Notes: generated from the sequence alone by a model not told the origin. DNA of 63,957 nt, filler included, from Rhabdomonas costata (GCA_019059605.1; 55 parts of 55 records of this genome joined end to end with filler, not necessarily neighbours in it), one strand, 5' to 3'; shown: positions 1 to 63,957, counted from the first letter of the whole stretch. A program made the numbers and translations.

Positions 1-1066
1 TTTTGTTTTGGGTGCGGTTCGACTTCAACGACAGCCTGAGCGACACCCGCGAAATTTAACCAACGGGGGTAGTCACCGCACCTTCCTGATTCACTCACAC
101 CCACACACACTCTGTACCTGTTGCAGATAGAGAAAGGCAACGGTGATTCTGATGTGTCTTGTTTTGCGCTCTGCCTGAACCCGAATAAAGGTGGTCAGTC
201 CTACTGGTGCACTACTACTCCTAGCACAGTCCTGCTGGTGCACTACTGTCCACTGCTGCGGCGCCTTCACTTTTCTCTCATCCTCCAGATTTTGTCGCAC
301 AACTGCAACGTCATGCAATGATCCACCACAGTCTCCTTCATTTGCATTTGCAACACTTTGCTGGGTGCCGTTACACTACTTTACTGTTGGTTGGACGGTG
401 TGAAAGGATACTGTTTACATGTTGCGATCCGCCGAAAACCAATATTTTCACGAAATGCACAACTGGCTCAAGTTGGAGCAAGTTGGACGCGTTGGGTCTC
501 TACTTTTATCTGCTATTGCAAAAAAAAACAAAAAAAAGGGCGCTACTACCGCACTAGTCAACATCCAACAGTCCGACCGCGTGTCCGCTACATCTTGGTA
601 GAAGCGTCCTGTTCCTGAGCGCTTTCATTCCTATGTTGGGTGAGGAATAAGGGTCCGGACATTGTGCGTGATCGTCTTTTTCAAATGTGCCATAGGACCC
701 ATACCTAATTGAAATAAAGTAAATAGTTCGCCGGGGGTTTGGAAGGAAGGAAATGGGGCATTTTTGTACCTGAAAAGGACTTCCTTGGCGCCGGCGCAAT
801 TTCACATACAAACGGGCAAGCTGACAAACAAACGAAACACGACGCTGAATTGGGATAAGACGGAGGGACAAAGCGGGGGGCACAGGGAAGGAAGCGGTCG
901 AAGGCGGAGGGTCGGGCATAAAAAAAGGGGGCGCGGCGCCGGCAAAAAAGGGGGAGGCCACAAGTCTCGCGCCAAGGCACGGGCAGCGAGAAAACCAAAG
1001 CCCACCACGGCAAGGCACCGGGAGGGCACCACACACAGAAGCAAGAAAGACGATGCAGAAAAACAC

Positions 1067-1166
1067 NNNNNNNNNNNNNNNNNNNNNNNNNNNNNNNNNN
1101 NNNNNNNNNNTTAATTAATTAANNNNNNNNNNNNNNNNNNNNNNNNNNNNNNNNNNNNNNNNNNNN
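1067..1166. other. Artificial contig-joining linker (first of 54 identical copies)
   Basis: 44 N + TTAATTAATTAA (stop codons in all six frames) + 44 N recurs about every 1165 nt. The sequences on either side of each linker are unrelated. Confidence 0.99.
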
Positions 1167-2110
1167 TGCGGAGAGCAAAGAAAGGAAAAAGCAAGGCAGC
1201 CATTTTTTTTGGAGGGTGCATTTGACTACAGAGAGAACAACCTACAATGTTTCATTTTGAACTCGTGCCGTGACCGAGCCGTCTCGGATAACGGAAGAGA
1301 GTCAACGAGCCAATAAGAGGCACACGAACCTTGGCTGACGAGACTTGGACTTCGAGGATTCTTCTGAAAGAACAGGCGGATGAACGTGAGCGATACCCAA
1401 TTATTTAATTGTAATGAAAAGAACATGCATAAAACCACACCGTCAAAGATGTCGTCAGTGACAACAAACGCCACAGCCGCCTAAAATTCAGTCAAATGTG
1501 CCTTAGAGACCCCCCTCCCTGAGTCACGAGTGTTCGCTTTCGATGATGCTGGAACACGCCGCAAAATGCTTCTCACGTTCATTTCATTCGCTTAGTTAGA
1601 GGGGATAAAAACGTCCTCTTTCGGGCAGGTGTGTACTGAATGATCAGTCAAATAATCAATCAAATGAGATCAAACTTTGTTCCATCCACCTAAAGGTGCA
1701 CTAAAAGATCTGAAAGAACACTACAAGATCACACAAATAGGAATAGGCAAGGCCGCAGTTGGCCAAGGCGTCGGTTCACAGCTCTGTTCACAGGTAAGTT
1801 CACGAATGAATTCAAACAACAATATAAGGCACATGAGTACTCTATCAAAGATACATTACTTGGAGACTTCATTGCCCCCCCCCCCAGGGTATATCGACCA
1901 ATATCATGCAACAACGCGAGTGCGATCCCAATATCTAATCCATCGGAGGTGCCGGTCCTCGTCCTGACTTCCTGTGAGGCTTGAAAAATCCATCATATGA
2001 AGGAGATAAAACAACTTCCCGGGTAAACAAGACGTAACATCATTAGAAGGAGAGCAAATGGTTTTTCGTGTGCGTGTGTGGGGGGGTGCCTTGAGTGTGG
2101 CAATATCGAT

Positions 2111-2226
2111 GGGGCCAACTGTAACAATGACAAAGTGTCCTGCGGCGAAGGCGGGGCACACGCGCACACCTCAGTGACGGAGGTGGAGAGGCGGCCGGAC
2201 ACTTTGTCATTGTTACAGTTGGCCCC
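2111..2226. repeat. Perfect 30-bp inverted repeat with 56-nt spacer
   Basis: GGGGCCAACTGTAACAATGACAAAGTGTCC (2111-2140) is the exact reverse complement of 2197-2226. It ends 6 nt from the contig end. Confidence 0.95.
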
Positions 2227-5200
2227 AAAACCNNNNNNNNNNNNNNNNNNNNNNNNNNNNNNNNNNNNNNNNNNNNTTAATTAATTAANNNNNNNNNNNN
2301 NNNNNNNNNNNNNNNNNNNNNNNNNNNNNNNNGTGTTGGGTGTGGTTGGGGGGTGTGGGTCGTCCCTTGCGGTCGTTGGGTTGGGAAGGGGAGCGTAGGA
2401 GCTTTTTGTTGGTTTCAACCGTTAACCTTCCCATGCCTCCTTTTCCGTCCTATGCCTGTGTAGGTCTCGTGGCCTTGTGTTACCGCTTTGCGTTTTAGAA
2501 ACGTAATCATGGGCATGCCCGCACAGACGCTAGCCGCTAGACGTGCTAGTTTGCGTTTTGTGCATTTTGGACACAACTGTCGACCACCAATGTTCAGCAT
2601 TAAGAAAACAACAGGCCCGTTCAATACTAGCGCGATCTTGGGTAACGGAAAAGACGTGTTTTAAGTACTCACTGATTATCCATCACCCCTACCTCTCACA
2701 TAACAGAGGCAATGGGAGGGAGGGGGCATCATTTGCATTCCCCGCATGAGATTCAAACCACAGAAACACAGAAACACTCGTCCCACCACAACGTGCAGAG
2801 CCTAAACGGCGGCAAACACTCGGACTCGCGCCCCCCCCCTCCGCCCGCCTCCATCCCAAATTGTGCGTGCCCAAACATAAGGGCGACCACAGTATCGCTG
2901 CTCGCCCCTATGCTCAAAGAGAGAGAATCCAAAAAGCACCCCTTCAGCGCCAAAGTGGCGCAGTCTCAGCCGTCCCGGGGGAAGGCACCCACCACAGGCT
3001 GCGCCTATCCTCACACAAAGGACAACACTAACCCCCCAACAAAGGTAGCACGCGCGGGTACAGCTCGGGCACTCGGAGGAGAGCCCGTATGTATGCGAGC
3101 TCTGACGTCATTCTTTCTCTTCCCGTGAGCAAAAAGCGCGAAGCGGATGAAGAGAAGCAGCTTGCAAAAACAACGCACCACACCCGGCACACAAAACCAC
3201 AAGAACAAAAGCAACTATACAGCAGAGAAAGCGTCTCTCTGTGTGTGGGGAGGAGGGGGGGGGGTCCCGGAGAGAGGCACCCATGCGTGGGCACTTCATA
3301 CCCTCCCCCCGGCTCCCGGGCGACAACGGCAACCACACATACAAATACACACACAGTTGAGCTCTACAAAGAGTCTTTCTGAACTTGTCCCACCCACACN
3401 NNNNNNNNNNNNNNNNNNNNNNNNNNNNNNNNNNNNNNNNNNNTTAATTAATTAANNNNNNNNNNNNNNNNNNNNNNNNNNNNNNNNNNNNNNNNNNNNG
3501 TGGTTGGGTGTGGATTTTGTGGAGACGTACGGTTGGTAGGGATGTCGCAGAAGTGGGGCGGGGGTGCCACTCGGGAGTGGGGTGGCTCTGGTCGCACCGC
3601 GTCTGGCATTCGCGTCCAATAAAAAATCAATCCCTTGGGGCGGGATTACACTCAGGAAAACAAATGTAACGTCCTCACGGGCAAGCGTAAGCATTCGTTT
3701 GGGGTTTTTATTTCATGGACAGCACCATCCAAGGCAGCCAGCGAAACAGCGAGCAAGACACAGGAAGTTTCGGGAGCTACAGGACATCCTGAGGGGAAAG
3801 AGACAAAGAGAAAGGACAATACGGTCACTTGGCGCGGGTCTTCCGGCTCACGGTGGGGGGATCGAGGTTCGGCCTCACACCTAAGGGGGAGGTGCAGGGC
3901 AACATGCCTAAAACGGTGTAGGAGATGCGGTAGTCGCAGCCGAAGTTGCCCACCATAACCCGCGCCGTGTTGATGCCACAGCGGAACCTGTGTCCCGAAC
4001 CCAATGGAGTCGGAAGACGGGAGACTGGGGTTGGAAGGGAGCTACATCGAAGTCAAATTGCTGAGACAAGGAGCGGGTGCGTACCGACAGTACACCCCAA
4101 CAGCATACGTCCCTCACACACACGCGCGGGTGCCGCATCCGCCTGACTTCTCTGGCAGTCCCCAATGCCGAAAATGTAAGAGTCTCAGTTGAAGCGGTGG
4201 AAGGAAGTGAAGGCTGGAGTTGAGTTGAAGGCGAAGATTGAGCACGCGGAGCCCGACGGCTGGGTACGACTCACATGGCGAGAATGCCCGGCTTTGGGTT
4301 GTCCGCGGCCAGTGCCAGGGTGCCGCAACCAGAAAGCACCTGTTTATCGCACAGTTAAAGCAGCAGACAACGCCCAGACCAATACGGTCGGGAAAAACGG
4401 GAGCTACCGGTTGTTTTGCTTCACCCACGGCTGTAGCTCGAGTAGAATATTGCGGCCGGTGAGCTCTCGTAGTCGGCATTTGGAAGCCATTGGCAATGGC
4501 ACGGAATGCCGCATGAGAGTTTTACCATCCGCTACTGCATTTCCGCTCAATATCCACCACCACAANNNNNNNNNNNNNNNNNNNNNNNNNNNNNNNNNNN
4601 NNNNNNNNNTTAATTAATTAANNNNNNNNNNNNNNNNNNNNNNNNNNNNNNNNNNNNNNNNNNNNGTTTTGTTGTGCAACGATCGGTCGCAGGGCCTCAT
4701 GCCTGCGGTCTAATTTGCATTTGGACGGCGCAATATTGGAAACGAGTTGTACAAAATCTCATCAGAAGTGGTCGTCGTGCCAGGAATAGTGCCATGGCTA
4801 AATACATGTTTTGGCATTAATCGTTATCAGTCACCTCTTACACATGATCTATATTCCCATTTTTGTGATGCCTAAAGCACCACTGTTCTCTGTCGTGTGT
4901 GTTTTTCTCTGCATTTTTCTGAACATTTCACCTCTATACGCCCGTTTTCTCCAGGGATTCAGAAAATTCCAAACGATGTCAGGAAAGCCCCTCCTGCCAA
5001 CGTTTCCTGGGCTGACCAAAAGCAGCGAATACCCCTTCATCCCCCAGGTTTGCAGTCTATTTCGTGCAACGCTTTCTCGCAAGCCGATTGTTGGAAAACG
5101 GCTGCTCTATGTTAAGGGGCGTCTGGTTGCCCTTTTTATTGAAACGGTGATAGAGCATCAGTGTTTAGGAATGAATTGTGGTTACATGCCTACCCTGCAC

Positions 5201-5417
5201 TCTGAGAACATGATCACGTCTGCCTGCATCTATGCTGCGTAAATTTCTTTGTTGGGCTGAAGGAAACTGCTGATCGTTGGTCTAACGATGGGGTGCTCGG
5301 GAAGCTGCAAAAAGATGCTTTCACCTGAAGCGATATCATGTGAAATACCCAAGGGAGGAGCACCTTTCCGAAGAACGGGAGCGGGTCGTCGGTCTATCGT
5401 GGCCTCCTGTTGTGCAG

Positions 5418-5653
5418 TTGGGTATGCCTGGCGCACGCTGCGTCCCACCCCGCCGTTCTTGCCTGCCCGGATGAGCACTTGCATGGTGGTCTTCCACGGG
5501 AAGCTGATGGTGCTTGGAGGCCTGAGCTCCTCGTGGTCCATTTCCTTGAACGATGTGTGGTTGAGCCCAGATGCGTTGACCTGGACGGAGGTCCGCGCCT
5601 GGCCGAGGTTCAGCCCTCGCTACGCTGCGGGATGTGCGGTGCATGGGGAGCAG
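5418..5653 (+). CDS. Internal exon of a kelch-like beta-propeller repeat protein
   Basis: Bounded by TGCAG| and |GTTTGT. Translation ARMSTCMVVFHGKLMVLGG...NDVWLSPDALTWTEV...FSPRYAAGCAVHGEQ fits the kelch pattern (R..h.hhhhGG...DVW...W). Confidence 0.8.
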
Positions 5654-5918
5654 GTTTGTCACTTCCCTCTTTTCCACCTGGTGACGTTTGGGTCTGGTTC
5701 TGTTTGAAAAAGAGGGAAGTGACAAACTAAANNNNNNNNNNNNNNNNNNNNNNNNNNNNNNNNNNNNNNNNNNNNTTAATTAATTAANNNNNNNNNNNNN
5801 NNNNNNNNNNNNNNNNNNNNNNNNNNNNNNNTGTGTTAGGTGTGATTGGGTTGTTTTTTGATATATTAGATAAATCTAGTATAATTTTTTTGTATTATCT
5901 GTATCATTTATAAAAGTT

Positions 5919-6897
5919 AAACTTTTAACAAACAAATCATTTGTTGATTCAAGTTTAACTTTTATAAATGATACAGATAATACAAAAAAAATTATACTAG
6001 ATTTATCTAATATATCAAAAAATAATACAAGAACTATATCATTCCCTGATGCATCATGTATTTTATTAGGTTTGGACTGTGTCCAAACCGTAATAAATAA
6101 AACAATTGATGATCCATCAAATACAATTACATGTGACAAATTAAGAACAATAACAGGTTCAGTATTAATTGCCGGAGCAGCTGCACCAGCAATTAATCAA
6201 GTATTAATAGCAACAAGTCCAACAAGTGCATCATGGCAAACAATCAGTCATTTGAATCTATCAGATATTGGTACAAATACACATTCACAAATTGATAGTC
6301 ATATATCTACACAAAATATACATACACCGAACCCATTAACTACAAAAGGAGATATTTGGGTCTATGATGGCACAATCAATAATCGTTTACCAATTGGTAA
6401 CGATACTTATATTTTAATGGCAGATAGTACATCTTCAAATGGTATGAGATGGGTATCAACAAATTCATCATTTGTAGCTTCCGCTAATATATTATTACCA
6501 CCAACAACGTCTATTTCAATAGGTTCATCAGCTGCACCAACCATAAATCAAGTATTAATCGCAACAAGTTCGACAAGTGCATCATGGCAAACAATAGATC
6601 ATATAAATCTTTTAAATATTGGAACAAATACACATGCTCAAATTGATACTCATATATCATCAAGTTCCAATGTTCATGGAGTTACTGGTTCAGTTGTTGG
6701 TACGTCTGATACTCAACTTTTAACAAATAAATCATTATCAGATTCAACTTCTTATTTTATTAATGTAACAGACTCAACAAAGAAGGTAATTTTTAATCTT
6801 GCAGGTTTAACAACGGCTACTACTCGTATACTAACAATTCCGGATGCATCTTTGACTTTAGTAGGTCTGGACACAGTCCAGACTTTAACAAACAAAC
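5919..6897 (+). CDS. Partial virus-like virion fibre/structural repeat protein (AT-rich, intronless, foreign to the host genome)
   Basis: The frame is open from about 5919 (KLLTNKSFVDSS...) to the contig end. It has two copies of LLTNKS..DS...FIN.TD.TKK.I..L...TR...PDAS..L.GLD.VQT..NK, two of AAP.INQVLIATS.TSASWQTI.H.NL..IGTNTH.QID.HIS and one LTTKGDIWVYDG..NRLPIG.D..IL.ADST..GMRW module. Codons end strongly in A/T, unlike the other contigs. Confidence 0.7.
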
Positions 6898-9312
6898 NNN
6901 NNNNNNNNNNNNNNNNNNNNNNNNNNNNNNNNNNNNNNNNNTTAATTAATTAANNNNNNNNNNNNNNNNNNNNNNNNNNNNNNNNNNNNNNNNNNNNGTT
7001 TTTTGGGAATGCAGTGGGTTAGGTGACGAGATGAAGGTGCATGTGCCCCAGCGTTAAGGATGTCTTGGGTATGAGTTCGGTTTTCTGGCAGCTTCCGATG
7101 ATGTTACCAGCCTTTATCCTCGGTTTTAGTTGAGGTTAGTCCTCCCGCGACAACCAACCGCGCCGTGTGCCATCTCGAAGGGAAGACCACAAGCATGATC
7201 TGCCGGGTCTCTGAGTCCCAGCATCTGCGTCCCTTTAAGCCTAGGCCCGGGAGTCCAAGTTGACTCTCCCTTGGTTTTGTCGACTCTCAAAGGTTCCTTT
7301 TCGTTTTTTGTTTGACGTTCGTGTAGCTCGCCGCTTATCCCGGGGACCGCTTTGCGTGGACTTTGCAACTTTGCGTGTTTCCATGCTGCTGCTCCATTTG
7401 CCAACCTCATTGCACCCTCCCCAACTTGCACAGATCCTGGTAGACCACGCCGTCCACTCCCAGATCAGCATCAGCGTGCAGTAGCTGCACCGGTGCTACC
7501 CTTGGCAGAAGGAAGGCGGAAAAGGTCTACGAGATGATTTCCGAGTCGCAGCAGGCGGACGATGAGTGGATGTACCAACTGAAGGAGAAAAAGGGGCTGG
7601 GGGCTAGTAACCTAGATGCCCACCCTCGATTAAGATAGTCTGAATCTTCATGGAAGGTGAGTCAAGTCCCAACCATCGAGAGAGGTGTGACACCAAGGTC
7701 ATATCTGTTAACCCACACAAGCACACACGTGGAAGATTCTTCTGGGAGAGTCCTCACAACATTCGTGAATGAAAGCCGATGGTAATCCAACTCTTTGAAT
7801 CCTATGAGAAAGGAAGCATGCAAAAAAAAACACGCCCCCAATACAAAACACCCAACCATAAAGCATAAAGCAGAGCCACTCGAAAGCCGAGCTCTGTCGG
7901 GAGAACGGGAGGGGACGAGAAGGGAGTCCTTGTTCCAGGCACACCTGTGGGGGAGTACGGGTCTCGCACGTAGCCCCTGCGAAACATTATGATATGCCAC
8001 AAAGAAAGCAGTCCCTGCAGCAGTGAAAAAAGAAACTTCTCCAAGTAAACCAACACNNNNNNNNNNNNNNNNNNNNNNNNNNNNNNNNNNNNNNNNNNNN
8101 TTAATTAATTAANNNNNNNNNNNNNNNNNNNNNNNNNNNNNNNNNNNNNNNNNNNNGTGTGGGGGGGAATAAGAAGTTAGCGAAGAGTGCTCTCCGATAA
8201 CTTCTTATTCCCCCTCGAGGCGGACGTTTCGGCGCATAACACCGGCTTGCCCGGTAGCATTGTTTCTGAAGTGTGTGATTGTTTTCGAGTTTCCGCACAC
8301 GCAAGCGCACGAGAAGAAAATAGAAGGCGACTTCTTCAGCGACTTGGGGCCATGAATTATTTCTGAAATACCAATCCATTTTTGTTTCACCCTCATAACG
8401 ATCATTTCAGCATGGCAGTTGTGAACATGAAACTGCCATTAAAGCTAAAAGCATCGCTGTCGTTATCAACGCAGGGAGAAGGCCCATATGACGAGGCGAG
8501 CAGAGTCAAAGTAGGTTAGGGAGATAGCATCTCTGGGCCTCCCTCTGTGGCATTATTATGTGATAAGCATAAAATTCTTAAAATCATTTCCATTCCAGTT
8601 TTTTTGACGGGAACCCCTCAGGAGCTTCGGAGCCCTGCTGGAGGTCCGGAGTTTTCCCCGATGGCGAAGGTCTTCGGCGGTTGCAGTGGGTCGACGGCTT
8701 CGTCACTCGGCGCTGCGAGAACCCCCTGTTCTGCTCCATCCCCGCAGACGTGTCCATGGGTTTGCCATGCGTCCCTTTTTCGATGCGGCAGGTGGACATA
8801 AATACTTGCCCTTCCTAAGCACGAGGTATAACACTTCTCGGGTCCCTCACCAGTTTTGATTGATTTCAGACTTCTTCCACCTTTGACCCAAACCGCACAA
8901 GAGCCAGTTGAGGAGGTATATGTTTTTGAAGACCTTGGTAGTGTTGCTCTTGTAGTTTTGTGGCTGTGGTTGAAGTCTGTACAAGCATAGTTGAAGATCA
9001 CTAGGAAGGCCCTTCTTCTTGTTTTTTTTTTGGGGGGGGGATGTCAATGCAGATAATCAGTATTTGTGATCTAATCGCAAGGCATTTACGCAAAAGGTAT
9101 TCTCCTCATGCCCTCCTCATGTTCATAATGTTTGTGTCACGCCTTGCCAGAACGTTATTTGAAGTCTGCTCTTCCGCTTTAATTCGGTGGTGTTTGTGTC
9201 GCAGTAATCGCGNNNNNNNNNNNNNNNNNNNNNNNNNNNNNNNNNNNNNNNNNNNNTTAATTAATTAANNNNNNNNNNNNNNNNNNNNNNNNNNNNNNNN
9301 NNNNNNNNNNNN

Positions 9313-10198
9313 GGGGGTGTGGGGGAGCTGGGAGCGGGTCCAGACTGGGGAGCCGATGTTCGGGCCTCGCTCCTCGCACGGCGTGGTGGTGTTCAGGGAG
9401 AGGCTGTGGGTGGTGTCCGGGTGCTACTTGAAGGGCTTTACATACCGCGACGACGTATGTGGGGAGCCCGCCAGGCGGGAAGCAGGGGAGGGGAGAAGCG
9501 GGTCTGTAGTTGGAATGGTTTTGTGTTTGGCCAGGGTTCGCTGCTCTTGGCGCTTCTCCACATAATGGTGCTGGGCCCTTCTTTGTTCGAAATATAAAGA
9601 AAGGTCCTCATTAGTTTGTAATGGTCATCACAGTAACCTTCACAGTAACCTTCACTGGTGATGACAACTTTTCCTGTGAATTTTTTCCTGTAAATAGAGT
9701 CCTCAAGGACCCCAGTCGACCGTTGCGGAGGTGCCGTGGACTCGTCTGCCCATTCGTCAGCTAGGTAACCCGTGAGCCCATGGTCGGTCGTCCATCGAAA
9801 CGAAGGTTCGCCATCTGTCTTGTGTGTGTGCATGTGCTGGGAACCAGGTGTGGAGTAGTGCGGACGGGAAGACCTGGGTGATGGAGACCCGCAAGCTCCC
9901 CTTTCCGGGGCGCTCGGACTCCCTATTAGTGGAATTCCAGGGGCAGCTCGTGCTGATGGGGGGACGCAACTACTACGGCCCCCTGGACGAGGCTTGGCGG
10001 TCCCGGACCTCCGGGAAGTGGACCCGGATGCCCCCTGTCCCGGGCCCGATCACGGAGTTCGCCGGGGCCGTGCTAGGGAAAAAGCTGTTCCTCTCCGGAG
10101 GGGTGTACATGGGCCCCCCCGGCACCAACGCGGGGGCCAGCAGCGTGGTGTATACCCTAGGTCCGCAGGGAGGATACAGAGAGAACCCGTGCGGTTGA
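9313..10198 (+). CDS. Kelch-like repeat protein, two exons (<9313-9454 and 9848-about 10198)
   Basis: Removing intron 9455-9847 (GTATGT...AACCAG) joins YRDD|VWSSADGKTW in frame. Three kelch-like blades are visible (PRSSHGVVVFRERLWVVSG; GRSDSLLVEFQGQLVLMGG; GAVLGKKLFLSGG). The 3' end is uncertain. Confidence 0.85.
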
Positions 10199-11183
10199 GG
10201 GGATAGGGGTCCCAAACGGGTCGTGAATATTATTCTTGATGCCACCTGAAAAGTCAGGGGGAAAATGTTACCAACATCACAATTTTGGACTTGCAGGGGG
10301 TATATGGCATTTTCTTTCCAGCGGCGGAAGTTATCGTTGGTGCTTCTTCCAACGTAGCGTTACTCATTCCCACAACAANNNNNNNNNNNNNNNNNNNNNN
10401 NNNNNNNNNNNNNNNNNNNNNNTTAATTAATTAANNNNNNNNNNNNNNNNNNNNNNNNNNNNNNNNNNNNNNNNNNNNTCAGAAACAAGTGACTCGAGAA
10501 AACCGAAATCGTGTCGGAGAAGCTAAATTTGCCCGATGGTGAAACCCTATGGTCTTTTTAAAAATGACATCTCGCAACACGTTGCCCGGGCTTCAAAGTG
10601 CTAAAGGCTTCACTGAGGTCTTTCCCGAATTGACAGACCCGCCCACTTCAAGCGAGATCCAGAGCACTCGTCTCTGGAAACTTGACGGATCTCAGAATAT
10701 AGCTATTGGAAACGTGTTCCAGATCTTGTTGCAATGCATCCACATGATGACTTCAAATCAAGCTGTTGCTTGAAAAACAAAGAGCAGAATGGGAATTTTA
10801 GTCAGATTGCAAACCAGGTTTAACGTCTGAAATGGGTGGAGCTACGACTTCCCAGAAGAGCGTTTTGGCCGATTAAATTCGGTGTGCAATTGACTCCATT
10901 ATACAATGCTCTGCGCTTTCAGTCTCTGTTCTGCAGGATGTTAGTTCCGCTTTCACTTACTTTTCGATCAACATGTACAGCGTTGTAACATCCTGACGTG
11001 CTCGAGCTGTGTACCGCCTTCCCGTGTTTCGTGTCTCCTCCAACTCTGACACTGTTTCAGAGTGGAACTTTCCTTCCTTCATCCTCAAGTTAATCGGTGG
11101 AGCTTCCGGTCACCGAGCAGCCTGTCTTGGACTGATGCCTCTCTTGGCAGCCTCAATTTTTCGGCGGTGTGTCTTGTCGGCAG

Positions 11184-11346
11184 GTGGGGTCGCCGGGCTA
11201 TGGTGCGTCCTCTCCGCGACAGCGGCCAAGGCCCGGGCAAAGGAAGAAATCCCGAACCCGCCGCACCCCAAGGGGGTCCTCGCGGTGGACTCGAATAAGC
11301 CCTTTGCGGAGGGACGGTTCCGCTACGCATTTCGAGGAAAGCTGAC
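11184..11346 (+). CDS. Exon of an alpha-kinase (eEF2K/MHCK family), N-lobe
   Basis: KPFAEGRFRYAFRGKL matches the alpha-kinase PFA.G..R.A...motif. Flanked by GGCAG| and |GTATGG. Confidence 0.7.
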
Positions 11347-12272
11347 GTATGGGTCGCCCTGTTGTTGCCAATTGCGCTGCGGTGACTTACCTAAGGAACC
11401 GCCAATTGGAATCCCTTTCCGTGGGACGGGAAAGGGCGGGAATGGGAAGAGGGTGGAAAAGGAAGCGGCCACTTTGCTGGCACCCCTTTGAAATATCTGA
11501 CCCCTTGTTTGTCAAGGAGCCCACCGGTGGTGGTGTTAGGTTTNNNNNNNNNNNNNNNNNNNNNNNNNNNNNNNNNNNNNNNNNNNNTTAATTAATTAAN
11601 NNNNNNNNNNNNNNNNNNNNNNNNNNNNNNNNNNNNNNNNNNNTTGGAGCGCCATGCCGCTGAGGTGGCGCTATGGGTGGGGGGTGGGCTTGCACACCGA
11701 CGCATGAAATAGAGTTGGCTTCAAGCAGGTTGCTTGGTTTCCTGGGGTTTGATCCTGAGTGAAAGCGGAAGTTTTCTTGATAAAGATAATTTGATATTTG
11801 TGGACACCCGGTTGTTTCCTAGCTAGTGGAGGGTGACCACCTTGAACCAGAGAACGTGCCGGAGTACCTGAGGACGGCCATGTGCACACATGCGGCTTGT
11901 TTGATGCGTCCTCGGTTCGTTGTGGCAGTGGTGTGTGTCTTTGCACGTTAGCTTCGGCACGGAGATGCGCTGCGGGCGCACACTGCGGACTGGGGCCGTG
12001 TCCTCTGCGAAGGCCGTAGCCTGGAGCTGGTGTGTCGTCACGAGGACGTCGTGGTGCAGGAGGGCTGCTGGGCTTCCACAAAAATGGTGACACCCCCACA
12101 CCACCCCCGAACCCCTTTCTTCCTTGTGCTTCGACCGGAATGCCGGCCTGTTATTCTGTTAATCTAATATGTTGCCGCCATGACCGCTGCATACCAAAAC
12201 ATGAACTGCGATTACACAAAACAAAACAGGCCGGGGATTCCGGGGAGGTTTCTCGCCTATCAAAAACATCAG

Positions 12273-12454
12273 GTGGAGTGCGTGCTTCGTGCCCACCCCG
12301 CGGTGTCGGTCTGTGCGGTGGCTCGGCGCCAGCCCACTTCGGAGGGCGGCCCAGGTGGAGAGCTGTGTGGCTTTGTGGAGCTGCGCAGCGGAGGCGAGTC
12401 CTTGACCGGGGCCCAGTTCCGCGAGTACCTCCAGCAGCACAAGCTACCCCAGTG
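12273..12454 (+). CDS. Exon of an AMP-binding (acyl-CoA synthetase/NRPS-type adenylation) enzyme, C-terminal subdomain
   Basis: VECVLRAHPAVSVCAV...GELCGFVEL...FREYLQQHKLPQW matches EIE..L..HP.V..AAV...L.AFV...L...L...LP.Y. Acceptor CATCAG|. Confidence 0.8.
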
Positions 12455-15400
12455 GTAGTTTGACACCAACGCCCATCCTCCTTCCCATTCTATCATTATC
12501 ATCAAGGCAAAATGCAGCGTTTCATGGGCGTTTCGCCATGTTTTTTTTTGCCAGCGGCTTTCCTGTGGTGCACTCGCTCTCGCAAGAAGCACTGGGTGAA
12601 CTTAGATGGACCTGTTGAAAGCTGCAAGACCTGTTCTGTTCACCATTCCTTCGTATGCTTCCTCTCTCTCTCTCTCTCCCTCCCTCCCTTTTCGCCTTCC
12701 TCCTTCATNNNNNNNNNNNNNNNNNNNNNNNNNNNNNNNNNNNNNNNNNNNNTTAATTAATTAANNNNNNNNNNNNNNNNNNNNNNNNNNNNNNNNNNNN
12801 NNNNNNNNGGTGGTGGTGGAGGAGGAGGAGCCGAAGCTGGAGCATCGGACTGGTGGCAGGCTACCGTTGAGGGCCGCGCCAGCCCGAGCTCTTGCCGTGC
12901 CCCTTGGGGAGCCTTTATTCTTCAGCGTGGGCAGGTCTTGCAACTTGGGAAACCTTGTGGGCAGGGCAGATGGATGCCTTCTGCATTATGTGGGCACTGC
13001 TTTTTTGGATTCCCATGTTTTCAGTAGACCTCAATAGGACGTCTCATCACCGTCCATTTGTCAGGCACAATGAATACACCTTCAGCATGTCGACCATTTA
13101 GAGTTGCGCAGAGTTGAGTGCTCGGAACACACACTGGCGATTTACACCACACCTTAGCCTCGTGGCACTGCCCAGGTCCTGCACCATCTATGGACTGTGC
13201 TTATGTTCCGTGGACGTATAAGCAGGTGCGCACGGGCGTTCACTTTTCCTGTATCTTGTCTTCATCGGTCCTTTCATGTGCGCTTGCGAAGATGTCGACC
13301 CCCCTACGCGCCTATCTAGTGGGTCAGCAAAACCGAAGAGGGTGATCGAAAAAATTAACTCTCTTCAATGAGTGAGTTTGAAACCGAAACGTCGTTCTTT
13401 GTCTCCGTTTAATGGAAAACGCCACAGGTTTGCTTGCTCTGGTTCGTGTTGCTGAAAAGGAAAATGTTTCCCACAGAATTCTTGGGCGATTGGCTAGTTT
13501 ATTTCTAATATGCTTTCCCACGTACAGCTATTGCATCTTTGCCGAGTGCCGGGGTAGTTCCTCGCGGTTCCAGGCTACAACTCCGGAGGTCTGGTCACGG
13601 TCACACCGGGAACCTCTTGTTCTTATTTCATGCTTGTACAGTCCAGAGTACACTCACCATCTCACCATCACAAAACACCAATGAAACTAGTACATGGTAC
13701 CAACACACAAGACACCACTCCATGACTCACTGGCACGTACAAAAGTCGCTCTTGCTCCATGTGGATTTGTTCGTCCGTTGGCGTCGCCTTCATCAACGCG
13801 CAATCATCAACTTGGTGAGTGGCATATCAGTTTCAAACTACTTTGGTTTTTGAATGCTCTTGGATTTGTAGGTTNNNNNNNNNNNNNNNNNNNNNNNNNN
13901 NNNNNNNNNNNNNNNNNNTTAATTAATTAANNNNNNNNNNNNNNNNNNNNNNNNNNNNNNNNNNNNNNNNNNNNTTTGTTTGGTGGGGGGGGGGGCCACA
14001 GAGGGAGCACACACCACCCTGAGCTGAAATTGCCATAATCTCCGATCAACAAAAAAACCGCAACCCTTCTATTCCGGCGGCTGGCGTCGCGGCCGTTGCA
14101 CTGCTCCTGTGGCGGTGCAGGCTGCCGTGGTCTTGTGCTATGTGTGCAGTTGTGATGAAGCCAGTCTCCTCTTTCTTGTGGAGGAACTGCTCGCACAGCG
14201 GGAAAACGGAGAGGGGAGAGGATGAGGCAGAGGGTGAAGCGGAGAGTCAAATACTGGAACTGGAGCGGAGATCCGGGCAGGACTCGGGCCAGGGGGAAAC
14301 ATGCACCCCGGAGCTGCAGCAAGCAAACCCACAAGCAAACCGGACCCACAGTGATCTGCAAAGTCCGCATGGGCACCTCGTTAGGAGCGTTGGGGCTTGG
14401 ACAACGTGCCCACCTGCCCAACTCTGAGGCATTCACCACACCACTAAAATTCACGCCAGCGCGCGCTGGTGGACCCGCCCACCGTCCCTTCTCGTTTCAC
14501 TGTTCCCTCAAGTTATCACAGGTAACTCCGCACGGGCCTCTCGCACTCAAAAATCTCAACGCACTGACAGCTCACCGAAAATAGGGTCGCACACATTCTC
14601 CCACTGAAGCAGCAGACGCGCCCGAATCCCGAAAAAAGAGAGGGATTTTGTTCGAAGCGGAAACAAAACACACACCATTGCCACCCAGAAGTGGCGGGGC
14701 TTGAATCATTTCGGAAACAAGCAAAAGAAGAGCTGAATTGACGAGGGGGTGCCACCGGGAACCTCAAGACAAAGAAGGAATTCAGTTGTTTCTTCTGGGG
14801 ATAACCCAAATAAAATCAGGCAGTTCATCGCCGCAGAAACGGCTGGCAAGGACTCAACCTTGCCACTTTGTCGGCTTGCGCTCGGCCATTTTCCTGACGA
14901 GTTCTTACACACTGAGCCCTATAGCAGGACCTTAATGTTCGGGAGTACGGCAAATCGAGCACCACTGTCCCCTTGCTCAGTTTCTCTGCGCGCGCACACA
15001 CACACAGGCATTTCTAAGCAGAAAAAAGCTCCCAGAACCNNNNNNNNNNNNNNNNNNNNNNNNNNNNNNNNNNNNNNNNNNNNTTAATTAATTAANNNNN
15101 NNNNNNNNNNNNNNNNNNNNNNNNNNNNNNNNNNNNNNNGGTTTGTGGGCTTTGGCGAACAAGTGGACACTTGTATTCAAGTGGTGGAGGTCAGTCCGCG
15201 GCACGCCTGCTGGTTTGAGGCCTTTGCTGGAGGGAAAGTGAAAGGCTGGAACCGCAACCACCGCAATAGAATGAGGTGGGAGCCGTTGGAACGTTGCCTG
15301 GGTGCTTGTTTGGGTTCCTATTGGAAATATACGTCAAGCGAAACGTTCCAGCAACTAAACTGGTGGCCGGACCCCCTCGGTTTCGCTCTTCACTTTATGA

Positions 15401-15774
15401 CGGCGTTATACTGCATTACGTCGTTAGCGATGTTTTAGGGTTATCCGGTAATGCCCACCCCAAAACGGGGATGGAGACGAGGAAAGGATGATTAGAGAAT
15501 GTTGGGACCTGTGTATTCCATCATCATTCATCACTGTCCCATATATGCTTGGCATCGGTAAACGCTTAGTGAATCTCAAAAGAAAGTCACAGACGCACAT
15601 GCGCAAATACGCATGACTGCCGTTTTCGTTTGTACATCTCCCGTCCCTCCCCTCCCTCTTTTGTTGCCAAAAGCGACTCAGGCTGTAAGGACGCAAGAAA
15701 GATTGCACAGCCCCATCCTTCTTGACTTCGGCACCGGCTTCGGCCTTGGCGGCTCCTCCCATGTGTGCGCTTAG

Positions 15775-15862
15775 GCGGGTGGAGGGCCTCCCGCTGCACG
15801 TATACGAGATCATCCGTGAGGGCACGCCGTGCCATCTGTACTTCGACTGCGAGTTCGACTAT
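15775..15862 (+). CDS. PRIMPOL: Exon of a PrimPol-type (AEP superfamily) primase-polymerase, catalytic motif I
   Basis: HVYEIIREGTPCHLYFDCEFD matches PrimPol YEVI.E...C.LYFDLEF (DxE motif). Bounded by TTAG| and |GTGTGC. Confidence 0.8.
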
Positions 15863-18632
15863 GTGTGCAAGTGGTGCCAGCGGCGGGACCACCGTCAGCC
15901 CCTGCCCACCACCACAGGTGTTCCTCTGACGGGCGAGCGAGTCCTCATCAATGCAGCACATTCCCGTCATATCCGTATCCATTACCATTACCTAAACACT
16001 ACACTCGAAAATCTCGGCACCCCAGGATGCCCTAAAACGTGAAATTCCGTCCGATAATTTGCTGGGTCTGTCCAGAGAATGAGCCTCCGAGCTTAACGGA
16101 GGGCAGTGGCGTTGGTGGTACGCCGGCTGATTGGCCGCCCAGGGTCATGGCCGAGGACGCTGGCGGTGATGCTCGTCACATTTCTGTTCGTGTAAAACAC
16201 CACANNNNNNNNNNNNNNNNNNNNNNNNNNNNNNNNNNNNNNNNNNNNTTAATTAATTAANNNNNNNNNNNNNNNNNNNNNNNNNNNNNNNNNNNNNNNN
16301 NNNNTTAACGTTTCCACTGCTTTTCTAGCCAAATTATCAACACATATTTTCGCCACCCTCGTCTTGGCACTTATCCACTACTAGATTACAAGCTAAGTTT
16401 TTCGACCAACAAGTATCCACTTTCGCTTTACTCACAACTCCGGCACTAAATGCTTTTCTCTTTCTCTCCTTTTTTCACTACTATCTTTTTCACTCTAGGT
16501 ATCAAACATCAAAAAGAATCCCAACGGATTGATAAAACCCAACCACAAGACGTCAAACTTCAAACTTACACCGCACTACCGTGATTATTTTGTCATAATA
16601 AGCTGATAAATAACTAAGCGTTAGCAGACTCCCGACTTGTTGTGGGGCACCAACGAGGCAATAGATGACAATTACTCAGACCTGATGACACAAATGGTTT
16701 CTCCTCTACAACTCTCCAGCTCAAATGATTTAGTCTATCACAAAATGGCTGCTTGAATGCATCTTCTACTTTACTTACGTTTTGCGGCATCGCCGATATG
16801 ATTGCGAGATCCATCAACTCGTCAAAAAGCCTGACTAATGTAGGCTGCATCTACATTATGTTTTCCTTTAATGACACTTCCTGAGTCTCTGAGTATGTGA
16901 AAAACCTCTGCAGACGCCGTCAGGTTTCGCATCAAAACCTCCACTCTCTCCACCTTCTTCTAGTAACTAATGAAGGCAACATGCGGCACAAGCGGTTCAA
17001 TCAACTTCACCTGCACAAGCTTTGTGTTTGTTGCAAACCTTGTTTCCTTCAGTACCGAACAATAGATTTTGTCTGAAAGTTCTTTTAAGTAGACCAGCTG
17101 TCATGTGCCTGCTTTTTACAGTTGCTGAGCTTAACGTCTTTCATATAATCTGAGTTCACTGACTTTGCGGATGAAACTGTTCAATGTCAAAGAGTTTCCT
17201 CGACTCACCCAGTTTTTGCTGACTTGCCACTCGCTATGTGTTCACTTTACTGATGTTTTTAGTGCTCATCTTCTTAGAAAGTGTCTTCTTCGTCGCCATC
17301 TTCTATCGCAGACGTGATCACCACAAAACATTTTCCATTGTATCTCTGACCTACAGCCTCAACAAAACCNNNNNNNNNNNNNNNNNNNNNNNNNNNNNNN
17401 NNNNNNNNNNNNNTTAATTAATTAANNNNNNNNNNNNNNNNNNNNNNNNNNNNNNNNNNNNNNNNNNNNGTGGGGTGTTTCGGTAGAAATAGGTCTTAAT
17501 TTTGCACTCGTCGTGGTTCCTGATGTTTCAGGGCGTTATGACTTGGAGGTTTGCAACGCGGGCGAGATCCACTGAATTAGTTTGGGCCACTTGTTGTTGC
17601 CCGACAGCTTTTTTTTCCTGGTTGATACTCGTTTCAGGTTTGCATTGAATTGAATTACTTCTTGAAAGTGTGAGCCGGGAAATGTGTGCAAGTCATCTTT
17701 GTGCATTTGTAGCACAAGCCATATCGATGACTTTGGAGATGTGACGCAATAATGCAATGTAAGGAATATTACATTCACTCCAAGCTTTCTCATTTCGTTT
17801 CCGTTGTCTCAGAGCTCCACTTTCTTCGTCTTCTTGTTTTTTGTTTGTAAATTTCTTTATTATTCTTTTTTTGCTTCACTCCGCTGCGCTTCTCTTTCAC
17901 TTTTTCACTTCTTTCCGTTTGGTATTCCCCTCGGCATCGTTTTGTCGCGAGCAGCGGCGTGTGCCCTACAGAATGGTATCTCCACTGTTCTCAACTCACA
18001 CCTCATGTCTTCTTATAGTTGGTACAATCTCCCTTGAAACCGTTTTCCTGGAGGAGTCATTTGGCCAGTCCACAACCTAACCCGTTAATGTTCACGTGTT
18101 GCACGAAACAAACCGCGTGGTGGGAAGCCGCAAAGCCCACCACCCCCCACTCACCCAACTTTTCGGGGAACAGCTGGGGGATGCCTTTCTCATTTTCTCA
18201 TTGGGGCAGCCCCAAACGTGAAGAGGGGCATTCGAGCGTGTTTTCCCCCTTTTGACGCCGTTGTTTTGCTCTCGGTAAGGCCCAGGGCGAATCTCGGTTC
18301 AAACACCGCGGCTGTGATGTACACATTTCTGCTCGCGATATTTCTTTTTTTTTTTTGCAGAATCGGTCCCGGACGCCAACGCTGAAGCCGGCAGCGAGCA
18401 GGTTGTCCGGTTTTGTCGTGCCTGTTTTTCTGTGTGAGTGAGGCATTATGCAATCAGGCGGAATACAGTGCTTGCGTCGGTTTGCAGAATGCCTCACTCA
18501 CACAGAAAAACAAACACCCAAACACACCCCCCCNNNNNNNNNNNNNNNNNNNNNNNNNNNNNNNNNNNNNNNNNNNNTTAATTAATTAANNNNNNNNNNN
18601 NNNNNNNNNNNNNNNNNNNNNNNNNNNNNNNN

Positions 18633-19363
18633 NTTTTTGCATTCGGGTATTTGGATTTCTGTCTTCGGTCTTCGGCCTTCGGGTTCGGGTTTCTGCCTTC
18701 GGGTTCCTTGATGTCCCTCGGGATATCCAAGCTGAGATGGTGAGATGAAGGAATTCGGCACCACTTCCGGGGGCAGCGCAGGAGAAGAGCGAGCAGGTGC
18801 CGAAGGCTCGTCGTCGGAGCCGTCGGAGTGGTGCTCCGGAGAACGCGAGGGGCGGTATGCAGCTGAGGAAGAGGAGCCCGTGGGATGCGCGGTGGCGTAG
18901 TAGAGCAGAGGGGCCAAAAGCAGAACCACGACCAATGCGGGCCACGGCGAGAGGAACGCCGCGCCGACCCAGTGGAAGGCCGGGGTGACCACCCCCAGCC
19001 AGATCGCGTTGAAGAGCAGGCACCCGAACACCGTGCAGAAGACCTTTTTGGTGGGTGAGGAGGGGAAGGGTGAGCGCAGGGAAAGAGTGAGGAAAGAGTG
19101 AGAAAAGTAGAGGCAGTCGTGCCATACCTCACGGTGGCCCGTCAGTAGGGTGCAGAAATTCTATCGGGGAGCGCCAAAAGACTTAACATTACCACCAACA
19201 AACGATGACCCACCCAAGCAACCCACACAACAGGCAGCACACGGACCAAAACCACGCGTGGGGTGACGCCCATGGAGGACTCCAGGGTCAGCATCGCGAG
19301 CCAGTGGTGGCGGGCCCGTGCCAAGGCCAACAGTGAGGCCAGCCTGCCCTCGGAGGACGCGGC
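18633..19363 (-). CDS. Putative membrane protein, two exons (19363-19247 and 19043 downward)
   Basis: Phase-0 intron GTCCGT...AAAAAG joins TPRVVL|VFCTVFGCLLFNAIWLGVV. Two hydrophobic segments are followed by a Ser/Pro-rich tail. The 3' boundary is uncertain. Confidence 0.55.
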
Positions 19364-19799
19364 CTGTGGAGCACAAAGAGGAAGTGGAAGAATGCAAGAA
19401 GAGCAAATTGGAGTTTGGGAATCAAAAGAAATTGAGGTTAAAAAAAAGAGGAAGAAACCATAGCGGCCGAGTGGGAAAGAGCCAGCCCCGTACAGTTTCG
19501 GTGGACGTGGTGCAACAACTGACTCCTTGGACGCCCCCCCTCACCATGGTTCAGCTTTGGAGTTTCATAAGCCTGCTCAGTTTTAATGCACGGGTTGGGG
19601 CAGGTGTGTCAAGGAGAAAAGGAGAGAATAATATATATAGAATAAGAATAAGAATGCCGAAAATGCCAGCGATGCCTCCCATGGAGAGACAACAAAAAAN
19701 NNNNNNNNNNNNNNNNNNNNNNNNNNNNNNNNNNNNNNNNNNNTTAATTAATTAANNNNNNNNNNNNNNNNNNNNNNNNNNNNNNNNNNNNNNNNNNNN

Positions 19800-19816
19800 G
19801 TGTTGGGTGTGTTTGG
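19800..19816 (+). other. Residual whole-genome-amplification primer
   Basis: The contig begins GTGTTGGGTGTGTTTGG, which matches my recollection of the GenomePlex/PicoPLEX-type universal primer TGTGTTGGGTGTGTTTGG. Degenerate versions start the contigs at 2333, 3500 and 5832. Confidence 0.75.
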
Positions 19817-21427
19817 TGTTTGTGTGTGTGTGTGTGTGTGTAAGGGGGGAGGGGGTCGTACAATCTTCCAGGGAGGTCGTACAATCTTCCAGGGACGGAG
19901 CCCGTCCAATCTTGAATCACTCGAGGCTGTACTCTTTGCTGCCGGACGGACGCTAATTGCTCCCGGTGTCACGCTACGATACCTTCGAAGCGGAAGACAG
20001 TCAACGAAGGGGTTGGTTCCAGACGAGTGGGGGTATCCTGTTAAGGGTGGTTGCAAGTCCCGTGTTTATAAATCGCGGTGAACACTTTTGCTTGGCGAAC
20101 TCAACAAGGCAGGGTCTGATGCTGCGAATGTATTTCATGGAAGACACGTGCCATCCAATTCGGCACAACCAAAAATTCCTTCACGGCCTTAAGCGCTCCA
20201 AACCACATTATGGACACGGGATAAACTTGGTTTCCGGCGAGTACCCCTCCTCGGATTATCCCTATTCCAGTCACACAGCGAAGATTCATCTCCACATGAA
20301 AACACCAGTCAAGGTAAGAAAAAGTGTCTCATTTATGGCACAAGGTCTCATGCTAAAAGTAGGGGTTTGAGAAATCCTTCTTGTCCACCGCGATAAATAT
20401 TGAGTAGGTGCCCGAGTACGTGTCCTCTCGCCTCCATTTGGCTTGCCTGTGACACAATGCCCTCAATCCCTTCGTCGAGGCCAAGTCTGGCGGGTGCTCT
20501 GTGTGCTCGCCCACAGTTTCGGCTCCTGCTTGCCAGTGCGCCTGCAGACGGGGACACGAAGAGCTGCTGCAGTAGCAACAGCAATGGCGACAGCAACGAT
20601 CCCTTTCGAGGGCTACCCAAGCCAACCAAGGTGCGACCCAGCCAACCTGCCACCTGAGTTTGCTTAAAACGCTATTGAGCGAGAGCGGGTTGCTTGTGGT
20701 GAGTGTGATGTGAAGGGTCGCTTAAATGAGTGCATTTATGCCCCCCCCATCAAGTGTAAGTTTGCCCCCCCTGCCTGCTGTAACCCGCACATGTATGTCC
20801 AACAAATGAATCCACCTGTGATCCTGGGTCGCTCCGCGGCCCAAGACAACCTGGACATTCTTCTCNNNNNNNNNNNNNNNNNNNNNNNNNNNNNNNNNNN
20901 NNNNNNNNNTTAATTAATTAANNNNNNNNNNNNNNNNNNNNNNNNNNNNNNNNNNNNNNNNNNNNTGACGCGCATACCAATTTATCAGGTGCCTCCATCA
21001 CAGCAGCCTCGGATTAGACCTCTGCCCCTCCTGCTCGCAGCACCCTTTCATACACTGTGAACGCCCAGCTCATGAGAATTCATGGCTGTTCCTCAAACAA
21101 TTCCGGGCCAGTGCTTTGCAGCACCATTGGCCAGAAAATTCACACACCATCAAGAAGAGTGATGATAACAGGGGTTGTGTGGCCCTCCCATTGGGACGGA
21201 CATGAGGAGTTTGGCGACGACACTTGGAATTTGGCAAGGGGGGCACTGATTCATAGCTTCGCCCAAATATCACGGGCAACTCTGCACCCCCCCCCCTCTC
21301 GATAGGTAGTCCTTGATAACACAAAAACGCTGCATTCTTCCTCATACACATCTGTGCTAGCACAATGCTGAGAGAGTGATAATCCAGCGCGAAACCAGAA
21401 CCTCGAACAGACCTCGGGGGTAGAAAC

Positions 21428-21651
21428 CTGCTCAAACTTCCCCAGCTGGCCAGCGAAGCTCCACAGGTAGTTGGGGTCAGGGGAGTCAAAGAAGGAAGCT
21501 CGGAAGCCGTCTCCTCCCTTTACTTGGTGCGGCTTGCCGTCAAGAAGGAAGTCCATCTCCCCGCGTCGTTCCAATCGGAGGGACGCTGCGTGCCTCCCGT
21601 CCAGCGGTACCACTGCCCGCTTCGCAGCTCTTTCACCCGTTCTGAAACCCC
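21428..21651 (-). CDS. Probable internal exon, unknown protein
   Basis: GC3-rich frame GFRTGERAAKRAVVPLDG...MDFLLDGKPHQVKGGDGFRASFFDSPDPNYLWSFAGQLGKFEQ between CTGCAG| and |GTTTCT. Confidence 0.5.
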
Positions 21652-22827
21652 CTGCAGAAGACAGCAGAGAGAAAAGGGAATGTACCCCAGGAGCATCCGG
21701 CCTCATTCTTTGGAGAAGTCTGCCAGCATGGGGTTACAAATCACACACAGGTCGCAATAAGCCGAGCTGCGCATCCTGCCGTTGTCCAAGGTCTCTCAGT
21801 GGTCCCGAAACCCCCTGCAGATCAAAGAATAAGCTACTCGCTCTCGGACTGCCACTGCGAACAGGGTGTGCATCCAGAAAAGATGTGAAGTTTCGCCCGG
21901 TTCCTCAGGCGCTTGCTTGGGGTGTTTCTCAGCTGTTTTTTTGTATCGTCTAAATCTCAAACATTGCGCTCTAGGCACCCCTTCCGCCCGCCCCACGTAA
22001 TGTCCCTGGTCGAAACAAGCACTGCCCTNNNNNNNNNNNNNNNNNNNNNNNNNNNNNNNNNNNNNNNNNNNNTTAATTAATTAANNNNNNNNNNNNNNNN
22101 NNNNNNNNNNNNNNNNNNNNNNNNNNNNGTTGTTCCTGCCTCCGCTGAAGAAAGATTTATGCGTGTGTGTGGGCGGGGGGGATCTTGGGATGCACCACAT
22201 CCCCATCACAAAAAATCATACCGGCAGCCCTAAAATATTCGGAGGGGCAGCCGAAAAGGCGGGAAGGAGCGGGACAAGATCGACACGTTAGAAGGACCTG
22301 TTAATGAAGAAGGTGGGCACGGAGACCCCGAAGAGCGCCGAAACTGCCCTGTAAAAATGTCACAAACCCATTACACTATTAAACGTATATACAATGGCGC
22401 CAATCCAAGAACCTGAGCCCTGCGCCAGGGAAGGTAACACAAAATAGTTCGGGACGTGAGGGTCAAACTCCACAAAAAAGAAGGCTCAACGGATGCAGGG
22501 GTGCACCGCTGGGAGTCACGATTGTGGACAAAGAGAAAGGAGAGAAAGAGCCTACGCACATAAGTCGGTTGCGCGTTCAAGCATGAAAAACGCGAGCGAA
22601 AGACACCACAATGAGAAAGCGGGGGAAAGAGCCAGGAGCAGAATCTGCATCTGTCTTGGAAAAACAGAACCATGCCCCAATGTGAAGGAACATCTGTTTT
22701 GAATTTTGTTTGTAGAACAGCCCGTGCTCACTCGTCTAACGTGCCCCGCGGCTTCAAAACAACCACTCGAAATCCCATCCTTTCGGATCCAACAGCACAC
22801 TCCCAATCCGTGCACTCTGCAGCATAC

Positions 22828-23183
22828 ATCTCGTCGTAGCTCAGCAGGTCCTGCAGCCGCAGCCCAAACTCCCCCTCGTTCGCTTTCCCGATGCTCTCGA
22901 ACCCCCCAGCGCCTAGCTTCACCGGCCTTCTCAGAAGATACTCGTCCTCGGCGCCCACAAACATAAGAGGTCTACAGTGCATAAGTCGGTCCAGGAGTTC
23001 GCTCCAGCCCATGTCCCGGTACAGAGCCTTTTCAACTTCCGTGCCGACTCTTCTCTTGACGTCCAGGAACCTCTGCAGGAGATCACGGGTCTCCTCGCAG
23101 GCGATAATGCGAACTGTGCGGGCCATGTCCACGATCTCCTTCTTCTTGGCCGCGGACCCCGCGGCAACTGCGGAGAACGGCAC
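22828..23183 (-). CDS. Exon of a DUF4804-family (MavL-like macrodomain) protein
   Basis: FLDVKRRVGTEVEKALYRDMGWSELLDRLMHCRPLMFVGAEDEYLLR...GAGGFESIG...LRLQDLLSYDE(M) follows the DUF4804 N-terminal pattern (FL..K...GS..EK.LY..M.....I.RLL.KRPL.F....D.YLL...G.GGFE.IG...L.L.DYLSYDE). Donor |GTATGC. Confidence 0.75.
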
Positions 23184-23892
23184 GCTGTTTCTGNNNNNNN
23201 NNNNNNNNNNNNNNNNNNNNNNNNNNNNNNNNNNNNNTTAATTAATTAANNNNNNNNNNNNNNNNNNNNNNNNNNNNNNNNNNNNNNNNNNNNGGGTTTT
23301 GGTTTACAAAGGGTTACAAAGGTTTTGGGATTCTATGCCTACTGCACACGTCGACATCTGCGGTGGAAAATGCGCTGGACGAGATTTTTTCGTGCATGTG
23401 CCTTCCTAAGATTGGTGGCCTTAGCATTTTTTTCTTTTCCGTTCTTTCCCGTCTGTGGTGTCGTTCAACCAGCTGGTGGTGACGGGGACCATTTGTTTCC
23501 CGGATGCATTTGCAGCAAGTATATTTTGAGTGAGAGAGACTCGCCAATGAGAGAAAGCGCACGTCAGCCCCTGTGGAGGGAAAGAGATCCCGCATTTCCA
23601 GCCCCCGATAAAAAGAAAACCCTCAGGGGGCACTTCACCTCAGAGATGCAGCAGACACAATGACAACACAGTCTGGCAAACCCAGGAAACCTGGAAGTGA
23701 CGCATAACCTGGCGGCCCCCCCACACACACACACACGTAGCGCCTTGGCATACACACACACACCACATTAACCTTTTGAACAGTCCCACTATTTTGTGCT
23801 ATGGAATTGGAATGCCTGCATGGTTTTATGTGCCGCATCCTTTCCTCTCTCTCCACCTGAGCTGCACCCTTCTGGTGGTGTTTCATTACAAG

Positions 23893-24179
23893 GTTCGGCC
23901 CGAACCGAGGACAACGATAGTGACAATGACATGGCGGACATTGAGGAGGGGGAGGAGGCCGCTCCGCTGCGGGTGGAGCCCGTGCCGGCAAAACTTCGGC
24001 GGGCCAAGCGACGCGAGGCGGAGGTTGGGGCGCAGGTCGTGGTGTTCTGCAACACCGTGGCGGACTGCGATGAAGTCTCTCAGTTCCTCTCCGAAGCGGA
24101 GGTCCCCCACGTGGCCTACCACGGGGGCGTTGACTCCCGGGAGAGGCGGAAGAGGTTCGAGGCCTTCTTAGACGGCCAG
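23893..24179 (+). CDS. Exon of a DEAD-box RNA helicase, C-terminal RecA domain
   Basis: VVVFCNTVADCDEVSQFL...VAYHGGVDSRERRKRFEAFLDGQ contains motifs IV and IVa. Bounded by ACAAG| and |GTGTGT. Confidence 0.85.
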
Positions 24180-25623
24180 GTGTGTGTGTGTTGGGCGCAT
24201 TGCGCGCTGGCTGTTGCCTGGTTGACTGGTTGACTGGCTGGTGTGTGTGTGTGTGTGTGTGTATGTGTGTGTTGGTGAAGAGCCCAAGAAACAGTGAAGC
24301 CTGTCGAGGCTTCGCAACGAAGGCCATAGAGAGCAACAGATAACGATCCAAAAACCCCNNNNNNNNNNNNNNNNNNNNNNNNNNNNNNNNNNNNNNNNNN
24401 NNTTAATTAATTAANNNNNNNNNNNNNNNNNNNNNNNNNNNNNNNNNNNNNNNNNNNNTGTGGGTGGTTCAGCGAAGGGTGCCTGCCCTTTGCGGAAATA
24501 CCGTGACTTGGGTTGCTGCGGCGTTTTGTGTGTTTTTCCATCCTCGTGTCCCACACAGTGCTCGCGGAAGTGGGGTTCGGAGTCCCTGGCTGCACTGGTT
24601 CAGTCCTTAATGCGGTGCGCAGGTATGCGCCCCCCATCCCCCTCACCTCCGCTCACGTGGGTCTCTGTTTCTCAATCACAAAGGCGGGAGGGAGGAGCGG
24701 GACAGTTGAGTCAGTAAGACTCTTGACGTTTTGGGTTCCTCCTGGCTTCCACCGCTTTTATGGCTTTCGGCGAGCATACATGATTTGAGGGGCTCTGTCC
24801 CCAGTTCAAAAGAGCACCACCTGTGATTTGCAGGGGATGTGGGGATGTGGGGCTTGCTAGGGATTGTGGTCCCCAAGGCGGGGGTGCACCGCCGCAGCTC
24901 GTCCGCCGAGGTCCACCTCCCCGGAAGTACCAGCGGGGTGAGCTCCCGAGGCTCGGGCGATTTAGACTCCGAACCTCACCTCGGGACTCAGGCAACCTCA
25001 CCCCCCGTTCCCCACATCCCTTTTTGCAAAGAAGTTCCCTCTTCACCCCAAATTCCCAACTTCACGTGAAGGATCGAATGTCGGCTTTCAGGCACTTAGT
25101 GTAGCTTTGCGTATGATCAGGGTACAGGACAGTCTTGCTGTGTGAACGGCTGTCTGCATGAAGAATGAATGTATGCATGAATGGCTGCGCAGCCACCAGG
25201 CACATACACATACTTAGGCAAACAAACTTTACAGGTCACTTCCAATGCGGATACCCTGAAGCTTTGCCTGCACCTTGTGGTGGACATCCTGGCAGCCAAC
25301 CCAGAGCGGTGTGCCCTCTGCGTTCTTTACAAATAACAAGCAGTTGGTTAGTTTGGAAATGTGCAGAGAAGTCAAGTTGCGCAAGCGACAGGGGTGGGGG
25401 TCTTCCAGAAATTTGCCTTTGGATGCTTAACGGTGATACTCCTTCAGCCCCCCCCCCCCAAAAAAATGCAGTAGCCCCTACCGTCATCGAACTTCGTAGA
25501 GATAGTTTCCACTGGTCAAACGANNNNNNNNNNNNNNNNNNNNNNNNNNNNNNNNNNNNNNNNNNNNTTAATTAATTAANNNNNNNNNNNNNNNNNNNNN
25601 NNNNNNNNNNNNNNNNNNNNNNN

Positions 25624-26688
25624 TTGGGTCGGTAGTGGTACAGCGCCTTCTCCTGCTTGAACGAGGCCTCGTCGGAGCACGGCAGCTCCTCAAAGAGGGG
25701 CTCTGTGCTGGGAATCACCCCAGCCTTGGGCCAGTCTGGGTAGAATACCTACGGTATGCATATGTGGTCCTCAGACGTACTTCCCCATGGTGACAAAGAC
25801 ACTTGCTGAATGCGTTTGAAAACCTTCGGTGGACCATTGATGAAATTACTGAAACGAACGCATCTGGATGGGTACGTTTGGGGAGCGGGGTCTGGGAAAG
25901 GGGGCGTTCAGCCTTTCCAGACGTCTCGCATCTTCTGTTGCGAGCACAGAGGCGGATGCATCTCAACCTAACCCCCTTTAAACCAAAGGGTGTGTGCATC
26001 GCCTTCCCATCAATTTTGTTGGGAGCTCACGAAAGAGACATTTATTCTTATATCACAGGAGCGTTCGTCCATCGCTTGCACCATGCCCATCTTAAAATGT
26101 CCAGAAGTTGACACTGCACCGATGCTAGACTGTTGAATAAAAAATGCAGAAAAAAATCCAAAAACCTTAGCAACGTTGTTCCTCCTCTTTTCCCTTTGCT
26201 CAAAAAACTGGTTGTCCTACCGTGCTTGCGTGACCGTGACCACGGGAACAGAAGTTTTCCCAGAATCCAGAAATACAGGGAAGGGATCCGAGTACACGAA
26301 ACCAAAGGACGCACGCACACCATGCCCAGGTCGATCTTGGCCCCCTTGAGATCAAGGTACTCCTGAGATCGAAGCAAGGCAGAGTGAAAGCAGATGCAGA
26401 GGGTGAAAATAATCCAATCATAAAGGCAGTTGATGACAGCAAGAAGGACCACAACGAAGGAGTCACTGCAACAGTGCCTTGGCGGTCATCAAAGGCACGT
26501 CCTGGACCCCCTGCCGTAGCACCGTGGCGTTGTAGTACTCGTCGAACTGGTGCTCCACCGCGGTGTTGCGGTCCCGCATGGAGGGGATGACCAGGACCCA
26601 GTGGAACCTGTCCCCGGAGAGCCTCTGCTGGGCCCGGAAGAAGTGCAGGGCGCGGTGCAGCAGGAGCCTTCGGAAGGACCACCCACAC
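25624..26688 (-). CDS. Unknown protein, three exons (>26688-26499, 26362-26321, 25748-<25624)
   Basis: Two phase-0 GT-AG introns (GTGCCT...CTCAG; GTGTGC...CGTAG) give a continuous frame: ...FHWVLVIPSMRDRNTAVEHQFDEYYNATVLRQGVQD|EYLDLKGAKIDLGM|VFYPDWPKAGVIPSTEPLFEELPCSDEASFKQEKALYHYRP. Confidence 0.65.
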
Positions 26689-28132
26689 NNNNNNNNNNNN
26701 NNNNNNNNNNNNNNNNNNNNNNNNNNNNNNNNTTAATTAATTAANNNNNNNNNNNNNNNNNNNNNNNNNNNNNNNNNNNNNNNNNNNNGGTTGTTGGTCG
26801 TTGAAGCGACCAGCGCTTCCAGGATTAGGGTTTTGTGGCCCACCGTGGGCACTCGGCACAGGATGCTGTGCTGTAAGGGCAAAAAAAAAGGGGGGGGGGC
26901 GTTCACTCACAACAAATGACCGGCATCCATTTATAATCGGGGGTTTCTATTTTTTTTTCGTTGTTTTGAAAGCTCTCTTTGGGTCGTCGCACCTGCACCT
27001 CCCACCCTTAATTACTGCGAACTTGGTCAAAGCGAACAACACCTGGAAAAACAAACGAGCAAGGCGAGGAACCCACCAAACCAAAGCTGTCTCTTTTTCC
27101 GCTTGCAATAGCAAACACAAAATTGTAAAATGGATGTGGGCAGAGGGAAGTGATTATTAGGACGTCCAGGCTCCACAGGGGTTGCGACTGCAAATAAAAA
27201 GAAAGATACATTATTGCCTAATAAATTGTTACTATTAGGCACGAGGTGCAAGTTCGTACGGAATTCTCCTCTGAGCACACACACGCATTCAGAAGAGCAG
27301 ATGGATGGATTTCACACAAATCATACCCCAAAACGGAAAACACGCCTGAGAGATGTGAGCGTCTGTCCAGCCCAGGCTGCTGAGCAAAAGGCTTCCCGGT
27401 TTCCGCTTCCGCATGGTCGCTTTGTCCAGAGGACTGGCTGCGGGGTGAGCCCGTGGGAGACTCCCCAGGGGTGCCCAAGTCCCCGGAGGCAGCTGGAAGA
27501 CAAGGATGTTGCTGCGGCTGTTGCTGCTCGCGCGGTTGCTGCACCGCGCCATACAACAGCTCCTTCCAAGAACAGCCACCCGGTCTTGAACTCAATTAAC
27601 GTGCTGGGTCTTGACAAGATGAGCTATATATTGTCATTCTCAGCATATACAGGAGCTTTTGGAGACAACAACTTTTGCACCAAGCGAAAGAATTCAAAGC
27701 AAGAGTTCCGAAAAGTGTGATACTCAAATATGCACCTATTCAGTGGCCAGCCAGTGATCCCTTTCCGAAGCTTTCGGCGCTTCCAAGAACGAAAAAAACC
27801 CCTGCCCCCACCCAAACCCACGAAAGGGAGGAGAGAAAATCAAGAGCACACCCNNNNNNNNNNNNNNNNNNNNNNNNNNNNNNNNNNNNNNNNNNNNTTA
27901 ATTAATTAANNNNNNNNNNNNNNNNNNNNNNNNNNNNNNNNNNNNNNNNNNNNGGCGGGTTGGGGGGGGGGGGGAGGCATGCAATCTAAGGCAAACTAAA
28001 GTAACAAGCGGAGAAAGGAAAGAAACTCCCAATTTTAACAACTGCCCCTTCGCCAGCCACCAGCGAAGTCAGTACCTCAGAGAGGCCGCCACAAACCACA
28101 CACAGAAAAAGGGTATGGTGGGGAAACTCCCG

Positions 28133-28360
28133 CTACACTTGGACCCGACTGAAGGCCGACACAGGGAGGTGATGGGCCTCAGGACGGTAAGAATCGGGGT
28201 AGCGTTGTAGGAGGTCATAATAGAACTTCACCACTGCTGGCGGAGGCCGAAAGGCTCCAGGGTTAAAGCTGTCCAGGTACAACCGTTCCAGACGCCTCAC
28301 TCGGCTCAGCGCGACGTACATCTGCCCCATTTCAAAGTAGTCCCGCATGGAGATGCTCAC
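28133..28360 (-). CDS. PIF1: C-terminal exon of a PIF1-family DNA helicase
   Basis: VSISMRDYFEMGQMYVALSRVRRLERLYLDSFNP...AVVKFY contains PIF1 motif VI (FE.GQ.YVALSR) and the following V..FY helix. Acceptor GGAAAG|. Confidence 0.8.
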   Translation of the reverse strand: MSISMRDYFEMGQMYVALSRVRRLERLYLDSFNPGAFRPPPAVVKFYYDLLQRYPDSYRPEAHHLPVSAFSRVQV

Positions 28361-29193
28361 CTTTCCAGAGGGAGAAATAAAATAGGAGGACGCTGGATCA
28401 ACTTCTTCAGCCAATACCATATGAGCGCAAGTATTAGCGCACGGGCATTTCGGAGATCAGCCGGGCCGGTCGCATGTGTGCGGGACTTTGGCAGACTACC
28501 ACAAAGATCAAGAGCGTCTTCGACTGCAGCTAGTAAAGTTGTCTGGCTTTCGGGGGTTTTGGTATTCGATAGCCAGCAGCAAAATTACATGTAAGATCCA
28601 GTCCATGTTCCCACTCCAAAAGGTGCTTTACTGTGTCAGATCAAAATCGACCATTACTGTGTCAGATCAAACATGCCAGGTCAAAGCAAAAGAAAGCCGA
28701 GCGAGAGGGATGGTCAATGCCTTGTCTAGTGTCATTCCCTGACACTTGTGAACAGTGAAGGCCCACGCCAGCATAAGGGGAAGCTGCGTGCGGGAGGCTA
28801 CCACCTACGCGCAGCACAGGAGTGATGAGTGTATAAGTGCTAAATTGTGCATAGGGAGTGGCCCCCAAGCGGCAAACAACTCAGAAACCATTATAGGAAA
28901 ACGTCATAGAAATTATTGAGCTTGGGTTTGTTTGTGCACATTCTTTCAGATAAGATTTTTCTGGGGAAGACTCGCGTTTCTCCCCCCCTCCGGGCTCCCA
29001 CCCTCGATGGAGGACCCCNNNNNNNNNNNNNNNNNNNNNNNNNNNNNNNNNNNNNNNNNNNNTTAATTAATTAANNNNNNNNNNNNNNNNNNNNNNNNNN
29101 NNNNNNNNNNNNNNNNNNATTTCTCTCCCCTCTTTTCTTTTTCGTTCTGCGTGAATGTGTCTTTGATGGTCCTTTCTTGGCTTTGCCAAAAAG

Positions 29194-30183
29194 GCCGCGC
29201 TGGGTGACGCCGCGATTCCCCCGGAGAAGGCCAAGGAGGCCGTGTCGAAGCCCGGCGTGCTGGTACCAGACCTCCCCCCTTCCTCCTCCCGCCCACTCCA
29301 CCCGCCAGTGCAAAGCCAGTGCATCAGGCAGGACGTAACTTACGACTTGGACCGTTAGGGAAGTATTCGCGCATCGCCCTCCAGCAAGGGACGCACCTTG
29401 CCTTGCCACCGACTTTCTGTTCTTATAATAGTTATTCGAGTGTTCAGTGAATAACCGCAGCGCGGAGCAAATCACTCCTGGACACCTCTGGCCCCCTCCC
29501 CGTGTAAAAATTCTGTTCCAATTCCAAAAAAAAAAAACATGTACAACACGCATCGGCTCTCATTTCCACTTTCCTTCCCCTTTCCACGCGAGCCTGAGTT
29601 TTTCACCTGTGATGTCCGAATTATCTCTGAGGTGTGGTTGAACTCTGTGTCGGCACAGAACTTGGGTTGAGTTGGGCTGATATGGCACCTGGCTGTCGTG
29701 CCCACAGATTCTGGACGTGCAGGACCCCTCTGACTTCGGGGAGGCCATCCCCGGGGCCGTGAACATCAGCCTGGGCACCCTGCCCTTCAAGGCGGATGCC
29801 GCCTTTGCGGACGGTGTGCCGTTCCCTCCACACGAGGCTTCTTGGCCAACCCAAACCATTTCTCTGCGTTGGGCTCTCGTGCCCTATCCACGGCGGTTAC
29901 TGGTTAGCTCTGCAGCCATGCGAGGCAGATGTACCTGCAACCTCATGTCTAAGGAGTTTGAGGAACACTGAAGGGCCCGAGGGCTAACCGACGACCGCCA
30001 ACCCTCTAACCGCTAACGGCCGACTGCCAACCCACCCGCTTGGAGCTGCGGTTGAAGTCTAGCCTTCACTCTACCTTGTTTCTGTGTTTTTTGCGTCCTC
30101 TTCTGTGTAGGGAAGTTCAAGGACTCCCGGCTGACGGACAACAAGAACCAGCCCATCTTTGTGACCTGCGCGCTGGGCGGGCA
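29194..30183 (+). CDS. Rhodanese-domain protein, three exons (29194-29262, 29708-29813, 30111->30183)
   Basis: Spliced product AALGDAAIPPEKAKEAVSKPGVL|ILDVQDPSDFGEAIPGAVNISLGTLPFKADAAFAD|GKFKDSRLTDNKNQPIFVTCALGG has the LDV, IPGAVNI and catalytic-loop Cys motifs. Intron phases are consistent. Confidence 0.88.
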
Positions 30184-30849
30184 NNNNNNNNNNNNNNNNN
30201 NNNNNNNNNNNNNNNNNNNNNNNNNNNTTAATTAATTAANNNNNNNNNNNNNNNNNNNNNNNNNNNNNNNNNNNNNNNNNNNNGCTCGTAATGCCTCGTG
30301 TGTAGAAGATGCGAAGAGGAGATCGCGGAGGCCGACTGACAACTGCTACGTCAACGGAGGCCGACCCCTAGCATGCTACAGGGCAGAAACGACGAACGAA
30401 CGAACAAACGGACTCTTCGCGTTTGAAAATTGTCAACTCCCCATGGAAGGGAAGCTCTTGTGGGTGCTGATTGCTGAAACGGTTGGCAGATCCGCCTGGC
30501 AGGGAACCTGGAATTGGATGAATTGCTTTGGAAAGGAAGGGAATAGAAGGAAATTCCTATGGTATTAGGACTCGGTGGCTACCGTCGTGGTGATTAGGGT
30601 TGCAGTGGTCTGTCGTATGTGGGCGTGTATTGTGGCGTATTTGCTGTCGGGGGGTGAGACCTGGTGCGCCGGTCTGTGGTCGTTTAACCGGCCCCTTCCG
30701 TATCATCGTCCTGACTCCGGGAGTACGTGCATGCTACTCGCGAAGGATCCCTGCCACACCGAGGGGTTTCGCGCTCGTCGGCCACGGAAGTCTCCACGAG
30801 GACTCGGCTGGGTGAGAAGCGCGCAGTGGCTGCCATCTAGGCGATCGGT

Positions 30850-31348
30850 GTACACAACTCTCGCGGTCCCCAGCCAGTGGTTGCAGGTCCTGCATGGTTA
30901 AATCCCGGGTGGCTACATCCGCCTCTAGAAGCTGTACCAAGGTCGTGCGGGGTCGACCAGGAAGGTCGGCGCCGGCGGCGTCTTTCATGAGGCGCGGGCT
31001 TGGGACAGGCGACCAAGGTGTCCGTAGTAGCGCAGTCGGTGTCCACAAGCCTCGCTGAGGGGCACTATGCCCGGAGGCGAATTTCAATGTTGAGAAGCTG
31101 TTCCCGTAGGGAAAAGTGAACGATCTGCCGTATCCAGCACGTGTCTGCCGTATCCAGGATGTGTTCCATGCTGGGTAGAAGGGCCTATGTATCGGCTCCA
31201 TAGAGTGCGATTGGCGTGACGATGACAGCAACGATGGAAACGTGTGGGCAACTTGGCGGAGTGCCAGATCATGTGGAGCAGGGCAAAGACAGCGTCCGCT
31301 TTTGCGAGCGGTCCAGAAGTGTGGCTTCGAGACCAAGGGCCGAATGCA
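30850..31348 (-). mobile_element. Decayed non-LTR retrotransposon (RTE-like LINE), C-terminal part of the RT ORF
   Basis: The ordered motifs appear across frameshifts: LAKADAVFALLHMIWHSAKL; IVTPIALYGADT*AL (LLYG.ETW); RLRYYGHLGRL (RLRW.GH..R); GRPRTT; LAGDRES (A.DR..W). Confidence 0.8.
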
Positions 31349-32151
31349 NNNNNNNNNNNNNNNNNNNNNNNNNNNNNNNNNNNNNNNNNNNNTTAATTAA
31401 TTAANNNNNNNNNNNNNNNNNNNNNNNNNNNNNNNNNNNNNNNNNNNNGGGTGTTGGAGCAAGAAGGCTTTCCAATATACTGCGGGCAGCACTGGGACAC
31501 GCCCCTCCCCCATTGCACTGCGAGTAAATAAATGACATTATCAAGGTAATATAATATAGGGTATATAGGGTATATATAATATAGGGTTCAAATGGGGAAA
31601 CAAGTTTATAAAATAGAGAATCGCCCCCCTCCTCTCCACCATGAGCGAAAACGCATCCGGCTCAGGCGGCACCGGTTCATAACCCAGGATGGCGCCCCTT
31701 TCCACGGCCGATCAATTTTTCTTGTTAGCACCAGTCCTACTGAGCAACAGCATTAGCGTCAGTATCGCAGCCCAGCAAGCCAACTATTTATAAATGGAGA
31801 GGTGGGGTGCAAGGTCTCTCCTCGGTCTGATTTCGAGAAGGGAAGGAGACTCGATCTAAAACGGGTCCTATGCCCGGACAAAGTGAAGCACCATGGTGAA
31901 GGTAACAAATCAGGAATCGACCCGAGGCCCCCAAAGTGTGCAGCTAGGCAGCGCAAGGAAACGTTCACTCATCACGAATCTCACTTTTACACACAGCGCG
32001 CGCAGAGCAAAGACAAAAGCGCCGCGACGAGAGAAAACCGAGGAACTACCGGCACGTCCACCACATTAATCAGTGTTTAAGAACGGCCCAAACCACAGCA
32101 GCACAAAAGCAAAACGAAAGAAGAACTCTTCTGACTGGAACAAAGGCACAC

Positions 32152-32360
32152 CGCCTTCGTCCGGATGTTGATTATTCGCTGTAGGGCTGACACCGAGACA
32201 TCGGCGAGTAGCACCATTTCCTCCGAGGTGAGGCTGCGACTCATTTGCGACACAACAGGGAACATCCTCTCGGGCACCAGCCGTATCACCTGTGACTTTC
32301 GCCTCTTCGCCTCGAGGAAGGCAACCTTTAACTGAACCAAGGTAAGCTTCAGGTCTGCAC
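32152..32360 (-). CDS. Probable internal exon, unknown protein
   Basis: Frame ADLKLTLVQLKVAFLEAKRRKSQVIRLVPERMFPVVSQMSRSLTSEEMVLLADVSVSALQRIINIRTKA between TTTCAG| and |GTGTGC. Confidence 0.45.
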
Positions 32361-33282
32361 CTGAAACACGGCAGTATCATGGCCAAAAAAAAAGGTGATG
32401 ACAAGTGTCGTGACAAGTGCACATGACGGCTCGCTCAAGGACGGACTCCGCGATCCAGGCATTCCGGGAGTAGGAATAGTGACCGTCCGTAACAAGCTTC
32501 AAGAAACAACAACNNNNNNNNNNNNNNNNNNNNNNNNNNNNNNNNNNNNNNNNNNNNTTAATTAATTAANNNNNNNNNNNNNNNNNNNNNNNNNNNNNNN
32601 NNNNNNNNNNNNNGGGTTGTTTTTTTTAGTTTGGGCGATACGGCAATGAGCACGGCGGTGCGCCTGGGGATGTACCGTGTGGCCAGGGAGCTCAGGATGC
32701 ACGGTGGCGTGGAGACCTGCGAGCTGCCTGTGAGGTTGTGCCTTTGCCTTCTGCCAAAAAAAGTATATCTAAGGCAAGTTTCCAGTTCCAGCTAATCTCT
32801 GGGAAGTTTGGCTTTTTCTGTCTGGTTTGAAAATTGGGAAAACTGCCGCACTCTGCGCTGACTTGTTGTCCTCGCTTTCCGTGTCCTTGGGTCACGCGTC
32901 CCTGCAACTGACAGTTGGCCTTGCCAATGGAACGCACACGCGCGAAGCGTTGCTTTCAATACTCGGCTGGTTCTTATTATGTTCCCCTGGCCGCTATATC
33001 GCTCACATCAGCGAAAAGGCGTCGCTAAGTCAGTCACCGCCCTGCTCTTGCTTATTCACTGTGGCAGTGCGACACAGAACCCGTCGGTCGGTCGGTCGGT
33101 CGGTCGCCTAGGTCCTCGTGTGCTCGTATGCTGCCACAGCAGCTGTGACGTAGAAACGTCAGCTTTGTATGTTGCAATTACGAAACGTTCCCCCTCTTCT
33201 CCTGTTTTCTGCTTTGGCCACCCAGCTGTCAATCCCTGCCTCTTTCGGCCTGTGAGTGTCCCTTCTCTCGTCCTCTGGACAG

Positions 33283-33678
33283 GTTCTCGGGGGAAGCCTC
33301 GCGCTCCCACGTCTCCTTCATGTCCTCCCTCTCCGATTTCAACAGCAGCTTCTCACGATCCTTCTCCCGCGGCCTGCGGCCTTCCCTGCCCCGGGCTCCC
33401 TTTGGGAGGCTCCCCGAGGAGGTCGATGACGAGGGCAGCGACAGCTCTGCGGAGGAAAGCGGCAGGGGTCACGGCGGCAGTGCGGACAGGGTGAGCGCCA
33501 TCGAGGATCCGGGGACGGGGGATTCCGGGGTGCACAGCACGCTGGAGGCACTGCAGATGAGCGAGGCCCAAGTCGATGAGCTGTGCTCAGCGCTGGCTGC
33601 GACTGCCGCTGCTGGGGGGGATGGTGGTGCGGCCCTAACACCGGCGGAAGGGGAAGGTGGCAGGGCCGCACCACAACC
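33283..33678 (+). CDS. Probable exon, low-complexity acidic/Ser-rich protein
   Basis: GC-rich open frame after a polypyrimidine tract and GGACAG|, reading ...PEEVDDEGSDSSAEES...LEALQMSEAQVDELCSALAA. Confidence 0.5.
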
Positions 33679-33778
33679 NNNNNNNNNNNNNNNNNNNNNN
33701 NNNNNNNNNNNNNNNNNNNNNNTTAATTAATTAANNNNNNNNNNNNNNNNNNNNNNNNNNNNNNNNNNNNNNNNNNNN

Positions 33779-33853
33779 TTGTGTTTGTGTTTGTGTTTGT
33801 GTTTGTGTTTGTGCTTGTGCTTGTGTTTGTGTTTGTGTTTGTGTTTGTGTTTG
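33779..33853. repeat. (GTGTTT)n hexanucleotide microsatellite at a contig start
   Basis: About 12 tandem GTGTTT/GTGCTT units. Confidence 0.95.
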
Positions 33854-34243
33854 TGGTATTAGCAGGGAGTGGGGGCGCAGCAGTTACGTAAAGTTTTTTC
33901 AAGGAGGACGAGAGAAACCAGAAACGGGTACGGCAACCTTTTTTCGGCTTGTAGGGTCGCCAAACAGGCCTCTTGACTCGCCGCATTGGACATGCCATTC
34001 AGATAGCAACCCTTGGTTTTCAGCAGAGGCTTTTCATCTTGATCCTCGCTAGTGAAGCGAGACTTCGCTTCGCATCAACATTGGCATGCTCGCACAGAGT
34101 TTGGTGCAACCTTAGGACAGAATTCCCCAGAAGGAAACCCTGGGGAATCAGCAGCAAGGCGTGAAAGCCCCCCCCCTCCAACCTTGGAGATCCCGTCTCC
34201 TCCTGTGCCCGTTACGTTGTCCTTATGCTGTGGTACGCTGCAG

Positions 34244-34432
34244 GGCGGAGGGGTCGGGGTGGATCCCCGGGACTGCACCAACCTGGTGGTGGTGCACAAC
34301 TTCTTCGTCAGCGTGGGGTCGCTGATGAACGGCCTGGTGGACCCCGCGGAGATCCACGAGCTGCACACCTTCAACGCCCACCGCACCCTCACCCTGCTGG
34401 ACAGGATCCGCGCCGTGCGCTTCCCGAACTGG
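34244..34432 (+). CDS. Internal exon, unknown protein
   Basis: 189-nt phase-0 exon with near-uniform G/C third positions (GGGVGVDPRDCTNLVVVHNFFVSVGSLMNGLVDPAEIHELHTFNAHRTLTLLDRIRAVRFPNW), bounded by CTGCAG| and |GTGTGT. Confidence 0.7.
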
Positions 34433-34701
34433 GTGTGTGGCAGTTCCCATCTCCTGCTTTGAGCTCCTCCGTGGAATTACCTTGAGGGTTGTGCTGCCCT
34501 ACATGTTGTTTGTTCTTGCAAGATCAATTTAATGCTGGGTGAGTTCATTTCTATCCCCAGCCCCACCTCCAAAGAGGGAGAGACCACAACGAAGTCTGTT
34601 TGCTGAGAATAGTCCCCTCCCCACTTCCGGAATCACGATGTGTTGTGTTTTTGATGCGCTACCTCCTCGTTTCCGACTAGTTTTGATTCCTTTGCGCGGC
34701 A

Positions 34702-34844
34702 TTGGTTCACAGCTGTCAGTTAACATTGTCAGCTGTCAGCTGTCAGTTAACATTGGTGTTGATTGTGCGCCAGCCGCTGGTCAGTTGCTCGTTGGTTAGC
34801 TGACAGCTGACAGCTGACAATGTTAACTGACAGCTGTGAACCAA
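34702..34844. repeat. About 50-bp inverted repeat built of GTCAGCT-type heptamers
   Basis: 34702-34751 is the reverse complement of 34795-34844 with one mismatch, ending at the contig end. Confidence 0.92.
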
Positions 34845-35317
34845 ANNNNNNNNNNNNNNNNNNNNNNNNNNNNNNNNNNNNNNNNNNNNTTAATTAATTA
34901 ANNNNNNNNNNNNNNNNNNNNNNNNNNNNNNNNNNNNNNNNNNNNACTCATCGCACCGATGGCAAAAAGTCAACTCGTGTCAAAGTTCACACTAAATTCA
35001 TTTTTATAAATAATAAAGCTCACCCCACACTCTCTTGACGATTTCACGTCATGCGCCTATTTCTTCTTCCTTCTTTTTTCTTGCGTTGTACGGTAGGTTG
35101 CATCTTGAACTTAGAATTGAGTATGTTACGATTTTGCAATTGAACTCCTGGTAACGCTGTAAACTACCGCTAAGCTGGCACGTGCATACATATGACAAGA
35201 AACGTCCTACTGTAGTTAATAAGGATTCGTTCTGAGTTTAAGGTGTAACGTCCTAGATACCCTTATTCAGGGCTGGGGATCAGGGTTACGGTGGTGCCTC
35301 AAGCGGCGCGCACATAC

Positions 35318-35907
35318 GTTGTACGCTGCAACCTCGCGCTCGGAGGCCTGCTTGTAGCGGGCGCGGAAGCCTCGGAAGGTTTTCTGAATCTTGGTCGCGT
35401 CAGGCCCATTGCGGGCATTCTCGAGCTGCGGGGCAAGTTGCTTGCGGGTCATGTGACCCCTACAGAGAGAAACATCACAGTGGGGGCGGCGGTAGCAAAA
35501 ACATGCTCCAAAGGTAAAGTATTTAACACCGACCCCACCCCACGACATAAAGCACAAAACCACTTCTCTGAGAGGCTTACGCAAAGTCGATTGCACGCTC
35601 CCTCGCAATGCCTTTCGACCGACATCCCAACCAGCCAGGCAGCCTGCCACACTTTCCCAAGCCACTTTCTCACACCCACATTCACCGTTCTTCATCATTT
35701 TTGCCAGCTCCCTTGAGACTGAGACACATAAATCTCTCGTTGGGAAGCGCATGGGGTGCGCAGAAGGAGAGAGTCAGTCAGACAGTTCAAGACCGGAAAA
35801 CGCTCTGGATCTGGGTGCACTGTGTCTCAAGGCGGTCCATCCGCCGCTGCCACAGCTCACGGTCGAGATTCTTGCGGGCCTGCGCGGCGCGGCGGCGTCC
35901 CAGCATC
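35318..35907 (-). CDS. IQ calmodulin-binding motif protein, two exons (35907-35794 and 35459-35318)
   Basis: Removing intron GTCTTG...CTGTAG reconstitutes IQSVFR|GHMTRK. A second IQ motif, IQKTFRGFRARYK, follows. Confidence 0.85.
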
Positions 35908-38141
35908 CTGAGCAAGGGGCGGGCGAGGGCCGCAGCGAACGAATGCATAGCCATCACAAATGCCGACCCACTCTCCCCAAACTGGAAAGTGACAGTGCTC
36001 CCCACACACANNNNNNNNNNNNNNNNNNNNNNNNNNNNNNNNNNNNNNNNNNNNTTAATTAATTAANNNNNNNNNNNNNNNNNNNNNNNNNNNNNNNNNN
36101 NNNNNNNNNNGGGGTGTGACACCAACCGCCTTTCTACCCCCTACTATTGGTACTCTTGGCGGTGGAAAAAATAGTTATGCCGAGTCATCCGCTTCATCTG
36201 CGAAAAAATCCATTTCCAATGCCCTGAAACCCACGCCTACTGAACTACTGAACCATGTTATTGAAATTATAGTGGCCATTTTTCAAAGTTCCACGCACCT
36301 CCAAACGCAGTGGCCGTACTCACGGAAATCATTCCCTTCGGTATTGCTGCCGTTTTTTGTGGGTGTTTCCTTGGCGGTGTTCTTATCCTTGGTGCGCCCC
36401 ATGTCGTGCATGGTGTTGGTTTTCCCTCGCTCGCCCGCGCGCCTGCCAGAAAACGCAGCATCCGAAACCCACGTGCAAATTGAAATCCTTACCTACACCT
36501 GCCAGCACCTGCCGCCGCAGCAATGAGGCCAGATGGGCTTCTTGGACCAAGGTCCCAAAAGAGGGGTTTGTTTGAACCGCAGCACCGGCGATGTGTCACG
36601 GCCGAGGCGGCAATCGAATGCATGGAGCTCGAAACTTACCGTGTGTGGCCTTGGTTGGCCTTGGCTTTTTAATCAATAATAATATAAAGACTATAGATGC
36701 CTTCGTTAAAATACACATGTAAATGTACATATACGTCGGTACGGGTGGGTGTATAAAAGTTCGACGGGGAAAAGATAAGACCTCAGGAAGTGACACCGCA
36801 CAAAATACCCTGAGAAATACGGAAGAATAAACGAGACCAATAGAGTTCCGATGGTCGATGATCAAAACCCAATTGCCCCAGATTGCCGGAATTCCAGGCG
36901 AAAAACCACGCACAAATCGTAAGCGATCGTAAAAACAAGCACGTTCAATCTAAACGCCTCGCCCCGGTTTCCCGCCTCAAACGCGTCAAAAAAAACGACC
37001 AGGTGCGCACCACCTGATGTCGGCCAGCGGGGGGCCCTTGTGTCGCCATGGTCCCTTATAACTTCCGAGGGACGCATTTTTATGGCTAATGGCCCAGCCC
37101 TCCAGCCACAAACGCCCAGGCCACCAGCACTACACCCCAGCGGGTGGGTCGGCATCAGGGGATCAACCACCCCACNNNNNNNNNNNNNNNNNNNNNNNNN
37201 NNNNNNNNNNNNNNNNNNNTTAATTAATTAANNNNNNNNNNNNNNNNNNNNNNNNNNNNNNNNNNNNNNNNNNNNGGACGTCAGCAGAGGGCTGTGCTGA
37301 GGTCAGCAGGAGGATGCCTGTGCAAGTTTCCCTTTTGCTCTGCCCTGCTCTACCTTGTAAATATGGAAAGTTGGTTTTGACAAAATCGACCGAGGCGAAC
37401 TTTTGGCTAGAAACTCTTTTTTCATGAGTTTGCTTCTTCTGTTTGCCTCGCATTTTTGGTCTGCCAGGTCGGCCAGGTTGCACATTTCGCCCCCCCCCCC
37501 CCAGCCGACCCACCGTTCTCCTTTCTTTGCTACGTCCCTTTTCCCTCGTCTAATCCAAACTTCCACTTCTATCATATTGCGGCTCAATGGGGAGCTCCCG
37601 CCACGCAATGCATTGCGGCTGCCTGAAGCCCACTGACCATGCTTCCAAACCCCGCTTGGATTTACTTTAATGGGACGGGACTGTTTCATCGGGCCGAGTG
37701 GCCCTGAGAACTGCCCATTCGCTGTTTTGTGGACGGCTCCTCCTCTTCTCCAGCATTGTTTGTGTTTTCGCACCGTAATTTGGATTGGGTCTTTTTTGGG
37801 TGACACCCACGGGACCACGTGCTGTGCTGCGCAGCACTGCGAGAAAACTTCCGGCCATGAAGGAGGCAGCCCTTGTTGCGCCATCTGCAGGACAATTGGA
37901 CTGAGGTACCGGACCTTAGCAGCCCGGGGATCGGGTCAGGCTTTTCAACCCTGTCTGGTCTTCTAGAGATGTACTGAGTTGGTGGATCGAGGTAGGTACG
38001 GTGGGGGGGAGTCGTTTTTTTGCCAACAGCCCCACAGGTGGTCAAACCACAGGCGAGTGCGAGGTGGGACGGCAGGAGGCAGGCGGCCAAGGCCGGCAAG
38101 GGCGGACCAGTGGGAGCGCTTGGGCAAAACGGGCAGCACAC

Positions 38142-38281
38142 CTGCAACGGCCCATGATGAGAGAAAGGCGGGCGGTGTCGGGTCGAGGGGGGTCAGCCAG
38201 GGTGAGGATGTACTGCTCCAGGCAGAACGAGATGTCGATCAGGGAGACCCACCGGGCAAAGACGGCCACGATTACATTGTG
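38142..38281 (-). CDS. Possible internal exon, unknown protein
   Basis: HNVIVAVFARWVSLIDISFCLEQYILTLADPPRPDTARLSLIMGRC between GAGAAG| and |GTGTGC, with GC3 bias. Confidence 0.4.
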
Positions 38282-39840
38282 CTTCTCAGCTCCACACGTC
38301 TTCACGCCTTGGCCCAACCTTTCCCACTTTCCCACACACCNNNNNNNNNNNNNNNNNNNNNNNNNNNNNNNNNNNNNNNNNNNNTTAATTAATTAANNNN
38401 NNNNNNNNNNNNNNNNNNNNNNNNNNNNNNNNNNNNNNNNGGTTTGTACAGCAATGGCAGGATACCGCTGAGGAGGGTGCCTCTCGTGGTGTTGATGAGG
38501 GAATGGTTTCGGGAGAGATGGCCTTCGGGAGAAGGGCGTCGAATTCCTCCTTCATCAGCGAGAGAAAGTCAATCGACATTTCGAAAATAAGGGCGAAAAA
38601 ATGAGTCGTTCGGAGCTACGAAGGGTCCAACGGCAATGAGAGGCTAAAAAGTGCTTACGCACAATGTGTACTTGGGCGAGATCTTGCAGTTTTCGTATTT
38701 CAGGCATGGCATTTTGTTCGCGCAATTGCCGGACGCTATTTCGGTGTGGGTCAGGTGATGATGCAACTTCAATGGATTCCGTGATGCATTATAGCTTTGG
38801 CGCTGAATCCAAGCAGTTCCAGGAGCGAAAGGAGAACTCGGGCAAGGGGCAGCTGTTCAAAGTCGGGGAACGTCATTTCAGACTATGTCTGAAATCATGG
38901 CAATCCGACATTAATCATACCTACGTTTTATCTATTTTTTGAGACCCCGAATTTTCCGGTTTTTTTACACCTTTACGTAAAATAAAAACTGCCTAACCCC
39001 GTCCTCTGATTGGTTGGGTGGGCGCTCAAAATTACTGTTTTTTGTTTTTTGGGGGGGTCCGCTCACAAGTAGTACGACTGCTTCTATAATTTCGACATCA
39101 CAGCTTGGACGTGGCCTGCCCTTTTCCATCAAAAATGCGCAACATTTTTTGTTTTACAGGACGCATCTCCATTTTTTCGCAATCGCTCGAGGATCAAGCT
39201 ACAAGGTGCTCTGGCGGAAGACGTCAACCCTTGAGCATCGCCCATATGTGCGTGGCACGGGCCAGGTCGTTTGTGTAGCAAATATACCGCTCCAGGCCAA
39301 GCCACCGGGAGACAGCCCACGCCCACCAGCCGCAAAACACGTCTTGCAATGTTAGAAGAGATAACGACCAGTCAGATGAGGAAGGGTACAGGACACAAGG
39401 CACTCCACAACGAACAGCGGCAGCCAGAAAAGGCGACTTCTCCCAACTCAGTATATTCTCTAAGCTGTACACAATGCCCTCCAGCTTTCGAGCACATACA
39501 CACANNNNNNNNNNNNNNNNNNNNNNNNNNNNNNNNNNNNNNNNNNNNTTAATTAATTAANNNNNNNNNNNNNNNNNNNNNNNNNNNNNNNNNNNNNNNN
39601 NNNNTGATATGCCTGAGTGGATACTGCTCACTGCACACTTGTGAATATCGGGCGTGGATGGTGGATTGGGGTTCTGCTGTATAACAGCTAACCAATCAGC
39701 CCACTGCGGAAGAAAAAAAGCTCTGTGATGGTTGATAGATCACTCTTTCTAATCGAAATGAAACTGGAGAGGAGTCCAAGTGCGAGTAAAGGCGCAAGAG
39801 TTATGTTGGCCGTGAACACTGCAGGTAAAAAGAAATAGAC

Positions 39841-39981
39841 CCTGGAGAAGGGCTGCCCTCCCGTCTTGTTGACCAGTTGGGCGACCGCGACTATGGAGTC
39901 CCCGGCAGTCACTGGCATGCAAAGCACTGACTTGGTGCGGTAGCCCGTCTTCATGTCCGCCGTGCGCACAAACCGGGGGTC
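39841..39981 (-). CDS. Exon encoding a cyclic-nucleotide-type GAF domain (PDE/adenylyl-cyclase-like)
   Basis: DPRFVRTADMKTGYRTKSVLCMPV...IVAVAQLVNK..GQPFS is the classic DPRF...D..TGY.T.S.LC.P...NK...F signature. 141-nt phase-0 exon. Confidence 0.9.
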
Positions 39982-40972
39982 CTGTGGGGCAACCCATGTC
40001 ACACAGCTCATCTCAATGAACGAGGAAGAAAAAAGGTTATACTCCGGCTATCCACCACCACCCCTCTACTCCGGCTATTGGGACAAAAGATAAGCAGTTT
40101 GGTGGAATTTCGCCAGGGTTTGCCTATTTTTGAGCTATTCAGTTTTTTTTCACACGTTCGGTCAAATTTGACCATAAAGTGTTCATGGCAACAAGGGGAG
40201 ATCACAAGAAGAAAAAATTTCTGAGGGACTTTGTCTTGGGGTCCGGTCCAAGAGGGACCCCAGAGAGTCCAAGAAAGATCCGGAACTATTTCGATTTTCT
40301 TTTTTTGCGAATTGAGTTTCGTCAAAGTTCCTGCACAGTGTTCTGTCCAGCATCTCCTCTCCTCTTTCTTCGTCCATCCAGTCGTCTTTGCGATGCGATT
40401 AGACCCCACGCAGCACTTAGCACACAGGCCCGCCTCCCCCTTCCATCACATGCTACCCTTACGATGTCCACGTTTCTCCCCCTGTCTTCCGGGTACCTTG
40501 TTGCCTTTGACCCCTTTCGAATCACGCCGCATCCACGGCACGTGTTCTCCGTTCTCCGTTCTCCGCTTTTTCTTCACACTTTCCCTCTACGATCACTTGA
40601 ACTCTACACATTCTCTATCAAGCAATTTTTATTCATTGCATTGCCTGTTGCCCGGACCCCAAAAAACNNNNNNNNNNNNNNNNNNNNNNNNNNNNNNNNN
40701 NNNNNNNNNNNTTAATTAATTAANNNNNNNNNNNNNNNNNNNNNNNNNNNNNNNNNNNNNNNNNNNNTTCTGGTGGGAATGCGCTGCTTCATCCTCCTGC
40801 ACACATTTTTCAAATTCGGAACATAGCGAAGATAACCTTATCCCTCTGGTTTATGTTCGTTGCGATTCAGCACCCATGGGACGCCCTTTCATAGCAAACG
40901 CCTGCGCCAAGCAGCCTTTCTCTGCTGCTCTGCTGATAATGAGAGGAAGAGAAAAGGAGGGAGGGAAGAAAC

Positions 40973-41125
40973 CTCCCCGGATGCGCTCGGGGCTCATGTA
41001 AGCGGAGGTGCCGATAAAAGTGGACCTCCCGCTGGACCGGGCCCAGGCCATCCCACCAAAATCCGCGATCTTCACCTCCCCTCGGGAGTTGATCAGAATA
41101 TTGTGGGGCTTCAAGTCTCGGTGCA
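40973..41125 (-). CDS. Exon of an STE7/MAP2K-like protein kinase (subdomains VIb-VIII)
   Basis: [23 protein letters not shown]...[16 protein letters not shown]. The YMSPERI and NSRGEVK motifs are typical of MAP2Ks. Confidence 0.88.
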
Positions 41126-42598
41126 CTGAGGCGTGCATAACCGCGGCCGAAGACGCGATATGATAACCAAAGTTGGGAGACATTTTCAAGACTCGGCCAT
41201 TCCGTTCAGAAAAGGGATGGAAACGTGCAGCTTCGAAAAGGCCAAAAAGATGCTGTGCACGCGTCTCCAACAACGAGACACACCACAAGGGGCACTCTGT
41301 TTACCCCTGTACTGTACGCGTGAAGGGTGGCATATACAGATAATAGAGAAGCCAGGATGAGTTCCCCAGCACGTCAAAATCACTGCAAATCCGAAAATGT
41401 TGCCTTTATCCGGAAATGTCTCAGCTTTGAGGAAGAAACGGGCAAACATATGAGAGTGATACCGAAGCTTGGCTTTGGTGGATGAACAGCTGCAGCGTGT
41501 GATGCCTCTGCCTGAGACGAAGTTCCTGCCTGAAGGCAACGAGAGGAGACAGAGTGTGTGTGAGTACGCTTGTTCAGATGATAGGACCAAAGGCTCTCGT
41601 AAGGCACAAAACGGAAGGTTCTGCTGGGGCTCGCCTGCAGTCGTACTCTAATCTGATGTGGACATTGGGCCGCAGCAGAGAATGCTCCTTAGTTACGCCT
41701 GGTATTCAGGTGCCCCACGGGTGTAGCCTATGCCCCATTGGCCAAATTCGTAGCAGGGTTTAGGAAAACGTTGCCAGCTCCCATAGAACCACATTGGTTT
41801 GGGTTCGTGATCCCAGGAAGGGGACCTTCTATNNNNNNNNNNNNNNNNNNNNNNNNNNNNNNNNNNNNNNNNNNNNTTAATTAATTAANNNNNNNNNNNN
41901 NNNNNNNNNNNNNNNNNNNNNNNNNNNNNNNNTTTGTGTTTGTTACCCCCTGAACCACTGAACCAAGAGTTTTCACGCAGGGCTAACTCTCAGCGGTCTG
42001 GTCCCATGTGGTCTTTATGTTATGTAGATGCCGAACAGAGTCAACAGTCGAGAGCTCAACGACGCGAGGCAAATGTAGTGCTGGATGGCCTGCAATATGT
42101 AGTGCTGGATGGCCTCCAATGCAGTACCATATCGTCTCCTGCGGATCCCCTGCACCCCTCGGGATCTTCATATCGCCGTGGACACTTTGGTGAACTCAAA
42201 GAGTAGGATTGTGACCAAAGTAGTGCACGCCAAACACCAGTTTCTCCCCTGGAAAACCCAAATTCAGACCAAAAAATGTTGAAACTTGGATTGAAAAACG
42301 CAAATCACAAATCAAAATCAAAGACTCAAATCACAATGCGTGCGAAGTTCGGGTGCTTTGGGATACCAACGAGCTTGGTTGACAATGTTTTTGGTGGGAT
42401 GCTTTTCAGAACAAAGAGAGGTCACCGCCATTTTGCAGCACAGTCGAGATTTCTCTCCCCCCCCCGAAAAACCTCTCATAAGTCCTAAAGTGTCACTTTT
42501 TTGACAAAAAGGCACACCAAATGAGAGCGTCATAAGTTCGCCAAATAAAAATGTTGACCGCGATATCATCACTCAAACACGCATGCACTCGCGCCCAG

Positions 42599-42713
42599 AA
42601 CCGCAAGCTGGTGGGCAGCCTGAGCTCCTCGGAGATGCGCAAGTTCGTCGCCCCGGATGACATCCGGAGTATGACCCTTCCTGTGGAGCGCTTCCTGGCC
42701 ATCAAGTCTCCCG
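42599..42713 (+). CDS. Exon, possibly of a CBS-domain protein
   Basis: NRKLVGSLSSSEMRKFV...MTLPVERFL resembles the CBS pattern LVG.LS.SDLR....L.LPV..FL. Bounded by CCCAG| and |GTGCGC. Confidence 0.55.
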
Positions 42714-45700
42714 GTGCGCTGGCGTGTGTGTGTGCACCTTGCCACACCCCATACACCAGTCTCACTTGTGATTGTGATGTGTTGCTGTGCCAGCTTCAAT
42801 CCCTGATACTCCTGCCATGTTCCCAACCATGCACCTGCTGGTCCCCCAAGTTTCGCTGGGGAATTCTTAATTGGGGTAAGATCAGATATGCCTTCGCTTT
42901 CACCCATATTCTATGAGAGCAGCGTTTTGGCCGATTTCGGCCGCCTTTGCGAGTTTTGTTTTTATCACACCCAACTCTCATTCTGACGCAACCACCCNNN
43001 NNNNNNNNNNNNNNNNNNNNNNNNNNNNNNNNNNNNNNNNNTTAATTAATTAANNNNNNNNNNNNNNNNNNNNNNNNNNNNNNNNNNNNNNNNNNNNGGT
43101 TGTGGTTGGAGCTTCCACAGGCTCCTTAAACACATGCAAATCCGCCTCTGACTCCACGCAACTTGTGCACGCTTTTTCTATGGAAGACTCGAGGTGCTCG
43201 ATTCCGCAGAAGACAGATAGATTAAGAAGGCTTCTCCCCTGCCCTCGGGGTGTCTCATGTGGCTCTCTCTCTCTTGTCGCGCAGGATCGGCTACCCCTTG
43301 AGACCCCAATCTCATGCTCGTGCTCTCAGCAATGGGAACCATCTCTTACATCACCGACCTTCCTCTTCAGGCTGCCTTTCTCCGCTTCTGCGGAGTTGGC
43401 GGGTTAGCTTCTTTCCGCCTCAGATCTCCCTCTGCTCGCTGGAATTCATGGTTTAGTGTTTTTGCTCACCTGCTCACCAGGCTCTCGCTCAGAGGTCCAT
43501 CACCCTTTTCAGCTCTCGCTCGGCGGCTGTCCACTGGGTTCGACAAAAAGAGGGGTTAATCTGAAAGTGGGGATGCCGCAAAGCCGGGGATGTGGATACA
43601 ACTCGGGAGTGCGGTGAGTCCGTCGGTGCCGCGCCTGGCCTTGGCGAACAAAAGAAATCAATTTCAAAGGGGGAGTTAGACTCAAGTGACAACTCACTGC
43701 ACGGAGCAAGCGTTCGCACTGGTCTGCAGTTCTGTTTCAGGCAGTCTGCCACACCGCAGCATCGTCCAAAGCGGCCACATCAGCGGGAAGCAGCTCAGGA
43801 ACGCTTGTGAGTTGAAGGACAAAGAGACGGAGGGAAAGAAAAAAAACGGTAGCTTTGCACATTTGTGATTCACGGGGCTGGGGTCGAGTTTCAGCCTCGC
43901 ACCCAAAAAGATTCATACCTGGGCATATTTCCATGGTGTGCAATCGCCAGGCATCATCATCTGCACCAGGGTCACCATTGGGGCCTCATCGAAGGGGCCC
44001 AGACCATTGTCGGCGTCTTGGCGGTGCAAGCGCAGCTCAGCCTTGTCATACGCGGAAACAAAAAAAACAAGCGTCCATTATGTGCTCCGCGAGAGTAACT
44101 TACGACCTTCACTAATGTCTCCGATGTGGTGAAAGGAGGGCCAGAACGTCAGAATGGGACCANNNNNNNNNNNNNNNNNNNNNNNNNNNNNNNNNNNNNN
44201 NNNNNNTTAATTAATTAANNNNNNNNNNNNNNNNNNNNNNNNNNNNNNNNNNNNNNNNNNNNGTGGTGTGTGAGACGAGACAGATCCGTATTCACGAGCC
44301 GGAGACAAAGCTGGAGCCGGAGCTGGTCCTGGGGCCATGGCCAGAAACCCGCATCTCCCAACCCAGCCGATGGTACCGGGTGCCTTGCTGGATGCTGCGC
44401 AACAGGAAAGCCCCGCCGTCTCGAGGAGTCTCCATTTCCTCCGAGGCCCCAGCCACGGCCTCGCCGGCAAGCTGCTGGGCCAGTAGAGCGGGGGGCACCG
44501 CGGCACCGCGGCGCCAGTCTTCGAAGACCACAGTGAGGAGGTGTTCACGGGAACCTTCCGGGAGCGCGTTGTGCCGGAGAGTGTCTGCCAAGGTGTACAT
44601 CCATTCTTCTGAGGGTGCCGCGACGATGAGCAAGTGAGTAGGCGAGCAGTTTCCACACACCCAAGCGGCAACAAGAAGAAAACAAGCGGAAACTTCGCCA
44701 GTGAAAAACCTGTATACGACAGCGACAATAGACAGAGAATCTGTTTCGGTTTTTGACCCCGTACACCACTGATGACCACCCCCCCAAGTTGGGAGGTCTT
44801 CACTGTTCCGTTTGTCAAGACTTCTTGTGTACCTAAAGAAGGGGGTGTGGTGCCTTGAGGGCAATATATTGCAATTGTCTGCGCAACGGTGCAGGAAGTG
44901 ATTTTTGACAGTTCAAAGGAACATAGGCACTGACAAGTCCTGCATAACCCCCCCCCGCAGCCTAAGAAGCATGTGTAAGGTTAATGTGTATAAGGTGTAT
45001 AAGGTTACTATCCGCTATCTATCGTGGGCGCCCAACAATCCGCAGTGGTACACTGCCTTTTGATCTTTCTCCCCTCAAGAGAGGCTCGGGGCCTGGGGCT
45101 TGGGGGCTTCGCGTTCCACCACCCAACTTCAGGGGAACATCCAAACAGGACCAATGACCAGCCTTGCAGATAAACTAGCAACGGGGAAGGACAAAACCTC
45201 GGCAGTCCGCCGTGGAGACCTCCCGCAGGACATGGAAGCAGGGCCGGGGTCGTCCTCCGCACGCACCGACACACAGGGCAACCTACCCCCCCCACCACCT
45301 CGCCCCCTCAACAAAGTATACAGTAGANNNNNNNNNNNNNNNNNNNNNNNNNNNNNNNNNNNNNNNNNNNNTTAATTAATTAANNNNNNNNNNNNNNNNN
45401 NNNNNNNNNNNNNNNNNNNNNNNNNNNGGTTGGGGGGTTAGCAAAACTACCTGAGCAGTCGAGCAATATCTTCGGGGTAGATCGCGAGCTCTGCGCTGCA
45501 TTTCGAACGCAGCTTCTCATAAAGACCTTGGGCCATTCTGTTGGCATTCTCGGCCATTGAGACTAGCGAAGAACCACCGACGACCACGAAGAAAAGCCAC
45601 ACCAAGGTCACTTTATACTGTTGCTGCAATCTCCGAAAACAGAAAGGAGGATCGGATCGATGTGAATGTCACACACAAACACTCGTCGGGCACTCAGGGT

Positions 45701-45952
45701 TCCTTCAGATATCTCCGTTTTTTATCTCCGTTTGTTTGGCGTTTGAGCTGGAAAACTTTAAACTGCTGGCACCACACGTGCACGCGAATTACGCAGCCTT
45801 CCTCTGCGTCTCAAGGAGTGTTTATTCCGCAAAGGCTTTATGTAGCAATGAAAACTAAAAATACGGCCCCTTGTTGTACAGTGTATCAACCCCCCTTTTC
45901 TAGAATCGTACCATTTCTCGGACTGACAGCCCACACCCATCCACCAAAGATA

Positions 45953-46372
45953 TCAAGCGCTGGATCCACGTTGCCATCGCAGCCATGCCAAGACCAGGTC
46001 GTTGCATGTGAAGCTGATTGCCACGGAAACGGCTCCCTGGACCCAGTTCAGGGTCAAGCCCTTGTACAGCGCTCGCAGCCCCTCCTCTCTCAGGATTCTT
46101 GCAATGGCACCGCCAAGAGTTGTGTAAAGCTGCTTCTGCACCTGCATCCGCCGCCGGACCACATCCAAGGGATACGTGACGGTCTGTGCCGTGAACCCTG
46201 CAGACGCACCCGCTAGTAACCGAAGGGCCACAGGGAGGCTGCCATCGGTGGTGTAGCCCCCAAGCCACCCCAGGCCTGCCTTGGAAGCGTGATAGACCCC
46301 GAACCGAATCCCGGAGTGGGGCAGAATCCGGGCAATGGTGGGAGACAGCCCATCGAAGAAACCCGTCAAGCC
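45953..46372 (-). CDS. Terminal exon of a mitochondrial carrier (SLC25; SLC25A42/Graves-disease-carrier-like)
   Basis: RLLAGASAGFTAQTVTYPLDVVRRRMQV and REEGLRALYKGLTLNW contain the PxD..R.R and EG...YKG carrier signatures. Acceptor ACAAAG| lies just after an in-frame TGA. Confidence 0.92.
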   Translation of the reverse strand, partial: GLTGFFDGLSPTIARILPHSGIRFGVYHASKAGLGWLGGYTTDGSLPVALRLLAGASAGFTAQTVTYPLDVVRRRMQVQKQLYTTLGGAIARILREEGLRALYKGLTLNWVQGAVSVAISFTCNDLVLAWLRWQRGSSA

Positions 46373-46629
46373 CTTTGTTCATATGGGCTAAATCTTCTCC
46401 TTCTACCCAACAGCCTCCTGGGAAACGAAGAAAGGTAGGTTTTAAAGCGTTGATTGATTCAGCCAGGTCGATACGTAATCCACTGTTCTTGCNNNNNNNN
46501 NNNNNNNNNNNNNNNNNNNNNNNNNNNNNNNNNNNNTTAATTAATTAANNNNNNNNNNNNNNNNNNNNNNNNNNNNNNNNNNNNNNNNNNNNCGCAAGGA
46601 AGGGGAAAAGGGAGGGAGGGAGAGGGTCA

Positions 46630-46791
46630 GAGGGATCAATGTGTTTCTTCGCTCTCGGTTGTTCAACGGATGCATTCATAGCACCCGAAGAGGGTGCTAT
46701 GAATGCATCCGTTGAACAACCGAGAGGGATCAATGTGTTTCTTCGCTCTCGGTTGTTCAACGGATGCATTCATAGCACCCTCTTCGGGTGC
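46630..46791. repeat. Inverted triplication (direct-inverted-direct) around a small hairpin
   Basis: 46630-46686 equals 46724-46780, and 46692-46726 is the reverse complement of 46652-46686. The loops GAAGA (46687-46691) and TCTTC (46781-46785) are mutual reverse complements. Confidence 0.95.
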
Positions 46792-49700
46792 CTCCTCTTC
46801 GTTCTCTTTTTCTTGTTTGATGGGCAAATATGGGTGTTAGGAAGACACTGATGTCTGCTTGTAGTTCTTCTCAGAAGGGGAAAAGCAGTTGTGTGAGCCC
46901 CCGGGGGTTGGGTGCGGGGTGTATTTTTTCCTACCTACGGGGCTTGTCCGTGTCCAAACTCTGTCGATGTATGGGTATGTGATGGAATTTTTGGCTTAGC
47001 GTGGGTGTGGGCTGCGTGCATCCTCTTGGGGGTACCTTGCAGAGAGGTCTTTGCGAAGTGGCGCGCAAAGAACGGGTGGGGAGGGGGTTGGCCTCATTCC
47101 TCTGAGTGGGTGGCGTGGTTCGATGTGGTTGGTGTTCCTGGTCTGAGGCGTAGGCCCGTCTCTTTGACCACTCCTGGTGTCCTGCGGTCGAGCGCTTTCC
47201 TTCGCTCGTCAATTGCCGTGAACTTACTTGCTCTACTTCTTCTACTCTACTTCCCTTCCCCTTGCGCTCAAGCGTCCTCCTTTCTCTCACACATACCCAC
47301 AGACTTTCTTTGCCCGCTGCCTTCCTGCAGCTCTTTCTCTGAACTCTTTATGCTTTGCCTCGGACGTTCCTCGTCGCAGACCTCGCACGCCCTTTCCCAT
47401 TTCTGTCCCCAGCTTTGCCCATCTGCTTTTTTTTGTCTTGGCCCTCTTCCTTCCTTCGCTGGTTTGCGTGCGTGTGCGTGTGTGCGTGGATGAGTTTGGA
47501 AGTGTTTGTTGCACGGAGAGCGGAGGGCGGGCCGACTCTGCCGAGAGTGCCATTTGTTTCTTTCTCCGCCCTCTCCCAGCCATCTATCAGTGGAGCTGTA
47601 GGTTTCGCTCCAATGTGTCGAAAGCGGTACTGCAGCTCTTTACCAGAAAAAACANNNNNNNNNNNNNNNNNNNNNNNNNNNNNNNNNNNNNNNNNNNNTT
47701 AATTAATTAANNNNNNNNNNNNNNNNNNNNNNNNNNNNNNNNNNNNNNNNNNNNTTGTGGGGGTGGGTTGATTCCCCTTTAGGATGGGAGGGGGCAATGT
47801 GTGTGTCTCCTTAGGAGAGGTTTTTTCCCCGAGTGGGCGACGCAACGTACTGCCAATATTCTTCTTTCTTCTTTTTTTCATTCTTCTCTCGCGACCACTG
47901 CACCACTTTTAATGGACTTTAAATGGTGTGTTTAAAGCTAAAAGCTGCAGGTCCAAACCCAAGTATCCGATGCACACAAATGGAAACTACACATATAAAC
48001 TGGAACACGACGCAACATACTCACAACCACTAGAGCTTGCATAGGGCCAAACACAATCAATCACCACAAGTCAGAAGGACCGCCTGAACAACCGCAGCAC
48101 CATCACAGGATGACACCCCAAACAAGAAACCCGACATACCACACAACGCAATAAACAGTCCAAACGCAGCCTCAAATGAAAGCGCCGTACAAACGTGAGC
48201 CACAAAAAAGTACTTATCATGCAAAATGACAAATACCAATCCAGTAAGGCCACCCGAAGTAAAGAACACCAAGAAACGCCAAAAACGACCACACAGCAGC
48301 AGAACCAATGGGAGCACTAGAACCCCAGTGGAGACGCCAATTAGGAGACCATTTTGACGTAAGTAGGCATCGACACCAAAGAAGTCGCAGCACTCAATTA
48401 AGCACGAGAATTCACATCCAACCCCACGATAACCATGTGAGGAACCCATACGCAGAAGCCGACGACACCAGTAGCAGACATACACCATACACTCACGCCC
48501 AAACACGTAACGCAAAGAACCAGAGACCAAACCAAAGATGGGTAATTGACGATCTACACTTCGGGATGCCAAAAGAACCATTAGATATGCTGCTCCAACA
48601 CCAAATCACAACCCAAAATACCGTCCTACGCACAAACCCATAATTCCGATCTACATTAACACCATTAATTGCATACAAATTACAGGAATAGAACCCACGA
48701 AAAGAGCGCAGTGATCATCAGGGACCAAACGTACACAGGAATACTACTCAATCCACGATGACGCCCAAATGATGGTCAGTAGCCCAACCAACTTGTGTCC
48801 AACCATGACCCAACAAACNNNNNNNNNNNNNNNNNNNNNNNNNNNNNNNNNNNNNNNNNNNNTTAATTAATTAANNNNNNNNNNNNNNNNNNNNNNNNNN
48901 NNNNNNNNNNNNNNNNNNGGTGTGTGTGCTGTGGCGCGGCTGACGGTGCTTTTTAGGCTGGTGGTGGCACTGATCAACTGCACCCATAACAAGTAACAAC
49001 ACAGACGCCCTGGGCTGCAATTCGCTGCACTCCAGTGTTTCTTCTTGAGAACAACGCCCCGAAAACTTGCATGGTTCAATAAGGTTCAATACAGTGCCAT
49101 TTGTCAGATAATTTGTTGTCCAGTGGGTTGGTATTTTGGGCCCAGAGTTCGAAACCAAGAGCTGGCTACGGCACCCGTTCCGTCCGCACCCTGACGTCAC
49201 CCGGACCCGGAGCACCTTCTCTGCAACCATGCAGAGGCCACCCTGTCACGCTAGCAGAACCTGGGCGTGTACTGTGTGGGCTCGGGATCGGAAGAAAACC
49301 AAGCCGATTCACAACCAACACAGACTGCCCAGCATGTATCCACCCCTGGGGGCCTGCACTCCGCCAGCGAAGGCTTACCCCAGGTCAGGACAGGGGTTGA
49401 GTGATATCCAGCCTGGGGAGGGCCGTTTCCACCTCCGCCAAGGAGGTACACTAGGGTTCGGGCTTACTTCCGCCCGACTTCGAATTAAGGTGATGGCCCG
49501 CAACCAGGACTCAGACAACGGCAAATGGAAAAAACTCATGAAAAATTTACTGAACTTAACGGGGGGGGGGTGCAGGGGCAGAATCTTCACACCAAATCAA
49601 AGTAGCAGCGCACAAGCACCTCCCAAGTCAGAACCCCATGGCGACCAATCGTCCGACTATTTCAGTTTTGGAAGAATGAAAAAAAAAGAGTGTGGAATTT

Positions 49701-50672
49701 ACTCTCCTCTTCTCGAGACTATGGGCCAAAAGTATCTGTCCACGGTCAAAATGGAAAACAAATGTTGCAGCAAAAGAAAGTCCAAGTCGAACCGAGTTCT
49801 TCTTAAAAGAGAACAACAATCGAAGTGGACTTTCCAACGCAAAGCCCTCCAAATATTAACTACATGCCAACCACTGCAAATCAGGAGCCAAGAGAGTCCA
49901 AAGTCAGGTTGGGGGAATAGAGGGAGGCCGAAAGCTCCTGTTTTCCTGCAACGCCGATGGAATTTCGCCTCACACCCAAACAANNNNNNNNNNNNNNNNN
50001 NNNNNNNNNNNNNNNNNNNNNNNNNNNTTAATTAATTAANNNNNNNNNNNNNNNNNNNNNNNNNNNNNNNNNNNNNNNNNNNNTTTGTTTGGGGGGTTGG
50101 TGTGCTTATGCTCAAGCTTGCATTTTGTGGGTTCTGCTAGCGTACGGCTCGTAATGCCAGCAGGAGTGGCTGGCGGTGACTCCGCTGGCTGGGGCCCTGG
50201 TAACGTGAAATCGTTTCTTGCGCCACTTGCTGCTTGTCGGTATCTATCGGCTCCATCAGATGTTTGGGTAGGTGTTGGTCAGAAGTCATTTGGAGACCAC
50301 TGTAAAGTTCTCTTGTTCATTTTTTGGTCCTATTAGGGAGACTTCACCAAAGGCATGTGGCGCGAGTGGAAGCACAGCACACAAAATGACACGAAATAAA
50401 GCACGTCCGCGCGCTCGCATTCTTTTTTTTACAAAACCGTAGTGAACAGACAATCTCTCCCAAGACAAACCTCAGAATAAAACCTGGAACATAAAATTGG
50501 AGTAGAAAACACGACAAAGTGCTAATTTTCCGACGGATTGTGGTCAGAAAATTGGTGAATGTATTTGGTCATGTTCACGGGTTCACCTGAAAACCATAAG
50601 AAGCTGAATCTGTAGTTTGCAGGAATTTTCACAGCTTCAGTTTCAGGAGCGATTCACCACTCCAGAAGAACA

Positions 50673-50894
50673 CATTACCGGATTGATTTGAAACCGTACA
50701 GCAAGATCCCGTAGCAAAGGCAACATCGTATGTCCAAAGCTGAAGATGTGGAGCTGAGAAAGCAGCTAAAGTGTTTGCAGGAGCTCGGTTTTATAGAGCC
50801 ACCAACCTGTCCTTAAGGAGATGGTGTGCTGTTTGTGCCGAAATTCAACGGTATATTGAGACTTTGTGTGGACTATAGAGAGCTAAATGCAATT
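50673..50894 (+). mobile_element. Decayed Ty3/gypsy LTR-retrotransposon reverse-transcriptase fragment
   Basis: [72 protein letters not shown] is the gypsy RT N-terminus (GFI.[21 protein letters not shown].LN), with stops at 50712 and 50814. It is absent from the ORF track. Confidence 0.92.
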
Positions 50895-53579
50895 TAAAAT
50901 GCTCCATTTAAAAAAGCCACATCACGCAGTAAAAATCGTCTAACAGTTTGCTCTCCCTTAGTTCCGTCATAGCCAAGGCTCACCTTGCTCACCATCAGAC
51001 GAGTTTTACCACTAAATAATTCTTTCCGGCATTCCCACCCAACTTGCGCACGTAGCACTAAGCACTGCTTTATTATTTAATCACTTTTGGCCATTTCAAC
51101 CCAAAAACTACGTTTCCCATTGATTTTGGCCCCTTTGCCCACCCAACCNNNNNNNNNNNNNNNNNNNNNNNNNNNNNNNNNNNNNNNNNNNNTTAATTAA
51201 TTAANNNNNNNNNNNNNNNNNNNNNNNNNNNNNNNNNNNNNNNNNNNNGGCGTGGGGGGCCTTTCAGGGCTTATGATCCTCTCTTTGGTGCTGTGCGCAG
51301 GCGGCCAGGGAGTTTGGGCCGGGGCAGCGTTGAGCGAACGGAAAGGAGCGATTTCATCTCATATGATTTCTTGTTGTTGAGGGAGTGATTGTAAACTTTT
51401 GGGCTTAAGTCTTGTCGACGTGAAGCCGGACTGATGAAGTTCTTGGCTTCGTTCAAGTGCTTTCGAACTGCAAATTCCCTCTGAGTCTCCTGCTAAGGCT
51501 GTGACTTGTCGGTGCAATTTTGGAGTTCAGTTTCCTGGCGAACATCTCGGACCTCGGACGGGATGAGAGAAATTCTCGTTCTGAGAGAAATTTTTGCAGT
51601 GGCTGAGTCGCACGGCGCGAATCACCGAGAATGTCTTGCCTTGTTGTTTAAAGATGACCAGAACCGACTTTTGAAGCTCTTCTTTTTTCGGAAGCTCCCC
51701 AAGATGGGCTATGATGAGGTCATGTTTCATGTTAGCGGTGATGGGTTGGTGCTCTGTCGAACCAAAAAGATGCGCGCAGTTCGGCGAGTGCTGTGGTTTG
51801 ACCGCGCCCCCAGTGCGCTACCCTATGCCCGGATGGTGTTCGCCCTGCTTACCGTGAGCGCCTCTCCGCAAGAGTTCATGTCGCGTTACTACTCCAGAAA
51901 CTGGCTCCCTGGTACCCGGCTGCAACCCCCACCACCCCATTCGTGCCTTCCTCGAACGTGGTGGAGGAGGGTCAACCATAACATTACAATAAGCTCGGAA
52001 CTGCATTAAACCACACCTTAGCATTATTTCCTCACTCCGACGTGTCCCTCACTCCGAACAGAGAAAAACCCTGAAAAAGACCTGCTTCTCTACACCATCC
52101 ACACCATTGTTCGGTTCTGGTGTGCTACGAGCCTACTCCGTGTTCCTTTTTGGTGCTTTCAAGAGGCCTGCAGCGCCGAAGTTGGCCAGTTCGAGTTCCT
52201 GCGGCAGCCTGTGAACCACAGTCTGCGACAGTCTACCATGGGGATGCTCCCTAGGGGCGGCAGTTGCGTCTACCAACGCTCTGTGTGGCCTGTGGTAGGC
52301 GCAACCCACACCCNNNNNNNNNNNNNNNNNNNNNNNNNNNNNNNNNNNNNNNNNNNNTTAATTAATTAANNNNNNNNNNNNNNNNNNNNNNNNNNNNNNN
52401 NNNNNNNNNNNNNGGGGGGTGGTTACCAGGATGAGATATACGATTCCACGAAGCAGGGCCCCAATCAGCAAGAATGCTCAAGTTATGAGGTGTGTGCGTC
52501 GTGCACAGATGACGCAACAATGTATGCCATTCTGTTCATCAGACATTCCCTAATGCACAACAGTGACAGTAGCAAAAACAATTCCAAAACAACGTTGCAC
52601 ACCCCACGATGATCACCGTCAACAGTCCAACCGTCAGCGAGATCCACTGGTCCAGGGTTGCGGTCCAAGCATCCGTCAAGGTGCCCAGCACGAGGACCCA
52701 CCCAATCCCCTTTTTTGTTGTCGTACGCTCTCTTTTGAACGGGGGGGGGGGAGGCCATGCCTTTCTCAGTGGGCACATTACAAGGATGGAGGTGTATCCC
52801 TTGCCTTTCAAGCAGAAGTTCTCCACTTCATTAAGTATTTTGAGCACACTTCCGCAATGCAACTTGAACAAGAAGCTGCACCTTAATTTAACAAAGCAAG
52901 GACAATGACAACGGCGAAGTCTCCGCGGAGCTGGCCCCAATCCTCTTCACTACAAAAAGTCAAATCAACTACTTTCGATTGTATAAGCAAACCATGAATA
53001 CTACAACAAGAGCCGCGGTCTGAAGAAATGCAAATGGGAGAAATTTGCAGACGCAGTCGAACAAAAGTCATCACGGATCATTTGCCCAGAAACACTGAAC
53101 CGTTCAACAGCGTTGGAGGAAGCCATTGGGGGAATCGGCGATCGCAATGGCAGGGAACGCTTTTATAAAACGTGAGATCTAGAGGCATCGCTCGATCGAA
53201 GCGGCAGGATCACGATGGGATGGATTTGTGCGAGGGTAAACGTGGACCAACCCAACCGTGGGCCAACCGTGAGCCAACCATCGCTCACTTCATCATCCCG
53301 AAATATTTGGATAACGTATCCAGACCTAACTTCACGATGCCAAGCACGTGACGTATTCAGTGCAAATCAAAACTGGGACCACGCATAATGGAAACACACC
53401 CCTCGATAATTGCTACAATTAAATACCCACGCACCTCCATCTCAATCCCCTGCACACTGATGAAGTACCCACAAAACCNNNNNNNNNNNNNNNNNNNNNN
53501 NNNNNNNNNNNNNNNNNNNNNNTTAATTAATTAANNNNNNNNNNNNNNNNNNNNNNNNNNNNNNNNNNNNNNNNNNNNG

Positions 53580-53697
53580 GTGGGTCGACATGCGGTAAAC
53601 AGACTGGGTGAACGCAGAGAGGGTTGGAGCTCTGCGGTTCCACAGAGCTCCAACCCTCTCTGCGTTCACCCAGTCTGCTTACCGCATGTCGACCCAC
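53580..53697. repeat. 55-bp-arm hairpin with 8-nt loop
   Basis: 53580-53634 is the reverse complement of 53643-53697 with one mismatch, starting at the contig start. Confidence 0.95.
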
Positions 53698-54743
53698 ACC
53701 TGAGGTGACTTGGTGCTTTTTCTTGCCATTGGTATGTGTATTATTTTCAAGATACCTCATACCTCTCATCTTATCTCACTTTTAGCGAATGTCTGCAATT
53801 CGGCGCTGACTTCCCGACTGTTTCGCCGAGACGTTCCCGCTTCTTTCTTGTCTCAACGCGCTTGTATGTGTGTGGAAACTCAAAAACAAACCCACGCGCA
53901 CGTCTGAATGACACTTGAATATCCTCGGGGGGATGGTGTGATTCCACCTCGCTAATGTCATTTTGTTTGACTCCAGGCAGGTGCGTCGGTTGCATATGTT
54001 TGCGCAACTGAATCACGGGAAGCACCCAGGGGTGAAAGGAAAAGGAGAAGAAAAGTTGCAGCCTGGGCATTCACGTGGAGGGTCCAATAATACTGTTCAA
54101 TGACGTGCCGACTTACCCGGCAATTGGACAGGACTGCTCACACGCAACAAACAACACCGGAAAACACGTTCCCCTTTCCCCACACACCAGACTCCCGTGC
54201 TGAAGATCACAAGCTTGGAGGAGTCCAAGCGGCGCACGGCCCACCGCAGAGCAAGATGGATGTCCATGGGAACGTGGCCCAGCAGGTAGTGGACTTTCAG
54301 CTCTAGAAGTAGTGCAGTCGACGCTCCCCCCCCCTCTCCCACTTTTCACTACGTAGCAAGACTTTGCAGAGGTTTTTCAGTAAGTATTGCATACCAGAGC
54401 TGTTCATACAGGAACTTTTTGGCTTTCAGTGATGATACAAGCACAAACCTACAAGTGCCAGAAGTCCAGCTTCCCTGGGCGGCTCAGGCATTGACAACCC
54501 CAACACCCTATCGCGCCTCCTCTATGCAAACAACGAACTCTATGCACACAACTGTCCCTAAGTCAAAGAAGAAAAGTGGGCTGCTCACATTGCTAAAGAC
54601 AGGCAGCAATTCGCATGGGAGCGCGTTTATTTACCCCCCAACANNNNNNNNNNNNNNNNNNNNNNNNNNNNNNNNNNNNNNNNNNNNTTAATTAATTAAN
54701 NNNNNNNNNNNNNNNNNNNNNNNNNNNNNNNNNNNNNNNNNNN

Positions 54744-55809
54744 TTGAACGAGTGGAGGATGGTTGCCCAGGGATCTCCACAGTTACCGACCCTGAGTACC
54801 ATTCCACCAGTGTTGGAGGATCATGCCATGGTGACGTATGTGATGGAGGTGGTTGAACAGATTGAGGGATCGGTTCTGATTTCAGAACGGGAGAATATCG
54901 AGGGGTTGCTTAATGAGGTTCTGAGGAGGAAGCTTGTTTCCAGAGAGTTGTTGTCCCAGCTTCCAGAGACGAGGCAGTGGGTGAAGTATGTCCCTCGAGC
55001 CCCGAAGCCCCCACCACACCCACCAGTTGCAGATACGTTGGGTGAAAGTTTGTGACAGATGAAGATGGGTAGGGGACCGTTGGTGGAACCTCCCAGAGGA
55101 GGTAATGCACAGCAAGTGACTGGAACCACAATGACAGTGGTGGCCAGAGCCACGCCCTCGTCTTCCACAGAGAGTGCAGTTCCCAAGGCGGCTCCAGAGA
55201 CATTTCCAAAGTTGAGGCCAGTGTTGGTACAGCATTCGGTCACGGAAACCAAGAGGGAGCGTAGCGAGGTCCCTGGTACAGTCTACGAGCATACGTGGAC
55301 AGGGACTAGTTTCATACCGGCGGCTAAGTTTCCCAAGCCTAAACCAAGCCAGGCGACACCGATTGAAGGGATTTCCACAGGAAACAGACCGTCACCCACA
55401 TCCACATATGCGGGAGCTGTTCAGAAAGTTGGTGAGAAGACTCGGACTGTAGTAGTTTGCGACCCTGCAGAGGTAAGTTGGGGTTGTGGAAGTGGTGGAA
55501 AGGAAGCGATGCAGACGGATGGACAATGGTGGGGAGCCACCCCACCAGCCACTTCTTCCACAGTTACACAGGCCGGACCCTCGAGGTCATCCACAGTCTC
55601 CAGTGAAGCGGTTGCGAAGCCCAAACCATCCACAGTTCCAGAGTCAGACCCAGTGGTGAAGGAGATGGATAGCAGACCACTTCCAGAGGGGCATTGCCCA
55701 GAACTAAGGATGCAGAGTATTGGGAGGCTTTGCGTTGGTTGGTTCCAGGGGATATCTTGTCAGGAAGACTCCCGATCCTTCCAGATCAGTACCATCTTCC
55801 CCCCCAACA
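54744..55809 (+). pseudogene. Contig-long intronless frame with one internal TGA; possible retroelement gag/ORF1 relic
   Basis: Track ORFs 54744-55055 and 55059 onward share a frame and are separated only by TGA at 55053-55055. The product is Pro/Ser/Thr-rich with a TYAGAV (SYA.A-like) motif and a Cys-containing end (LCVGWFQGISC). Confidence 0.45.
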
Positions 55810-57309
55810 NNNNNNNNNNNNNNNNNNNNNNNNNNNNNNNNNNNNNNNNNNNNTTAATTAATTAANNNNNNNNNNNNNNNNNNNNNNNNNNNNNNNNNNN
55901 NNNNNNNNNGTGTTAAGTGTGTTTGGAGGCAGCCCTTGTGTAAAGTTGGAGTGGGATGGTTGTCTGGGGAGGGGCTGGAATGGGGTGGGGAGAGGTGCAG
56001 CCCCGATTGCTCCATGTGATGTGTAGCAGTGTGCTCAGAGAGCGCCAACAAAATTAAAAAAAAAAGAGATTTCCAGCTAAACAAAACCGCTGCAACGCAG
56101 GAATATCAATCGATAGCAATTTCGTCGCCGGGTACTGAAAAAAATAGGGATGTCCTTCCTTCCTGCTTTGACGAAGCCCATGAGCAAGCAAAACTGCCGC
56201 GTGTGGGGAAGCACAATCCACCGCGTCGTGCAGCAATCACCCGGATAAGCCGTATGAAAAAAGATGTTCCATCATAGTTTACGAGGATCCATTTTCTTTT
56301 CTAACGAACGATTTTTTTGCAGAAAATTCCAGATTTGTTTTTGGCATTTTTGGTTGAGACGCGCGTTGCCCCAAAAGCCCTGAACGGAGAAAAGCAACGA
56401 AGGAAAGTTCGAGCCAAGGGTTCCCAGGGTTCACGGGGCAAAGGGTTCCCAGGGTTGTCAACAAAGGACTTATCAGTGGGAAAAGCAGAAAACAAGCGAC
56501 AGCATGGTCAAAACGTAGACGATTCACCGCCACCCGTAAAAAGACAGCAGACCCAGAAACAGCTCGATTCTTCCACACGGCCCAGCTCAGGAAGAGATCC
56601 ACAAAAAAGGAAAGAATAAAGGAAAAGAGAAAAGCGCTGAGGAGGTCAGTCATTTTTGTCATTCCCAATGACCGAAAGAGATGGTCCTGTCAACTCAGGA
56701 GGAGTCCTTCTGGAATCCTCGAAGGTAAAAGTCTGACTCGACGACAGAGCACTGCCGCTGCGATGTGCGGGTGGGGTGGGTGCAGGGATACGTCGCACTC
56801 TCATTGCGACGCTTGCTCCGCCCCCCCCCCCTCCAGCACGTTCGCTCACGCTCAGGTAACTCCGAGCTCGGCTCACGTGGAGTGAGTTCGCGTGTTCGTG
56901 TAAAACGGCTCAACAACCTACAAATCCGGCCAAAGCACAAAAGCAAGAAAAGCACATGACGCCCCACNNNNNNNNNNNNNNNNNNNNNNNNNNNNNNNNN
57001 NNNNNNNNNNNTTAATTAATTAANNNNNNNNNNNNNNNNNNNNNNNNNNNNNNNNNNNNNNNNNNNNGGGGGGGGGGTGGGTATCACTCGACTACGAGGT
57101 TCAAAGGAGAATTCAAGAGTTCGTCTGGAAGAGTCGTAGGAAGGTGGGTATGAGTATTACGCCAGCAGAACCGTGTGTCCCAATGTTATTTTTCTTGACT
57201 AAAACACAGGATCTTGCCCCCTTGGGTCTTGGGTTGTCACACAGCAAGCTTGAGCACAGGAATGGTGACAACAGCGCGAAGGGGAGCAGGAAGCCATATA
57301 GCAGAAAGG

Positions 57310-57495
57310 ACGTCAGAACGTGTCAGTGAAAGGAGAGCACTCTCTCCATGTGATGCAGAAAAAATGGCATACCACCCACAAGCCAACGCATACCCCACCT
57401 TCGGGTCCCAAGCTTTGGACACCTTTTTCTTCAAAAAATCGTGTTGGGGCATTTTATGTGGGACCCGGTGGATGGGCAAGGTTGGGGCAAACAGC
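57310..57495 (-). repeat. Dispersed repeat, copy 1 (homologous to 62118-62272)
   Basis: The reverse complement shares TTTGCCCCAA.CTTGCCCATC.ACCGGG, CAAAGCTTGGGACCCGAAG.TGGGG.ATGCGTTGGCTT.TGGGTGGTATGCCATT and TCACTGACACGTTCTGAC with copy 2. Confidence 0.9.
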
Positions 57496-58519
57496 GGGAA
57501 AGTCTTTTTCTTTGCTGTTTCGTTGAAGTTCCTCTGCCATTCATGGTGTTGATGGTGATGCTCATGGACCCATCCTTCACCGCCACCTTTTGTTTTTCTT
57601 CGTCTATTAGTTCTGGAGGGGCGACGCATCAAGCCTCCTCCGCCCGCCTCTGCACTGAAGAAGTGACCCTCTACCGCTCCCACATCCGCCCCGTGCGGGT
57701 TTGGGTGTGTGATTTTGTGGCACTGTGAATGTGGCGAGTGTACGTGCATGTCCCCCTGGAGTGCCTGCTGTGTTTTGTCTTTCTGCTTTCTGTCTTCTAG
57801 TGCCCTAATGTGCTACAAGTGCGGTGTCCGTTACCACCATACTTTGCCGTGATGTGCCCGCCATCCTCGGTCTGCACGCAATCCCTGCTACCATGAAACT
57901 ACCTGGTCTAAACTACTGATTTGGCAAAACTGCCACATGCGCGGGAATTTTCGAATCACTGAGGACCGCTGGTGTGGTTCTGGTTGCTCTCCAATTGAGA
58001 AAAGATACACGTTAATTGTTATCCTAGATGATGGAATTCACGCAGTGCTCTATAGTTTGGGTCAGTGGCCTTCCCGGACATATTTCAAGCAAAATACATA
58101 CAAAGTCAACACCACTGTTATGCAACACCAACNNNNNNNNNNNNNNNNNNNNNNNNNNNNNNNNNNNNNNNNNNNNTTAATTAATTAANNNNNNNNNNNN
58201 NNNNNNNNNNNNNNNNNNNNNNNNNNNNNNNNTCATTCCAGTGAGCTGAAGTGAGGTTTCGGTAGGTTATCAGAACAGTGACTGGGCTGAGTGGGTGGAG
58301 TTTGATTTCATGGGTAACCATCTTGAGGCGGGAGTCAGCGTTTGTTTATCCTTCTACCACTGTAGCACTGTGCACTCCTACAGTTGGTGCAAGTTGAGAG
58401 GAATACTCAAAATGCCTCTTGGGATGTCTTCACGGGTCTTGATTTGTGAATGGGGCCATTCATGTGTGAATGAGTGAGGTTGCAACAAAATGGTGGATTC
58501 CTTGATTGTGCGTGCGTAG

Positions 58520-58654
58520 GTTTACCTTCCCGACGACGACCCCCATTTTGTCACCCTATACCTGTGCTTCACGAAGGCCAAGGACGTGGCGCACTTCCGC
58601 GCCCTGGTCACTGCCAAGGGGTACACCCTACACACCGTCCTGTACAAGCTCTGA
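58520..58654 (+). CDS. Probable terminal exon, unknown protein
   Basis: VYLPDDDPHFVTLYLCFTKAKDVAHFRALVTAKGYTLHTVLYKL* follows GCGTAG|, with GC3 bias. Confidence 0.5.
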   Translation, partial: VYLPDDDPHFVTLYLCFTKAKDVAHFRALVTAKGYTLHTVLYKL

Positions 58655-59398
58655 CCCCTGTCGGCCTTTCCGCCGGGTGGGCCGGATGACATTGCCGGTT
58701 TAGTACCGTAGGGCACCGTTGAACCGTAGGGCAAAGTTGAACCTGATGTGCATTTGTGTAAGTGATGTGCGAATGTGGAACCGTGCATGTGCATGCGAGC
58801 TCCTGGAAAGGTGTCGGTGTGCATAACTTTGGCCTCGGCTTTGAGCTGCGTTTTGCACAGCCAGACCTGGTCGCGGTGCATTTCTGAATGCGTTTGTGGG
58901 GTTCGAAATAGTCGGGGGTGAAATTCCAGGCCACCTCTTGACGGATAAGGTTGTGGTGGATCGCTCCACCCAGTTAATCCAAACATTTCGCCGTGTTAAT
59001 GTGATGCTGATCCGCGCTGATCCGTTCTCTGAAATCTTGTTTCGCGCGCATAATGCATACATGGTGCTTCCGTCAGCTACTGCCTTCGTGATGACTGAAT
59101 GTCTTTCCATTGCTGAAGAAGCGTCATACCCATTTTGCGGATAAATTTGGCCCCATTATCAGATAAATACTTGGCAAAGGCAGCGTTGTGGACATCAGCG
59201 CCTTGAACCGTGCCGGATTACCTTTCTGCTCCTCTAACCTATGCTCGCCCCAGTGTCGAGCCAAATAAGAAGAACGTTTAGGAACAAAAAACACAAANNN
59301 NNNNNNNNNNNNNNNNNNNNNNNNNNNNNNNNNNNNNNNNNTTAATTAATTAANNNNNNNNNNNNNNNNNNNNNNNNNNNNNNNNNNNNNNNNNNNNG

Positions 59399-60462
59399 GT
59401 GGGGGGTAGGCTTTCTGCCTCAGAGGCAGAGGTTCAAGAGGTCTCAGGGAAGCTTCATGACGCATTGGACGGTTGTGATGATGATGCCCGGCGGCAGTAT
59501 CTTTGCCTTCTCAACCTTCAGGCCGTCTCGGCTCGAGCAAGCATTGAGTGCAGCGAGATGGAGGACGCCCTCACGCTTTTGAGGTATCACTGTGCATTTT
59601 ATGCATCGCAGGTGCAGCAGTACTGCAAGGAGAGCAAGGAAGAGGCGGCGGGCCTTCAACAGCAGCTGCGGCATGCCCTAATCGGTCTTCAGCAGGCAAA
59701 GACATCTGCCGAAAGCTGCGAGGCAGTGCTTCGCCGCGTGACGAGCGAGCGGGCGGAATGTGCAGAGCAGTGCGAGCAGCTTCAGGCCGAGGTGCATGCC
59801 TTGCGTCAGCGCGGGCTGGAGGAACGCGACCTTCACTCCAAAGAAGTGGAAGGCTTGAGGCAACAGGTGCAGCAAGGACAGGCAGAACGCCAGCAGCTTG
59901 TTTCTCAGCACGCAGTCGCGCTGGCTGCGTCCCGCATGGAACAGGAGAAGCTCCGTGAGGAGTTGATGTCGCAGCTTGAGAAGGCCAGTGTTGCGAGCCA
60001 GAAGGGCATGGCTGAGCTTCGCTCAGAGAACGAGAAAATCTCAGCAGAGCTGCGAGCATCAATGGAAAAGCTTTCGGCGGAGCAAGGTCAGCACGCGGAG
60101 TGCAGAGACCAACTGCGGGGAGCTTTGTCTGAGCTGGAGGAGATGAGGATGAGCAAGGCCCATCTTACGCATCGTTTGCAGACTCGGGAGGAGGCTGCTG
60201 CTGAGCTGGCGGTGAAGGTTCAGCAGTTGGAGGAAGCTTTCCAGAGCGCCGCTCAAGAGCAAGAGGCGCGCGTGGCACGCCTGAAAGGCGAGCATGACGC
60301 CGATCTAATGAGGCTGCGATTGTCTCATGAGGCACAGGTGAATGAGCTGCAGCATGGTCTGATGAGAGGTACAGAGCAGGCGGAGGTAGCTCGAACCGCA
60401 GTCCTGGAGAAGGACCAAGAGGTGCTGTTGCTGCAGGAGAAGCTCCGCGCTGTTGACGAGAC
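59399..60462 (+). CDS. Long coiled-coil protein, partial (large exon)
   Basis: The frame is open across the whole contig (about 354 codons) with E/Q/L/A/R-rich heptad-like composition. Confidence 0.88.
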
Positions 60463-62117
60463 NNNNNNNNNNNNNNNNNNNNNNNNNNNNNNNNNNNNNN
60501 NNNNNNTTAATTAATTAANNNNNNNNNNNNNNNNNNNNNNNNNNNNNNNNNNNNNNNNNNNNGGTTGTGTGGAAGAGACAGACGAAAGGCCCAACTCCAC
60601 GGGGTGCAAGGACAACCTCGCGAACTTTTGTTCTCAGTTGTGTGGTCAGAGCACTTCAGCCTGACATGTTTGTGACATTTTTTTTCATGTTTATTTTAGT
60701 GACACTCTAACTCATAACGGAAAACATTTTGCCTTGAATTGGACTGGTACGGTTGTGGCGTACTTACCCCAGTGACTTTAGTGCTTGAATTGGTCACAGA
60801 CCTGAGAATTTATGCGCGTAGACATTGCTGACACAATATATCTATAGTTTTATAGTCTCTTTGGTTTGTAGTGATTGAGTGATTGAGAGTAAGTCTGGGA
60901 TTTGCAGTCTTCCGAAGCAGTGAATAACTTCGTCGTAGCACTGAAGCAGGAAGGCGGTATGTAGTCGTTGTCGGAATCTCATTCCCTTGCAGGAAGATTC
61001 CCATTTTTTTGTGGCATTGAGTTGGCGTGGGCGTGGGGCTCTGCGTTTCTCCCTTTTCCTTTGCAGACTCGTGTGACTTACAATGGACAACCGGCCACTT
61101 TGGAGGTGGGGGCCCTCCCCCAAACTACCCCTTCCCTTTGCAAATTCTTCTGCTGGACTGCTGGTGTGGTGAAAGGCCACACACACACACACAAACACAC
61201 CGTTTGCAAGAAAACAAATGTTCCGAATGATATTTGGCATAACTGCCATGGCGAACCTCCACCGGGTGGTTCATTCGATTTAAAATCCGACAGGTGACAG
61301 ATGATGGGCCCACCCTTTCTGAGCTGCCAGTGCTCATACTCCACGGAGGGCACATGAATAAACTCAACCCCCTCCAAAAAAAAATCCCAGCAGAAGGTCC
61401 CTCCGGGGGAGGGGGGGGGCAAGTGCACAAGCGCCAAAGTTTCCTTTTTTCTCTTGGTGGCGACGAAAAAGACTAGTTTGTGGTGGGCATTGAAGCCAAT
61501 GGGGAAAGGCAGAAAAACAGTGCCTGGAAATGGGGAAAGTCCCACACATACACACACACACACACAACCAAGCAACTAGTCAACCAGGCAACAACCAGCG
61601 GGCAATGCGCCCAACACACACACTCACNNNNNNNNNNNNNNNNNNNNNNNNNNNNNNNNNNNNNNNNNNNNTTAATTAATTAANNNNNNNNNNNNNNNNN
61701 NNNNNNNNNNNNNNNNNNNNNNNNNNNTGGTTTGTTCTTTTAGCCTCCTCCCCGGGCTTCACCGCGCCGTTTCACGGTCTTCTTTCTTTAGATGGAAAAT
61801 GTCCACCCCCAATGTTCTGCAAGCAACCAGACCAAGAGACTATTTTAGAAAAACCACCGGCCGAAGGCTGCGCTGGGGAGAGATGGGCGGTCTATGAAAG
61901 GGCTTTAAGTTCACCGTCCATACTTGGAATTCTCAGCAACCATACCGGCGCACAAGTGTGGGTCCTTGAGCACACCCAAAACACGCAACTCGGCATTTGG
62001 CCGTTGCTGCGCCAACGGGATGGTTTCCTGCGTTGGAATCTCGACCACGTCGACATTCCCTCAGAAGCACCTTCTGGAAGACCCCTCCAGAAATTAAAAA
62101 AAAATGTCCGCGTTTTT

Positions 62118-62272
62118 TTTGCCCCAATCTTGCCCATCTACCGGGCGTCTCATATAAAATGTTGTTCAAAGCTTGGGACCCGAAGATGGGGCATGCGTTG
62201 GCTTATGGGTGGTATGCCATTCTTTCTACAGCACATAAACGGAGTGTCCTGTCACTGACACGTTCTGACTTT
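62118..62272 (+). repeat. Dispersed repeat, copy 2 (homologous to 57310-57495)
   Basis: Same conserved blocks as copy 1, lacking a segment of about 30 nt between ATAAAATG and CAAAGCTT. Confidence 0.9.
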
Positions 62273-62926
62273 TCCATTCTGCGTTCTGCGGTGTGTGCTT
62301 CCTGCTCCCCCTTCGCATTTTAATAACCCCTGCTGACCTGAGGCCTGCCACGTAGCCGAAGACACAACCAGACACGAAGCCAGACAAAATGACAGTAGTG
62401 CACCATCCAACCCCATTACAACCCAAGGGGCACGATCCTGTGCTTTATTCCAAAATCATATTGGGACATTTTTATATGGGATACGCGGTACCTTCTGACC
62501 GTTTGCATGGTGCGAATGATGCCACTTTCTACAATGGGCCTTTGGCATACCAGTGTTTTGCGTCTCGTATCGTCATCGTACGCTTCAGGCAGTTTTCTTC
62601 TTTCCGCGAAACAGAGAAAAGGTTTGGACGACCGGTTTCGACAACGTCGTCATCTCGTTGGATCGCTTACCCTCGTCCGATGTTCGAAAGGCTTTTGGGT
62701 GTCAAAGATTTTGCGCCATTCTACTAGTGTCATTTTCATGCCCACCTTCCTTCGACTCATTCAGATGAACTCCATAATTTTTTTAACCCAAANNNNNNNN
62801 NNNNNNNNNNNNNNNNNNNNNNNNNNNNNNNNNNNNTTAATTAATTAANNNNNNNNNNNNNNNNNNNNNNNNNNNNNNNNNNNNNNNNNNNNCTATCCAT
62901 TAATCCTCCCCTCCCCTCGTCCGCAG

Positions 62927-63957
62927 GGGACCACCTCGTGGCGTCCCCGTGGCTGCAGGAGGGCAGCAGTTCCTCCGCAGCGGAGGGACAAATCCACGGG
63001 GAGGCCCTGGCGGCCCCCGCGGCGGTGGTTGAGCCCCCTGCCGGGAAGAAGAGGCAGCTGCTGATGCTGGTGGGTCTGCCCTGCAGCGGGAAGACTGTTT
63101 GGGCGAAGAGGTCGGCCTGTGTTAGTTGTTTTTGTTAGTTTTTTTTTTGCGCGCCGGTCCGATGCATAAAGCGGTGGTGGTGGGGTGTAAAATGGTTCAG
63201 CTTGTTAAACCATGGTTACGAAAATTGCAACTTTTGTATTGGGGCTCCTTTCGTCGGTGTTTCTGGTTCTTTAGAGGGCTCACTTCGGTAACTTTGCCCA
63301 GAAAAGGCGACGAACGGCTCCCAGGAAAATACACACATAATGGACAGTGTAATTTTGGTGGCGAAGGCCCGCGGCGCGGCTGAGGTGGGAACGTTACTTA
63401 GGGGGGACTGGGGGAGTTTTTTTTTCGGTGGCCGAGTTAAATGGTTAAACCCCAAAAGCATCCTACCCGGATGTGCTTTAGTCTTTTAGGAGTGTCTGGC
63501 AATGGAGGGAGGCGCTTCAGCCCCGTGGAAGGTTTTTTTGTGTCTTTTTCGGCAGGTACATCTCGCAGCACCCGGAGATGAAATTCCAACTGCTGTCCAC
63601 GAACGCCATAATGGAGCGACAGATGCCCAGCTCGTCGCACTCCTACCAAGGTGTGCTGGTCTGGCTCCGCTAAGGAAAAGGAACGCCCTGAACCCCACTA
63701 TTCCCTTGCGAAGATTGAGTCACTCCTGATAGAAGGACCTTTGTCTTGGCATGAACCGGGGAGTCTGGGATTTCGTCTGGCGCAGTTGCCACTGCGCCTT
63801 CTGCACCCTCCTCAGCGTCACCCTTCCTTTACAACAACAGAGCGATTCTCGAAGTGCATCGACGGGGCCTCGGTGACGCTGGAGATGCAGGCCCAATTGG
63901 CCGCACAGCAAGAGGGCAACGTGATCTGGGATCAGACCAATGTCTTCACCCCCCACC
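62927..63957 (+). CDS. hnRNP U / hnRNPUL1-like P-loop (AAA_33-type) protein, three exons (62927-63110, 63556-63650, 63841->63957)
   Basis: Spliced product LLMLVGLPCSGKTVWAKR|YISQHPEMKFQLLSTNAIMERQM...YQ|ERFSKCIDGASVTLEMQAQLAAQQEGNVIWDQTNVF parallels hnRNP U (MVGLP..GKT.W...HP.K.Y..LGTN.IM...RN.ILDQTNV). Intron phases 2 and 1 are both consistent. Confidence 0.85.

Follow-up and report, generated by a model that had tools for sequence, protein, structure and literature searches.

Organization of the contig

The window (the whole stretch of DNA analyzed here, 63,957 bases) consists of 55 separate contigs, each of about 1,065 bp, with N/TTAATTAATTAA spacers between them. The contig at positions 5832-6897 carries the following features, in window coordinates:

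5832..5851, + strand: amplification-primer remnant, G/T-rich, outside the foldback and the gene
~5854..5925, − strand: foldback arm, an inverted copy of ~5950-6022; an amplification chimera, not a gene
5880..6896, + strand: open frame P0001, 339 codons with neither start nor stop, the credible gene part running from ~5922-5938 onward
5922..6101, + strand: module A1, LTNKS...NTKK...PDAS...VQT.INK, 60 aa, its first few codons overlapping the foldback axis
6102..6308, + strand: linker ..SNTITCDKLR.. and module B1, AP.INQVLIATS...WQTI.H.NL..IGTNTH.QID.HIS
6309..6461, + strand: module C, TTKGDIWVYDG....RLPIG.....L.ADSTSS.GMRW
6462..6659, + strand: module B2, a direct repeat of B1
6660..6716, + strand: connector SSSNVHGVTGSVVGTSDTQ, 19 residues, also found between B and A units in relatives
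6717..6896, + strand: module A2, cut by the contig end

Frame 1 of this contig has three stops, all in the first 48 nt, after which 339 codons without a stop run up to the contig end; each of the other five frames has 13-50 stops. An open frame of this length occurs in 0 of 2000 shuffles of the contig, and GC at codon positions 1, 2 and 3 of the P0001 frame is 35, 47 and 12%, respectively. Having no start and no stop, P0001 comes from the interior of a far longer gene. The description of the gene as intronless in an earlier, sequence-only reading of this DNA thus holds for the approximately 960 nt that are present but does not extend beyond them, since the frame is a fragment.

The GC content of the contig, 30.3%, is the minimum among the 55, as had been judged by eye in that reading. 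The remaining 54 contigs range from 41 to 60%, at a level of about 52%, which makes the contig a clear compositional outlier. A second low-GC contig was sought among these 54 and none falls below 41%. Rfam and tRNA scans of the window gave no matches. The neighboring host-like contig carries a Kelch-repeat exon (5288-5707, + strand; Kelch_1, E 3e-4), the only Pfam match among five host-like window ORFs. Long open frames are missing from most of the other window contigs, which is expected for intron-rich or non-coding eukaryotic DNA.

Amplification artefacts at the contig ends

The 5' end of the contig (the first ~106 nt) is non-genic: it opens with a primer remnant, and the rest of it is a foldback duplicate of the ~90 nt that come after. 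The stretch ~5854-5925 is the reverse complement of ~5950-6022 but for the length of one A/T run, and the turn of the foldback sits at a small natural palindrome. Because this stretch is an inverted copy, the frame's residues 1 to ~19 do not belong to the gene, and because the 5' end is an artefact the sequence is credible as gene only from ~5922-5938 onward. The outermost 18-mer (5832-5849) resembles the starts of three other contigs with at most 3 mismatches (4 matches vs. 0.07 expected). These primer-like starts resemble the universal primer of whole-genome amplification (WGA) as quoted in PMC10781638, in which the primer of degenerate-oligonucleotide WGA consists of 18 constant nt and, after them, ten G/T positions. 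At 69 of the 110 contig ends, at least 10 of the terminal 12 bases are G or T, compared to 5% of internal 12-mers, and the 3' end of the contig, in A2, reads as a G/T-rich priming site when the complementary strand is taken. The contig is thus a single WGA product and the assembly carries untrimmed amplification primers. Near-copies of the universal primer open several window contigs, with end examples at 2333, 19800 and 55910.

Seven of the 55 window contigs (this one included, at 5854-6022) hold comparable inverted repeats within ~200 nt of an end. The six further repeats, which are imperfect (80-100% identity), lie at 2110-2227, 8163-8214, 18423-18512, 34702-34844, 46649-46791 and 53580-53697, and are probably foldback chimeras of amplification as well. 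That the palindrome at the contig end might be the hairpin telomere of a virus was considered and dropped, as the palindrome's axis lies within a coding repeat unit, its outer end is primer-like, and six other window contigs have similar terminal inverted repeats.

Module architecture of the encoded protein

The A-B-C-B-A order proposed in the sequence-only reading is borne out by the module coordinates and by the repeat alignments. A1 and A2 are identical at 33 of 60 residues and B1 and B2 at 40 of 69, alignment scores that were each reached by 0 of 2000 shuffles; at the DNA level, the B repeat is a 168-nt direct repeat with 79% identity. A comparison of relatives suggests that module C and the first half of B are versions of a single unit.

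Two of the shorter elements recur outside of the contig. The connector SSSNVHGVTGSVVGTSDTQ is common to P0004, P0122 (the top match, described below) and proteins of the loci L003, L005 and L007. The linker motif N.(I/V/L)T(C/S/A)(D/N).(L/F/I)(R/H) is present in 20 of 244 related proteins, each with an AT-rich make-up, and in 5 of 142 loci (L003, L004, L006 and the phage contigs L007 and L008); it is missing from L005. Three IMG/VR contigs (49% GC) that matched the back-translated linker pattern were dismissed as chance, because what they match is minus-strand sequence outside the listed ORFs.

Protein family and predicted trimer

P0001 matches the PHROG family phrog_692 (virion structural protein) in two stretches with an E of 1e-12 and 48.8 bits. 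The match is partial, placing residues 259-339 on positions 226-304 of the 440-position profile, and covers the connector and A unit only. The Pfam-A search with P0001 gave only two chance-level matches (E 0.05 and 0.07), both below the cut-off and neither to a fiber family. In the protein collection, relatives at E ≤ 0.001 number 376 of near length and 300 longer. The top match, P0122, is a protein of 1455 aa that is 47% identical over 96% of the query (E 2e-187), collinear with P0001 over 333 residues with the exception of module C, and encoded on a contig of 490,192 bp, a length compatible with a giant virus, a huge phage or a bacterium.

The N/I/S/T-rich fiber type is shared by all whole-length relatives, and those of full length (1,100-1,450 aa) alternate the same modules. 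P0122 and P0123 are laid out with N-terminal short repeats, alternating A and linker-B units, and a distinct C-terminal domain of ~130 aa. From this architecture it follows that the repeats encoded here belong to the shaft of a protein that is probably longer than 1,000 aa.

Modeling the protein as a trimer, which the sequence-only reading had suggested, passed its controls: the three-copy model of residues 20-339 scores 0.84, against 0.00 for the best of 3 controls, on a scale calibrated on two copies, with the alignment of relatives unused and with resemblance to solved fibers as a possible source of a raised score. The mark set for this score is reached by 21 of 30 proteins solved as one-chain pairs and by 0 of 23 solved single chains. 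Contact agreement between runs is at least 93% and partner pLDDT at least 76, with predicted contacts along residues 28-334. As a prediction, the model supports an intertwined trimeric shaft for the P0001 protein.

Taken with the phrog_692 match and the hundreds of relatives, the three-copy model upholds the view of the contig as a foreign, AT-rich piece coding for a modular virus-like fiber, and we hold with high confidence that it is a fragment of a viral fiber gene foreign to the host.

Relatives at loci resembling eukaryotic viruses

When the 142 fetched loci are ordered by the bit score of their strongest tblastn segment against P0001, the first four places go to L003, L004, L005 and L006, with 150, 132, 117 and 102 bits, respectively, a ranking in which AT-rich relatives may score high partly via shared composition. 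All four are of 27-30% GC. Their fibers, at 40-49% identity, are relatives and do not come from the same virus as the contig.

L005 is a 12.3-kb part (1-12343) of a 20.5-kb contig with 29.8% GC, on which dense one-directional genes are separated by short AT-rich spacers. It encodes two fiber proteins (1688 aa and 930+ aa), collagen-repeat proteins, one of them rich in Gly, Ser, Lys and Cys, and small membrane-protein ORFs. Its WD40/PROPPIN-like protein is 46% identical to that of Fadolivirus algeromassiliense at full coverage (E 4e-93) and 42% identical to that of Klosneuvirus KNV1 (E 6e-82), whereas cellular PROPPINs reach only E 1e-30, and on these similarities we take L005 to be a Klosneuvirus-like giant virus. 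The motif AAAATTGA, which we take to be the Mimiviridae early-promoter motif, lies 50-70 nt upstream of two L005 ORFs, a count to be read against an estimate by which two copies per strand per 12 kb are near chance. The L005 fiber keeps the order C, B, connector, A (40% identity over 208 aligned columns); its A units are 44-58% identical to A1 of P0001 and its KGD...LPIG...LKW unit corresponds to module C. It differs from P0001 in having no linker motif and in its added collagen repeats.

L003 and L004 represent one virus from two samples, in which two fiber paralogues stand head-to-head with an ORF of 290 aa:

L004 639-1511 and L003 2-712, − strand: 290-aa ORF (penton-like), adjoining the fiber genes

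Among cluster representatives, 111 relatives of this ORF were found (E ≤ 0.001); it belongs to no Pfam or PHROG family, and sequence and profile searches of the PDB gave nothing useful. Its structure was predicted from 66 aligned relatives (65 of the 111 and the ORF itself) with a pLDDT of 93, compared to 30 from the single sequence. The model finds structural matches in the mavirus penton (6g42, E 7.5e-12), the penton bases of adenoviruses and the penton of PBCV-1. Among predicted viral structures, Tetraselmis viridis virus S1 ranks first (E 3e-16), followed by Mimivirus-family, virophage, adomavirus and adintovirus proteins. The predicted penton fold places L003 and L004 in a virus of the double-jelly-roll-capsid realm whose fiber genes lie beside that of the vertex protein. 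Downstream of the putative penton gene in L004 lies an ORF of 196+ aa (2-589, − strand) with a weak match to PF08398 (E 0.08, below the cut-off). If real, this phospholipase-A2-like motif would fit a membrane-active virion protein.

The fibers of L003 and L004 are 43-49% identical to P0001 over 146-223 residues, carry the linker motif and share its low GC (27-30%); the L003 proteins are set apart from P0001 by N- and C-terminal domains of their own. The N-terminal motif of L006 is common to the L003 fibers. No terminase, portal, HK97-fold capsid or tail genes were found in the readable parts of L003, L004 and L005.

Beyond these loci, the only match named as a eukaryotic-virus protein is gp313 of Acanthamoeba castellanii medusavirus, a hypothetical protein (E 5e-13) with repeated C-like and B-like units (KGD...G...L.AD....G.KW...H..L.N.G.NTHAQ.DAF.). 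It differs from P0001 in that it is GC-rich in make-up, lacks A units and reaches 27% identity over 50% of the query. The closest proteins to P0001 are metagenome proteins from uncultivated sources: P0122, P0123 (1265 aa) and the fragments P0002 and P0003 share its linker motif and N/I/S/T-rich make-up, and P0122 reproduces the order A-linker-B-connector-A at 47% identity over the collinear residues, with no module C at the corresponding place. Neither P0002 nor P0122 had a relative in IMG/VR, and P0003 led to two weak loci there.

Phage-type fibers in eukaryotic viruses have been described before. A phage-tail-fiber-like protein, Ltf, was detected in particles of the polinton-like virus (PLV) PgVV-14T according to the account in bioRxiv 10.1101/2022.07.28.501842, and the relevant section of PMC12220804 speaks of 'bacteriophage-like fiber proteins' encoded by PLVs of cryptophytes and other protists. 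By description only, Ltf is like P0001 a long repeat protein of phage-fiber type in a eukaryotic virus; the T4 gp36-like repeats reported for it in that account belong to a Pfam family that P0001 does not match.

Relatives in phages and cells

Tailed phages also carry these modules. L007 (36% GC) is a tailed phage, as shown by genes matching a major head protein (E 9e-36) and tail proteins (best E 5e-58), and its protein of 1778 aa resembles P0001 in the linker and B1 (63% over 78 aa), in B2 and the connector (59% over 85 aa) and in an A unit (43% over 108 aa), with the linker motif present. The modules that the sequence-only reading had attributed to both phage and giant-virus proteins are seen in L007, in medusavirus gp313 and in the Klosneuvirus-like L005. 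We rate it as less probable that the contig is part of a tail-fiber gene whose source was a tailed phage or prophage, its host being an AT-rich bacterium present as food, symbiont or contaminant. Such a source would account for the phrog_692 match, for the tblastn matches in 10 phage records (none of which covers 80% or more of the query) and for the linker and B unit of L007, the linker motif being missing from the giant-virus-like L005. Of the 61 IMG/VR records with partial relatives, 50 were screened for hallmark genes; a large terminase was found in 6 of the 50, and in 4 of the 8 records with a completeness of 90% or more. The NCLDV major capsid was found in 0 of the 50, a weak zero since the capsid model rang in no control genome. 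A language-model look-up returned clusters labeled Uroviricota (score 0.91, a lead only), and Mtd_N (PF18454) appears in the precomputed Pfam column of relatives. Against a phage source, the tailed-phage fibers (phrog_692, L007) match P0001 module by module and are not collinear with it, while P0122 is collinear over 333 residues; the four top-scoring loci have 27-30% GC vs. 36-39% for L007 and L008; and the readable loci among these four are eukaryotic-virus-like, with a Klosneuvirus-like WD40 protein and a predicted penton of mavirus/PLV type.

Relatives in cells are more fragmentary. A Saccharibacteria MAG (L002, 9176-10438, + strand) encodes a protein of 420 aa with a TTKGDIWVYDG...LKW unit that is 60% identical to module C over 42 aa. 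The gene lies amid cellular-looking genes and adjoins pilin-like repeat ORFs; it may represent a fiber module carried by a CPR bacterium or the remains of a prophage. Further relatives are labeled WOR-1, Brocadiales and Methanofastidiosum, some of them on contigs of 74 kb to 1.7 Mb. These matches are what would be expected if the contig came from a non-viral surface-protein gene of an AT-rich bacterium or archaeon (e.g., CPR), which we nevertheless consider improbable, as they span one module or 14-30% of the query and could be prophage genes, while the whole-length relatives are without exception of the fiber type and the top-scoring readable loci are viral.

Across these groups, the fiber modules have plainly been exchanged among phages, giant viruses, and cells or their prophages.

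Source of the fragment

We put the chance that the fragment comes from a eukaryotic virus (a giant virus or a PLV/virophage) at about even, which makes it our preferred source. This assignment rests on the nearest loci that match the contig in composition and have readable context. It is weakened by the L007 match and by the possible composition bias in the ranking. The suggestion in the sequence-only reading of a virus possibly belonging to the Nucleocytoviricota is in keeping with this insofar as the nearest readable loci are eukaryote-virus-like, and is tempered by a tailed phage, L007, that is almost as close.

An integrated endogenous giant-virus or PLV element in the genome of the sequenced eukaryote is very improbable: the fragment and the host-like contigs come from one primer-tagged amplified library, and PLVs as well as giant-virus fragments integrate in protist genomes according to PMC12220804, but the contig has no host-like flank, is AT-rich coding sequence throughout (primer-derived bases excepted) with a GC3 of 12% and no drift toward the ~52% GC of the other contigs, and the 54 other window contigs are all at 41% GC or above.

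With a eukaryotic virus as the source, the contig would have been copied by WGA from the middle of a long virion-fiber gene of an AT-rich virus that was present together with the sequenced eukaryote. The encoded protein would form the shaft part of a homotrimeric fiber in which A units alternate with B/C units, and a separate C-terminal head, encoded off this contig, would bind the receptor. The likeliest such virus would have a double-jelly-roll capsid, either as a Klosneuvirus-like giant virus or as a PLV/virophage with fibers at its penton vertices. We infer that its DNA was free or contaminating and not integrated.

Virus-host association and significance

No host junction was found on the contig, which holds the fiber frame only and no NCLDV/PLV or phage hallmark genes. 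The search for hallmark genes that the sequence-only reading had recommended likewise came up empty across the window, with no second low-GC contig to bin. The fragment is tied to the sequenced eukaryote only by amplification in the same library, and low-input amplified samples readily acquire DNA of co-occurring microbes, viruses or reagents. The new virus-host link of the sequence-only reading, with the virus infecting, ingested by or integrated in this cell, thus finds no support here. We regard as rather unlikely the stronger proposal that a Klosneuvirus-like giant virus or PLV/virophage, its vertex-fiber modules exchanged with tailed phages, infected or was carried by the amplified cell or cells. 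If true, it would be the first virus-host pairing for an uncultivated AT-rich lineage.

For the assembly itself, the non-host DNA, primer remnants and foldback chimeras flagged here merit removal before annotation. Should more of its low-GC contigs carry NCLDV/PLV hallmarks, this could indicate a virus associated with the eukaryote. Since phage-type fibers in PLVs and giant viruses are already described, the fragment by itself adds little more than a short stretch of a familiar gene type; its relatives, in turn, provide a clear example of fiber modules that are common to tailed phages, a Klosneuvirus-like virus and a small virus with a predicted penton.
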